NCBI GenBank assembly: GCA_951406725.2
Contig: OX597822.1
Location: 48,360,001-48,424,000 of the forward strand
Reading direction: 5' to 3'
Length of the DNA: 64,000 bases
Source: Octopus vulgaris
Taxonomy: Eukaryota
Below are positions 1 through 64,000 of this stretch, piece after piece; the first letter of the stretch is position 1; each line of letters starts with the position of its first letter. The position numbers were made by a program, and so were the translations under genes. The notes beneath the pieces were generated by a model that was not told the DNA's origin, made no database searches, and saw only the letters and a program-made list of their open reading frames with translations.

Positions 1-2
1 TA

Positions 3-398
3 CAGAGGGACCTAGTATATACATGCGAGGTAAGATCAGGCCCTGACGATAAAAGAAAATCCTACATCGGAATGACGTCAAACAGCTTTAAGACCCGTTG
101 GTACGCCCACACACACTCGTTCCGGCGACCGGATAAATCCAACCAAACTACCCTCGCCGCCCACATCTGGTACCTTAAAAGGAACTCCATCCCCTTCAAG
201 ACCAAGTGGAAACTACTACAGAAGGCGCGTTCGTACACAGGAGGCCATACCTGCTGTGACCTTTGCATTTCGGAGAGCCTAGAGATCTTGTTCGCCAAAG
301 GCCCTCTCCTTAACAAGATCTCAGAACACTCTCCAAATTGCATGCATAAGAATTATGCAAACTACAAGAACTATAGACCTACCCGGCAACCAGATTGA
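3..398 (+). CDS. Penelope-like element GIY-YIG endonuclease, C-terminal part of ORF (runs off the window start)
   Basis: Frame from base 3 reads QRDLVYTCEVRSGPDDKRKSYIGMTSNSFKTRWYAHTHSF...TTLAAHIWYLK...CDLCISESLEI...LLNKISE...CMH. It has the LVY...YIG motif, the Arg in FKTRW, and the CxLC..E..LN tail typical of PLE endonucleases. Open to the stop at 398. Confidence 0.9.
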   Translation, partial: QRDLVYTCEVRSGPDDKRKSYIGMTSNSFKTRWYAHTHSFRRPDKSNQTTLAAHIWYLKRNSIPFKTKWKLLQKARSYTGGHTCCDLCISESLEILFAKGPLLNKISEHSPNCMHKNYANYKNYRPTRQPD

Positions 399-479
399 TG
401 ACACCCCACCCACAAACCCCCCCAATCCCACCGTTCCCCTAGCACCCCCGATTACCTTTTCTCCTAAGACCTTTCACAT

Positions 480-647
480 ATTGTATGTGCACGCTTGTAT
501 ATGTGTATATGTTGTATATGTGTATCGTATATATGTATAGAAATGTATGGGTATAGTAGGAATATACGCATGTATTATGTGTGTGTGTGTGTGTGTATGT
601 ATGTAAAAAAATATATATATATGTATGTGTGTGTGTGTGTGTGTGTG

Positions 648-688
<41 letters not shown>

Positions 689-983
689 ATGCATATGTGT
701 GTGCATATGTATGTGTGTATGTATGTGTATGTAGATATAAAATATTATATAATTAGGGCTTAGTAAAATAAATTACTTTGCCACATACTGAACTTTCTAG
801 AAATAGCAGCCAAAAAAGTTTTTTAGCCATTTCCACTACTTAAAGAAAATTTTCTCTCAGACAATGTTTATTCAAAAAAATAATGGTCCTTTTACATACT
901 GAATACTTGGTGAAATTGATTAATAACTAATTAACTTTACCCTCAATTGTTGATATATATATATATATATATATGTATGTGTA

Positions 984-1018
<35 letters not shown>

Positions 1019-1444
1019 GTGTGTGTGTGTATGTGTATGTGTTTATATATATGTATATATATATATGTATATGTGTGTGTATATGTATGTATATGTATAT
1101 ATGTATATATAAGTGTAGGCGAGTATGTCGATGTATATGTAGGTATGTAAAGTTATGTGTATGTGCATGTATGTGTGTGTGTATACAGATTGTAGATGGG
1201 TATATATATATATATGTGTGTGTATATATACATATATATATATGTATATATATATATATGTGTGTATATATATATATATATATGTATATGTGGGTATGTA
1301 GAGTTATACGTATGTGCATGTGTATGTGTATGTATATATATATGTATGTGTATGTGTATGTATGTATATATATGTGTGTGTGTGTGTGTGTATGTGTGTA
1401 TATGTATGTATATATGTATATATGTGTGTATGTGTAGGTGTGGG

Positions 1445-1480
<36 letters not shown>

Positions 1481-1582
1481 TGTGTATGTATGTATATGTG
1501 TATGTATGTATATGTATATATGTATATATATGTGAATGTGTGTGTGTATGTGTACATATGTGTATATGTGTATATATGTATA

Positions 1583-1633
<51 letters not shown>

Positions 1634-1842
1634 AAGTGTGTGTATATATGTATATGTAAGTGTGTGTATGTGTATGAGTATGTATGTATGTTTGCAAGCA
1701 TGTATATGTATATGTATATGTATATATATATATATTTATATATATATATATATGTATGTGTGTGTATGTATATATGTATGTGTGTGTGTGCATGTGTGTA
1801 TATGTATATGTATGTGTATGTATGTGTATGTATATGTATATA

Positions 1843-1897
<55 letters not shown>

Positions 1898-1952
1898 ATG
1901 TGTATGTGTGTGTTGTATATGTATGTATGTGTGTGTGTATGTGTGTATATAA

Positions 1953-2018
<66 letters not shown>

Positions 2019-2171
2019 ATGTATATATATGTGTGTATGTATATGTATGTATGTATATATGTGTGTGTATGTGTATGTGTATATGTACGTATACGTGTAC
2101 GCTCGTATGTTTATGTATATGTAGGTACGTAGAGTTATGTTTGTGTGTATGTATGTGTACATATGTGTAAG

Positions 2172-2212
<41 letters not shown>

Positions 2213-2591
2213 GTAAGTTTATATGTATGTATCCGTCTGTATAATAGGTAACTGCACGTATATATACTTAATATTTATTATTTATTTTTTGAGTATGCAT
2301 GTATGTATGAACATAAGGAGGCGCGTGTGTGTGTGTGTGTGTATGTGTATATATGTATGTATGTATGGGTGAATGTATGTATGTATATATGCGTATATAT
2401 ATATATATATATATATATACGTATATATGTATACATGTGTGTATATGTATATGTGTATGTGTATGTATATGTATGTGTATGCATGCGCGTATATGTATGT
2501 ATATGTATACGTGTGGGTGTGTGTATGTGTATATATGTATGTATGTATGGGTGAATGTATGTATGTATATATATGTATATATGTATGTATA

Positions 2592-2622
<31 letters not shown>

Positions 2623-2681
2623 GTGTATGTATTTGTATGTAGGTGTATATGTATGTGTGTATATATATATATATTTATTGG

Positions 2682-2712
<31 letters not shown>

Positions 2713-3319
2713 GTATGTATATATATATATTCATTGGTGTATATGTATAGACTAGTCTTCTAAGCTTGTAGACATGAATCTGTAGGTACGCGTACGTATG
2801 TGTATATATGTGAATGTATGTAGATGTATGTATGTATGAATATAACGCGTGCGTGCGTGTATGTGTATGATTGTACGAATGAGTGAGTGTGCGTGCTAAT
2901 GAGTGTGCGTGCGTGAGTGAGTGCTTGTGTTCAAGTAGAAAGATAAATGGACTTGCTGTGGTAGCCAAGACGCCTGTGACCAGCGGTCAAAGATAACAAA
3001 AGTAATAAATGAAGATAATAAAATTAAAATTAGGGAATGGGTCTGTATTTGTATGTATATATATATATATATATGTGTGTATGTGTAGGTATGTATAGGT
3101 ACACATATATATATATATGTATATATATGTATATATATGTGTATATGTATATATGTGTATATAGGGACTTGTGTGTTGTGTGTACATGTGTGTATGTGGA
3201 TATGTGTGGGTATGTGTGTATGTGTATGTGTGTGTATGTATATATATTTTTTGTATGTATATGTATGTGTGGTCGTGTGTGTATATATACATGTGTGTGT
3301 GTATATGTATATGCATGTG

Positions 3320-3364
<45 letters not shown>

Positions 3365-3413
3365 ATATGTATGTGTAGATATATGTATGTATATATATGT
3401 GTATATATATATA

Positions 3414-3444
<31 letters not shown>

Positions 3445-3465
3445 ATATATGTATGCATATGTGTA
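480..3465. repeat. ~3 kb compound (TA)n/(TG)n/(TATG)n microsatellite tract with short unique islands
   Basis: Direct reading; source of the many YI/CV/HT ORFs. Confidence 0.95.
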
Positions 3466-3744
3466 TAGGTATAAGTGAGAATCTCCTTATTTACCTAAAA
3501 CTCTATTCTTCTATATATTTTTTTACTCTTTTATTTATTCTTTTATCTAATTTACCACTGACTCCTTGACCACTCCCCCAAGTATGATATTTTTGCGCTA
3601 TGCCTACCCCCAAAAAGTCCCCCACCACCACCCCTTTAAACCTGCCTAAATGTATAAATGCCAATACAATTCTTGTTAACTAGCTTCCTGAAGATTTCTC
3701 TTGAATGAAACAGTTCTAGTCCTGTAGAAGCTCCTTCTATATAA
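3466..3744 (+). repeat. HHR-bearing direct repeat, copy 1 (Penelope pLTR-like, ~280 bp)
   Basis: Near-identical to 6653-6929 (AGGTATAAGTGAGAATCTCC...GAAGCTCCTTCTATATAAT). Confidence 0.9.
3682..3732 (+). ncRNA. Type I hammerhead ribozyme
   Basis: AGCTTC-CTGAAGA-T.TTC.TCTT.GAA.T-GAAA-CAG.TTCTAGTC.CTG-TA-GAAGCT: perfect 6-bp stem I, intact core, GUA cleavage triplet. Confidence 0.85.
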
Positions 3745-3747
3745 TAA

Positions 3748-3791
<44 letters not shown>

Positions 3792-3836
3792 CTATAAAAT
3801 ATGCCAAGCATATATATATATATATATATATATATA

Positions 3837-5910
3837 ACTTAGAATAACTTAGAAAGGTTTTTGGCCAGTATTGGCCCAGGCCATGTCTAACTTAATAGCA
3901 CCACCTGGCGAAGTCTTTCAGTTCAGGATTTGGGCACCAAGGCCCATTCGAGCAGAGAGTTATTGTTTGCGGAGACATATCCGGGTGTGGATGGTTTGTC
4001 CGGTACTGTTTGAAGGAATTTGTCCAAAGACTTCTTGAATTTTGTGTGGTCAGTTTCTTTTTTGACGTGTCCTGGTGTAATGTTGAAGAGAGCGGGTCCA
4101 ATTGAGGTGAAATAGTTGTGCCGTATTGTCGTTATGTGATGCGATTTAGATTTTTGTTGTGGACGGATGGCACGTGGTCCAAGCCTTGGATGCATTTTGA
4201 AGGTGATGCCAACATCATTCGGACAGTGCTGATGGAATATTTTCCACATCATACAGATAATGTAGCGTTCACGGCGTCGTTGGAGTGAATACAATTTCAG
4301 CTTCTCTAGTCTACCCCAGTAGTCAAGGTCTGACATGCCATCTATCTTTTTTGTGATTGACCTTTGGGGAGCTTCAATTCTCATAATATTTTGTTTTGTG
4401 TAGGGAGACCACAGTGGACAGCAGTATTCAAGGTGGGGTCGGGCAAAAGTGGAGAAGAGAAGGATAATAGCGTGGGAATCTCTCGACTGGAAGGTTCTGA
4501 GAATCCAGGAACACATTCTGCGGGCCATGTCAACTTTGCTGCTTATATGTGTAGCCCAGCTTATGTTGTTGTCCACTGTTACTCCCAGGTCTCTGATGTT
4601 GTTGGATGCCATGAGAATTTCTCCAGAAGGAAGAGAGTATGGGAGTTTCAGAGCGTCCTCCCTTCCAAAGTGGATCAGTTCGAATTTGTCTTCATTTAGC
4701 AACATGTTATTCTTTTCCGCCCATTGGACAACAGCTAGTAGGTCTGACTGAAGGTTTATTCGGTCATCCACGCCATTGATGACCTTCTGGAGCTTGGAAT
4801 CATCAGCGAAGGTTCTGATGTTGCTGTGTTTGATGGTGTCAGTAATATCATTTATGTAGATGATGAAGAGAAGTGGGCCCAACACAGTGCCTTGTGGGAC
4901 ACCACTGCTGACTTTGGCTGGGCTGGATTTGACTCCCTCGACTACAACATGTTGGGTTCTGTTAGAGAGGAAGCGCTTGATCCATTGCAGCAGCTTTCCA
5001 GTGACACCAATATTGGACAGCTTTCTCAGAAGGATCTTATGATCAACCCTGTCAAAGGCCTTGCTGAAATCAAGGTAGATGACATCAGTGTTGGAACCCT
5101 CTCCCAAGGCTCTCAAAATGTCATCAAAATGATGCAGTAGCTGCGTCAGGCAATCTCTCCCATTACGGAATCCATGCTGGTTGGGGTTCAGCATATTATG
5201 ACTCTCAAGGAAGTGAGTCATACGCGATCTCAGCACCCTCTCAAATACCTTGATGATATGAGAGGTGAGTGAGATTGGACGGTAATTCACGGCAAGCGAT
5301 TTGTTTCCTTTTTTGAAAACTGGGACAACAGACTGGGATAGAAGGTCTTCTGGTATATATCCAGCATCCAATGAGTTCCGCCACAGATTGGCTAGAGGGG
5401 GTGCAAGTTGGTTTTGACACATCTTCAAGACACAAGCAGGGAACCTATCGGGACCTACTGCTAAATTATGCTTCATTTCCTTTATTGCTGCTAAGACATC
5501 AGGAGCGCCAAATGTTATGTCCGATAAAGTGTATTGGGGAGTAACATCACTGATACAGCCCAGATCAGTCATATCAGGATTGCTGAAAACAGAGCAATAT
5601 TGTTTCTGCAATATTTCTCCCATGGTTTTGGCATTGTCTTGAAGAATACCATTTTCATCAATCAGAGGGCCAACAGTAGAACCAGTGACTCTGTGTTTTT
5701 TTGCAAATGAAAAGAACACTTTGGGATTGAGTTTGATCTTCTCAATGGCCCAGGCCTCTTCAGCTCTTCGCTGACTATTGATGATAGACATCATGTTGTT
5801 TTGGAGTTTATGTTTTTTAATCTCTAGCGACGAGATGGCAGTCAGGTTGGTGTGTTGCTGTTGACAGTATTTCAGCATGTTGATCTTTTTGTTGATTCTT
5901 TTAATTTTCC
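3837..5910 (-). mobile_element. 5'-truncated CR1/L2-group LINE inserted in (TA)n
   Basis: RT ORF plus short 3' UTR ending in a (TTCTAAGTTA)2 tail on the minus strand; both ends abut TA microsatellite. Confidence 0.85.
3923..5910 (-). CDS. non-LTR retrotransposon ORF2 reverse transcriptase (uninterrupted ~660 codons, endonuclease domain missing)
   Basis: [97 protein letters not shown]. The N-terminal 40 aa of the tracked ORF (5911-6034) are microsatellite read-through. Confidence 0.95.
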
Positions 5911-5939
5911 ATATATATATATATATATATGAGATATAT

Positions 5940-5987
<48 letters not shown>

Positions 5988-6049
5988 GGAGTAAACACAT
6001 AAATGTGAATCAAGGTGGAAAAAAGAGTACTCAAATACCAGTGGTAGAG

Positions 6050-6095
<46 letters not shown>

Positions 6096-6309
6096 TATAA
6101 TATATGCCAAGCATACACATATATATATATAATATATATATAATAAATATATATATATATAACTATAATATATGCCAAGAATATATATATATATGTCGGT
6201 CAGTTGTCCATAATTTAGAAACAATGCACACTATATATATTTATATATAGATGTACATATGTATGTATGTATGTATGTAAATATTATATATATATGTAAA
6301 TGTCTATAT

Positions 6310-6365
<56 letters not shown>

Positions 6366-6556
6366 GAAATGAGGTACTCAGAAGATCGGATGGTTTATAT
6401 TTACAGATATTTATTTATATTTTACTTTTTTTATATATATATCATATCACTTAGATCATTAGCGCTGTCTCCCATTCTAGTGTGGTTTTCAAATCAAACT
6501 ATATATATATATTTATATATATAACTACAATATATTCCAAGCATACATACATATAC

Positions 6557-6615
<59 letters not shown>

Positions 6616-6652
6616 ACTACAGTATATGCCAAGCATACATACATATACATAT

Positions 6653-6993
6653 AGGTATAAGTGAGAATCTCCTTATTTACCTAAAACTCTATTCTTCTAT
6701 ATATTTTTTTACTCTTTTATTTATTCTTTTATCTAATTTACCACTGACTCCTTGACCACTTCCCCAAGTATGATATTTTTGCGCTATGCCTACCCCAAAA
6801 AGTCCCCCACCACCACCCCTTTAAACCTGCCTAAATGTATAAATGCCAATACAATTCTTGTTAACTAGCTTCCTGAAGATTTCTCTTGAATGAAACAGTT
6901 CTAGTCCTGTAGAAGCTCCTTCTATATAATATATTAATTTTACTCTGCTATGTATTGAGTACCTTATTTACTGTGGTTAACCCCGAATCCACC
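6653..6993 (+). repeat. HHR-bearing direct repeat, copy 2, with ~60 bp extra 3' tail
   Basis: Matches 3466-3744, then continues ATTAATTTTACTCTGCTATGTATTGAGTACC...GGGACCTAC into (TA)n. Confidence 0.9.
6867..6917 (+). ncRNA. Type I hammerhead ribozyme (identical to 3682-3732)
   Basis: AGCTTC-CTGAAGA...GAAA-CAG...CTG-TA-GAAGCT. Confidence 0.85.
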
Positions 6994-7000
6994 CGGGACC

Positions 7001-7059
<59 letters not shown>

Positions 7060-7201
7060 TTCATCGTTGATGTTTCAGTACGCAGCAATCGAGATTTTCC
7101 TCTTCCTTCCCTCTTACAATAGACCATTTTCTCCTTTTCTCTCTATCTATCTATCTATCGCCCCACTTTTCTGTTTTATACGGCTCTGTGCATGCATGCA
7201 C

Positions 7202-7266
<65 letters not shown>

Positions 7267-7296
7267 CATACATACATACGTGCATGCATGCACAGA

Positions 7297-7354
<58 letters not shown>

Positions 7355-7487
7355 TTTATATTATTATTTTGCATTTTACTTAATCATCGGTATATTATTG
7401 TTATTTTTTAAAAATATTTCTAATTACGTAATTTTCTAGATTATGTAATTTAATTGTTCATTGTGAATTGATAAGTGTTTTTTTCTA

Positions 7488-7528
<41 letters not shown>

Positions 7529-8056
7529 TGCACGTATGTATGTATGTATGTATGTATGTATGTATGTATGTATGTATGTATGTATGTATGTATGTATGTA
7601 TGTATGTGTGGCTGTGTGTATGTGTGCGTGATTCTGTATATAAAGAAAATCACCCTTAATTCCCTTATATCCCTTATATGTGAAGTTATTACCTTCCCAT
7701 CTACTTTTTCTACACTGGTGAAATTGGTGAAAATCCCATTAATGTTTTTTTTTTTATAGAAATTAACAATAAAAAGATTTACAAGTATTTAACATTGTGT
7801 AATTTTAATCAATTAGAAACCAGCATTGCCGCCATAGCGGAAGTCGCACCTGTCTTTCTCTATAGCAACAACAGATACATAACAAAGTTGAACCCTTTAC
7901 GTGTTAGAAAGAGCAGCCAAATTTTCCTTAATTTGCACCTTAACCTCTGAGAAACAAAATTGACGAAACGTATTGCCACAACACCAAATATGTCTTCGTT
8001 TGAGGCAGGCCCAAATGCTTTCCACTTGTTGTGTGTTATTAGTTAAAATTTTTGAT

Positions 8057-8255
8057 ACTAGGTCAACAATTTTAGGTCAGGGGCTAAGTCGATTACTATG
8101 ACCCCAGTACTCAACTGGTACTAGTTTTATTTATCGACCCTGAAAGGATCAAAGGCAAAGTCGATCACAGTGGCATTTGAACTCAGAATGTAAAGACGGA
8201 CGAAATCCCTTTAAGCATTTTGTCCGGCCCAGTAACGACTCTAGGAGCTCGCTAC
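8057..8255 (-). mobile_element. SINE family A (tRNA head, Meta/MESC-like domain), diverged
   Basis: Reverse-complement similarity to 19763-19978. Confidence 0.75.
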
Positions 8256-8359
8256 CCGAGTGATGAGTATTATTAACATTTGAATTAGGGTCAATCTCAT
8301 CGGATATAATCTGTTACTCTCATCTCACAATCCTCAAAACATTTTCTGGGCCCCACCGT

Positions 8360-8714
8360 CAGCGCTGGATTAAAACATTGAGCAAAATATGCACGTGCTT
8401 AGGGCATCAAGGGAAGCGGAGTACCATAGGAATGGTAAATAATTAATGGCACAAAAGAAATCATTTTAAACTTGTTAAAATAATATTTGAAGTGGTTTTT
8501 ATGATCGGAAATATAATTTCGAAGTGTTAATGGTGTCATAGTGAGGATCTGGTCAAAGTAGAACACTGCTTAAATATAAATAGTGGAAATATATAAAAAT
8601 AAACAATATTTTCTATTTTACTGTTGGTTTTGCCTACATTTTTAATTACATATATATAGGGGGCACCAAAGTCTTTAAGTGCTTAAGGCCTCGATGGGTC
8701 TTAATCCGGTCCTT
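8360..8714. mobile_element. hAT-type MITE
   Basis: Imperfect TIRs CAGCGCTGGATTAA / TTAATCCGGTCCTT; 8-bp flanks CCCACCGT / CCCACAGA resemble a decayed TSD. Confidence 0.65.
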
Positions 8715-8984
8715 CCCACAGATCGTTATTAAATGTACTCTGACTTCTTATGACAAAATTGTGATCACAGTGTAAAAGAAATAGGCGGTGGAGACGGAGA
8801 AAGAATTGGTTACCAATGTTGTTAGTTCATGAAGTGTAATGTTGCTGTTGTTGTTGTTGAGGATGTTATTGTTGGTGGTGTATATGATGATAAATAACAA
8901 TCACATGTGGTGCGTGTGGGTGTGTGTGGATATTCCGTCTCATATTTCATGGCATTGCTGACGTGGGTCTGTAGAGTTTGGATT

Positions 8985-8986
8985 AC

Positions 8987-9058
<72 letters not shown>

Positions 9059-9395
9059 GTCTATCTTATCTATCTATCTATGTGTCTGTCTGTGTGTCTG
9101 TTTGTGTGTCTGTCTGTGTGCCTGTATGTGTGTCTGTCTGTGTGTCTGTCTGTGTGTCTGTCTGTGTGTCTATCTGTGTGTCTGTCTGTGTGTGTGTCTG
9201 TGTGTGTGTCTGTGTGTGTGCGTGTGTCTATCTGTGTGTCTGTCTGTCTGTGTGTCTGTGTGTGTGTCTGTGTGTGTGTGTGTGGTGTGCGTGTGTGTGT
9301 GTGGTGTGTGTGGTGTGTGTGTGGTGTGTGTGGTGTATGTGGTGTATGTGGTGTGTGTGTGGTGTGTGGTGTGTGGTGTGTGTGTTGTGTTTGTG
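8985..9395. repeat. (ATCT)n, (GTCT/GT)n, (GTGTG)n compound microsatellite
   Basis: Direct reading. Confidence 0.95.
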
Positions 9396-10114
9396 CAATA
9401 CATATATACATGTACAATATATGTATATGGCTTGAAGTTTATATGGTCGCTTGTACTCGAGCACATTCTTCGGTTTTAGAACTTGTGCGCAAAGGAAAAA
9501 TATGTTCACACAAGATTTTCATAATGAAATTAAATTCTTTTAATTGAAAAAATTTAAGCGATGTTTACTGGCATTTAGAAAGACTGTTGCCCACTCGCAA
9601 CAATTATGAAGGATATCGGTAATAACAAATTAAAATTCTAGAATGTTTTGCGTATTTCCACAGCTCGATTAATGAGTTTTAATTGCAATTTCTTAATCAA
9701 CTGCAATATTTTTGGTTTTATGAAGCTCAGCTTCTTATTGCGTCGGCGACGTTTTTGTCCAGCCGTTTCGGGGCCGCCTATTTGCGTCGCTGATTTGACG
9801 CCGACTTATTTGCTTCAGATGTTTCAATGTTTCTCTCGTTCTATTTCCCCCTCTCTCCATCACTTTCTCTTTACTTACGCGTGCGAGCATATTTCACTTT
9901 ATGTTAATTGCTAGCAAGGACACGGTGTTTAGTTTTTCAACCATAATATACTCCCAAGAATACGAAAGGTTTACAATTCAAGCTTTACTTTTGTGTTAGC
10001 AGAGCGATGTTTCCATTTTAAAGCTTATCTATACAGAAATAGAAATTTAACATGTTTCGTATATGAAAACGTTTATATAAACAATTGAATCGAATACAGA
10101 AAAAAATAGGCAAT

Positions 10115-10160
10115 GAGTGTATATCCATATTTCAAGAGTTGTTGCATTTTCTTCAGTGCC
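10115..10160 (-). ncRNA. Decayed hammerhead motif (same family as 38696 and 39075)
   Basis: Minus strand GGCA-CTGAAGA-aaatgcaacaactctt-GAAA-TA.TGGA.TA-TA-CACTC; core intact, stems I and II damaged. Confidence 0.55.
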
Positions 10161-10416
10161 ACATCCGACCCATTGACTATCCACCGACGTATTGTTTAAA
10201 TAGCCACTAATTTAGTGATGTAACATTTATTGATTGACTAATTTAAGTATTATGCACATTCCTGGCCGCTGGTACGTACATTTCGTTTTATGTGTTTGAG
10301 GGAAAGTGTTCATGTCAATCGCATTCAATAATTAATAAATTATAGTGTCTCTTTCTCTCCACCACTCCCTCTCTCTCTGCTTCTGTCTGTCCGTCTAGCT
10401 GTCTGTCTCTCTTCTA

Positions 10417-10473
<57 letters not shown>

Positions 10474-10769
10474 GTCTCTAGCTGTATGTGCATATTTCTG
10501 CTCGTGTGCGCACGCTAACTTCCCGCGTCAAAAAGAACTGTAGCTAAAACAAGTTAACTCTTCAGTCAGCTGTGCCATATCGTCAGCGCCAAAACAGATG
10601 CGCCCAACACTCCCGTTCTCATGGCTGTTGCTAAATCTGTTAGTCATATGACCAAATCCCCCCCGATAATCACAGGCATGAATCCGCAGGAGTACACACG
10701 GAGTATTTAGTATTTGTAGAGTTCTCTTTATTTCTATGTCAATGTTTTCGCTTACTTTTTACTTAAAAT

Positions 10770-12153
<1,384 letters not shown>

Positions 12154-12643
12154 TATCTTAACGCATATATATCTAAAATACATGTCTATCATTTAAGGAA
12201 TATAGACCGCTTCCTGGATCAGAGCAGGTTCCTCAACACCTCTGGTCATTATCATCCCTTCTCTATCGTCACGTATTATCCCAAAGGCACCTGTGAGAAA
12301 TCTAGGAATCAGAGCAGCCTAGAGTAAGGTCACGCGTTTGTTGTGACATTGCCTTCAGAGCAGAGTCCCCCGTATAGACGCAAGCGTACTTGAGAAACTG
12401 TTCAAGAACAACATTAAAATTGTTGAAATTTATGCTACACAGAAACATTTCAGTCAAAGAATTATTTCTTCTTTTCAGTCTCATCCCATTGTGACAACTG
12501 ATTACATTGGAACAGTTTCTGAAGGTGAAATGGACGTAGAGAGTGAAGTTACCGGCATTCCCATTTTACGATGGCATCCTGCAAACCCATTTTCAGATGT
12601 TTTGTCCAATGCTGATTTAGTTATCGCTAGTAATGTTCTGCAC

Positions 12644-13009
12644 CAAGGTTCTCAACCAATTTTGGCCAAAGTCCCCCTTTTGACTCCTGGAGTTACAAAT
12701 GGCTCACTGCCTAGAAAATATTTTCATTTTTCAATACACTACTTATTTTGATATCAGCAGATAATGATTAAAAAATAAAAGACATCGTTTTACATATGCG
12801 CTTGTACGCAATCGGGAGTACAAATGTACAAACTGAAATGCAACCCCACTAAAAAAAAAAAACGAAATAATGAATTGAAAGAGTGGTAATTGCGTTTATT
12901 TCGACCACACGACACTTATGAGATCAACGTGTGCTCTTTGGTTAAAGAGAACCCCTTTGCTCCAAAGCGCCCCACTCGAGCTCCAAATGGTCACCGTTGA
13001 GAACCTTTG
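12644..13009. mobile_element. hAT-Charlie-type MITE
   Basis: TIRs CAAGGTTCTCAAC / GTTGAGAACCTTTG; 8-bp TSD TTCTGCAC / TTCTACAC. Confidence 0.75.
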
Positions 13010-13779
13010 TTCTACACAAATACAAGGATGTCAATCAGGTGATGACGAACATCTGTCACGTTCTGAACAGTGGTAAATTTCAGTACAGATTCTCAAGGCG
13101 TGGCAGTATAGTAGAAGCTTGCTTCCCAACCTCGCTCTTTTGACTCGTATCAGCAGTCCCAGCTTTTATTTCGGCAATCTCGACAAAGTACGGTGCTGTT
13201 ATAGTTCAGGTACAATGGCTGTAACTTTAGGGGGTGTATATAAACATTTATCGATCCAATATTTCACTGGTATTTACTTGATCGGCCCCGGAATAATGAA
13301 AGGGCGAAACTTCGGAGGTATCATAGGATCGAAGACAGGATTCGAACCCAGAGCGTAAAGAACGTATCTTAAATATCACACGCATTTTTTGTCCACTTCT
13401 CTCTCGATTCTGCGAATCCACCATTTCGCTTGGGCACGAGGTACCATCTGCTGTAATAAAAACAGAAATATGATATATATGTGTGAGTATATATGTGGCA
13501 ATGTAAGCGAATCTCTGTGTATGTATGTATGTATGTATGTATGTATGTATGTATGTATGTATGTATGTATGTATGTGTGTGTGTGTGTATGTGTGTGTGT
13601 GTGTTTTGTGTGTGCGTGCATCCGTGCGTGTGTGCATGATACTTCGTCGCCAGCCAAGCGGAAGTGTCAGAAGAACATGTGATATCAATTACAGGTGTCA
13701 AGAGAGCGTGCAATATCGGTTATGTGCGACCAACCGTAAACAAACGGCCATATTGGTTGTTTTCATTGTTGCTATTGAT

Positions 13780-13951
13780 ATTGTTGTTGTTGTTGTCGTC
13801 GTCGTCCTCGCCTTTGTTATTGTTGTATCAAGGGATGCTGTGGTTGTTATTGTTGTTGTTGTTACCGGTTTGCTGTTTTTTTCTTTTTCTATTTTTTTTT
13901 ATCTTCTCCGGCCGTGATTTGTTCTTGTTGCTTCCGTCGTCGCTGTCCTTG

Positions 13952-13987
<36 letters not shown>

Positions 13988-14226
13988 AACTACTGCTGCT
14001 GCTACTGCTACTGCTGCTTCTGCTGCTGCTTCTGCATCTGCTTCTACTGCTACTACTGCCGCTGCTTCCACTGCTACTACTCTTACTACTACCACTACTG
14101 CAGTAGCTGCCACTGTTGCTGCTGTTCTCACTGCTGCTGCTGTTGCCGCTGCTGCTGCTACTACTACAACAACTACTACTACAACAACTACTACTACTAC
14201 AACAACTACTGCTGCTACTGCTGCAG

Positions 14227-14267
<41 letters not shown>

Positions 14268-14335
14268 GCAGCAGCTGCTGCTGCTACTTCCTCCCCCTCC
14301 TACTCCCACAACTTCCACTACTACTACGATGATGA
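13780..14335. repeat. Trinucleotide (GTT/CTA/CTG)n low-complexity tract
   Basis: Direct reading. Confidence 0.9.
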
Positions 14336-14650
14336 AAGCCATCTCTTCCCCTATTTCTTTTCGTTTTGCATTTCTTTTTTTTTTCGTTCACCTGCTTTTT
14401 CTTTCTGGTTATCTTTCCTTTTAATATTTCATTTTCTTTCCTCTTCCACTTCCTGACCATTTCTACTTCCGGCGTGATAGGATCAGTGGATGCATGACCC
14501 AACGGTTTCATATTGTTAAAACCATATGTTACAGAATTTGACAGAGATTAGCTGCTATTTTTATCCAAGTTGGGATAACTTACTCCAGATTGTTCGTGTT
14601 CGTTGAAACGGTTCGTTATGTAAGGCAAAGTACATTGAAGGATATATATT

Positions 14651-14688
14651 TAGCTGATGATATCAGAATTAAGCCGAAACATGTCCAG
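14651..14688 (+). ncRNA. Hammerhead-like motif, weak stems I and II
   Basis: CTGATGA-tatcagaattaagcc-GAAA-CATG-TC; intact core with palindromic ACATGT stem III. Confidence 0.45.
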
Positions 14689-14783
14689 AGTTGACGCCAA
14701 GGAATAGCCTCCAAAATGAAATACCCCCCCACACACACATGTATTACTTTTGTATGTGTGTGTGTGTGTATACATACATATAT

Positions 14784-15157
14784 ACAGCGTGTCCATAAAG
14801 TCTCTTTACAATTTAAAAATTTTATTACAAAGGCAGTTGACAAAATATCTTAACCAGATTTGTTTTATTGTAATAATTATTTGTTAAAGATTTTAAACTG
14901 TTATTTAATAGACCTCAATATGGCCACCATTAGTTGCGCGAAGCACATCAAGACGGTACTCGGTTTCTTGCAATGTTCGCTGTAGGATAGCCTCATCAAC
15001 GGTGACAATGGCATTATGGATCCTTTGTTTCAAGTCTTTGATACACGATATCTTTTACATAACTCCATAAAAAGAAGTCCAAGAGAGTGATATCTGGCGA
15101 ACGCAGTGGCCATGGAATTGGCCTATCCCTTCCAATCCAATGGTCTGGAAATGTTTG
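14784..15157 (-). mobile_element. Tc1/mariner superfamily transposon 3' fragment (rosa/DD41D-like C-terminus) with one TIR
   Basis: Minus strand TFPDHWIGRDRPIPWPLRSPDITLLDFFLWSYVKDIVY.../DLKQRIHNAIVTVDEAILQRTLQETEYRLDVLRATNGGHIEVY*; terminus TA|CAGCGTGTCCATAAAGTC. Confidence 0.85.
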
Positions 15158-15375
15158 ATTGAAGAACTGACGAACATGCCGTCCCCAAGGGCAAGTGTAT
15201 TAGTTTGACGCTCGGGGAAAATGGAAAAATGTTTTACGTTTCGAACCCACGTTCTTCGACAAAAAGGATTAATAGGAAATAAATAGAGAATGAAAAAAGA
15301 AAAACGTGTTGAGTTCAATGGTCCAACAGTAGTAGCAGTAGTAGCAGATGCAGAAGCAGCAGCAGCAGCAGTAGC

Positions 15376-15433
<58 letters not shown>

Positions 15434-15572
15434 CAAGGATAGCTACGACGGAAGCAACAAGAACAAATCACGGCCGGAGAAGATAAAAAAAAATAGAAAA
15501 AGAAAAAAACAGCAAACCGGTAACAACAACAACAATAACACACACACACACACACGTACATACATACATACA

Positions 15573-15604
<32 letters not shown>

Positions 15605-17903
15605 CATACATACATACATACATACATACATACATACATACATACAATGAAGCAAACATATACACACATACAAAATACTCTGGATACATCATCTGCAGTG
15701 TTCTTGGGATCCTCATCAGATTTCTCCACTCTATTGATTCAGCTATGATCGATTAAGTCATAACTTACATTCCAGCACCAACAAGCCCTGAGTCTTGTGT
15801 GCTTTCTTCATTCAAAGCCGTCAAGTAGCTTTGTTTGCAGTCTCAGTGATGGAATGTTAACCCCAACACTTGCAGTGATACCACACCCAGTCAGATCTTT
15901 GCAGAGTGACTGGCACACAAACACCCTGGCATTCCACTTCAATTGGCTCGCAGTGAACCTATCGGCGTCTTCTTTTGTGTAGCTCCAACTGTCCCTGGTA
16001 TTTAGAAAGCGTTATCTTATGAACCCATTTCTTGTGTTCCTCCCAGAACACGGTCAACGTCCACATGATTATCTGACCTGAGGAATCTGAGATCGTTATA
16101 GCTGGGCAGGGTCCTATTAGTATTCTATGCATTAACAATATCCATGGTTCTGTGAATTGGAGTACGGCATCTCTCTAGCTTTGAAAGAAAAGTAAATACC
16201 ATCCCAGGAAGGGATGGTTTTTACTGCACCGGATGGTTGCCGTGACCATCTCTACAAAACAGAATGAGATGATTTGGATAAGACGCAATGAGGCGGATCA
16301 AATCGCCGGCTGTTTTGACATGCGATTGGGCCAGGCTGCCCACAAAATGAACCTGTTCTGGCGACGATGCTTTTTGGCGATTGCAAGCAAACACGCAAAC
16401 ACATACACTCACGCTGGCAGAAATGCACACACACGAAAACAGCGAGAATGAGAGAGAAAGAGAAAGTGTTTGTGCGTGAGAGAAAGAGAGAGATTATAAT
16501 TTACTAATTGAACACAATTGACGAAATCACTTTCCATCTCCACATACACATAGAGAGAAATATGTTTACACAATAAACAGAGAGAGAGAGAGAGAGAGAG
16601 GGGGGGAGGGAGAACGAGAGAGAGAGAGAGAGAGAGAACGAGAGAGAGAGAGAGTAAGAGAAACATTAAAACATGAAAAATATTAAAATGTTGATGTCAA
16701 ATAAGTCAGCGTCGAATTAGCGACGCTAAGCTTGCAGCGCCAAAACTCTGCTACCTTGAGCATCTGGTCATGGCACCAGCGGTACCCGCAGTCCGCCAAG
16801 GTCTTTAGACACTATTGAGACTGTCATAGAGAGATCCTCTTTGGGCACGCCGAGGGAAGGGGTGGGGAGATTGACGTCTGCTCTGTGTGCGAAGTTTTCT
16901 AGGGCTTGGTGAGATATTGTGGATAACCTGTGTCAGGAATCTGATGTGACTGATGTCAGCTCACCAAAACTTCGACCCTGCAATATGTCTCTTCTGTATG
17001 TTGCCTCTCTTTGTCTAAACTCCTTGTCCGTTAAGCCCACTATCCTGCTAACCCGAAGATCCTCTACACCTGCACACACTTCTTTTTCGTGAGGTTGCTA
17101 TCACTTCTTTTCATTTGACTCCATCGGTCAGATAGCTTGGAAGGTAATCTAGGTCTCGACTCCTTAACGTCACAATACCAACAGACGCCTTCTGCTTTAA
17201 AAATTCCTGTGTCACATGAAAATCTTCTGTAGCTGTTCATTATTTCATTTTTAACTGCGTGAGTCTCGCTACGGTTAAAATTTAAAAATGGGGACTGATA
17301 AAAAGTAAAGTACCAGTTAAGTAGTGGAGTCGATGTAATCGACTTGCTCCTCCTATCAAAATTGCTGGTTTTGTACCAAAATTTGAAACAATTATTACAG
17401 ACACAGCAAAATTTGAGTGAAGTGCGGTATGAGCCAAATGATATGTGAACTGTTAATGTTGTGTTCTTTCAAGTACCATATGAGTCTTGATAATGTTGTG
17501 CTGTTTCGTTTGTTTCTTTAAATGTTCCCTCACATATTCCGATATATAATCTAACGAGTAGACACGGGAGCTCTGTAAATTAGTTATTCAGCATTACAAA
17601 AAATTGTATAAAAACCATAAATTTAAACTTTAGCAGCAGCAATTATCTCTTCTGCTTTTATTAATTCTGGCAAGATTATTCTGGTGAATGACCACTGAAT
17701 TAATTACCAGGTTACCAGGTTCTCAAGCTTATTAATGGCTTATGACGCCTATTGAGGTGGTGGTGGGGGGGAGTACCTGCTTTTTGCAACAATGTTTCTC
17801 ATGCTAGTTATGCAATGGTAGCTAACTTTTAAAATTTGCCGGTTTAGAAAATTCTAAGATCTTCGTAATGCGTAAGCATAAATAAATGAATAAATAAATA
17901 TAT

Positions 17904-18050
17904 AGGCGCAGACATAGCTGTGCGGTTAAGAAGTTCTCTTTGTAGCCGTGTGGTTTTGGGGTTAGTCCAACTGTGCGGCGACTTAGGCTAATGTCTTCTA
18001 CTATATAGCTCTGGGCCGGCCAAAAACATTGTGAGTGATTTTGGTAGACG

Positions 18051-18089
<39 letters not shown>

Positions 18090-18302
18090 TACGCGTACGC
18101 ATGCATTTGTTTGTCCCTACCACCGCTTGATAGCCGATGCTGGTTTGTTTATGTTCACGTAACTCAACGGTTCGGCAAAAGTGGTTGATCGATTAAGTAT
18201 CTGACTTTGAAATAAATACTAGGGGCAATTTGTTCAACCAAACCTTTTAGGGCGGTGCCCCGGTATGGCCACAGTTCAGTGACTGAGAAACGGAAAAGAT
18301 TA
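17904..18302 (+). mobile_element. SINE family B
   Basis: Diverged match to 26729-27150 with central (CT)n. Confidence 0.8.
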
Positions 18303-18588
18303 AAGATATTCTATGCATTTCCTTCGTTGTTCCTCGATTTAAAATACGAAATTTTCATTCCACCGAAATTTATATAAAAATGATTATCTCCCTTTCACTT
18401 ACTGGCCACCAGTGTACACAACAAATTTGAACATATATATATTAATCGAAGTGTACAGTATTATATATCCATTACGGCCAGTCTTACCAATCAGTTTTGC
18501 ACTAGAAGTTCAACAGAGGGTTAGATAACCGTCCGATTATGTAATCCCGCGTTCTTCAGAGGTAGCCGTTATGGAATAAAATATGATA

Positions 18589-18646
<58 letters not shown>

Positions 18647-19762
18647 TGTGTGTGTGTGTATATCATTAATTCATTTTAGGTTGAGGCTATGTGAAACATG
18701 TGTCATTTCGTTGGATTTTAGTTTTATTAACTTGGTCTGGTACAGGAATTGCTTTAAACTTAATATTTTCCTTCATATTCATTTCGTTATAGCACAAATA
18801 TTGCAGCAGTTGGTAACTCCATCGAAAATTCTTTGCCTGAGGAAATGTTGGAGATGCTTGTACTAATGTTGCTAACAAAGGTTATTAAGAAATGCTGGGA
18901 GGGAGTTTTGTTAATGGAAAAAAAAAATCACTCTTCGTTCGGCTCACTGATTTATTTTTAGATGACCCAGAAAACTAACTTATGTTAGTAAGTTACAGTG
19001 TTCCTTAAAAGCACTAATTAGGTCATTCCCCATTATACCAAGGATATGTCCATTTGCCCACCATGAGGGAATCTAATGACAACGGTCAAACGGCAAAAAT
19101 TGCAATATTTTGGCCAAGTGATCGGAGCTTAGATTCTTTTAACTCGTCTCCTCTGTTGTTGGGTGGGCGAAAAACGAGCTCGCAGGTGACAACCACGAAA
19201 GCGGTGCAATTATATGAAAGAGAGGACGAAGGGCGGGGTTCAGGTGGAGTGTACAACTACAGCACGTGATCGAAGTGTGGGGCGAGGTGAAATGACTGTC
19301 TGAAGTCTCCGATCCTCAGCCATGGGAGTAGGATTAGTCCCTCACTAGAGTGTTGTATCCACCACAAGGTGCAATCCTGCTTGCGCCTCAGTGATCCCGA
19401 GAGCTGTGACAGCGGGACACAAGCTCTTGGTTGGGCCTTCTATCATGGCCAAGTCAAAGGATTGAGGCCAGACTAATGTGGACCTCCTCTTCTCTGAGAT
19501 AAAAATGGGTTTGTGTAGGGCCAACACCCTACCTAGAAAAATGCAAAATTAGAGAAGCATCGATGACAATTCAAAATCAAAACACCCGGGAGAGGAGGCT
19601 TTTCCCCCAAGGAAGCAGGAAGGATGGTACAAGCAGCGTAGATGGAAAAGAATGGGTCCAACGTAAAAGAAGCAGAAAAGGTAGCCGAGAGCAGTGCAGA
19701 AAAGTTGTCAGAAGGTCAATGTTCCAGAAGGAGCGAAGGGTTTGTGTTGGTAACAGTGTCAT

Positions 19763-19978
19763 GGCGGCGAGCTGGCAGAATCGTTAGCACGCCGGGCGAA
19801 ATTCTTAACGGATTTTTGTCTGTCTTTACGTTCTGAGTTCAAATTCCGCCGAGGTCGACTTTGCCTTTCATCCTTTCAGGGTCGATAAATCAAGTACCAG
19901 TTACATACTGAGGTTGATCTAATCGACTGGCTCCCTCCCCAAAATCTCGGGTCTTGTGCCTAGAATAGAAAAGAAAAG
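19763..19978 (+). mobile_element. SINE family A (tRNA-derived head, Meta/MESC-like central domain)
   Basis: GGCGGCGAGCTGGCAGAATCGTTAGC...GAGTTCAAATTCC (B box)...GCCTTTCATCCTTTCAGGGTCGATAAATCAAGTACC; flanked by ACAGTGTC(C)AT duplication; >15 copies in window. Confidence 0.9.
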
Positions 19979-20131
19979 GACAGTGTCCATGTTTGTTTAT
20001 GTTGGTAACAATGTGAAAGCTAGACTTAAACTCATCTAAGGGGTTCTCAACCACTTTTTACTCATGGATCTTTTTGGTTCCTATTTTACTTGGGTGGACC
20101 CTCATAGCCATTCGATGTTTAAAAATGAAAA

Positions 20132-20672
20132 CGGTGAGCTGGCAGAATTGTTAGCACCATGGGCAAAATGCTTTACGTTCTGAGTTCAAATTATGCTGAG
20201 GTCGACTTTGCCTTTCATCCTTTCAGAGTCGGTAAAATAAGTAGCAGTTGGACATTAGGGTCGAATGTAACCGATAAACCCCCTCCCCCAAATTTCGGGC
20301 CCTGTGTTTATAATAGAAAGGATTATATTTTTATCGTTTATTATTATGAATGATTGAGGGCGGCGAGCTGGTAGAATTGTTAGCACGCTGAACGGAATGC
20401 TTAATGTTATTTCGCGCGTCGCTACGTTCTGAGTTCGAATATCGCCGAGGTCGACTTTGCCTTTCATCCTTTCGGAGTCGATAAATTAAGTACCAGTTGC
20501 GTACTGGGGTCGATGTAATCGACTTGTACCCTCCCCACTAATCTGAGGCCTTGTACCTCCAGTAGAAAGGGTTATTTTTATTATATATAAGGCGGCGAGC
20601 TGGCAGAATCGTTAGCACGTTGGACGAAATGCTTAGCGGTATTTCGCCCGTCGTTACGTTCTGAGTTCAAAT
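20132..20672 (+). mobile_element. Three tandem SINE family A copies (20132-20325, 20359-20575, 20591-20672)
   Basis: Repeated GAGCTGG(C/T)AGAAT(T/C)GTTAGCAC heads. Confidence 0.9.
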
Positions 20673-20728
20673 TTTATTATGAACTGTATAAAATAAGTGT
20701 TAAGATATTTTATGCATTGTAAATAGTA

Positions 20729-20973
20729 CAGAGTGTTCAAAAAGTCTCTCCGCAGTGAACTTTTTTTCATCCTGACTCTCGAACAGTCAGACTCAAAACA
20801 AGTGCAGAAGAGTAAATTTATATATTGAAAATGAAGGACGAGACTTTCAACACCTCTTATAATGTTTTTTTTAAAAGTAAAGTCTAATATATTCTTTTGT
20901 AGTCTTATACCATCTCATAAATATATATTTTGCAATAAAATACTTACTGCAGAGAGACTTTTTGAACACCCTA
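20729..20973. mobile_element. Tc1/mariner-type MITE
   Basis: ~28-bp TIRs CAGAGTGTTCAAAAAGTCTCTCCGCAGT / ACTGCAGAGAGACTTTTTGAACACCCTA, TA on both sides. Confidence 0.85.
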
Positions 20974-21338
20974 TATAGCAAATTTCTTGTCGATAAATTT
21001 TAGCAGCGAATCTGAAATGGCCTCCCAAGGCCCGTATGGACCCCGGTTGGGAGCCACTGACCTAGGATGAAAAAGTCTAACCAGGACACAAGTCCCAACC
21101 TCTAGTTAATCATGGCGGTAGGGGAATCATTAGTGCGTTTGGCCCCCACCGCGTTCCCAGCTTCAAAGTAATGCCTTCCTGGCATGCATAAGTCTGCGAC
21201 AGTGTACGGTTTCATTTATTACATATAACGACTTAATCATAGCTTATTAATAAAACTTAATATATATTTTATTAATATGCATACACATATATAAAATATG
21301 TGTATATACATACATACATACATACATACATACATACA

Positions 21339-21369
<31 letters not shown>

Positions 21370-21469
21370 GTGTGTGGTTTGTATGTATGTTTATATATAT
21401 ATTGTTTCAACACGTTTTTACATCAAGAACCTTGCAGAACAAATATTTCAAAGGTGTGTATATATATAT

Positions 21470-21585
<116 letters not shown>

Positions 21586-21691
21586 ATATATATATGTATG
21601 TGCAAGCATATATATATATATATGTACATACATATATATCTGCACATGTGTATATTTGTACACATTCACACATCCACATTATAATTATATA

Positions 21692-21738
<47 letters not shown>

Positions 21739-22082
21739 GTATATGCACATATGTATATTCGTACACATTCATACCCACCCACATTATATATTTATACACA
21801 CACACATAGGCCCTAAACACCTACGTTTCATATCCATAAGACCTCTCCTCCCAACTACCTCTGCTCGACCTCCCCTCGGCCTTCCCCCTTCCACTCCCCA
21901 CATATCAGTCAGCTGGAATTAGTGTCATTTATGTCGACGGATTATAATGCAGGAACAGCTCTTGTATAAAATAATTAAAGAAATATATCTTGAACACACA
22001 AGAATTTCAGCGTTTACACACATACACACACATATATAAATATATATATATATAACTCGCACACCTGCACCCACGCAAACAC

Positions 22083-22113
<31 letters not shown>

Positions 22114-22544
22114 ATTATATAAACACCACTCAGTATATGTATGTGTGTGTGTGTGGACACACATATTGCCATATTTTACCAATCCCGTTCACGGTTCACT
22201 TATTTAAATGGATATTTTAAACAAGCTTAGAAGCCTAAATGGCTTTGCCAGACTACTGTAATTAGCTTTAAAATATAGAGTGATTTCTAAAGTAGGCACA
22301 ATGCCACGAATTTGGCGGGCTTCGGTTTTGGGCTAGGGTGGTGGTGGCGGTGACTGGATAGAGAAAAGAGGTGGGCAGTTGAGACGGTAACAGTAACACC
22401 CCAGTGTTTGACTGGCTGGTCCGTAGGCTTCTTGTAAACAGCGAGAAATCAGTTAAAGTTACTCAAAGACCACGTTAGTGGCGTTAAGCAAGGTGACGTG
22501 CTAAGGCTGCCGTTAAACAAATATTTGGCCGAGTGTATATTTTG

Positions 22545-22922
22545 TTTTTTATTTGTTTCAGTCATTAGACTGCAGCCATGCTGGGACAACGCCTTGAAGG
22601 ATTTGGGATCGAATGAGTCAACTCCAGGACTTCTTTCTTTTTTCTTTATAAATCTTGGTACTTATTCTGAAGCTCCCTTTTGTTGAACAGCTTAGTTACG
22701 GGGGCGTAAACACTAAGTTCCTTCGTCAAGCAGAGTAGTAAGGGACAAACACAGACAGAAACAAAGACACACACACACACACACTTATATATTTGATGAG
22801 ATTCTTTCAGTTTCCGCTTCCCAAACCCACTCACATAAATCCACATCGGTGCACCCGAGGTTATAGTAGAGGACACTTGCCCAGGGTGCTACACGATGGA
22901 ACTGAACCAGGAACTATGTGGC
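22545..22922 (-). mobile_element. SINE family B
   Basis: Reverse match to 26729-27150. Confidence 0.8.
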
Positions 22923-23198
22923 GGAGGGGCTGGGTTGAGCTCTTTGCTGCTGTAGGTTCCGAGAGGCGTTCGTCGAGTTGTGCGGTTCGCTTCTTGGACG
23001 GCGAGCCTGTCCTGTTTTATTGTCTATACAGCTTTATGCAAACCCCTATCGGCCTTTCCCTTTGTATTGTCCTGAAGGTCTTTTACGGTCCATGTAGCTA
23101 ATTTTAAAAAAGGTATTATCATTTGAGGAAGATTTGGTTGTTAATTCTAGCGTCTTTGCTAAATAATTTGAACACGTGATTCCATCACAACTGCCATC

Positions 23199-23379
23199 TA
23201 GTAGCGTAGCTACAGTGGTGCCGCCAGAGAACAGCCCTTGAAATTGGCACCGTCTGCCCCTCCTATATAGGTTTATGCAGCAGATCCAAAAGTGCCGCCG
23301 CCTAAAAAAAACCCCGCCCGAAGTGGGCCGCCACCACTCTCTCTCTCCGTACCCCACCTTCCGTCAAGCTACGCTACTG
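23199..23379. mobile_element. Short hAT-type MITE
   Basis: TIRs TAGTAGCGTAGCT / AGCTACGCTACTG, GC-rich subterminal GCCGCC motifs. Confidence 0.65.
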
Positions 23380-23450
23380 TTACCACCCCACCCCACCCAT
23401 CCCACCACACCTTCTGCAATTATATGGGAATTCTGCTCCATATCACAGTA

Positions 23451-23494
<44 letters not shown>

Positions 23495-24289
23495 TTTTCT
23501 TCTTCGATAACTAAATTTTTTCCAGTCTTGTGGATTCTTAAAAGGCTGTTGGTCTTTTATTTTTTGCTTCCCTGCCCTCCTCCGCATCACACTATGCTCC
23601 CCCACCTCATCACCCCTCGTTTGCTTCCTTAGAACACGTCCTGTTCCATGAGCCAGCCAAGAATCCTCTACGTGGTCGCTAGAACCTGCTAGACATAGCA
23701 GCTATGTCGCTATTAAATTACAAACATCCTGATGTCTTTATACGATGTAGTCTTTAGATTAACAAAAGAAAATAAAAAATGAAGAGTTGGTCATGGTTGG
23801 CACACATTTGATCAAAGATTTATAGAATCAGATCTGGGTTTGACCTGGGGCTAAACTACAGCAAAGCGATAGAAGGAGAGAGGAAAGAGAGGGAAGAGAA
23901 CAAGAGGAGAAGAAAGGAAGGAAAGAAGGAAGGAAGAAAGAAAGAGAAGGAAAGAGAGCGAGAGAAAGAGAGAGGGAGAGTGAGTGGGGTGGGTAGCGGT
24001 GTTGGTCTCCTTCTTCAGTTACGAAAACAACAACCGTGTGTCTAATATCGCAGAACAACGCCTTCTGTGATATCTTGCAATTTCTTGTCTTTCTTATCAA
24101 CCAAACTCTTCCCGCTATTTTCGGTTTTGTCTGTCCGACTGTCTAATCAGTCTGTCTGTCAGTCAGTTTGCCTGCCTGTCTAATATCTTCCCCCCCTCTC
24201 TCTCTCTCTATCCCTTTTCCTCCTTATCTTTTATTCTGTTATTCTCCCCCGTTCAACTCCATTTCATAGTACTTACATCTGTATATCGC

Positions 24290-24470
24290 TAAATACGAAA
24301 GCATTTCGTCCGTCTTTACATTCTGAGTTCAAATTCCGGCAAGGTCGTCATTGCCATTTATCCTTTCGGGGTCGATAAAAGAAGTGCGAACTGCGCACTG
24401 GGGTCGATGTAATCGATTTACCCACTTTCCCTCGAACTTGCTGGCCTTGTGCCAAAATTTGAAACCAATA
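24290..24470 (+). mobile_element. SINE family A, partial
   Basis: TTCTGAGTTCAAATTCC...ATCCTTTCGGGGTCGATAAA. Confidence 0.8.
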
Positions 24471-25301
24471 TACGAAGACATCGACGGCATCTCTGCGTCA
24501 GCCACAGCCAGCCTGGGTAACTTCAGAGTGGCACGCCTAACTAAAAAAATAACCTTGAATTTTTTTTAGTTGTGTGGGCCACTTGATGATGAGCCATGTC
24601 TCATGCGGCCCGCTTCTCGAGAAAGATCGCCCCTGCCTGCTCTATGCGGTCGAAAAACGTGTTTGAAATAGTAGTCAGATATTCCTCAAACACTCAAACA
24701 CTCTGCGGTCTTCAAAAACAAAAAAAAAAAGAAACAAAAGAAGAAAGAATAAACATTTGATAATGGAATTTTCAAATCCCACTTAACATTAGATGTTTTG
24801 TTAGAACACCGAATACTGCGTTATTAGCCTTGAGAGATCCTCTCATCCAGACGCTTGGTGCATAAATGGATATGAAGGTTACCTTTTGGTAATTAATTAT
24901 TAGCGACTGATCTCACAAGAGATAGTGCATTCTGGGTAATTGCACATTGTTGGTGGTAGCCGAATCTTCGATTGATCGCCGACCCATGATATCACAGATC
25001 AATCTGTGATAAGTGTAACGTGGTTTACAATTGAGCATATCGTGTTACCTTGGATCAGTAATAAATCGCTCAATTCTTAGATAATGTAGTTCCAGGTATG
25101 CTGCATTCATAAAAAAAAGCGAACTCGTCAATACTAGTATTTCGCATTGCTCCCAGCTCGTTCAATTGAAATGAAAACCAACCAAATACCAGTGGAATCT
25201 TCTCTCTCGCTTACTGTGATATAATGAATTTTCTGCTGGATCAAGTGGGAGAACGGGTCGAAACTGCATAGGTACATAAATCAGGCAGCGGAAGCATGGC
25301 A

Positions 25302-25625
25302 CTATCTCTTCAGACGGCGACTTGCCCGGAGCAAAGCAACTCTTCCACACCAGATATTCCTATCTTCCATAGCAGTTTTCGTATCCTCAACTCGATATCC
25401 AGTGTCTTCCACAAGTTGATCGATATCTGCTTTCTTTGGTCTGCCGACACCTGTACGTCCATGCGTGGGTTTCCAGAAATGGAAATCATTGAATGTCTCA
25501 TTCTTAATTCTCCCGCAGTGTATTGGATAACCTGTTCTTCTTTCTTTGTTTACAGGAAGACTGTCATACAGCCATTGCTTTGTAAGGTGTTGCTGCCCAA
25601 AACGATTGAGAACTGCAAGGTAAGG
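25302..25625 (-). pseudogene. RTE-clade LINE ORF2 C-terminal fragment
   Basis: LAVLNRFGQQHLTKQWLYDSLP...HC.R...WKPTHGRTGVGRPKKADIDQLVEDTG...AMEDRNIW resembles the RTE C-terminus (GRP..., DR..W). Confidence 0.8.
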
Positions 25626-25936
25626 CAAGATAAGGCCCCATAAAACTTTACTTAAGAGTAAGTAAGTAAATGGAAGAATTAATAGATTCATCGGCAGCAA
25701 ACTCGCGGCTTGCAACATTTAAGCTTCCACCGTTTTAGTGATCACCTCTGCATTTTCTTGTAGAGAAAACACTCGCTCGTGTCCTTATTAGGATCAGAAT
25801 CCTACGTACTTTTTCTGTTCATTAGTCTCATGTTGACTGGGTACTTGTACATAAACCAGTAAAAAAATACGTAGCCTCGTATAGCACGGCCAGGTAAACA
25901 CAAGAGATAATGCATTCTGGGTAATTGCGCATTATT

Positions 25937-26315
25937 GGCGAGCTGGCAGAAACGTTAGCACGCCGGGCGAAATGCCTAGCGGTATTTCGTCTGCCGTTAC
26001 ATTCTGAGTTCAAATTCCGCCGAGGTCGACTTTGCCTTTCATCCTTTCGGGATCGATTAAATAAGTACCAGTTACGCACTGGGCTCGATATAATCGACTT
26101 AATCCGTTTGTCTGTCCTTGTTTGTCCTCTCTGTGTTTAGCCCCTTGTGGGTAGTAAAGAAATAGGTATTTCGTCTGAGTTCAAATTCCCCCGAGGTCGA
26201 CTTTGCCTTTCATCCTTTCGGGGTCGATAAATTAAGTACCAGTTGCGTACTGGGGTTGATCTAATCGATTGGCCCCCTCCCCAAAAATTTCGGGCCTTGT
26301 GCCTAGAGTAGAAAA
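25937..26315 (+). mobile_element. SINE family A copy plus a 5'-truncated second copy
   Basis: Near-consensus match; second body starts ~26173. Confidence 0.9.
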
Positions 26316-26728
26316 TAAATCTTCGCAGAATCTTCGATTGATCGCTGACCTGTGCTATCACAAATCAATCTGTGATGAGTGTAACGTGGTTTACAATTGA
26401 GCGTACTGTGTTACCCTGGATCAGTAATAAATAAATCAGTGATAAGTAAAGATAGATGTAGTGTGAAAAATACAGGAAAAACGATAAAAAAAGATGCTGT
26501 AACAAAACAGTTAAAAAAAGGAGAAACAGTGACGGTATGGAGGCTGGGTTAATCTGATGAATAAACAAATGATGTTGATAATAATGATTGGCACCCTACA
26601 GCATGAAACGAAGAAGATTAAGTAACGAAGCAGTGTAACTGATATAGTTACAGAAGTTAATGAGATTATTAGTCATAAAATCAAGGAAAGTATACAGTGT
26701 AGATAACACACACACACACACACACATG

Positions 26729-27150
<422 letters not shown>

Positions 27151-28009
27151 CTCGACTAAAGACGGTGCTCCAGCATGGCTGCAGTCAAATGACTGAAACA
27201 AATAAAAAGATGTATATATACATATGTGTGTGTGTGTGTGTATGTGTGTGTGTGTATGTGGGTGTATTCATCATATATTAAGCACAGTATTTAAATTCGA
27301 TTGACTGTACGTGGATAAGATGAAAGTAAACAAAGTTACCTAGCTATGTCTGGCATCGTAAAGGATGTCAAATATCGTAAAGGGATCCATGCCTTGTGTT
27401 AATCGATGAAGAAGGTGCAGGCTTTGCGTAGCCGAAATTTCTAGATATAAAAACTCGCATTTATTAGATTCCTATTCCAGATCCGAAACTTTTATTAAAT
27501 GTAAACATATGGACAAATTTCTGTTCTTGAATTGGAGGAAACCGTTCTCTGCAGATTAGGCAGGCAATTTCACAGACAATGACCCCTCTCCGTTGAATTA
27601 ATCTACACCAATCATATTAATTCTGATTCCAACAGACAAAAGGATGCAACTCTTAATTTTATTGTTTTTCTTTTTCCAGATTCCACTTTATGTTTTTTCT
27701 GATTACACTTTTCCACTTTATCTTCCTCTCGTCCTTTTTCGTGATTCTTCAAAGCTCAGCGTCCTTTCTCGATTGTTTTTTTTTTTAAAAAAAAGAGATC
27801 AACCTTGCTGTACGAGCCAGAAAGATTGCGTGGATACACAAGGTATGATATATAAGTCTGCCAATTTATTACGTTTTCAAAGCATGAAACTAATAGTAGC
27901 TTCAATTTAAAAGCTGTTTACATTAAATATTTACCTCTTCACCGGAAGGGGTATTTTTTATTGAGTCCCACCAATAAGGGAACAGTAAATTGTACGGGTT
28001 TATTCTTTT

Positions 28010-28220
28010 ATACTTTAATTTATTTCAGTCATTTCACTGCAATCATGCTGGAGCACAGCCTTTAGTTGAACAATTCGACCCCAGGGCTTATTCTTTGTAA
28101 CCCTAGCACTTATTCTATCGTTCGCTTTTTCCGAACCGCTAAGTTACATGGACATAAACACACCAACATCGGCTGTCAAGCGATGGTGAGGAGACATATA
28201 CAGACACACAAATACATACA

Positions 28221-28254
<34 letters not shown>

Positions 28255-28266
28255 CATTCATACATT

Positions 28267-28300
<34 letters not shown>

Positions 28301-28450
28301 CACGACGGGATTCTTTCAGTTTCCGTCAGAAGGCTTTGTTCAGCCTGAGGTTAAAGTAGAAGACACTTGTCCAAGGTACCACGCAATGCGACTGAACTCG
28401 GAAACATGTGGTTGGGAAGTAAGCTTCTTACCACACAGTCACTCCTGCGC
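28010..28450 (-). mobile_element. SINE family B
   Basis: Reverse match to 26729-27150. Confidence 0.85.
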
Positions 28451-28683
28451 ATGTATGATTTTATGCATACATCTAGAAACCTAGTCACATTCATAGATAT
28501 ATACAGCCCAACTGTCCCCTCTTGAAGCACATTTGCTTATTTCGTTATTATAATCAATGTATATCCATAGTTACTGTTATACGTAAATTGAAACACATTA
28601 AAATTGAGAATTATGGAAATATTATTTGCAGAGTCTTTGAATAACAAAACAGGAAAATGAAAATATTTTAATATTATTTATTC

Positions 28684-28780
28684 TCCATTACACGTGTTTC
28701 GTTTGCTAATAGGAGTCACAAATATTTACATGTCAGAAAGACATGTAAGGAATTTCCTACCAGAAATTCTTCAGAGATGA
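28684..28780 (-). ncRNA. Type I hammerhead with long stem II
   Basis: CTGAAGA-[long hairpin]-GAAA-CACGTG-TA-ATGGAG; palindromic ACACGTGT stem III; stem I imperfect. Confidence 0.65.
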
Positions 28781-28795
28781 ATTTTATAATTTTCA

Positions 28796-28890
28796 CTGTC
28801 TGAAGATTTTTCTAATAGGAAATTCCTTATATGTATAAATAACATGTAAACATTTGTGATTCCTATTAGCAAATGAAATACGTGTAATGG
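28796..28890 (+). ncRNA. Type I hammerhead with long stem II
   Basis: CTGT-CTGAAGA-tttttCTAATAGGA...TCCTATTAGcaaat-GAAA-TACGTG-TA-ATGG; stem I pairs through two G.U wobbles. Confidence 0.7.
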
Positions 28891-28987
28891 AGAATAAATA
28901 ATAGTAAAATATTTCCATTTTCCTGTTTTGTTATACACATGAATACACAAATATACATCTACATACATACATATATCTACCAATATA

Positions 28988-29039
<52 letters not shown>

Positions 29040-29126
29040 AATATATATAGATATATATGTGTGTATATATATACATATATATACATATACATACATATAC
29101 ATATACATATATATATATGTATGTAT

Positions 29127-29427
29127 GGCGGCGCAATGGCCTAGTAGTTAGGGCAGCGGACTCGCGGTCGTAGGATCGCGGCTTCTATTCCCAGACCGAG
29201 CGTTGTGAGTGTTTATTGAGCGAAAGCACCTAAAGCTCCACGAGGCTCCGGCAGGAGTAGTGGTGGCGATTCCTGCTGTAGTCTTTCGCCACACTTTCTT
29301 CTTTTGGCCTGCTCACTTAGCCAGTGGGGTGGAGTCATTTGAAGGCTAAAACAATGCGAAGCGCATTGTGACCAGCGATGTGTAGCAACATCTGATAGCC
29401 TGGTCGGTCACGGTGATCACAGTAATA
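29127..29427 (+). mobile_element. SINE family C (tRNA-derived head)
   Basis: GGCGCAATGGCCTAGTAGTTAGGGCAGCGGACTCGCGG...ATTCCCAGACCG; same head as 47525. Confidence 0.85.
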
Positions 29428-29740
29428 TATATACATATGTATGTATGTATGTATGTATATATATATATATATATGTTACCAACTTTGACCCTCCGAAAAT
29501 CCCAAATATTATTTTGGTTCACGGGAGCAACTGCCTTCAAGTCTTATATTTTCATTCAATGCTCGAAATAGGGAGTAGACGGACAGCCGACAACTGACGA
29601 AGGGTCGTTATTTTTATGTTACTTGTCTTGTTTTCAATTTGTTTCTCTCGTTCTTTGCGTACCGAACCTTATGTTATTTTCGTATTTCATGTTGTTTGCG
29701 TTTTGTGACGTCCTGCACCCATATATGCATACCTAGATAC

Positions 29741-29771
<31 letters not shown>

Positions 29772-29930
29772 TGTATGTATGTATGTATGTATGTATGTAT
29801 GTATGTATGTATGTATGTATATATATATATATTATTTATATTATCATTTGATTGAACGTCATGCATCCATTTCCAAGTATATATATATACATATACATAC
29901 GTATATACATACACATATAGATGTGTGTGT

Positions 29931-29967
<37 letters not shown>

Positions 29968-30152
29968 AACATATATACACACATGTATGTATATATATAT
30001 ATATATATTTAATTGTTTTTCTATATATATGTGTGCATATGTATGTATACATGTATATATATATGTATATATGTATATATATATGTACGTATGTATGTAT
30101 ATATGTATGTAATATAAGTATGTATGTATGTATGTATGTATGTATGTATGTA

Positions 30153-30186
<34 letters not shown>

Positions 30187-30474
30187 CTAGAGCACACACA
30201 CATAGATGGCGTTCTCTTCCCCATCTGTTCGCCATTTTTGCGCCAATGGCGGTTTCGCCCGAATCTAAATACCATTTCGCTCCAATAATCCTCTTTCGCA
30301 CCTTAAAAGATTTATACCTACTTGGATAATCTCTGCCTTCTTATAGCATTCCTACCTCGCTGCTACCCTCTTCCCTACCAACCACCACTACCACTACCAC
30401 TACAACCAACACCAACACCAACACCGCCGCGATTACAACAACATAAACAAGAAAAACAACAACAGCAACTACTA

Positions 30475-30575
<101 letters not shown>

Positions 30576-31011
30576 TACAACAACAACGATATCTTTCTTC
30601 TCCTCCCCCTCCTCTTCCCCCATTACTATTACTATTATTATTATTACTATTATTGACGGTAGCAAAAATTACAAACAGCAGCTCGGCGGAGTATAGTGCC
30701 GTTACTCTGATTTATGCTCATGTACACGAAGTATGTTTTAACTCGTGCGTACATACATACATACATACATACATACATACATACATACATACATACATAC
30801 TTACATACAGACAGACAGACAGACGGACAGACAGACATGCAGACAGACAGACAGGCAAACACTGACAAACCATATTACACTTACCCTTCATGCTCACTCA
30901 CTCTTCTTTTCTCTCTTTATTTCTTTGTCTTTTTGACAGTCTGTCTCTTCGTTGCCTCTCTATCTATCTATCTATTTGTGTATGTATGTATGTATGTATC
31001 TATCTATCTCA

Positions 31012-31048
<37 letters not shown>

Positions 31049-31099
31049 CATACATATATATATATATATATACACACATACACATACATACATATATAA

Positions 31100-31235
<136 letters not shown>

Positions 31236-31380
31236 ATACATACATATATACATCATATTATATCCGTTTCTCTTCACTTTCGTCACACGGATCACAATTT
31301 ACCAAGCAGAAGTTAACAGTTATTCAAGTGTACATCTATGTATTCGCTTGAATGCACGCGCATACACACACACACACACA

Positions 31381-31456
<76 letters not shown>

Positions 31457-31574
31457 CCATACATACACACATACAGAAAAAAAAAGCCACCCACATAAAC
31501 ATAAAAACGAGGATAAAAATTATGTGTGTGCGTGTGTGTGGGTGTGAATATTGGTAGGTATATAAGTATCGTGT

Positions 31575-31779
31575 TCTTTTATTCTTTTCAGTCATTTTGA
31601 CTGCGGCCAGGCTGGAGCCTTTAGTCGAACAAATCGACCCCAGGACTTATTCCTTGTAAGCCTAGTACTTATTCTATCGGCGTCTTCTGCCGAACCGCTA
31701 AGTTACGGAGACGTAAACACACCAGCATCGGTTGTCAAACGATGGTGGGGGGTAAAAATAGACACACAAACATATACAT

Positions 31780-31837
<58 letters not shown>

Positions 31838-31982
31838 GATGGGCTTCTTTCAGTTTCCATCTGCAAAATTCAATGACAAGGCTTTGGCCGGCCCGAGGAT
31901 CTAGAAGAAGACACTTTCCCAAAGTGCCACTCAGTGGGACTGAACCCGGGACCATGCTTTTTACCATACAGTGACTCCTGTA
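31575..31982 (-). mobile_element. SINE family B
   Basis: Reverse match to 26729-27150. Confidence 0.85.
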
Positions 31983-32136
31983 CCTATGTGTGTGTGTGTG
32001 TGTGTATGTGTGTGCGCGCGCGTGTGTATGTGTATGTTTGTGTGTATGTATATGTAAAATGTTTTCTTTTAAATATTTTAAAAAATCATCTGAACACTTC
32101 GAAAACTGTATTAAGTAATTCTCATAAACTTTCACG

Positions 32137-32200
<64 letters not shown>

Positions 32201-32683
32201 CGCGTGTGTTTGTGTGTGTGTGTGTGTGTGTGTTCGTGTGTGTGTGTATTTGTGTGTGTCTATTGTGTGTGCGTATTTGTGTGTGTGCGTGTGTGTGTAT
32301 TTGTGTGTGTGCGTGTGTGTCTATTGTGTGCGTGTGTGGGGTGTGTGTGTGTGCGTGCGTGTGTTTGAATGTACGCGCGTTGTACGTGTGTGTATACCAG
32401 TGGTTTGTAAACAAGCCAACACCGGTTGTCAAGCCGCATCGGGAGGACAAACACATCGATACCCGCAGTGCCCTTTCATTTCCCTAGACAAGTGAATGTG
32501 ATGTGAGTGCCATTTAACTGTTATCTCTATCATGTCGATGTGAATGACCGCATGGACGCTCCAATCAATTATTGCCATCAGTTACCCAATTTGATGGTAT
32601 ATGAACCGCACCAGTGTATTAGACGCATTGCAGTCCCAGCAGTGCATATTCAGGAAAAGAAAAAGATGTTTTTATGTATACTT

Positions 32684-32843
32684 TTCTACTCTAGGCACAA
32701 CGCCCGAAATTTTGGGGGAGGGGACCAGTCGATTACATCGACCTCCAGTAAGCAACTGGTACGTAATTTATCGACCCCGAAAGGATGAAAGGCAAAGTCG
32801 ACCCCGGCTGGACTTGAACTCCGAATGTAAACACAGACGAAAT
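32684..32843 (-). mobile_element. SINE family A, partial
   Basis: TTTATCGACCCCGAAAGGATGAAAGGCAAAGTCGAC. Confidence 0.85.
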
Positions 32844-33394
32844 GGGGTTTTATGTATTAAAGCATATAATATAGAGCAAACTTCACATATAGGACACGGC
32901 CTGATTTTTTTGCGGCATTTTTCATTTTTTTTTCTTTTTAAAGAAAATGTGCGTTTTATAAGCCATCAAAAACGATATAGGATGGTGTAAGGGTCTCCAG
33001 TGCAATCATACAACGCTCATGAAAGAAAGCAGAGTGAGATGTTGGCGAATTTAGAAAATAGCCGACCCGAATAACAATATATCTCTATTCTATCAAAAAG
33101 AACTCTGAAATATCCGTTGGCTACCAATATTTTAAAGATTTGTAAATTTAATACGCATCACTTGAAAAAACATCAATATCAAGAAAAATATCACTTTGTA
33201 CTCTATGAATTATCTATAGGACTTGCAGGGCCTTTTTGGGTTTATAATATAACGCTGGCATCTGTTGTCTGTCAAAGGTTAGCACATATTACTGTGAAGG
33301 CCAATGTTTGATTTAGTGAAAAGATTACAGCAGTCAAGATTCGGTACCACCGCAAGTTATATTGCCATTCCTTCAATTTTCATGGAAGTTCTCA

Positions 33395-33712
33395 AGGCGT
33401 ATGCCTAAGTCGGTAGAGTATACGGTTAACGATCTTCAGGCTGTGATTTCGATTCCCGGTGTGGCGTTGTGTCCTTAAGCAAGACACTTTATTTCACGTT
33501 GCTCCAGTTCACTCAGTTGTACCTGTAATTTCAAAAAGCCAGCCTTGTCACATTTAGTGTCACGCTGAACACCACCCACCCATTCCCCCCTGAGAACTAC
33601 ACCAAGGGTATGCGTGTCTGTGGAGTGCTCAGCCACTTGAACGTTAGTTTCACAAGTAGGCTCTTCCGCTGGCTGGATCAGCTTGTTCAATCCTCGTCGT
33701 AACCGACGAAGT
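33395..33712 (+). mobile_element. tRNA-derived SINE sharing its 3' half with family C
   Basis: TTCGATTCC B box; GCCAGCCTTGTCACA...GTCTGTGGAGTGCTCAGCCACTTG...CGTCGTAACCGACG as at 47725-47885. Confidence 0.8.
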
Positions 33713-33775
33713 ATCGGTAATTATCAGGAGGGTACAAATTTTTTTAAAAATATGATCGAATGTTTCAAATGTTAA

Positions 33776-33828
<53 letters not shown>

Positions 33829-33831
<3 letters not shown>

Positions 33832-33981
33832 GTTGTGTGGTTAGGAATCTTGCTTTCCAACCATTTGGTCTTGAGTTCGGTCCCACATCGCTGCACATTC
33901 AGCAAGTGTCTTCTACGATAGGCAAGGATCAATCGATGCCTTGTGAGTGAATTTGGTAGACAGAAATTTAATAGAAGCCCG

Positions 33982-34033
<52 letters not shown>

Positions 34034-34381
34034 TGATCAAAATAAAATAAAAACATGATGCGAAGGATTCAGCGGTACATATGTTTCGGGCCTTTATTAG
34101 ACAGATTTATAACAATGCATAATGTATGTCTGTGGCCTTCTTCAGCCGCGCACAACAGCTTCCGCAAGGACATGTGTTACATCAAAAATTCTTGGTTGGG
34201 GATGCAAATCCTCTCATTCACGTACGACATAATGCGGCAGCAGCATAGAATTGAAGCGTCCATCTCTTTCTTCTCTCAATGTAGAAAGAGATGGACGCTT
34301 CACCACCTACACCACCAAACGGTATACACAGGTGCTTATAATTATCAAGTACTCACCCCGAATTTCTATACTCAACTCAAC

Positions 34382-34451
<70 letters not shown>

Positions 34452-34453
34452 TG

Positions 34454-34486
<33 letters not shown>

Positions 34487-34690
34487 GTGTGTGTGTATCT
34501 GTGTGTTTTCTTGTGCTTGTCTCCAACACCATTTGATAGACAATACTGGTTTGTTTACATCCCCATAACTTAGGGATTCCGCAAAAGAGACCAATAGGCT
34601 TTAAAATAGTAAGTACTGGGGCCGATTTGTGTGACTCAACCCTTGAAAGTGGTGTTCCAGCATGGCCGCAGTCCAATGAATGACATACAC
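33829..34690 (+). mobile_element. SINE family B split by an HHR-bearing insert (~34030-34380)
   Basis: 5' half 33829-33985, 3' half 34505-34690. Confidence 0.75.
34072..34149 (-). ncRNA. Type I hammerhead ribozyme
   Basis: GCGG-CTGAAGA-A.GGCC.ACAGA...TCTGT...GGCC.C-GAAA-CATATG-TA-CCGC; perfect stem I, palindromic stem III. Confidence 0.85.
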
Positions 34691-35960
34691 TAAATATATA
34701 AGATATATGTGTGTGTGTGTGTATGTATATTACATACATATATTCATTCGTATATCTACTCATACGTAAGTTTAAACACGTATATAATGCATGTATATAT
34801 ATATAGATATGTTTAAAACTGATCCTTTCTATAGTTTCCCCCTTTCCCCCCACCTCTCCCTCATTTATTAGTTCTGCTTCCCACGCAGACCTCCCCCATA
34901 ACTGCCACCCGACCGCCTCACCTCATCCCCCCACCGTCACCATCACCACCACCACTACCACCACCACCACCACCACTACCACCACCACCACCACCACCAC
35001 CACCTCTTGTGCCTCCCAGTCATTCGCCCCGGTTCGCTGTCACGCGAAGCACGTGATTAACACCGTGTGGACAGCAACAGAAAGGTAGGTATGCAAACAC
35101 ACATACACATAATACACATACACACACACACGCACACACAACACACACACTCATACACACACAGGTGTATGTTTACATATATATTTGTGGTGTATGTAGA
35201 GTATCAACTATGTGCGTACATACATATATACAAATCATATGTATTGTACATCTATTATATATGCATACATGTATATATATATACATATATATATATACAT
35301 AAATGTATGTATAAATATATATTACATATTATATATGTATATATATACACTGTGTATAAATATATGCATACATACATATATATGCATGCATGCGTGAATA
35401 TAACCAAGATAAATATAGATATTTGTTTGTGTGTGTATGTAAACTAATATCTTTTTGCGCGAATCGCGTTTCATGCCATTTAAATCACCAAGCTATTTGG
35501 AACGTATTTTACACACCGAACACATTCCTTTGTGTGTGGCTATCGTTTCAAAATGTTTTTTAATTTGGACATTGTCTGTGGTTGTTGTCATTTCATTTGC
35601 CAATTCATTAACTGTTGTATGTTTCATTAGTTCGCTTGCTATGTTATATTAGAGTTATCGCTTGTTTATATTTTTTTGATTTATGTTATTCTTATTGTTA
35701 CATTGTTATCATTGATCATTAATCAATTCGGTAAGCACTTCTAGTTCGGCCTCACGATTTCATTATCACATTCTGATACAATGAAATTGTTAATCTACGT
35801 TCTCTTTCCATTGGCTAATTCAGTTGTTGTCCTGTTTCCAATTGATATCATAATAGTAGTGTAGGTGTAAATATAGAAATATTTTTCCATCGCAATAGAT
35901 AAGGTAAATACATCATAATAAATATAATAAAGTATAATGAATTACTTTTTACTGGACGTC

Positions 35961-36005
35961 TATCACTGAAGAACCCATGGAAGGGGGAAATCGTGTGATC
36001 TGGCA
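35961..36005 (+). ncRNA. Type I hammerhead ribozyme
   Basis: TATCA-CTGAAGA-A.CCC.ATGGAA.GGG.G-GAAA-TCG.TG.TGA-TC-TGGCA. Confidence 0.7.
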
Positions 36006-36501
36006 AGTCTAACGGCCGAAGCTGGCGATTCTCGTCTGTAACGATATAAAAACGAGTGCTTTTAAGCAGCACGAATCCTTATGAGAAAGCTGCTCATCGT
36101 AAACAGTACAATATTCTGTGCGTTAACATAACTCCCACGTTAAGTTAGAAATCAAGATTACCTTTTGGTATTAGTAATACTGGTTCAGTCGCTTAAAATT
36201 ATTTTATAATAAATTATGTTCTTATTAATAGCAACTAATCTCAGAGATTTAAACAATAAACTTTACAAGCCCTGAAGCTTTTACTGAGCTGTGGGAAAGT
36301 TGCAAAGCACAAGAAAAAGACGCAACGAAAATCTTATGATTGAATTTGAGTATTAAATGTTGATGTTCTACAGAAACCCATCTTTTATCTTTCACTTATT
36401 TCAGTCATTGGATAACGGTTTAAAGTCATAACCATACATGAATACGTACACACAAACACAAACGCGCACATACATGTATGCATATATATATGCATGTATA
36501 C

Positions 36502-36968
<467 letters not shown>

Positions 36969-37178
36969 TATATATGTATATGTGTGCGTGTAAATATAAT
37001 AAGTATATATACAAATTGAGATAGGGGTTGTAAATGCAACCCTCTATGGGATAACGTATATCCAATATACTGCTAGTGAAGTACCCAACAAAGTTAATAC
37101 ATAAATGTTAATGATTGCGATGCAATCAATTCATTTACTGTATTATATGGGCAAAGGTAAAATGATTTACCACAAATT

Positions 37179-37637
37179 ACTAATACAAGATAAGAAAATG
37201 GAGAAATACATCTAAATCAAATATCAATTACCAGATAATACTCAATCACATACTTTATTAAACCACCACATAAGAGACTGTAGGGTTAAATATAAAAAGC
37301 AGAACAAATCAGTGTACATAAAGGAATGTACGTAAAAAAGTGTATAATAATTAGAATATATATAAAAGAGAATATAAATACAAGTAAATAATTTATACTT
37401 ATATTTATATTTACTTGTATTTATATTCTCTTTTATATATATTCTACTTATTATACAACATTACTCTTTTATGTACATTTTTTTATGTACATTCCTTTAT
37501 GTACACTGATTTGTTCTGCTTTTTATATTTAACCCTACAGTCTCTTATGTGGAGGTTTAATAAAGTATGTGATTGAGTATTATCTGGTAATTGATATTTG
37601 ATTTAGATGTATTTCTCCATTTTCTTATCTTGTATAA

Positions 37638-37640
<3 letters not shown>
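37179..37640. repeat. Long near-perfect inverted repeat (arms >200 bp)
   Basis: TACAAGATAAGAAAATGGAGAAATACATCTAAATC... mirrored by ...GATTTAGATGTATTTCTCCATTTTCTTATCTTGTA; centre near 37400. Confidence 0.95.
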
Positions 37641-37692
<52 letters not shown>

Positions 37693-37852
37693 GTTTCCAC
37701 ACATTTCCGTTTGTTAAATTCACTCACAAGACATTAATCTGTCTAAGACTGCAGTATAAGACACTTACTCAAGGTACCATGCAATGGGATTGAACCAGAA
37801 ATCACGCGTTTGCAAAGCGAGTTTCTTAACCCCATAACCACGCATACGCCTG

Positions 37853-38386
37853 GATATAAACATTTCGTTGAAAATTACTGAATATGCGAACATACATGAT
37901 GAACTGCTTCGATACATTTATCCCGTCTACCCAGATTATAAACTTACATTTGTGACCACAACTTCTTTGTGTTACAAAGATTTTTAAGGAATAATTCGGA
38001 AAAGATGGGATCTGAGTGAAAGTAAACAATCATGATTTCAACAGATACCATCTGTTATAGGAATAGTGAGAATGTGTAAAACTTTCCTAAAATCCAGCTT
38101 GTAACTTTATACTTTCCACATTTAAATTCCGATGAAGTAGATTTATTTCTTTGTTAGAGATCAGCCAACTTCATTATTCAAGGAATTCGAAGAATGACAA
38201 AAACGACCCTCAAAACATACATATATGTACATACACAAATATTATATACATACATATATACATACATACATGTACAAGAGCATGCAACCATACATATATA
38301 TATTCACGCATGCACGCATCCATACATATATGCATACATAGATATATAATATCTCTGCTAGATGGAAACGCATGCGTCAAAAGTTA
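37853..38386 (+). pseudogene. R4/Dong-like (RLE-clade) non-LTR retrotransposon 3' remnant
   Basis: DINISLKITEYANIHDELLRYIYPVYPDYKLTFV.../..QIPSVIGIVRMCKTFLKSSL* resembles the restriction-like endonuclease C-terminus of R4/Dong elements; frameshifted. Confidence 0.6.
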
Positions 38387-38695
38387 GCTTCTAAATACTT
38401 GATCAATACAAGAGATAAGGATGCCTGCAAACCTTCATGTTGTGATAACAAAAATGTCTATTCTGCTACTCGAATGTGGGAGATACTATCCTCTTCACCA
38501 AAAACTGCCCAAAATCTCTGCAGAATTCTACCTTCGTATGAGGCATGACATTATTGTCAAAACCATTTATAATGTTTTTTTAAAGTTATTTCTACGGGTT
38601 TTCTATAGAATTTAGAACCAGCACTGGAAGTTACAACGTTTCGTATACGAATACATCTATGTAAGCAGTGATCGAAGATAGAAAAATAGATAATA

Positions 38696-38740
38696 GGTGT
38701 ATATACATATTTCAGGATATCTTGCTCCCTCTTCAGCGCT
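38696..38740 (-). ncRNA. Hammerhead motif, stem I decayed
   Basis: AGCG-CTGAAGA-GGGA.gcaagata.TCCT-GAAA-TA.TGTA.TA-TA-CACC. Confidence 0.65.
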
Positions 38741-39074
38741 ACATCCAACCCATTAACCATCCATAAACACATTGCTTAAAAACCGAATATAGCGGTGTAA
38801 CACAATTGGATATACACATTTTTTACATATTAAACACAGTCCTGGCAACTGGTATGTACACATTAATTGCTGATAGAGACACTGTATTTCGTTATGCAAC
38901 TATTATATACTATGAAGTATATTAAACGTTTTTATAAGTCAATAGTGCGTCCCACCTGTGTTAGCAGTGCGATTCAATCCCTTTTTAAAGTTATCTCTAC
39001 GGGTTTTCCATAGAAACTAGAGCCAGCATTGGAAGTTACGAATACGTCTAAGTAAACAATGAAAAATGCGTAAA

Positions 39075-39120
39075 GGTTGTATATGCTTATTTCAGAAGTT
39101 GTTGTCCATTCTTCAGCACC
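39075..39120 (-). ncRNA. Hammerhead motif, tandem partner of 38696
   Basis: GGTG-CTGAAGA-atggacaacaacttct-GAAA-TA.AGCA.TA-TA-CAACC. Confidence 0.6.
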
Positions 39121-39324
39121 ACATCCAACCCATTAGCCATCCGCGAACACATTGCTTAAATTATAAAACATTTGTAGACATAACTGTAAAAAAGTGGTTG
39201 AATCGCGCTGCTAACACAGGTAGGACGCACTGTTGACTTATAAGCCATTAATTTACTAGCTAGTATATCATATTTGCACAAAGAAATATGGTGTCCCTGC
39301 TGGCAATTAATATTTACAATGCTA

Positions 39325-39539
39325 AGGCAGTGAGCAGGCAGAATCGTTAGCATGTCGGGCGAAATGCTTAGCGGCATTTTGCCCTTCTTAACGTTCTGAG
39401 TTCAAATTTTGCCAAGTTCGACTTTACCTTTCATCCTTTCGGGGTCGATGAAATAAGTATCAGTTGAACACTGGAATCGATGTAATCGACTTATTTTCTC
39501 TCCCGACATTGCTGGCCTTCTGCCAAAATTGGAAATCAG
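39325..39539 (+). mobile_element. SINE family A with 14-bp TSD
   Basis: TATTTACAATGCTA at 39311-39324 and 39540-39553. Confidence 0.9.
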
Positions 39540-39565
39540 TATTTACAATGCTATCCAGAAGAAGG

Positions 39566-39958
39566 ATTCGGAAAAGATGGGATCTGAGCGAAAGTAAACA
39601 ATCACGATTTCAACAGATACCATCTGTTATAGGAACTGTGAGAATATATAAAACTTTTCTAAAATCCAGCTTGTAACTTTATACTTTCCACATTTAAATT
39701 CCGATGAAGTCGATTTATTTCTTTGTTAGAGATCAGCCAACTTCATTAATCAAGGAATTCGAAGAATGACAAAAATGACCCTCAAAACATACATATATAT
39801 ACATACACAAATATTATATACATACATGTATACATATATATATGTACAAGTGCATGCAACCATACATATATATATTCACACATGCACGCATCCATACATA
39901 TATGCATACATAGATTTATTATATCTCTGCTAGATGGAAACGTATTCGCCAAAAGTTA
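39566..39958 (+). repeat. Local duplicate of 37994-38386
   Basis: ATTCGGAAAAGATGGGATCTGAG...CTGCTAGATGGAAACG, highly similar over ~390 bp. Confidence 0.9.
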
Positions 39959-40060
39959 AAAATGTATTTAAATATTCAGAAATAAGGAATACTGGTGGAA
40001 GCTAATATTTGTACAACAGGATTGCTGTTGTTCTGTTGGAGAGGGAGCAGTTCTGTTGGA

Positions 40061-40497
40061 GGGGTCCATAAGCACCAAAGGGACCCTTAGACATCAAAAG
40101 GGTCCATAGGCATTAAAGGTGTTCGTAGGCTTCAAAAGGGTCTATAGACATCAAAAGGGTCAATAAGCATCAAAGAGATCCATGGGCATCAAATGAATTC
40201 ATAGGCATTAAAGGGGTCCATAAGCATTATAGGGGTCCATAGGCATTAAAAGGATTCATAAGCATTAAAGGAGTCCATAAGCATCAAAAATAGGTTCATA
40301 GGCATTAAAGGGGTCCATAGGCATCAAAGGGGTCTATAAGCATCAAAGGGGTCCATGGGCATCGAAGGGGTTTACAGGCATCAGAAGGGCCCATAGGCAT
40401 CAAAGGTGTCCATGGACATCAGAGGGGTCCATAAGCATTATAGGGGGTATATAGGCATTAAAGGGATTCATAGGCATCGAAGGGGTTCATAGACATT
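40061..40497. repeat. 19-bp minisatellite, ~23 diverged units (GGGGTCCATAGGCATCAAA)
   Basis: Units counted by eye; no spacers. Confidence 0.9.
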
Positions 40498-40974
40498 GCT
40501 GTTGTTCTGTTTGAGAGGGAGCAGTTCTGTCCAAGTGTGGTCGAGATTAACTTCCCAATAGATCTGACCATTCTCCAGTTGGAAACAAAAAAAAAAAAAA
40601 GAGAAAAGAAAATATTCCGGCACCAGATACCAGCTTTAGGTTGCTGAGTTTTCATTACATGAAATTAATCATTCTATTGAATAATTAAAGAAATAAATAC
40701 GATTCAGTAACAGGTGTGTGTCAGTGCTTGGATCAAGAAGAATGCTTTGAGGTTCCGCTGCATTTCTTTGAGCTTCCTCTCTTTTACAGACTTACGTGGA
40801 ATCATCTGTCTCTTTGTTATTACAAGTAATTAAATTCACTAAAAGCCAAAGCGGTGCCCCAGCATGGCTGCAGTCTAATGAATGAAATAGGTGAAAGATA
40901 AATGATAAAGCACACACACACACACACACATATACACACAGACACATATATACACATATACATACATATTTTTA

Positions 40975-41186
40975 TTTTTATTTGTTTCAGTCATGTGACT
41001 GCGGTCATGCTGGAACACCACATTTTCGTCGAACGGATAAACCCCAGGAGTTTTTTTTAACCCTGGTACTCATTCTATCGGTATCTTTTGCCGAACCGAT
41101 AAGTTACCGGGACGTAAACACACCAACACCGGTTGTCAAGCGGTGACGAGAAGGACAAACACAGATACAAAGACACATACACGTAA

Positions 41187-41238
<52 letters not shown>

Positions 41239-41534
41239 ATATATATTTCGTTTTTCGACTTGGTTTGCAAGATTCTTTATGTGAGTTCGTGTGTTGAAGC
41301 ATATTCTGTTGTGTCTGCGGAGAGTCATTCTCTTTTAATGCCTCATAATTTAATACACTCACCGGTAAAATTTCCACTTATTTATTATTTTTTTTTCTTA
41401 ATTTTCGTTGCGTCTTGCAACCTTTTCAGAAAATTTTAGAAAAATAAAAAAGAAATAAGTGGAAATTTTACCGATGAGTGAGTTAAATTATAAGGCACCA
41501 AAAGAGAATGACTCTCCCCAGACGCAACAGTATA

Positions 41535-41575
<41 letters not shown>

Positions 41576-41712
41576 GACGGGTTTCTTTCAGTTTCCGTCT
41601 ACCAAATCCACTCACAAGGTTTTGATCGACCCGAGGCTAAAGTAGAAGACAACGGCCCAAGGTGCCACGCAGTAGGACTGAACCCGGAACCATGTGGTTG
41701 GGAAGCAAGCTT
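40975..41712 (-). mobile_element. SINE family B split by an inverted-repeat insert (~41245-41530)
   Basis: 3' half 40975-41170, 5' half 41575-41712. Confidence 0.8.
41395..41433 (-). ncRNA. Decayed hammerhead-like motif in the loop of an inverted repeat
   Basis: CTGAAAA(G8A)-G.GTTGC.AAGAC.GCAAC-GAAA-ATTA. Confidence 0.45.
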
Positions 41713-41837
41713 ATAGATTTATAATCTATATATATAATCTACCAATATTTGTTAGCATATGAGATGGAGCTTCTTTTCCAAAAAAAATCACCCCGGGTCC
41801 ATTCTGCAAATTTGGGTCTTACATAAGCTGATATTAC

Positions 41838-42265
41838 TTTTTACTATTGGTGCAAAGCCTGAAATTTGGAGGGAGGGGATAATTAATTACATTTACCCCA
41901 GTGCTTAACTGGTACTTATTTTATCGAACTCTGAAAGGATGAAAGGCAAAATCGACCTCGGCGGAATTTGAGCTCTGAATGTAAAGACGGGCAAAATGTC
42001 GCTAAATATTTTGTCTAGCGCGCAAACGGTTCTGCTACTTGCCGCCTTTTCATCGGCTAAATTTGGTTTCAAGTTTCGGAAGCAGGACCAAGTAAATTAC
42101 GTCGATTCCAGGCATCAACTGGTACTTATTTTCATCGATCCTGAAAGGATGAAAAGCAAAGTCTACCTAGGCCTAGGCGGAATTTGAACTCATACCATTA
42201 AGACGAGCAAAATACCGCTAGATATTTTGCCCAGCGTGGTAACGATTCTGCCAGCTCTACAGCCT
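41838..42265 (-). mobile_element. Two tandem SINE family A copies
   Basis: Two GAAAGGATGAAA.GCAAA.TC.ACCT bodies. Confidence 0.85.
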
Positions 42266-42442
42266 TTCTATAAGCTAACATTACATGCTTTAACGCACTA
42301 AAAACTTCGTTTTTTTCCCTGAATATGCAATTCTAAAATTGGAGAGCGTCTACCATGCCCGTGCGTCTTTTCTGCCACCTAAAACAGTATATCTTTATTA
42401 TAATGACTAACAGAAAACCTCCCTGAGGGTGGATTTCGGCTA

Positions 42443-42497
<55 letters not shown>

Positions 42498-42849
42498 GAA
42501 TTATAAATATTTTTCAAAATTAAACAAGACGAATGTATTTTCATGCAAGAGTTTTCAAAAGAGCGTGATAAACGCAAAGCTGAGAGTAATATCAATTTAT
42601 ATAATGTTATTAAGACAAACTGGATTAAACATAACTCAAGGCATATTTATTAAAATATATTCCTTTATGTGTGTGTGTGTGTATCTCGGTGTATGTTGGT
42701 GTGTGTGTGTCTGTGTATCCATGAAGATATGTATATGTAGATGATGTATATGTGTGAGGCTAGTCATATTCTACTTTGTTTTGTTTTTTTTGCTTGAATT
42801 CCATATATTGCAATTTAGCGTTAGAAGTTTTCACCAATACTTCCTCCAG

Positions 42850-43186
42850 CAGCTCCATCACCACCCCAAACACCCCCACCATCGCCGCCGCCGCCGCCGC
42901 TACCACCACCTTCAGTGCCACCATTTGCAATACCGCCACCCCTTCCATCACCATCTTTCACCACTACCAGCATCGACCAACAACGGCAACGACTCCGCCT
43001 CCAGCATCGCCACCACTCCCACTATGTCCGCCACATTTCATCGCCATCAACACTACACCGCCACTCGTCACCACCACCACCACCACCACCACCACCATCA
43101 TCATCATTACTTAATTTCTTCAACTACTACTACTACTACTACCACGCAAGTATTACCACCACCACAACTAGTAGCATTGCCAACAC

Positions 43187-43232
<46 letters not shown>

Positions 43233-43476
43233 ATCCACCCCCCCAGCGTTCCCACCACCTCGACCATCCCCTCCTACCGCGGCCACCACCACCACCTTCA
43301 CTAATGTTACAGCAGACGTCAGACTTTGCAGACACTAATTCAATAAGACGTGTTGACCCGAGCAGATACTTCGTCACTTAGAAGCAAGTGGAAGCCGCTA
43401 AGTGAAGAAACTGGAGTAGTAGCAGCAGCAGTACTACTACTACTACTACTAGTAGTAGTAGTAGTAGTAGTAGAAA

Positions 43477-43507
<31 letters not shown>

Positions 43508-43700
43508 GGTGATGGTGGTGGAATAAGGAAAAGAAATTGGTAAACGAAATTATTTTTTTTACGAAGAAATATATCAGAGAAAAGAAAAAAAGGTTAAAAT
43601 ATGTCAAGATTTCTAGGAAAAATTGGGACACAAGACAAAAACATCCCCATCATCATCGTCATCATCATCATCACCATCATCATCATCGTCATCATCATCG

Positions 43701-43747
<47 letters not shown>

Positions 43748-44320
43748 TTGATCAGCACCATTGGCATCATCACCATCAGCAGTAGTAGCAGCAGCGTCAC
43801 CACCACATCCACCGTTATTATCATCAACATCATTATTATCATTGTCGTCATCGTCGTCATTGTCGTCATTGTCATCATCATCACTGCCACTACCACCGCC
43901 ACCACCATCACCATCATCCTCATCACCATCATCATCATCAGTATCATCACCATCATCACCATCGCCATCAACGTCGTCACGATTATGATCGATATTACTA
44001 TCACCTTCATCATCATCATCATCATCGTCATCGTCATCGTTGTCGTCGTCGTCACCATCATCAGCATCATCGTCATCGTCATCGTCGTCATCGTCACCAT
44101 CATCATTATCATCGTTATCTTCTCCATCGTTATACTCGTCAAATTCCCCTTCATCTCCATTCTCCTCTTTGTGATCATCCTGAACGTCATCACCTTCATC
44201 ACTATCAGCCTAATCCACCTCCCCTTCTTCCAAATTTCCTTATCCTCGTCTATCTTTTTCCACTTCCTCCTCATCGTAATCACCATCATCATCATCGTCA
44301 TCAGCAACAACAATAACAAT
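42850..44320. repeat. (CAC)n/(TAC)n/(CAT)n trinucleotide low-complexity region
   Basis: Direct reading; small (TAC)n-(GTA)n palindrome at 43430-43470. Confidence 0.9.
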
Positions 44321-44527
44321 GACATGAAAGACCAACCTGCATAAACGATAGCAGTGACATTACTCTACTAAAAGGGCAGGACACCGAATTTATAGAACTC
44401 CAGAAGAGATGAATATTTGCCTTTGTGATGAATCTTTTTAGATCTGGTCGTTGTCTTCTGCAGCTGATAATTGGCCATTCTCTAATAATTCTTTCATTTT
44501 CCCGAGATTTCATGAATGATGTAAGAT

Positions 44528-44763
44528 TGCGTATCCAGAAAATTTGCCGTAAACATTTTATGCCGTAAGAAAATTCATTTGAAGAAATTTCGCCGAATAG
44601 ACGCAGGAGTGGCTGTGTGGTTAGAAGATTGCTTTCCTGATACAATACGCTTTATTATTGTCCATACGGTGAATTTTCCTTATAACGAATTTTTCTTGCA
44701 GCGAAATTTTTACGGCGATATTTATCTATGGTTAAAATGTTTACGGAGAAATTCTGTACAACC
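44528..44763. mobile_element. Foldback/MULE-like MITE remnant
   Basis: CAGAAAATTTGCCGTAAACATTTTA mirrored by TAAAATGTTTACGGAGAAATTCTG; internal short subrepeats. Confidence 0.5.
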
Positions 44764-44997
44764 TTAAGACTGGAAAGTACCGTTTGGCCGAATGTAAAGT
44801 GTTATGTATCTGGGATTGTGGGTGGTTACAACTAGAATATTTATGTCTTCGCTCTCATTACGAGGGTTTCTCCATGATACAGAGTTTAGGATCTGTTTTA
44901 CTTTGGTTATGGTATAATTTACCAAGATTTAGAGTACTTTTCTTTTCGAAGGAATATATTTTTATCCCTATCAGTCATTACTCTCGTTTTTTTGTGC

Positions 44998-45557
44998 CTG
45001 TTTTTGGACATTTTGGTAATTAAGGAAAAGGAAACTGTTACAACTGACCTCTACAGCAAGGACGGGGCCACACAACACTGCATCAATTTTAGGTCTTGCC
45101 ACCTGTTCCATATTAAAAGGAACGTCCTATCTAAGACATGAGTAGTGATGGAAGAAGAAATTATGCTGGCAGCAAATACGGAAATCTTCGTTGTCAGACT
45201 TGAGAAACAATTCAACAAGAAACACCCCAAAAAATTCAGGAAGGGGAAGGAATTGGAGATTGATGCAAATATGATCTGCAAAGCAAAAAGTCTCATTTGC
45301 TGCATCACATGGCCACAATGCATTGAGAATTATATTGGCCAAACAGGATCAAAATTAATACATTGGATTAGGATACATAAACAACAAATCAAAATTTATA
45401 TCATTAGAACCTTCTGTGTAGTGAAGGTCTAAACATTTCAACAAATGGGAAATTCAAAATAATAATTTTTCCAAATAAAAGGAGAAAACGTTCAACTACA
45501 AAAGGCAGAAGAAGAATATTTTATAAGATTTTTAAATACTAAACTAAAGCATAAATA
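44998..45557 (+). pseudogene. Decayed Penelope-like element: RT C-terminus plus GIY-YIG endonuclease
   Basis: LFLDILVIKEKETVTTDLYSKDGATQHCINFRSCHLFHIKRNV (PLE FLD...TD.Y.K...S.HP region), then MICKAKSLICCITWPQCIENYIGQTGSKLIHWIRIHKQQI. Confidence 0.85.
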
Positions 45558-45722
45558 GTTAACACCGCTTATTACAAACAACTTTCTCATTACGGATTAC
45601 CTCATGACACGTGTATTTGAGAAATTGTAAACAGCGAAAGCGCTTAATTATACGGAAACTTCCAAACACTAAGGCAACGTTCCTCTATAAAACAACCTTA
45701 CCTTATACACACACATATGCAC

Positions 45723-45802
<80 letters not shown>

Positions 45803-46010
45803 TCATATATATAAATTAATATGAACAGCTGGGCGCAATGTAATGCCATAAAGGAAAAGTTTAATCGTCACTAAATGTAATTGAAGGTGCCGAAACACAG
45901 ACATTACTAGAAATAAGAGTTAGAGACTCTTAATGCTGTAAGAAGAGCGCAATATATATATACACTGGCAGGGTAGTTAAATGCCCCACGACCGTCTCTA
46001 GAAACACCAG

Positions 46011-46051
46011 ACTCAACCAGTTTCACTTATTTTGTAAGTATCATCAGTAGT
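46011..46051 (-). ncRNA. Minimal type I hammerhead
   Basis: ACTA-CTGATGA-T.ACTTA.CAAAA.TAAGT-GAAA-CTGG-TT-GAGT; one stem I mismatch. Confidence 0.7.
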
Positions 46052-46100
46052 GACTACTCAAACGGTCGATGGTTTGGCTAATTCTGTATGCATGTGTATG

Positions 46101-46167
<67 letters not shown>

Positions 46168-46407
46168 AAAACCAGATCGAACCATCTCAAGTGTAACTGC
46201 CCGAAATGGTCGTGACTTCTGGGACTTGACTGATGAAAGAAAGCCAAGAATGACCCGTCTTTTTTTTTGCCTGTCAGTTTAATTGTTATATCTCTTGTTT
46301 GCCTTTGTATCGTCTATCTAACTGAACGTTTTAATGCCCTGCATTGCGTTTTTGTTCCATTTTATATTTATACATACATACATACATACACACACGCGCG
46401 CGCACAC

Positions 46408-46477
<70 letters not shown>

Positions 46478-46484
46478 GTATATA

Positions 46485-46704
46485 CAGTAATCCCTCGCCA
46501 AATCGCGGTTCTCCTATCGCGGTTTATTATTTAAGCTCATGTCGATTCCTCCGTGGCGTTGTTTTGCATTTATAATAGAATAAATATATACAAATTATAA
46601 AAATAAAAAATAAAAATATACAGTACTGTTTCTACTTCGGGGATTTCCCCCCATCGCGGGGCGCTTTTGGAACCATAACACCCACGATAGTCTAGGGATT
46701 ACCG
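46485..46704. mobile_element. pogo/Tigger-type MITE
   Basis: TA|CAGTAATCCCT ... AGGGATTACCG|TA. Confidence 0.75.
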
Positions 46705-47366
46705 TACCTACAATGTATAATACGTATATTTATTTCTTTATTTCTCACAGGGGCCTAAACATAGAGGTGACAAACAAGGACAGACAGTGCGTAACTGGTA
46801 CTTAATTTATCGACCCCGAAAGGATTAAAGGCAAAGTCGACCTTGGCGATATTCGAAGAGGCTGCCGAATATTAAATCAGAGTAAAATAAAGTTTCAAAA
46901 ACAGAATAAATGTCTTTAATTATCTATTCTTATTTACATACACAATCTAAGCCATTTTTTCATAATTCCAATCATACTTTCCCTATTGATAACAATTTTC
47001 CTTACTAGGAAGCAAAGCTAAAAATAAAACTGGAAAATGGTCACTTACTCCAATTTTTATCCATTTGTGTACTTGTAATGTTGTCCAAAATGATTTTTCT
47101 TCTTCATTTTAAAATTTTTGTGAATTTTTAACCATGAAATGCGAAGTACATATAGTTATAAATAATGAAGTTAAAAAAAAAAACCCTTCGATGGAAAGGG
47201 TCAAAATTTGCGTGCAGGAGTCGAACACACAGCTTCTGCAAACACTGCAAACATTCTAGCATTGTACAAAACCAATTCTTTGGATTCCTCTATCCATTTT
47301 AGAAACTTCGCGATAATTCTGTCAGTGACGTTATAAGAATTTACACATTATCGTTTTTTCTCTCCC

Positions 47367-47523
<157 letters not shown>

Positions 47524-47524
47524 C

Positions 47525-47890
47525 GGAGGCGCAGTGGCCCAGAGGTTAGCGCTCGTAGGCTCGCGCTTTCGATTCCCAGACCGGGCGTTGTGAGTATTTA
47601 TTGAGAGAAAACACCTAAAGCTCAACAAGACTCCAGCAGGGGGTGGTGGTGAACCCTGCTGTACTCTTTCACCACAACATTCTCTCACTCTTTCTTCCTG
47701 TTTCTCTTATACCTGTGTTTCAAAGAGCCAGCTTTGTCACACTCTGTGTTACGCTGAATCTCCCCGAGAACTACGTTAAGGGTACACGTGTCTGTGGAGT
47801 GCTCAGCCACTTGCACGTTAATTTCACGAGCAGACTGTTCCGTTGATTGGATCAACTGGAACCCTCGTCGTCGTAACCGACGGAGTGTAG
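47525..47890 (+). mobile_element. SINE family C
   Basis: GGAGGCGCAGTGGCCCAGAGGTTAG...TTCGATTCCCAGACCGGGCGTTGTGAG; 3' half also present as minus-strand fragments at ~52465-52595, 55668-55770 and 58175-58215. Confidence 0.85.
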
Positions 47891-48204
47891 CTAATTACAA
47901 TACACACACACAGACATATATACGGTATATACATTACCTCTGGACGGGAGGCCGGTCTGCGCAGGATTATTCCATTTTTAGCCGCTGATAAACTGGAGAA
48001 ACTAAAATGAAGTGTTTGACTCAAGAGCACAACGAATTGCCCGGTCCATGAATCGAAACCATAATTTTATGATCACAAATATAAGACTCTAACCACTAAG
48101 CCCAAACCCGCGATCATCCTCTCTTTCTCTCACACACACGCACACATACACACATCTAAAGTACATAAAGCTATAGATAATGTATGAGTATATATATACA
48201 TACT

Positions 48205-48392
48205 CTTTTGCTCTTTTATTGATTTCAGCCATTTGACTGCGGCCATGCTGGAACACCGCCTTTAGTCGAGCAAATCAACCCAGGACTTATTCTTTTGTAA
48301 ACCTAGTACATATTCTATCGATCATTTTTGCCGAACCGCTAAGTTATGGGGACGTAAACACACCAACATCGGTTGTCAAGCGATGTTGGGGC
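48205..48392 (-). mobile_element. SINE family B 3' half
   Basis: Reverse match to 27025-27150. Confidence 0.85.
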
Positions 48393-48437
48393 ACACAAAT
48401 ATATACACACACATACATACATACATACATGCAAACA

Positions 48438-48471
<34 letters not shown>

Positions 48472-48473
48472 AT

Positions 48474-48554
<81 letters not shown>

Positions 48555-48558
<4 letters not shown>

Positions 48559-48628
48559 TCACAGCCTGGAATCGAACTCGGAATCTTGGGGTTAGTAGTC
48601 CGCGCTCTTAACTACTACACCATATGCC
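48555..48628 (-). other. tRNA-derived Pol III head (not a functional tRNA)
   Basis: Minus strand GGCATATGGTGTAGTAGTTAAGAGCGCGGACTACTAACCCCAAGATTCCGAGTTCGATTCCAGGCTGTGACCTG has A box, anticodon-like loop and GTTCGATTC B box, but poor acceptor and T stems. Confidence 0.7.
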
Positions 48629-48631
48629 ATG

Positions 48632-48663
<32 letters not shown>

Positions 48664-48725
48664 GTAATAATAATAACATCGAAAAATTCCTTAGGAATGA
48701 GAACCCAGGTTCGAAATTTACCCAA

Positions 48726-48776
48726 GACACCTGATGAAGTGTTGGGTGGGGGGTATATCAGCCGAAACGTTGTGTT
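48726..48776 (+). ncRNA. Minimal type I hammerhead
   Basis: GACAC-CTGATGA-[agtGTTG...CAGCc]-GAAA-CG-TT-GTGTT; palindromic ACGT stem III. Confidence 0.7.
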
Positions 48777-48853
48777 AACAACAAACAAAATGAGGACAAA
48801 TATCTGTCAAATGTAAATAATGTAAATAATGTAAACAATGTACATACATATAT

Positions 48854-48962
<109 letters not shown>

Positions 48963-49437
48963 TATACACATATATATATACATGTGTATGTGTGTGAGAG
49001 AGAGAGTCTCTGAATAAGAAACTGTTTGTTTCTGCTCTAAAGCAATTTCGTTGTTACAACAGCTAAGGGGGACGATTCCTATAACTACAAGACACATTAA
49101 AGCGAGACGATCGGTTTTAACCACACTGAAGCTGATAAGATCAAGCTAAGCCTGAAACCTCCATTGTCAGATTGACGTTTTCTCGCCCAAAATAAGAAGG
49201 AACGAAATTGTGAGACAAAACCTGAGAAGATGTTCTTACAGGAAATCTGATACCGACGAATGCGTGTTTGTATATAAGTATATACTTTACTGTAAATATA
49301 ATTTTGTATACGGCTTTCTTTGTTTATACGTATGTATATTGACAATTATGTACGAACGTGCCTGAATCAATATATAACTACCAATGCTTACCTGCATGTA
49401 TATACAATTTATATATATATATGTTTCTTTCTCCTAT

Positions 49438-49472
49438 GTTTCCGACGAAGAGCTCCGCTCGAAACGTCAAAC
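49438..49472 (+). ncRNA. Minimal type I hammerhead with U4C core change
   Basis: GTTT-CCGACGA-A.GAGC.TCC.GCTC-GAAA-CG-TC-AAAC. Confidence 0.75.
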
Positions 49473-49563
49473 CCTCCTTCTTCCCTTCTTTCCTGAGCGT
49501 CCAATAATACTTTATTTGTTCCACATCCTTGCGTTGTTGTTTTTTGTTTTCTTGTTTGGATTA

Positions 49564-49598
<35 letters not shown>

Positions 49599-50116
49599 TG
49601 TTTCTATATGCACATGTATGCTATATTCAGAGTTATTGTCATGTATATGGATATATACATACATTTATGATGTACTGTTTCGTTATTGGTGAATAAACAA
49701 AATAAGTACTCCATTTAGTGATAGATAAATATCATTTTATATACACACAATTCAGATTCGAGCTACTATTTGTTTCACGCTATGGAAATACAATTGTCAG
49801 ACACACTTGTATAGCGTGCCGTGTATTTCCTAGCAATCTTTCAAACACAAATATACAACATGGTTTGTCCATTTTTAAAAAAACAAAAAAGAATACTGGT
49901 CTTTGAGAAAGCACGAGAAAGGACAAAGGAAGGTAAAACAAAAAAGTGAAATGAGCAAAAAAAAAAAAGAAGAAAATTAAGCCCATTTGAATTAGAATTA
50001 ATATAAGTGTAAAAGCTTGTGCGCCTGCATGGTTAATCGGGAGACAATGGTGTTTTCCAGTTCAATAACAGAAATTTGTCCTGATGCTTACATTTAAAAA
50101 GTATTCTTTTATTATC

Positions 50117-50281
50117 TTACTCTTTTACTTGTTTCAGTCACTTAACTGCGGCCATGCTGGAACACTACCTTAAAGGGTTGTAGTCGAAGAAATCGACTCC
50201 AGGACTTGCCTAGTACTTATTCTACCGGTCTCTTTTACCAGTTGTCAAGCGATGGTGGGAGACAAACACAGACACACACAG

Positions 50282-50313
<32 letters not shown>

Positions 50314-50323
50314 ACACACTCAG

Positions 50324-50397
<74 letters not shown>

Positions 50398-50568
50398 ATT
50401 TATAGGACAGGCTTCTTTCAGTTTCCGTCTACCAAATCCACTCACTAGGCTTTGGTCGGCCATAGGCTATAATAGAAGACACTTGCCCGTGGGGCCACGC
50501 AATGGAACTGAAGCCAGAACAGTGTGGTTGGGGAGTAAGCTTCCCACCACACAGCCACGCCTGCGCCT
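50117..50568 (-). mobile_element. SINE family B
   Basis: Reverse match to 26729-27150, central (CA)n. Confidence 0.85.
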
Positions 50569-50695
50569 ATGGCCAAGCATCTGAACAAATTTCTCAGAGC
50601 CGGAAGAAATGCCGCTAAGTATTTATTTTGTCCGACGCCCTAACGATTCTTCCAGTTCACCGCCCTCAATGTTGATGACGACGACGACGACGACG

Positions 50696-50745
<50 letters not shown>

Positions 50746-51120
50746 AATGATGATGATGATGGTAGTAGTGGTTGTGTTGTTGTTGATGATGATGATGATG
50801 ATGGTTACATTGAAATACAAGCATGGAAATCAAAATATTTAAAGAAAGATAAAGAAAACTTTTTTTCAGTGAGAAAATTAGAAAAAAAGAAGAAAAACGC
50901 CAAACAGAAAAAAAGAAAGAAATGGAAAAAAAAAAAAAGAAATGGAAGATAGTTGCCAAAAATTAGTCACAGAAAAACGGTAACCAAGAAGAGCAACAGC
51001 TGTTTATACATACATACATACGTACCCACATACATACATACATACATACATACATACATACATACATACATACATACATACATACATACATACGAACGAA
51101 CTTACACACATACATACGTG

Positions 51121-51151
<31 letters not shown>

Positions 51152-51906
51152 GCATATGTATGTATTTATATGCCACACACATATATCTACTTAAACATGC
51201 ATATAAACAGGCAGAAGGAAAATGCCTGGGTGTAGATGTAAGCCAAACTACTTTGTTCTTCTAACAGTAAAGAGAAAAAAAAATCTGAACCACCCTAAGA
51301 AAGACGAAGCCTCCATCTATTGAAGCAAACATGTAACTAACGCCTTTACTGTCATTTGAACACAGAGAACATAAATGAGGTGAAAAATATAGGAAGGGAA
51401 GGATGAGATAAGAATGGTACAGAGAGGAAAAAATGTATGAGATGCAGCATGTTATTTTGGATTCTTGCCCAAGAGATATTTTACTAACTCTCTGGAAACC
51501 TTACGCTTTTCATTCCTTTACTAAGATGATTCTTTCGGCGAAGAAAGCTTTCATCCTTGCTCTGCTTCCAACTCCGCAATATGCTTTGGTTGGCGTTTCA
51601 TATTTTTTGTCGACGATTTGGCAGAGGCATTAACTTGACCATCTCTGCTGTGCCTGTCTCTTTTCCAGAAGCAAGTTTCTAACGCCATGTAGACTTATCG
51701 CCTGTCCATTCATGGATATGTCAGGAAGTAAGAACTCAATAAGTACGCAGCATCAACGGAGCCGCAAGGGATGCCAGACATTGGTCAAGTACAACCGTAC
51801 ATATTTGCTGTAGTGTCTCTCTCCCTCTAGGTTTTCAGGCGGGGTTTGCCCCCGTTGCCATTTTTAAACGCTCAGTAAATTATCCCAAAATGCAGAAAGG
51901 ATTTAT

Positions 51907-52152
51907 TAAGTTAAGTTAAGTTAATTTTTGGGCTCAAAAAGCAAAAAGCAAGGCCATGTAGGGGGGACATGGAGTTATATACAGGAGTGTTAATGCAAAG
52001 AGTTCAGGCCATTTCTGGTCAAGAGAGACTTTGAACCGAGCGGTCGTCGACATCTTCACTATCTCATCCGGCAGCTTATTCCACGGATCCGCAACCCGGA
52101 CGGAGAAAGCCCCTCTCCTTCGATTGAGATGAAATCGTCGCAGATAGAGCTT
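51907..52152 (-). mobile_element. CR1/L2-group LINE 3' end with (TTAAC)n tail
   Basis: KLYLRRFHLNRRRGAFSVRVADPWNKLPDEIVKMSTTARFKVSLDQKW (FS.RV...WN.LP motif); TTAAGTTAAGTTAAGTTAA at the end. Confidence 0.85.
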
Positions 52153-52696
52153 ATCATAGTGGAGATGGTTTATGCTGAGCCAATCTCACTCGCAGTGTAT
52201 TGCTCCAGTGCCACTAATGCTCCCAAGTCTTCTCTGACCCGAAGTGGAAGCACCTGACTGGTTCCCTGCTGTGGGTTAACCAGCATATGCATTGACATTC
52301 CATGTGAGGGCGGGGACGTAGAAATACATTCAGTAAGAGTGCGCAGTAAAACTATCGGGTGTGAAGGACCCAGTAGCTGTTGTCACAGCATCCTTCTAGG
52401 AGAGGGACCCTCTGATGTAAAACCTTCGGTTTCAGGTAATTAATCGATGTATGGATCCTTCTGGTGCTGCACCGGTTACGACGACGATGGTCCTCAGTTG
52501 ATCTGATCAACGGAACAGCCTGCTCGTGAATTTAGCATGCAAGTAGCTGAGCGCTGCACAGACACGTGTTACTCTTAACGTGTTTCTCGGGGACAACGAA
52601 TGTTTATGCATATATGTAAGCACATATGTGAATGTGTATCTGTATGAACTTGTATATGCATGCACGCTTGTGTGAGCGATTGTGTGTGTATGTGCT

Positions 52697-52729
<33 letters not shown>

Positions 52730-52937
52730 ATACGTGTCAGCGTATTTGGGTGTGTATATGTGTCTGCGTATTTGGGAGAGAGAGAGGGGGGAGAGAGAGA
52801 AGGTGTGTGTGTGTGTGTCTGTGCGTGCGTGCGTGTGTTTGTACGCGTGTATGTGTTAGCTAATTGCTTACATTTCCTGCTTGAACGATTTTATGGGCCA
52901 TATATTTCTAAACAGCAGTTTGAACACCATTTCCACC

Positions 52938-53006
<69 letters not shown>

Positions 53007-53437
53007 TAATTTGCGTGCACAATGAAAAAAGTTGAAAGGAGAGAAAGGTTTTTACTAGAAATCAAATGAGAATTTTTTTTCATTTTCTTTATATTTCCTG
53101 AATTTGTTTGTCAGGCAAATGAGAAGCGGTATATATTTGAGCAAGTACGACGTGAACTAAAACAATTTTACGTTGTAATAAAGACTGAAACGGCTCGTTT
53201 CTGTGATTCTTAACCAGGAATCAAAACCTTAGCCTAAATTATTCGTTAAGCTTCTTTCCATTGTTCTCGACATTTATACTTGGAAATTTATGACAGTCAA
53301 CTGTCATACTCAGTTTAAGCCATAGTCTTTTGATTAAATTCAATGCAACATAGATAAATACATTCACCGTCTTTTGTTCTCCCGATCTACTTCCAGATTT
53401 CGAACATGTATAAATACAGAACCCAAACAGCATTCTT

Positions 53438-53669
53438 ATTTTTTTTTGCCCAGAAGGGGCTAGACATAGAGGGGACAAACAAGGACAGAAAAAAGGGATT
53501 AAGTCGATTACATCGACCCCAGTGCGTAACTGGTACTTAATTTATCGACCCCGAAAGGATGAAAGGCAAAGTCGACCTCGGCGGAATTTGAACTCAGAAC
53601 GTGACAGCAGACGAAATACTGCTAAGCATTTCGCCCGGCGTGCTAACGATTCTGCCAGCTCGCCGCCTT
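53438..53669 (-). mobile_element. Young SINE family A with ~22-bp TSD
   Basis: ACAGAACCCAAACAG(C/A)ATTCTT at 53416-53437 and 53671-53692. Confidence 0.9.
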
Positions 53670-53709
53670 AACAGAACCCAAACAGAATTCTTTCTCACTT
53701 TCACCTAAC

Positions 53710-53950
53710 ACCTTGTGAGTGGATTTGGTAGATGGAAACTGAAAGAAGCTCGTCGTATATAGATATGTATGTATTTGTGTATCTGTGTTATCCCATCATC
53801 GCTTGACAACTGACGCTGGTGTGTTTACTTCCCCGTAACTTAGCAGTTCGGCAAAAGCGACCAATAGAATAAGTCCTGGGGTCGATTTGTTTGACCAAAG
53901 GCGTTGTTCCAGCATGGCCGCAGTCAAATGACTGAAACAAGTAAGAGAAT
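53710..53950 (+). mobile_element. SINE family B, 5'-truncated
   Basis: CCTTGTGAGTGGATTTGGTAGA...CAGCATGGCCGCAGTCAAATGACTGAAACAAG. Confidence 0.85.
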
Positions 53951-54269
53951 AGCCTTTAGAGAACTGAAGGAAAAAGTTTTTAAAAAATTGAACCAAAAAA
54001 GGAACGACACGATTTGACCTTATCAGAGGTAGGAACCAGGTGCAGGAGTGAAACAAATGGAATTTTAAGTCAGTAATTAAACGACAATCGTCTGTGTATG
54101 TGTGTGTGTGTAAGTGAATGAGTGTATGTGTGTGAATGTGTGTGCATGTGAATGTGTGCGTGAGTGAGTGAATGTGTGCGTGTTAGTGAATGTGTGTGTG
54201 TGCGTGTGTTATCTTCGTCCCCATTCCTTGACTCTAGTAATCAGTGCCACAGATAACACCATGTCCAAT

Positions 54270-54492
54270 AATGGTTTCGAATTTTAGCACAAGGCCAGCG
54301 ATTTAGTGCGAAGGGGATATATCGACCATATCGACCCCAGTGCGTAACTGGTACTTATTTTATCGACCCCCAACGCTACTCCTCAGAAGGAGGGAAAGAC
54401 AAAGTCGACGTCGGCAGAATTTGAACTCGGAACGTAAAGCCGGACGAAATGCCGCCAAGCATTCTGTCCGGCGTGCTAACGATCCCCGCCTT
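54270..54492 (-). mobile_element. SINE family A
   Basis: Reverse match with a small internal insertion. Confidence 0.8.
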
Positions 54493-54726
54493 ATAATAAA
54501 AGCAAGCATGCGTACAACCGTTTCTTGGTAACTTCCGTATCACCCAAACATTCTACACACACACACACACACGCACACACACACATACATACACACGTGC
54601 ACATACTAATACCCACACACGTACACACATACAGACATACACACACACACACACTCAAATACATATACACGTGCACACACTAATACACACACACGTACAC
54701 ACATACAAACATACACACACACACGT

Positions 54727-54766
<40 letters not shown>

Positions 54767-55277
54767 TCAAATAGTTTTTATTCTTATTTGTTTAGTATTC
54801 TATTTTATTTGTCTTTCAGTCATTTATATTCACCATCACAATCATCATCACCACCACAACCACAACCACGGCCATTATCATCATCATTATCATCACCACC
54901 ACCACCACCACTACTACCACCACCACCATCACCACCACCACCACCAGGATGATGATGATCATCATCATCGGTATCATCATCTTTAATATCAACCGCTGCC
55001 AATCAAAGCAAGAGCGGGCACATTCGTGTGCGCTTGTGTATGTATGTGTGTATCTGTGCGTGCCTTTTTGTATGTATGTACGAATGCTTTGCAAGCGAGC
55101 ATACATATGCATGCATATAAACACATAATTAAATATGCGTGTCTATATACACACACACAAACAAGCAAGCAAGCAGAATTGCAGATTGGTAGTTACAGAG
55201 ATCTTAAGTGATAGATAGATTGGGAGAGAGAGAGAGAGAGAGAGAGAGGGGAGAGTCGGAGAGAGAGAGAGAGGGAG

Positions 55278-55363
<86 letters not shown>

Positions 55364-55811
55364 GGTAAGGGAGGGAGAGATGCAGCGGGGTTGAGATGTG
55401 CAATTTAGCGTTTCATGTGGTCGAGAATCCTTAAGAATGTAAATTAGTTTCCGTTTACGGTAAGGTTTGTTCCATCTTTTTCACAGTGTTGTACACTTTA
55501 ATGGCTTCACATCGCAACATACCCATTGATCTGGCAAAATAGAATGAAGCAACAGCAGCAGCAGCAGCCGCAGTAGCAGCCGCAGTAGCAGCCGCAGCAC
55601 CGCCATCACCACCACCACCACCACCACTACTGCCGCCACCACCACCACCTCTACAAATAATACTGCGTGGCACTCCGTTGGTTACGACGACGAGGGTTCC
55701 AGTTGATCCGACCAACGGAACAGCCTTCTCCTGAAATTAACGTGCACTCCACAGACACGTGTACCCTTAATGGCCATTTTACCGACATTCACCCACCTTC
55801 CAATAAATTTG

Positions 55812-56147
55812 CTACGAGAGAGCTTGATGGCACTCGAGGTGCCAAGCGCCCTTTCTCGGCCTGCGTTTGATCCAAGATTGCAGCTCTGTCAAAGAGACGA
55901 GCTGCGGAAAGTCGTGTCTGACGAAAAGCAACCACACCTGTTCACCGTCCAGGAAACGCTTGAGATGCCGTAGCCTGAGCGCATGTTTGCGCATCAGCAA
56001 CCATGGCATGCCAAGGCCTCTGTTCAGCGGCTGTTGACAGCAGATGGAGCGCCTGACCAGTGGTACCTGACCCTTCGACAGAAAGTCGAAGAGCAATCGC
56101 ACCAGCTTGGCCAACCAGCGGTCGGGACAAGGGACGACGGTCAAATA
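55812..56147 (-). pseudogene. L1/Tx1-clade LINE ORF2 internal fragment (post-RT region)
   Basis: YLTVVPCPDRWLAKLVRLLFDFLSKGQVPLVRRSICCQQPLNRGLGMP matches the L1/Tx1 F.W...P..GGLG.P region. Confidence 0.75.
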
Positions 56148-56256
56148 AAATGACAAAAGAATGAGACCTCGACATCATGTAAATAGAGGAATTTATATAT
56201 CCAGCAAGGCCGCAGTCAAATGACTGAAACAAATTAAAGAATAAAAGTACGCACAC

Positions 56257-56325
<69 letters not shown>

Positions 56326-56624
56326 GGACAATCTTTGTGATATGGAAAGATGGCTCATCTGGAAAAGTTTCTTAGACCCCACTCATGTCTACATTCAAGA
56401 ACTGAACGTTTTGTCTACATATGACAAAATACGTGTTACGGTTTTGGGCCCCACAAGATCGCGGATAGAACCTGCTTTTTTTTTTTATTATGTCCATGTA
56501 CAAGCCTTCCATGTGTCTTAACCTTAAAAAAAAATTATATACATTTTTTTTCATTTTTTTCCCTTTTTCAATTGTGTGTTTGTATACGCGTGTAAGAAAA
56601 ATGGAACTCGATACCGGAGGTAGA

Positions 56625-56722
56625 ATAATATTTTTTATTATTTAAGTTGCAAAAATATCACAAAAACTGCAGTTTTATGTTACTTTTTGTGATGGTTTTG
56701 TAGCTTAAATAATAAAGTATAT
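56625..56722. repeat. Imperfect inverted repeat
   Basis: TTTATTATTTAAGTTGCAAAAATATCACAAAAA / TTTTTGTGATGGTTTTGTAGCTTAAATAATAAA; left flank resembles 6018-6053. Confidence 0.75.
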
Positions 56723-56824
56723 TTCAATATATATATATATAAACTTCTGGAAAGTTTTACAGATTTTTACAGTTCCAGTGTTGGATTGGATTTGTAGTCT
56801 TCGAAGTAGCTTTCTCTTTGCTGG

Positions 56825-56858
<34 letters not shown>

Positions 56859-57104
56859 TGTATGTATGTATGTATGTATGTATGTATGTATGTATTTATG
56901 TATGTATGTATATTTGTATGTATGTATGTTTGTGTGCGCGTGTGTGTATGTATGTATGTATTTATTTCTGTGTGTGTGTGTCTGTGTGTGAACGTGAGTT
57001 CTTGTAGAAGAGTTAGATTATCTTCTCACCCCACCATTAAGGGCTTATCGCTTCTCTCTCTGCCCGTTGGGTAGTCTTAATTTTGCCAGACGTCGAATCA
57101 AGGC

Positions 57105-57166
<62 letters not shown>

Positions 57167-57659
57167 CGATGGACAGAGAAAGAGACCAACAGACTGATAG
57201 ACAATCAGACGGAGATTTACAGCGACTTTAACTCCTAGATGGCGCCTAGTACATGACTAAAAAATAAATAGTGGGGGGAAAAAAACGATGAAAGGAAACG
57301 AAAAGAGAAAATGAAAACTCGCAGATTAAATATTTCAGATAAATAATGAATGTTGAGCGATTGTTTATTTGAAAGACAGATTTGACTAAAACATGTATTA
57401 CAGTAGCTTTGGAGTAAAGTGGTGTTTGGCAGGAGAATCGTTCTGGAGGTGGTGCTAGTAGTAGTTGCGATGGTAGTGGTAGTGTTGTGGAAGTTCCGGT
57501 TGTAGTAGAGTTCCTGGTTTCTTGCAAGTTATAGCTATGTTTTGCTCAGTGCGATAGGATGTGTTTGATGTTGTTGTTTAGGCGAAGGCTAGTTTCGATA
57601 GAGTAGACCTATGGTCAAAGACGTTCCAACCGTGCCTATTCCATCCCTTTTTTTTTTTA

Positions 57660-57783
57660 TAGGCGAAGCTATGTGGTAAAAAGTTTGCTTACCAACCACA
57701 TGGTTCCGGGTTCAGTCTCACTACATAGCATCTTGGGCAAGTGTCGTCTACTATAGTAGACAGAAACTGAAAGAAGCTCGTCG

Positions 57784-57863
<80 letters not shown>

Positions 57864-58157
57864 AGGATAAGATGGTTATTTAAATATCAAGTTTTGGCTG
57901 CTATTTCAAGCGTGGTGGTATCTCTTAGACAACCTAAATTATTATAATGATATAGGTATGCATGTATTTGTGTGTCTGTGTTGACAACCGATGCTGGTGT
58001 GTTTACGTCCCTGTAACTTAGAGGTTTGGCAAAAGAGACCGATAGAATAGGTACTAGGCTTACAACAACTACGTCCTAGGCTTGATTTACTCGACTAAAG
58101 GCGATGCTCAAGCATGGCCGAGGTCAAAATGACCGAAACAACTAAAAGAATAAAAGA
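57660..58157 (+). mobile_element. SINE family B with internal insertion
   Basis: Head 57660-57785, tail 57965-58157. Confidence 0.8.
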
Positions 58158-59996
58158 ATATCTGGAAAAAGCTGGCACTGGCCCTCCGTCGGTTGCGACG
58201 ACGAGGGTTCCATTTCCTTCGATAAACATATATATATATATATATATATTTATATAGATATACACACACGTATGTGTGTGTTGTTGCTTTGTATGTATAT
58301 GTATACATACGTTATTGCTGTGTGCATATTAGATCTTGTGTGTATACACATTGTTGTAGTATATTTTAGTATTTGCAGTGTGTGTATGTACATGTGTGTA
58401 TATGTATGCGTGAATGTATGTGTATGTATGTATTTGTGTGTGTATGTATCTATATGTGTATGTATGTATATGTGTGTATATGTATGTATGTATGTATGTG
58501 CGTATGTACGTATGTATGCATGTGTGTATGCATGTATGTGTGTATGTATGTACGCATGTACATATGTGTGTATGTATGTATGTAAGTACGTATGTATGTA
58601 TGAATGTATGTATGTATGTATGTATGTATGCACTTATATGTATGTATATGTATGTACGCGTTTGAGTGTTGTATGTTGTGTGTTCATTTGTATATTATAA
58701 ATGATTGAATGTTGTGTGTATATATGTCGTTTCTCTTATTGATATATGTATGTAAATGGTTGTGTGTGTGTGTGTGGGGGGGTGTTTGTGTGTCTGACAA
58801 ATTGATAGGATTTTCCACAGAATATTAACTTTCATTAACAGGATAATTAATTGCTTTATCTCTCTCCCCTCCTCTCTCTTCCTCCTCTTTCTCTCCCCCT
58901 CTCCTCCTAGCTCTCTAAACACTATTTAGAGAGAAGACTCGGTGGTTAAATTTCTCCCCCACCACCACCTTAATAATTCACATAGACGCGTATAAGCATC
59001 CTCTCCTCCCTAAACAAGCCCCCCCCCCTTTCCGCTATTAATCGCCATCACCATCATCATCAACATCAAGCATCCTCGCCAAAAGCCAGCGACCGATCTT
59101 CAACGTGGTCTATCAACACGCTAGAAAGAGCAGTCAAATCGCTCCATTGCAGATGAAAGACGTATTAGATAATATAGCCTGATGTTTATTGTACATACGA
59201 ACAAGATGGTCACGATTGGAGGGCTTTTTAGTCATTGGCCTACTTGGTTGCACTGACCCTGAAGCTGAGCGAAAACATCTACAAATAACGAAAACTGGTC
59301 TTTTGTGGTCATTTGTCTCGCTCGAAATAGCAGCCAAAATTTCATAAATTATACCGTGACGTCTCAAAACTGTTCACAATTGGTAACATGGCCCTACACA
59401 CACACACACACAGACACACACACACACACGCACACACACACAGGTACACATACGCACATATATGCACACACATATATGCACACACACAAACGCACGCACA
59501 CATACACACAACACATATACAGATACACACAAACGCACGCAACCATACACACACAGACACACACACTCACAAGCACACATACACAAGACGTAAGAATGGT
59601 TCTGTAGTTAAGCTTGCTTGGTGACCATACGGTTCCAGGTTCAGTCCCACTAAGCGGCACCTTGGGCAACTGTTTTCTACCATAACCCCAGACCGACCAA
59701 TGCTTTGGGAGTTGGATTTCGTAGACGGAAAGACATCCCCTCTAGCTGGCTGATGACGAGTCAATACCCAGAAACTCGGGTTCGTATGTATTACGTTAGG
59801 CTGGAGATGGGAACGATGACTTCAATAGCCAGCTGGAAGAGATGTCTTCCTGGGGCTACAAGCTACAGCAGTATCAACCCTTAAGGGTTAGCCACATTTA
59901 GGTGGCAAATATACTTCACGATATATATATATATGTACAAACATAGACTCGATCTCTCGTCCTTACCTCAAAGCTCTGTGAATACGTAAATATATC

Positions 59997-60067
<71 letters not shown>

Positions 60068-60168
60068 CTATCTATTTAAATATGTATATATATACATATG
60101 TATATCTGTTATCTTTTACTTGTTTCATTCATTTTACCGTCTTCAAGATTTTTAGTAGAATAAATCGT

Positions 60169-60228
<60 letters not shown>

Positions 60229-60311
60229 TATTCATATGTGTGTGTGTGTGTATACGAAAGTGTGCCTAAAAAATCTGGCTTTAAGGTTATCGCGAATGAA
60301 TAAATCACGAT

Positions 60312-61573
60312 GGGTAAATTGTCGCCATTTTATATTTTTAATTTCGAGCATGTGCATTGTTTGTTTTTGATTTTGTCGACGATACAGTATAGTAGGGTCA
60401 GCTGGGCACCGTCTGTGAGAGAAACAGTACCATGACGCAATTCACTCTGCCAGAAATTTGGACCGGAAGCTCCTATACGAATATTTCAGAGTATTTGGGT
60501 GTCAATCTGTGGACAGTGAAGAGGAAATCGCGAAGAGAAGTGGATGAATCTAATGGTGATTACAATGGTACGGTATCTCGAAAAACTCAAGCTGATCGTT
60601 CTGATGAGGAAAAAAAACTCCGAATTTGTTGGTGAGATCCAGGGCATGATTGACAACGATCGCTCCAATTCAATGAGGTCCATCGCCAGGAACATAGGAG
60701 TGTCTGAGTTTCCTATCAGGTAGATAGGGAATGAAGACATTCGGTATTCCTCATACAAGATGAGAAAGGGCCAATTTTTATCCTAAGCCATCCTGGACAA
60801 GAGGAAAGACCGTACTACGAAGCTTTTAAACAAATTCAAGCATCCTCTCCAAACGAAAATACTTCGTATTTTTTCTCAGAAGAAAAAACTTTCTACCACG
60901 ATCAGATGGTGAACACACAGAACAAGCATTACGTTGCCGTGTCTCCAAGACATGTACTGAGAGTGATGGAAATCAAATATCCAATCAACATCATGGTGTT
61001 TGGAGCAATCACTAGTGATGGTGATGTTATGCCTACATTCATCTTCTCACTCGGCTTCACACTCAACATGGAGGCCAACATCAAGTGTCTGGAGGAAGAA
61101 GTGCTGCCCTGGGTGAAGAAGGTGGCTGCTGGAAAACCCTATGTCTGGCAACAGGACTCTGCACCATACCAAACAAGCAGTAGAACCCAATCATGGATGT
61201 CAGACAATTTCTGCGACCACATCGCCCCTAATATTTGACCACCTAGCTCCTCACAATGCAAACCCCTGACTGTGTGGGGCGCAGTTGAGCGAGAGACCAA
61301 CAAATCTCCTTGTAACACCAAAGATGAAATGAAGGCAAGGATTATGGCAGCATTCACCAACTTAAACAAGGAAACTGTCTAGAAGAGTTGCAGGAGATTC
61401 CGAAGTCGTCTGGAGGCCGTGGTTGAAGCCAATGGCGATTTTATTGAATAAATTTACTTATTAGTTTTCAAGATATTTTTATGTAATTTTGGTAAATGTA
61501 TCTGTCAAAATGAGATTTTATTTTTATTTTCATTTTTGAGTAATTTAGACAGCAATTGATTCACCGCACCCTG
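60312..61573 (+). mobile_element. Tc1/mariner DD37D (maT) transposon, decayed
   Basis: Right TIR ...GACAGCAATTGATTCACCGCACCCTG|TA; left TIR only partial (GGTAAATTGTCGCC). Confidence 0.85.
60432..61451 (+). pseudogene. DD37D transposase pseudogene
   Basis: MTQFTLPEIW.../FFSEEKTF.../IMVFGAITSDG...YVWQQDSAP...*PPSSSQCKPL; 37 residues follow the QQD Asp before the position of the third catalytic Asp; ends RLEAVVEANGDFIE*; several stops and frameshifts. Confidence 0.9.
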
Positions 61574-61586
61574 TACATAGACACAG

Positions 61587-61619
<33 letters not shown>

Positions 61620-61670
61620 AATACATACATATACATATATACATACATAGATACATACACGTATATATAT

Positions 61671-61715
<45 letters not shown>

Positions 61716-61834
61716 TATTCTCGAGCGTTAAATTAGTACACCTGTTGTTTATACACCTGTCTTCGTCTTTTTGTTTTTTTGTAAATTTCAACTATATATA
61801 CATTTATATGTATATACATGCATACATACATACT

Positions 61835-61908
<74 letters not shown>

Positions 61909-62027
61909 TGTGTGTGAGCGTGTGTGTGTGTATGTATGTATGTATATATGTAGCGATCAAGCCGCACGGTTTATTGCTAAATCCACAAGTTTTTTTTTAT
62001 CCTCTCTCTGTTTATTTTTTCTTATTC

Positions 62028-62063
62028 CTTTCTGTTCAAGAGCGTCAGCTCGAAACGTAAAAG
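62028..62063 (+). ncRNA. Decayed minimal hammerhead
   Basis: CTTT-CTGTTCA-A.GAGC.GTCA.GCTC-GAAA-CG-TA-AAAG; stems intact, core has two substitutions. Confidence 0.6.
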
Positions 62064-62204
62064 ACTTTCTCACTTAACCAAGCATCAACCTAATACACCT
62101 GCTTGTTGTTTATACACCTGTCTACGTCTTTTGTTTTTCTGTAAATTTCAGCTATGTATGTATGTATGTATGTATGTATGTATGTATGTATGTATGTATG
62201 TATG

Positions 62205-62248
<44 letters not shown>

Positions 62249-62378
62249 AATATAAGAGGGAATTTTTTAAACCATATATATATATATATAGCAAAGTAAC
62301 ATTAGAACGTACTGCACGAGTGAAAATATATAGGAAAGAGGATCTGAAAATGCAGAGATCTTTTAAAGATGTTTATTA

Positions 62379-62421
62379 ACTTGACCGGTTTCACTTTTTT
62401 AAAAAAAAGATTTTCGAAAGT
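62379..62421 (-). ncRNA. Decayed minimal hammerhead
   Basis: ACTT-TCGAAAA-...-GAAA-CCGG-TC-AAGT; palindromic ACCGGT, stem I intact, core eroded. Confidence 0.45.
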
Positions 62422-63383
62422 AAATTGCAAGGCTTTGTGTTACGTTTGTGGTGCTAAAACTTAGTTAACACAGATATATTAAAAAGAAAATGTTAAGAAA
62501 TAGAATGTTAGGAGAGCTTTGTGTTTAAGCATTTTTCATAAAAGTGTTTGAAATAGGCCTCGAGAAGTTGCCAAGAGTCTCAATATGTTAAAATCATACT
62601 ATCTTCCGGCGTGGAGCTTTGAAGTCGATACTTTACGCATTTGTATTTACTCTGATAAAGCTCCATGTACTAGATCGAATGTTCTATAAGGATGAAACAT
62701 ATTATTTTCGAAATTCTTTCATAAGCACCGACTGGCAACGGAAGCCGATACGGCCATAAGAACTGTTATGTTATGTGTTGTATTAAAAAATAATCAACCG
62801 TGTGGTCCAATTTGTCTGTTTGTTGATCAGAAGTTTTCTCCATTTCCTGATTATTTAAATTTGATTTCTAATAAACTTTTGTTTATTCTGTTGTTACCTG
62901 GACCCTACGAGCATAGTTTGCCTAAATACCCATGCCCAGAGATAGCACAGGTAACTGATATCGAGAGTAAATACGGATATTTTTATGCCTTAGTCGGTTA
63001 TTATAACCGCTAACTCTGCTTACCTTTATAGCCTTCTTTATAGACAGATACTTTATACCCAATTTACTACTCCTAAAATCTTGACAATATTTATGACCAT
63101 ACCTAGCCATGAGCTGTCAACTCACTCTTGCCCTTCATTCTAAACAGACTCAGTCCTCTAGGATTAGATTTAGTAGTTGATAAAAATACTAATAAATTAA
63201 AAAATGAACCACAATCCTTTACAAACTATGTCCCTAGTAAGTTTCATGCATTTCTTGCAAGTGTGATATATTCTTAGCTACAATAGCAACAAAATAGATT
63301 TCTTCCATGTTCGTGCTCTGTTAAAGTATTTGAGTAAAATTGTATTAATGTGTCCAACTGATTAAAATTCTAGTTATTTATTT

Positions 63384-63471
63384 GTGCAGCTGATGATAGC
63401 CCTGCATTTAATTTGATGTAATGATTGCATTGTTCAATTAAAAGGTGCCGCTTGAAACGGTCGTACTGCAT
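63384..63471 (+). ncRNA. Type I hammerhead with long stem II
   Basis: GTGCAG-CTGATGA-T.AGC...TTTAATT...AATTAAA...GCT.T-GAAA-CG.GT.CG-TA-CTGCAT. Confidence 0.85.
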
Positions 63472-63498
63472 CACTTCTTGATATCCTGTTGCCTATTT

Positions 63499-63534
<36 letters not shown>

Positions 63535-63587
63535 GTTTATATATTTGTTGCGCAAGATTTTTTATGTGAAGTCGTGTGTTGAAACAG

Positions 63588-63809
63588 ATATTGTTATATT
63601 TCGGAATGGTCATTTTGCCAGTTTAGCCAATAAGAAAGAAGAAAACAAAGGACCACTGATGCGGTCACAGGGGTGTGACGAAAGAACTCTGGCCGAAATA
63701 AGATTAAGATTAATGTAAAAAATAAATAACACTGAAGCAAAATAACACCAAATATATAGTGCGTGGTGTTTTTATTGGCTAAACTGGCAAAATGACCATT
63801 CCGAAATAT

Positions 63810-63817
<8 letters not shown>
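63588..63817. repeat. Element with ~46-bp perfect inverted arms
   Basis: ATATTGTTATATTTCGGAATGGTCATTTTGCCAGTTTAGCCAATAA / TTATTGGCTAAACTGGCAAAATGACCATTCCGAAATATAACAATAT. Confidence 0.9.
63651..63694 (+). ncRNA. Hammerhead motif (A9C variant) between the inverted arms
   Basis: GACCA-CTGATGC-G.GTCACA.GGGG.TGTGAC-GAAA-G.AA.C-TC-TGGCC. Confidence 0.65.
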
Positions 63818-63865
<48 letters not shown>

Positions 63866-64000
63866 TTCAAAGGATTTCCAACTCTGTTTTTTTATGTTTT
63901 ATTTATATTCTTTTTTAATATTAATGTAGAATATAGAATATATAGTATAAATAATATATATATAGTAAAATGAAATAAAGTATTGATTGTCTTATTGAAT

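What the first reader, a model, noticed from the sequence alone, without database searches (positions are those of the whole stretch)
3466..6993. Intact LINE reverse transcriptase bracketed by two identical-ribozyme direct repeats
Seen: two near-identical ~280-bp repeats, each with a perfect HHR on the plus strand, flank an uninterrupted ~660-codon CR1/L2-group RT ORF on the minus strand. This gives an LTR-like architecture around a non-LTR RT. Simplest inference: a young LINE landed in the (TA)n between tandem Penelope pLTRs. More interesting inference: cleavage after 3726 and 6911 would release a ~3.2-kb RNA antisense to the LINE. Retrozyme monomers with such ends can circularise, so this could be a PLE-mobilisable cargo unit or a source of antisense/piRNA against that LINE.
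Basis: partly seen in the sequence, partly recalled or inferred. Interest (0 to 1): 0.7.

Follow-up and report, generated by a model that had tools for sequence, protein, structure and literature searches.

The report
LINE nested in Penelope insertion scar
A shortened copy of a very common, young jumping gene (a LINE) sits between two ribozyme-motif ends of another jumping gene (Penelope); a mirror copy of the same spot 8 kb away lacks it and the spacer around it occurs nowhere else in this genome assembly, so it is likely an ordinary later insertion and not a mobile unit.

Summary
The parts are real but this is a nested insertion. The 275-bp repeats are pLTRs of a Penelope-like element whose RT and GIY-YIG lie upstream (about 5,400 motif copies). 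The 'intact' RT is the 3' two-thirds of ORF2 of a young APE-type LINE (about 3,600 motif copies; siblings 99.8% identical; 23 of 28 other copies end in (TA)n). Just upstream of the window an inverted arm repeats pLTR1 and the spacer without this LINE (empty (TA)n site), without pLTR2, and with another LINE. Three spacer-specific patterns match only this locus; 0 of 59 LINE loci carry the pLTR. So the cassette has no parent or daughter in the assembly. The hammerhead has all core bases but a family-wide U.U in place of G10.1-C11.1; cleavage and expression were not tested. The oddest feature is that the Penelope insertion duplicated about 0.84 kb of host flank between pLTR1 and pLTR2; this resembles Adineta Pen1 spacers and L1 fold-back, and the scan noted it before in other genomes. 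Low interest.

The parts
3..398 (+). C-terminal GIY-YIG endonuclease end of the Penelope-like ORF; the frame begins upstream of the window (5'-truncated RT from G000:C9:48359142)
   Evidence: open across the window edge; Atlas nearest clusters GIY-YIG, score 0.96-0.97; no Pfam hit
399..3465 (+). microsatellite-rich 3' region of the Penelope-like element
   Evidence: landmarks UTRa-c recur in the same order before the pLTR in other copies
3466..3740 (+). pLTR1, tail-less, ends in (TA)n
   Evidence: 100% identical to two other genomic copies
3682..3732 (+). type I hammerhead motif 1 (U.U at 10.1-11.1; palindromic CUAG in loop III); predicted cut after 3726
   Evidence: descriptor scan; dimer helix III -14.2 kcal/mol; cleavage untested
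3741..3836 (.). (TA)n and first locus-specific mini-repeat; start of the duplicated spacer
3837..5910 (-). LINE-A: 5'-truncated copy (2,074 bp) of a young APE-RT LINE, short tandem tail, flanked by (TA)13 and (TA)10
   Evidence: 3 private substitutions against six siblings
5911..6651 (.). rest of the locus-specific spacer: (TA)n runs, mini-repeats and scraps of other repeats; mirrored in the upstream arm
6361..6500 (.). end piece of another high-copy repeat family with Penelope-like inverted, one-tailed copies
   Evidence: 1,201 candidates, others at most 97% identical; contexts
6652..6925 (+). pLTR2, joined to the spacer at a (CATA)n/TA microhomology
6867..6917 (+). type I hammerhead motif 2, identical to motif 1; predicted cut after 6911
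6931..7003 (+). the family's 'tail' (leader before the ORF start in full-length copies), then (TA)27 and host flank
   Evidence: L063 shows tail running into the ORF; one-sided in 19 of 19 two-motif inverted loci

Best explanation
A 5'-truncated copy of a young, high-copy LINE that ends in (TA)n sits in a (TA)n run just behind a Penelope pLTR, and it likely arrived after a Penelope insertion had already built the two direct pLTRs by duplicating about 0.84 kb of its own host flank. Shown: the locus reads left flank, inverted arm (spacer, pLTR, 3' region, GIY-YIG end), 5'-truncated RT-GIY-YIG, 3' region, pLTR1, spacer, pLTR2, tail, right flank; each copy of the spacer holds a different LINE at a site that is empty in the other. 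Inferred step 1 (about 55%): during the two-ended Penelope insertion the tail-primed cDNA copied pLTR2, jumped by TA/CA microhomology to the left host flank, copied it up to the break and went back onto Penelope RNA; alternatives are a later template switch between the inverted arms (25%) or an earlier solo pLTR2 plus fold-back (20%). Inferred step 2: LINE-A inserted by target-primed reverse transcription into (TA)n of the right spacer, LINE-B into the left. The LINE copy cannot move on its own (no endonuclease); the ribozyme bracket is incidental.
For: Empty site: left arm reads mini-repeat-(TA)12-spacer where the window reads mini-repeat-(TA)13-LINE-(TA)10-spacer. Arms differ at 6 of 1,309 non-microsatellite positions; LINE-A differs from siblings at 3 of 2,074. 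Spacer patterns give 7, 3 and 2 exact matches, all at this locus, controls 0. pLTR motif 5,393 and LINE 3' motif 3,609 exact matches. 23 of 28 other LINE copies end in (TA)6+ within 70 nt; 41 of 41 tail-less pLTR ends and 41 of 52 tailed ends run into TA/CA repeats. 0 of 59 LINE loci (some overlapping) hold this pLTR within 1.5 kb. LINE relatives beside other pLTRs come in both orientations: antisense L003, L017, sense L168, L169. All 3 pLTRs here share an allele found in 4 of 35 other copies held, favouring one source. L170 is a second locus with pLTR plus duplicated flank.
Against: No read-level check of the assembly and no expression test were obtained. The substitution counts are too few to order events by themselves. 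LINE-family ends lie within 1 kb behind 2 of 100 pLTR motifs against 0.14 expected for uniform placement, and directly behind 2 of 27 other top pLTR loci; I ascribe this to the shared (TA)n target but did not model it. The way the spacer was duplicated is inferred from one locus; only 1 of 22 other multi-pLTR loci shows a duplicated flank. A parent cassette on another haplotype would be invisible here.
Confidence: 0.88

Rival explanations
1. pLTR1-LINE-spacer-pLTR2 is a non-autonomous Penelope cargo unit that was, or is being, moved in trans by Penelope enzymes.
For: Precedent: an NRPS gene and other sequences between pLTRs moved in trans in Adineta vaga (PMC3846280, passages). The order pLTR-cargo-pLTR-tail is that of a competent template if the RNA stays uncut (for the tail).
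Against: Spacer patterns match only this locus; the mirrored spacer lacks the LINE and runs on into left host flank; 0 of 59 LINE loci carry the pLTR. A ribozyme-cut 3727-6911 RNA would lack the tail, which marks an RT start site in the one PLE studied in vitro (PMC11167929).
Confidence: 0.04
2. The locus is an accident in origin but works as a source of antisense or circular RNA: pLTR1 drives a + strand transcript, the two hammerheads cut it as a dimer, and the 3,185-nt product feeds small RNAs against the LINE family.
For: Geometry allows it; loop III can form a dimer helix; pLTRs are thought to hold promoters and Penelope loci yield antisense small RNA in Adineta (PMC3846280).
Against: U.U at 10.1-11.1 and a competing fold; animal PLE hammerheads cleave weakly in vitro (PMC4209133), and the anole one needs protein, with no reads ending at its site (PMC11167929). 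With about 3,600 LINE copies in both orientations, one locus would add little; LINEs beside other pLTRs show no antisense bias (2 and 2).
Confidence: 0.06
3. The duplicate pLTR, spacer or inverted arm is an assembly artefact (false duplication or joined haplotypes).
For: The region is dense in microsatellites and near-identical repeats.
Against: The arms differ at 6 of 1,309 positions and carry different LINEs; outer flanks differ; no N in 32 kb; the arms meet inside the Penelope ORF at a 4-nt microhomology, the family's usual inverted layout.
Confidence: 0.04

Closest known systems
Endonuclease-positive Penelope-like elements with inverted 5' copy and one-sided tail (PMC8557442, passages; PMC3846280, section 6 and passages; PMC11167929, parts 1-2 of 4)
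   Same: RT followed by GIY-YIG in one ORF, hammerhead in the pLTR, inverted 5'-truncated arm, tail on one side only, TA-rich targets.
   Different: A ~3-kb microsatellite 3' region, a ~70-80-nt tail, and here an extra pLTR with duplicated host flank.
Pen1_Av of Adineta vaga: 3' pLTR set off by a 0.9-1.5-kb captured host spacer (PMC3846280, section 6)
   Same: Terminal pLTR separated from the element by a unique host-derived spacer of similar size.
   Different: Here the spacer's source is visible: it is the insertion's own left flank, inverted; a LINE later entered it.
L1 target-site fold-back inverted duplication (PMC10191854, one passage)
   Same: Inverted copy of target flank made during insertion; rare (0.3% there, 1 of 22 other loci here).
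   Different: 52-220 bp there, about 840 bp here, and enclosed by pLTRs.
CR1-group LINEs (PMC13343379, passages)
   Same: APE + RT ORF2 in full-length siblings, 5' truncation, non-poly(A) short tandem tail.
   Different: Superfamily not determined here (no reference tree); strong (TA)n target preference; ORF1-like frame with two CCCH-type motifs seen in one sibling.
PLE hammerheads and animal non-LTR retrozymes (PMC4209133, parts 1-2 of 4; bioRxiv 10.64898/2026.07.22.740005, part 1 of 5)
   Same: Type I motif with palindromic loop III, two motifs on one strand.
   Different: No G10.1-C11.1 pair; unit is 3.2 kb, single-copy and made of unrelated insertions, not a tandem repeat family.

Membership tests
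EN+ Penelope-like element (host element) | single ORF with RT followed by C-terminal GIY-YIG | tested here: met
   one open frame from RT motifs (YRDDG) to GIY-YIG-like domain; Atlas GIY-YIG 0.96-0.97; ~700-aa homologues at 40-56%; Pfam gave no true hit
EN+ Penelope-like element (host element) | pLTRs from partial tandems, with hammerhead | tested here: met
   L063: pLTR-tail-ORF-3' region-pLTR-tail, 7,172 bp; motif scan
EN+ Penelope-like element (host element) | inverted 5'-truncated arm and one-sided tail | tested here: met
   this locus; 19 of 19 two-motif inverted loci have one tail
Neptune/Nematis-type PLE | cysteine-rich motif between RT and EN | tested here: inconclusive
   a four-cysteine cluster precedes the GIY-YIG, as described in PMC3846280 and PMC8557442 passages; no tree built
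CR1-group LINE (LINE-A) | ORF2 with APE and RT | tested here: met
   siblings extend into an APE-like N-terminus; homologues carry PF14529/PF03372 + PF00078; this copy lacks the APE part
CR1-group LINE (LINE-A) | RT phylogeny inside the CR1/L2/Rex1 group | not tested
   no named reference sequences at hand; the assignment rests on recalled motif style
Full-length, autonomous LINE | 5' UTR, ORF1 and endonuclease present | tested here: not met
   5' end truncated at 5910 into (TA)n
Non-LTR retrozyme | multi-copy tandem unit, each with a type I hammerhead, non-coding | tested here: not met
   spacer single-locus; one unit only
PLE-mobilised cargo (Pen3a-NRPS type) | cargo has a source locus elsewhere and moved together with the pLTRs | tested here: not met
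   source of the spacer is the adjacent flank; LINE absent from it; no second locus
Canonical type I hammerhead | conserved core C3-A9, G12-A15.1, U16.1-H17 and three stems | tested here: met
   44 of 80 held motif contexts identical
Canonical type I hammerhead | G10.1-C11.1 (R-Y) pair closing stem II | tested here: not met
   U.U in all 80 motif contexts listed; PMC4209133 calls the G-C pair highly conserved
Canonical type I hammerhead | self-cleavage | not testable with these tools
   needs in vitro transcription or RNA ends
LTR retrotransposon / LTR retrozyme | repeats and interior move as one unit; RT on the repeats' sense strand or type III hammerhead | tested here: not met
   repeats and RT belong to different families, opposite strands, type I motif

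The most novel reading that the evidence does not exclude
One Penelope insertion built, by jumping onto its own flank, a ready-made pLTR-spacer-pLTR-tail cassette with a (TA)n landing pad; a young LINE then fell into it head-on, turning the cassette into a ribozyme-bounded transposon trap whose 3,185-nt antisense (possibly circular) RNA silences one of the genome's most active LINE families or carries it as Penelope cargo.
Probability: 0.06. Interest if true: 0.65.

Novelty: new member of a known kind. Interest (0 to 1): 0.17.

Why it matters
As it stands, little: it is a pile-up of transposons in a (TA)n hotspot. It is a clean, datable example of a Penelope insertion that captured its own flank between direct pLTRs, which shows one way the pLTR-host DNA-pLTR units described in rotifers could arise. 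If the U.U hammerhead proved active, it would widen the tolerated stem II closings across thousands of copies; if the cassette proved transcribed and cut, it would be a natural ribozyme-bounded antisense trap.

Tried and rejected
Rfam scan of the window: 0 matches at gathering score. Repeat finder on 1-20000 was swamped by microsatellites. DNA search with the pLTR-LINE junction returned only LINE-(TA)n hits and not even this locus, so it says nothing on other junctions; its loci were reused for the flank test. No genome-wide junction count was obtained; the intersection covers only the first 100 pLTR and 55 LINE motif places on C1 (0-40.2 Mb). Sequencing runs: no RNA holder listed on record, which is no evidence on expression; no reads or contigs were laid, so expression and read support stay open. 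Pfam did not recognise the Penelope RT or GIY-YIG pieces (the VtrA_C hit is below cut-off and rejected). High flank-vs-flank scores at L171 (Penelope arm sequence) and L179 (a common short repeat) were rejected as flank duplications. One of 30 LINE loci (L057) dropped out of the 3'-end count because the anchor motif did not match. A LINE that targets pLTRs was considered and rejected (0 of 59). Paper searches listed no paper on a LINE between hammerhead pLTRs acting as antisense source; only listings were seen for most hits and no supplements were read, so such a case could be in print unseen.

Full report
Observation. The two repeats lie at 3466-3740 and 6652-6925 and differ by one substitution and one indel. 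Each holds a type I hammerhead motif on the + strand with predicted cut sites after 3726 and 6911, 3,185 nt apart. The minus strand holds an open 662-codon RT frame at 3926-5911 (Pfam RVT_1, E 1.8e-31; best solved relatives are L1 and R2 proteins). The genome is 2.8 Gb; a named Argonauta protein among the best RT homologues and earlier notes suggest an octopus, which is an inference.

The repeats. They are the ends of a high-copy family: 1,266 candidates, the 40 scored at 99-100%, and 5,393 exact matches of a 17-nt motif behind the cut site. Upstream of pLTR1 on the same strand lie a ~3-kb microsatellite-rich region and an open frame with RT motifs, a cysteine cluster and a GIY-YIG domain ending at 398. 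L063 shows the full tandem unit, pLTR-tail-ORF-3' region-pLTR-tail, 7,172 bp (that copy's ORF is in three pieces). In 19 of 19 loci with two inverted motifs exactly one arm carries the tail. This is the known layout of endonuclease-positive Penelope-like elements (PMC8557442 passages; PMC3846280 section 6); in vitro the tail lies between two RT start sites and both target strands are extended (PMC11167929 parts 1-2).

The LINE. It spans 3837-5910. The family is young and large: 3,663 candidates, the 40 scored nearly identical over the whole length, 3,609 exact matches of an 18-nt 3' motif that is shared with a related subfamily. Siblings continue upstream into an APE-like domain; this copy starts about 343 residues into a ~1,005-aa ORF2, so it is 5'-truncated, not intact. 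Of 29 loci printed (30 fetched, L057 dropped), 24 have (TA)6+ within 70 nt of the 3' end, 23 of 28 without the window's own; the rest are interrupted TA/CA-rich or a gap. It carries 3 private substitutions against six siblings.

The decisive context lies outside the window. From G000:C9:48359142 leftwards an inverted arm repeats window 297 to pLTR1 and then the spacer. Where the window has (TA)13-LINE-(TA)10 the arm has a plain (TA)12. Further on the arm holds a different LINE (LINE-B, APE + RT) at a site that is empty in the window, and where the window has pLTR2 the arm runs on into host flank. The arms differ at 6 of 1,309 non-microsatellite positions and meet inside the Penelope ORF at a 4-nt microhomology. 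No N lies in the 32 kb checked.

Is the cassette a unit? Three spacer-specific patterns give 7, 3 and 2 exact matches in the whole assembly, all between C9:48352300 and 48366653, controls 0. A 140-bp spacer piece is 100% identical only between the two arms. None of 59 LINE loci (some overlapping) holds this pLTR or tail within 1.5 kb. LINE relatives do occur behind other pLTRs: antisense in L003 and L017 (2 of 27 other top loci), sense in L168 and L169 (2 of the first 100 motif places on C1, 0.14 expected if uniform). That excess fits a shared target: 41 of 41 tail-less and 41 of 52 tailed pLTR ends run into TA/CA repeats. I did not model it against (TA)n density.

How the two direct pLTRs arose (inferred). 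A normal insertion has a tail-less inverted pLTR on one side and pLTR + tail on the other. Here the left arm and pLTR2 + tail fill those roles, and pLTR1 + spacer (837 bp without the LINE) is an extra, inverted copy of the left junction. All three pLTRs share an allele found in 4 of 35 other held copies (the sample is biased towards the allele), which favours one source. I favour a jump of the tail-primed cDNA onto the left flank and back onto the RNA (about 55%), over a later switch between the inverted arms (25%) or an earlier solo pLTR2 with fold-back (20%). L170 shows a second pLTR + tail with about 260 bp of duplicated flank, 1 of 22 other multi-motif loci. Precedents: host-derived spacers before the terminal pLTR in Adineta Pen1 and L1 fold-back duplications (PMC10191854, one passage). 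The scan's earlier notes report the same scar in other genomes (unchecked).

The ribozyme. Core bases, stem I (6 bp) and stem III (4 bp, palindromic loop) are intact; stem II opens with U.U and has 3 pairs. This is family-wide: all 80 motif contexts listed have it, 44 identical to the window's. In context another fold wins by 4.4 kcal/mol; a dimer helix III is predicted at -14.2. Animal PLE hammerheads cleave weakly (PMC4209133 parts 1-2) and the anole one needs protein. A cut 3727-6911 RNA would lack the tail. Neither cleavage nor transcription was tested; no RNA run was on record and no reads were laid.

Verdict. A nested LINE insertion in the scar of a complex Penelope insertion (0.88). Cargo unit 0.04, functional antisense/circle source 0.06, artefact 0.04. 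New member of known kinds; interest 0.17. No supplementary files were read; the bioRxiv retrozyme paper was read in part 1 of 5 and the octopus repeat paper PMC13282606 in passages, which list recently active CR1 and Penelope families but were not matched to these sequences.

Noticed in passing
G000:C1 0-40.2 Mb (one search list); L184-L187, L169, L172: 23 of the first 100 motif places begin a pair of inverted motifs within 300 bp: tiny palindromic insertions made of little more than two hammerheads head to head, one with the tail; the centres seen fall inside or at the start of the ribozyme, not at its cut site.
   Followed up: partly
window 3682-3732 and family: The hammerhead has U.U at 10.1-11.1 in all 80 contexts listed; a common variant makes loop III more palindromic (about 20 of 80), in line with a dimer form.
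   Followed up: partly
L061:2356-4952 (minus): LINE-B has an open 836-aa APE + RT frame with an apparent internal deletion near the C-terminus; its last ~70 bases match a repeat found in most fetched loci, likely an abundant SINE that shares its 3' end.
   Followed up: no
L170 (G000:C1:13116000-13125999): Second locus where pLTR + tail + about 260 bp of flank are duplicated, with a LINE 5' fragment and an inverted Penelope piece between the copies.
   Followed up: partly
L068 / L003 (G000:C5:91811406): A pLTR identical to pLTR1 followed directly by an antisense 84-85% relative of LINE-A; its other arm stops 3 nt past the predicted ribozyme cut site.
   Followed up: partly
window 6361-6500; L083-L100: End of a second high-copy family with inverted, one-tailed copies in (TA)n, likely another Penelope-like family.
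   Followed up: partly
window 13839-14058 and 15327-15546: 220-nt inverted repeat, 94% complementary, 1.3 kb apart, partly trinucleotide repeat.
   Followed up: no
window 60735-61238 (+): 167-aa frame that reads like a Tc1/mariner transposase fragment (recalled resemblance, not tested).
   Followed up: no
L034 upstream of ORF2: Frame with two CCCH-like motifs ahead of LINE-A ORF2, a possible ORF1.
   Followed up: no
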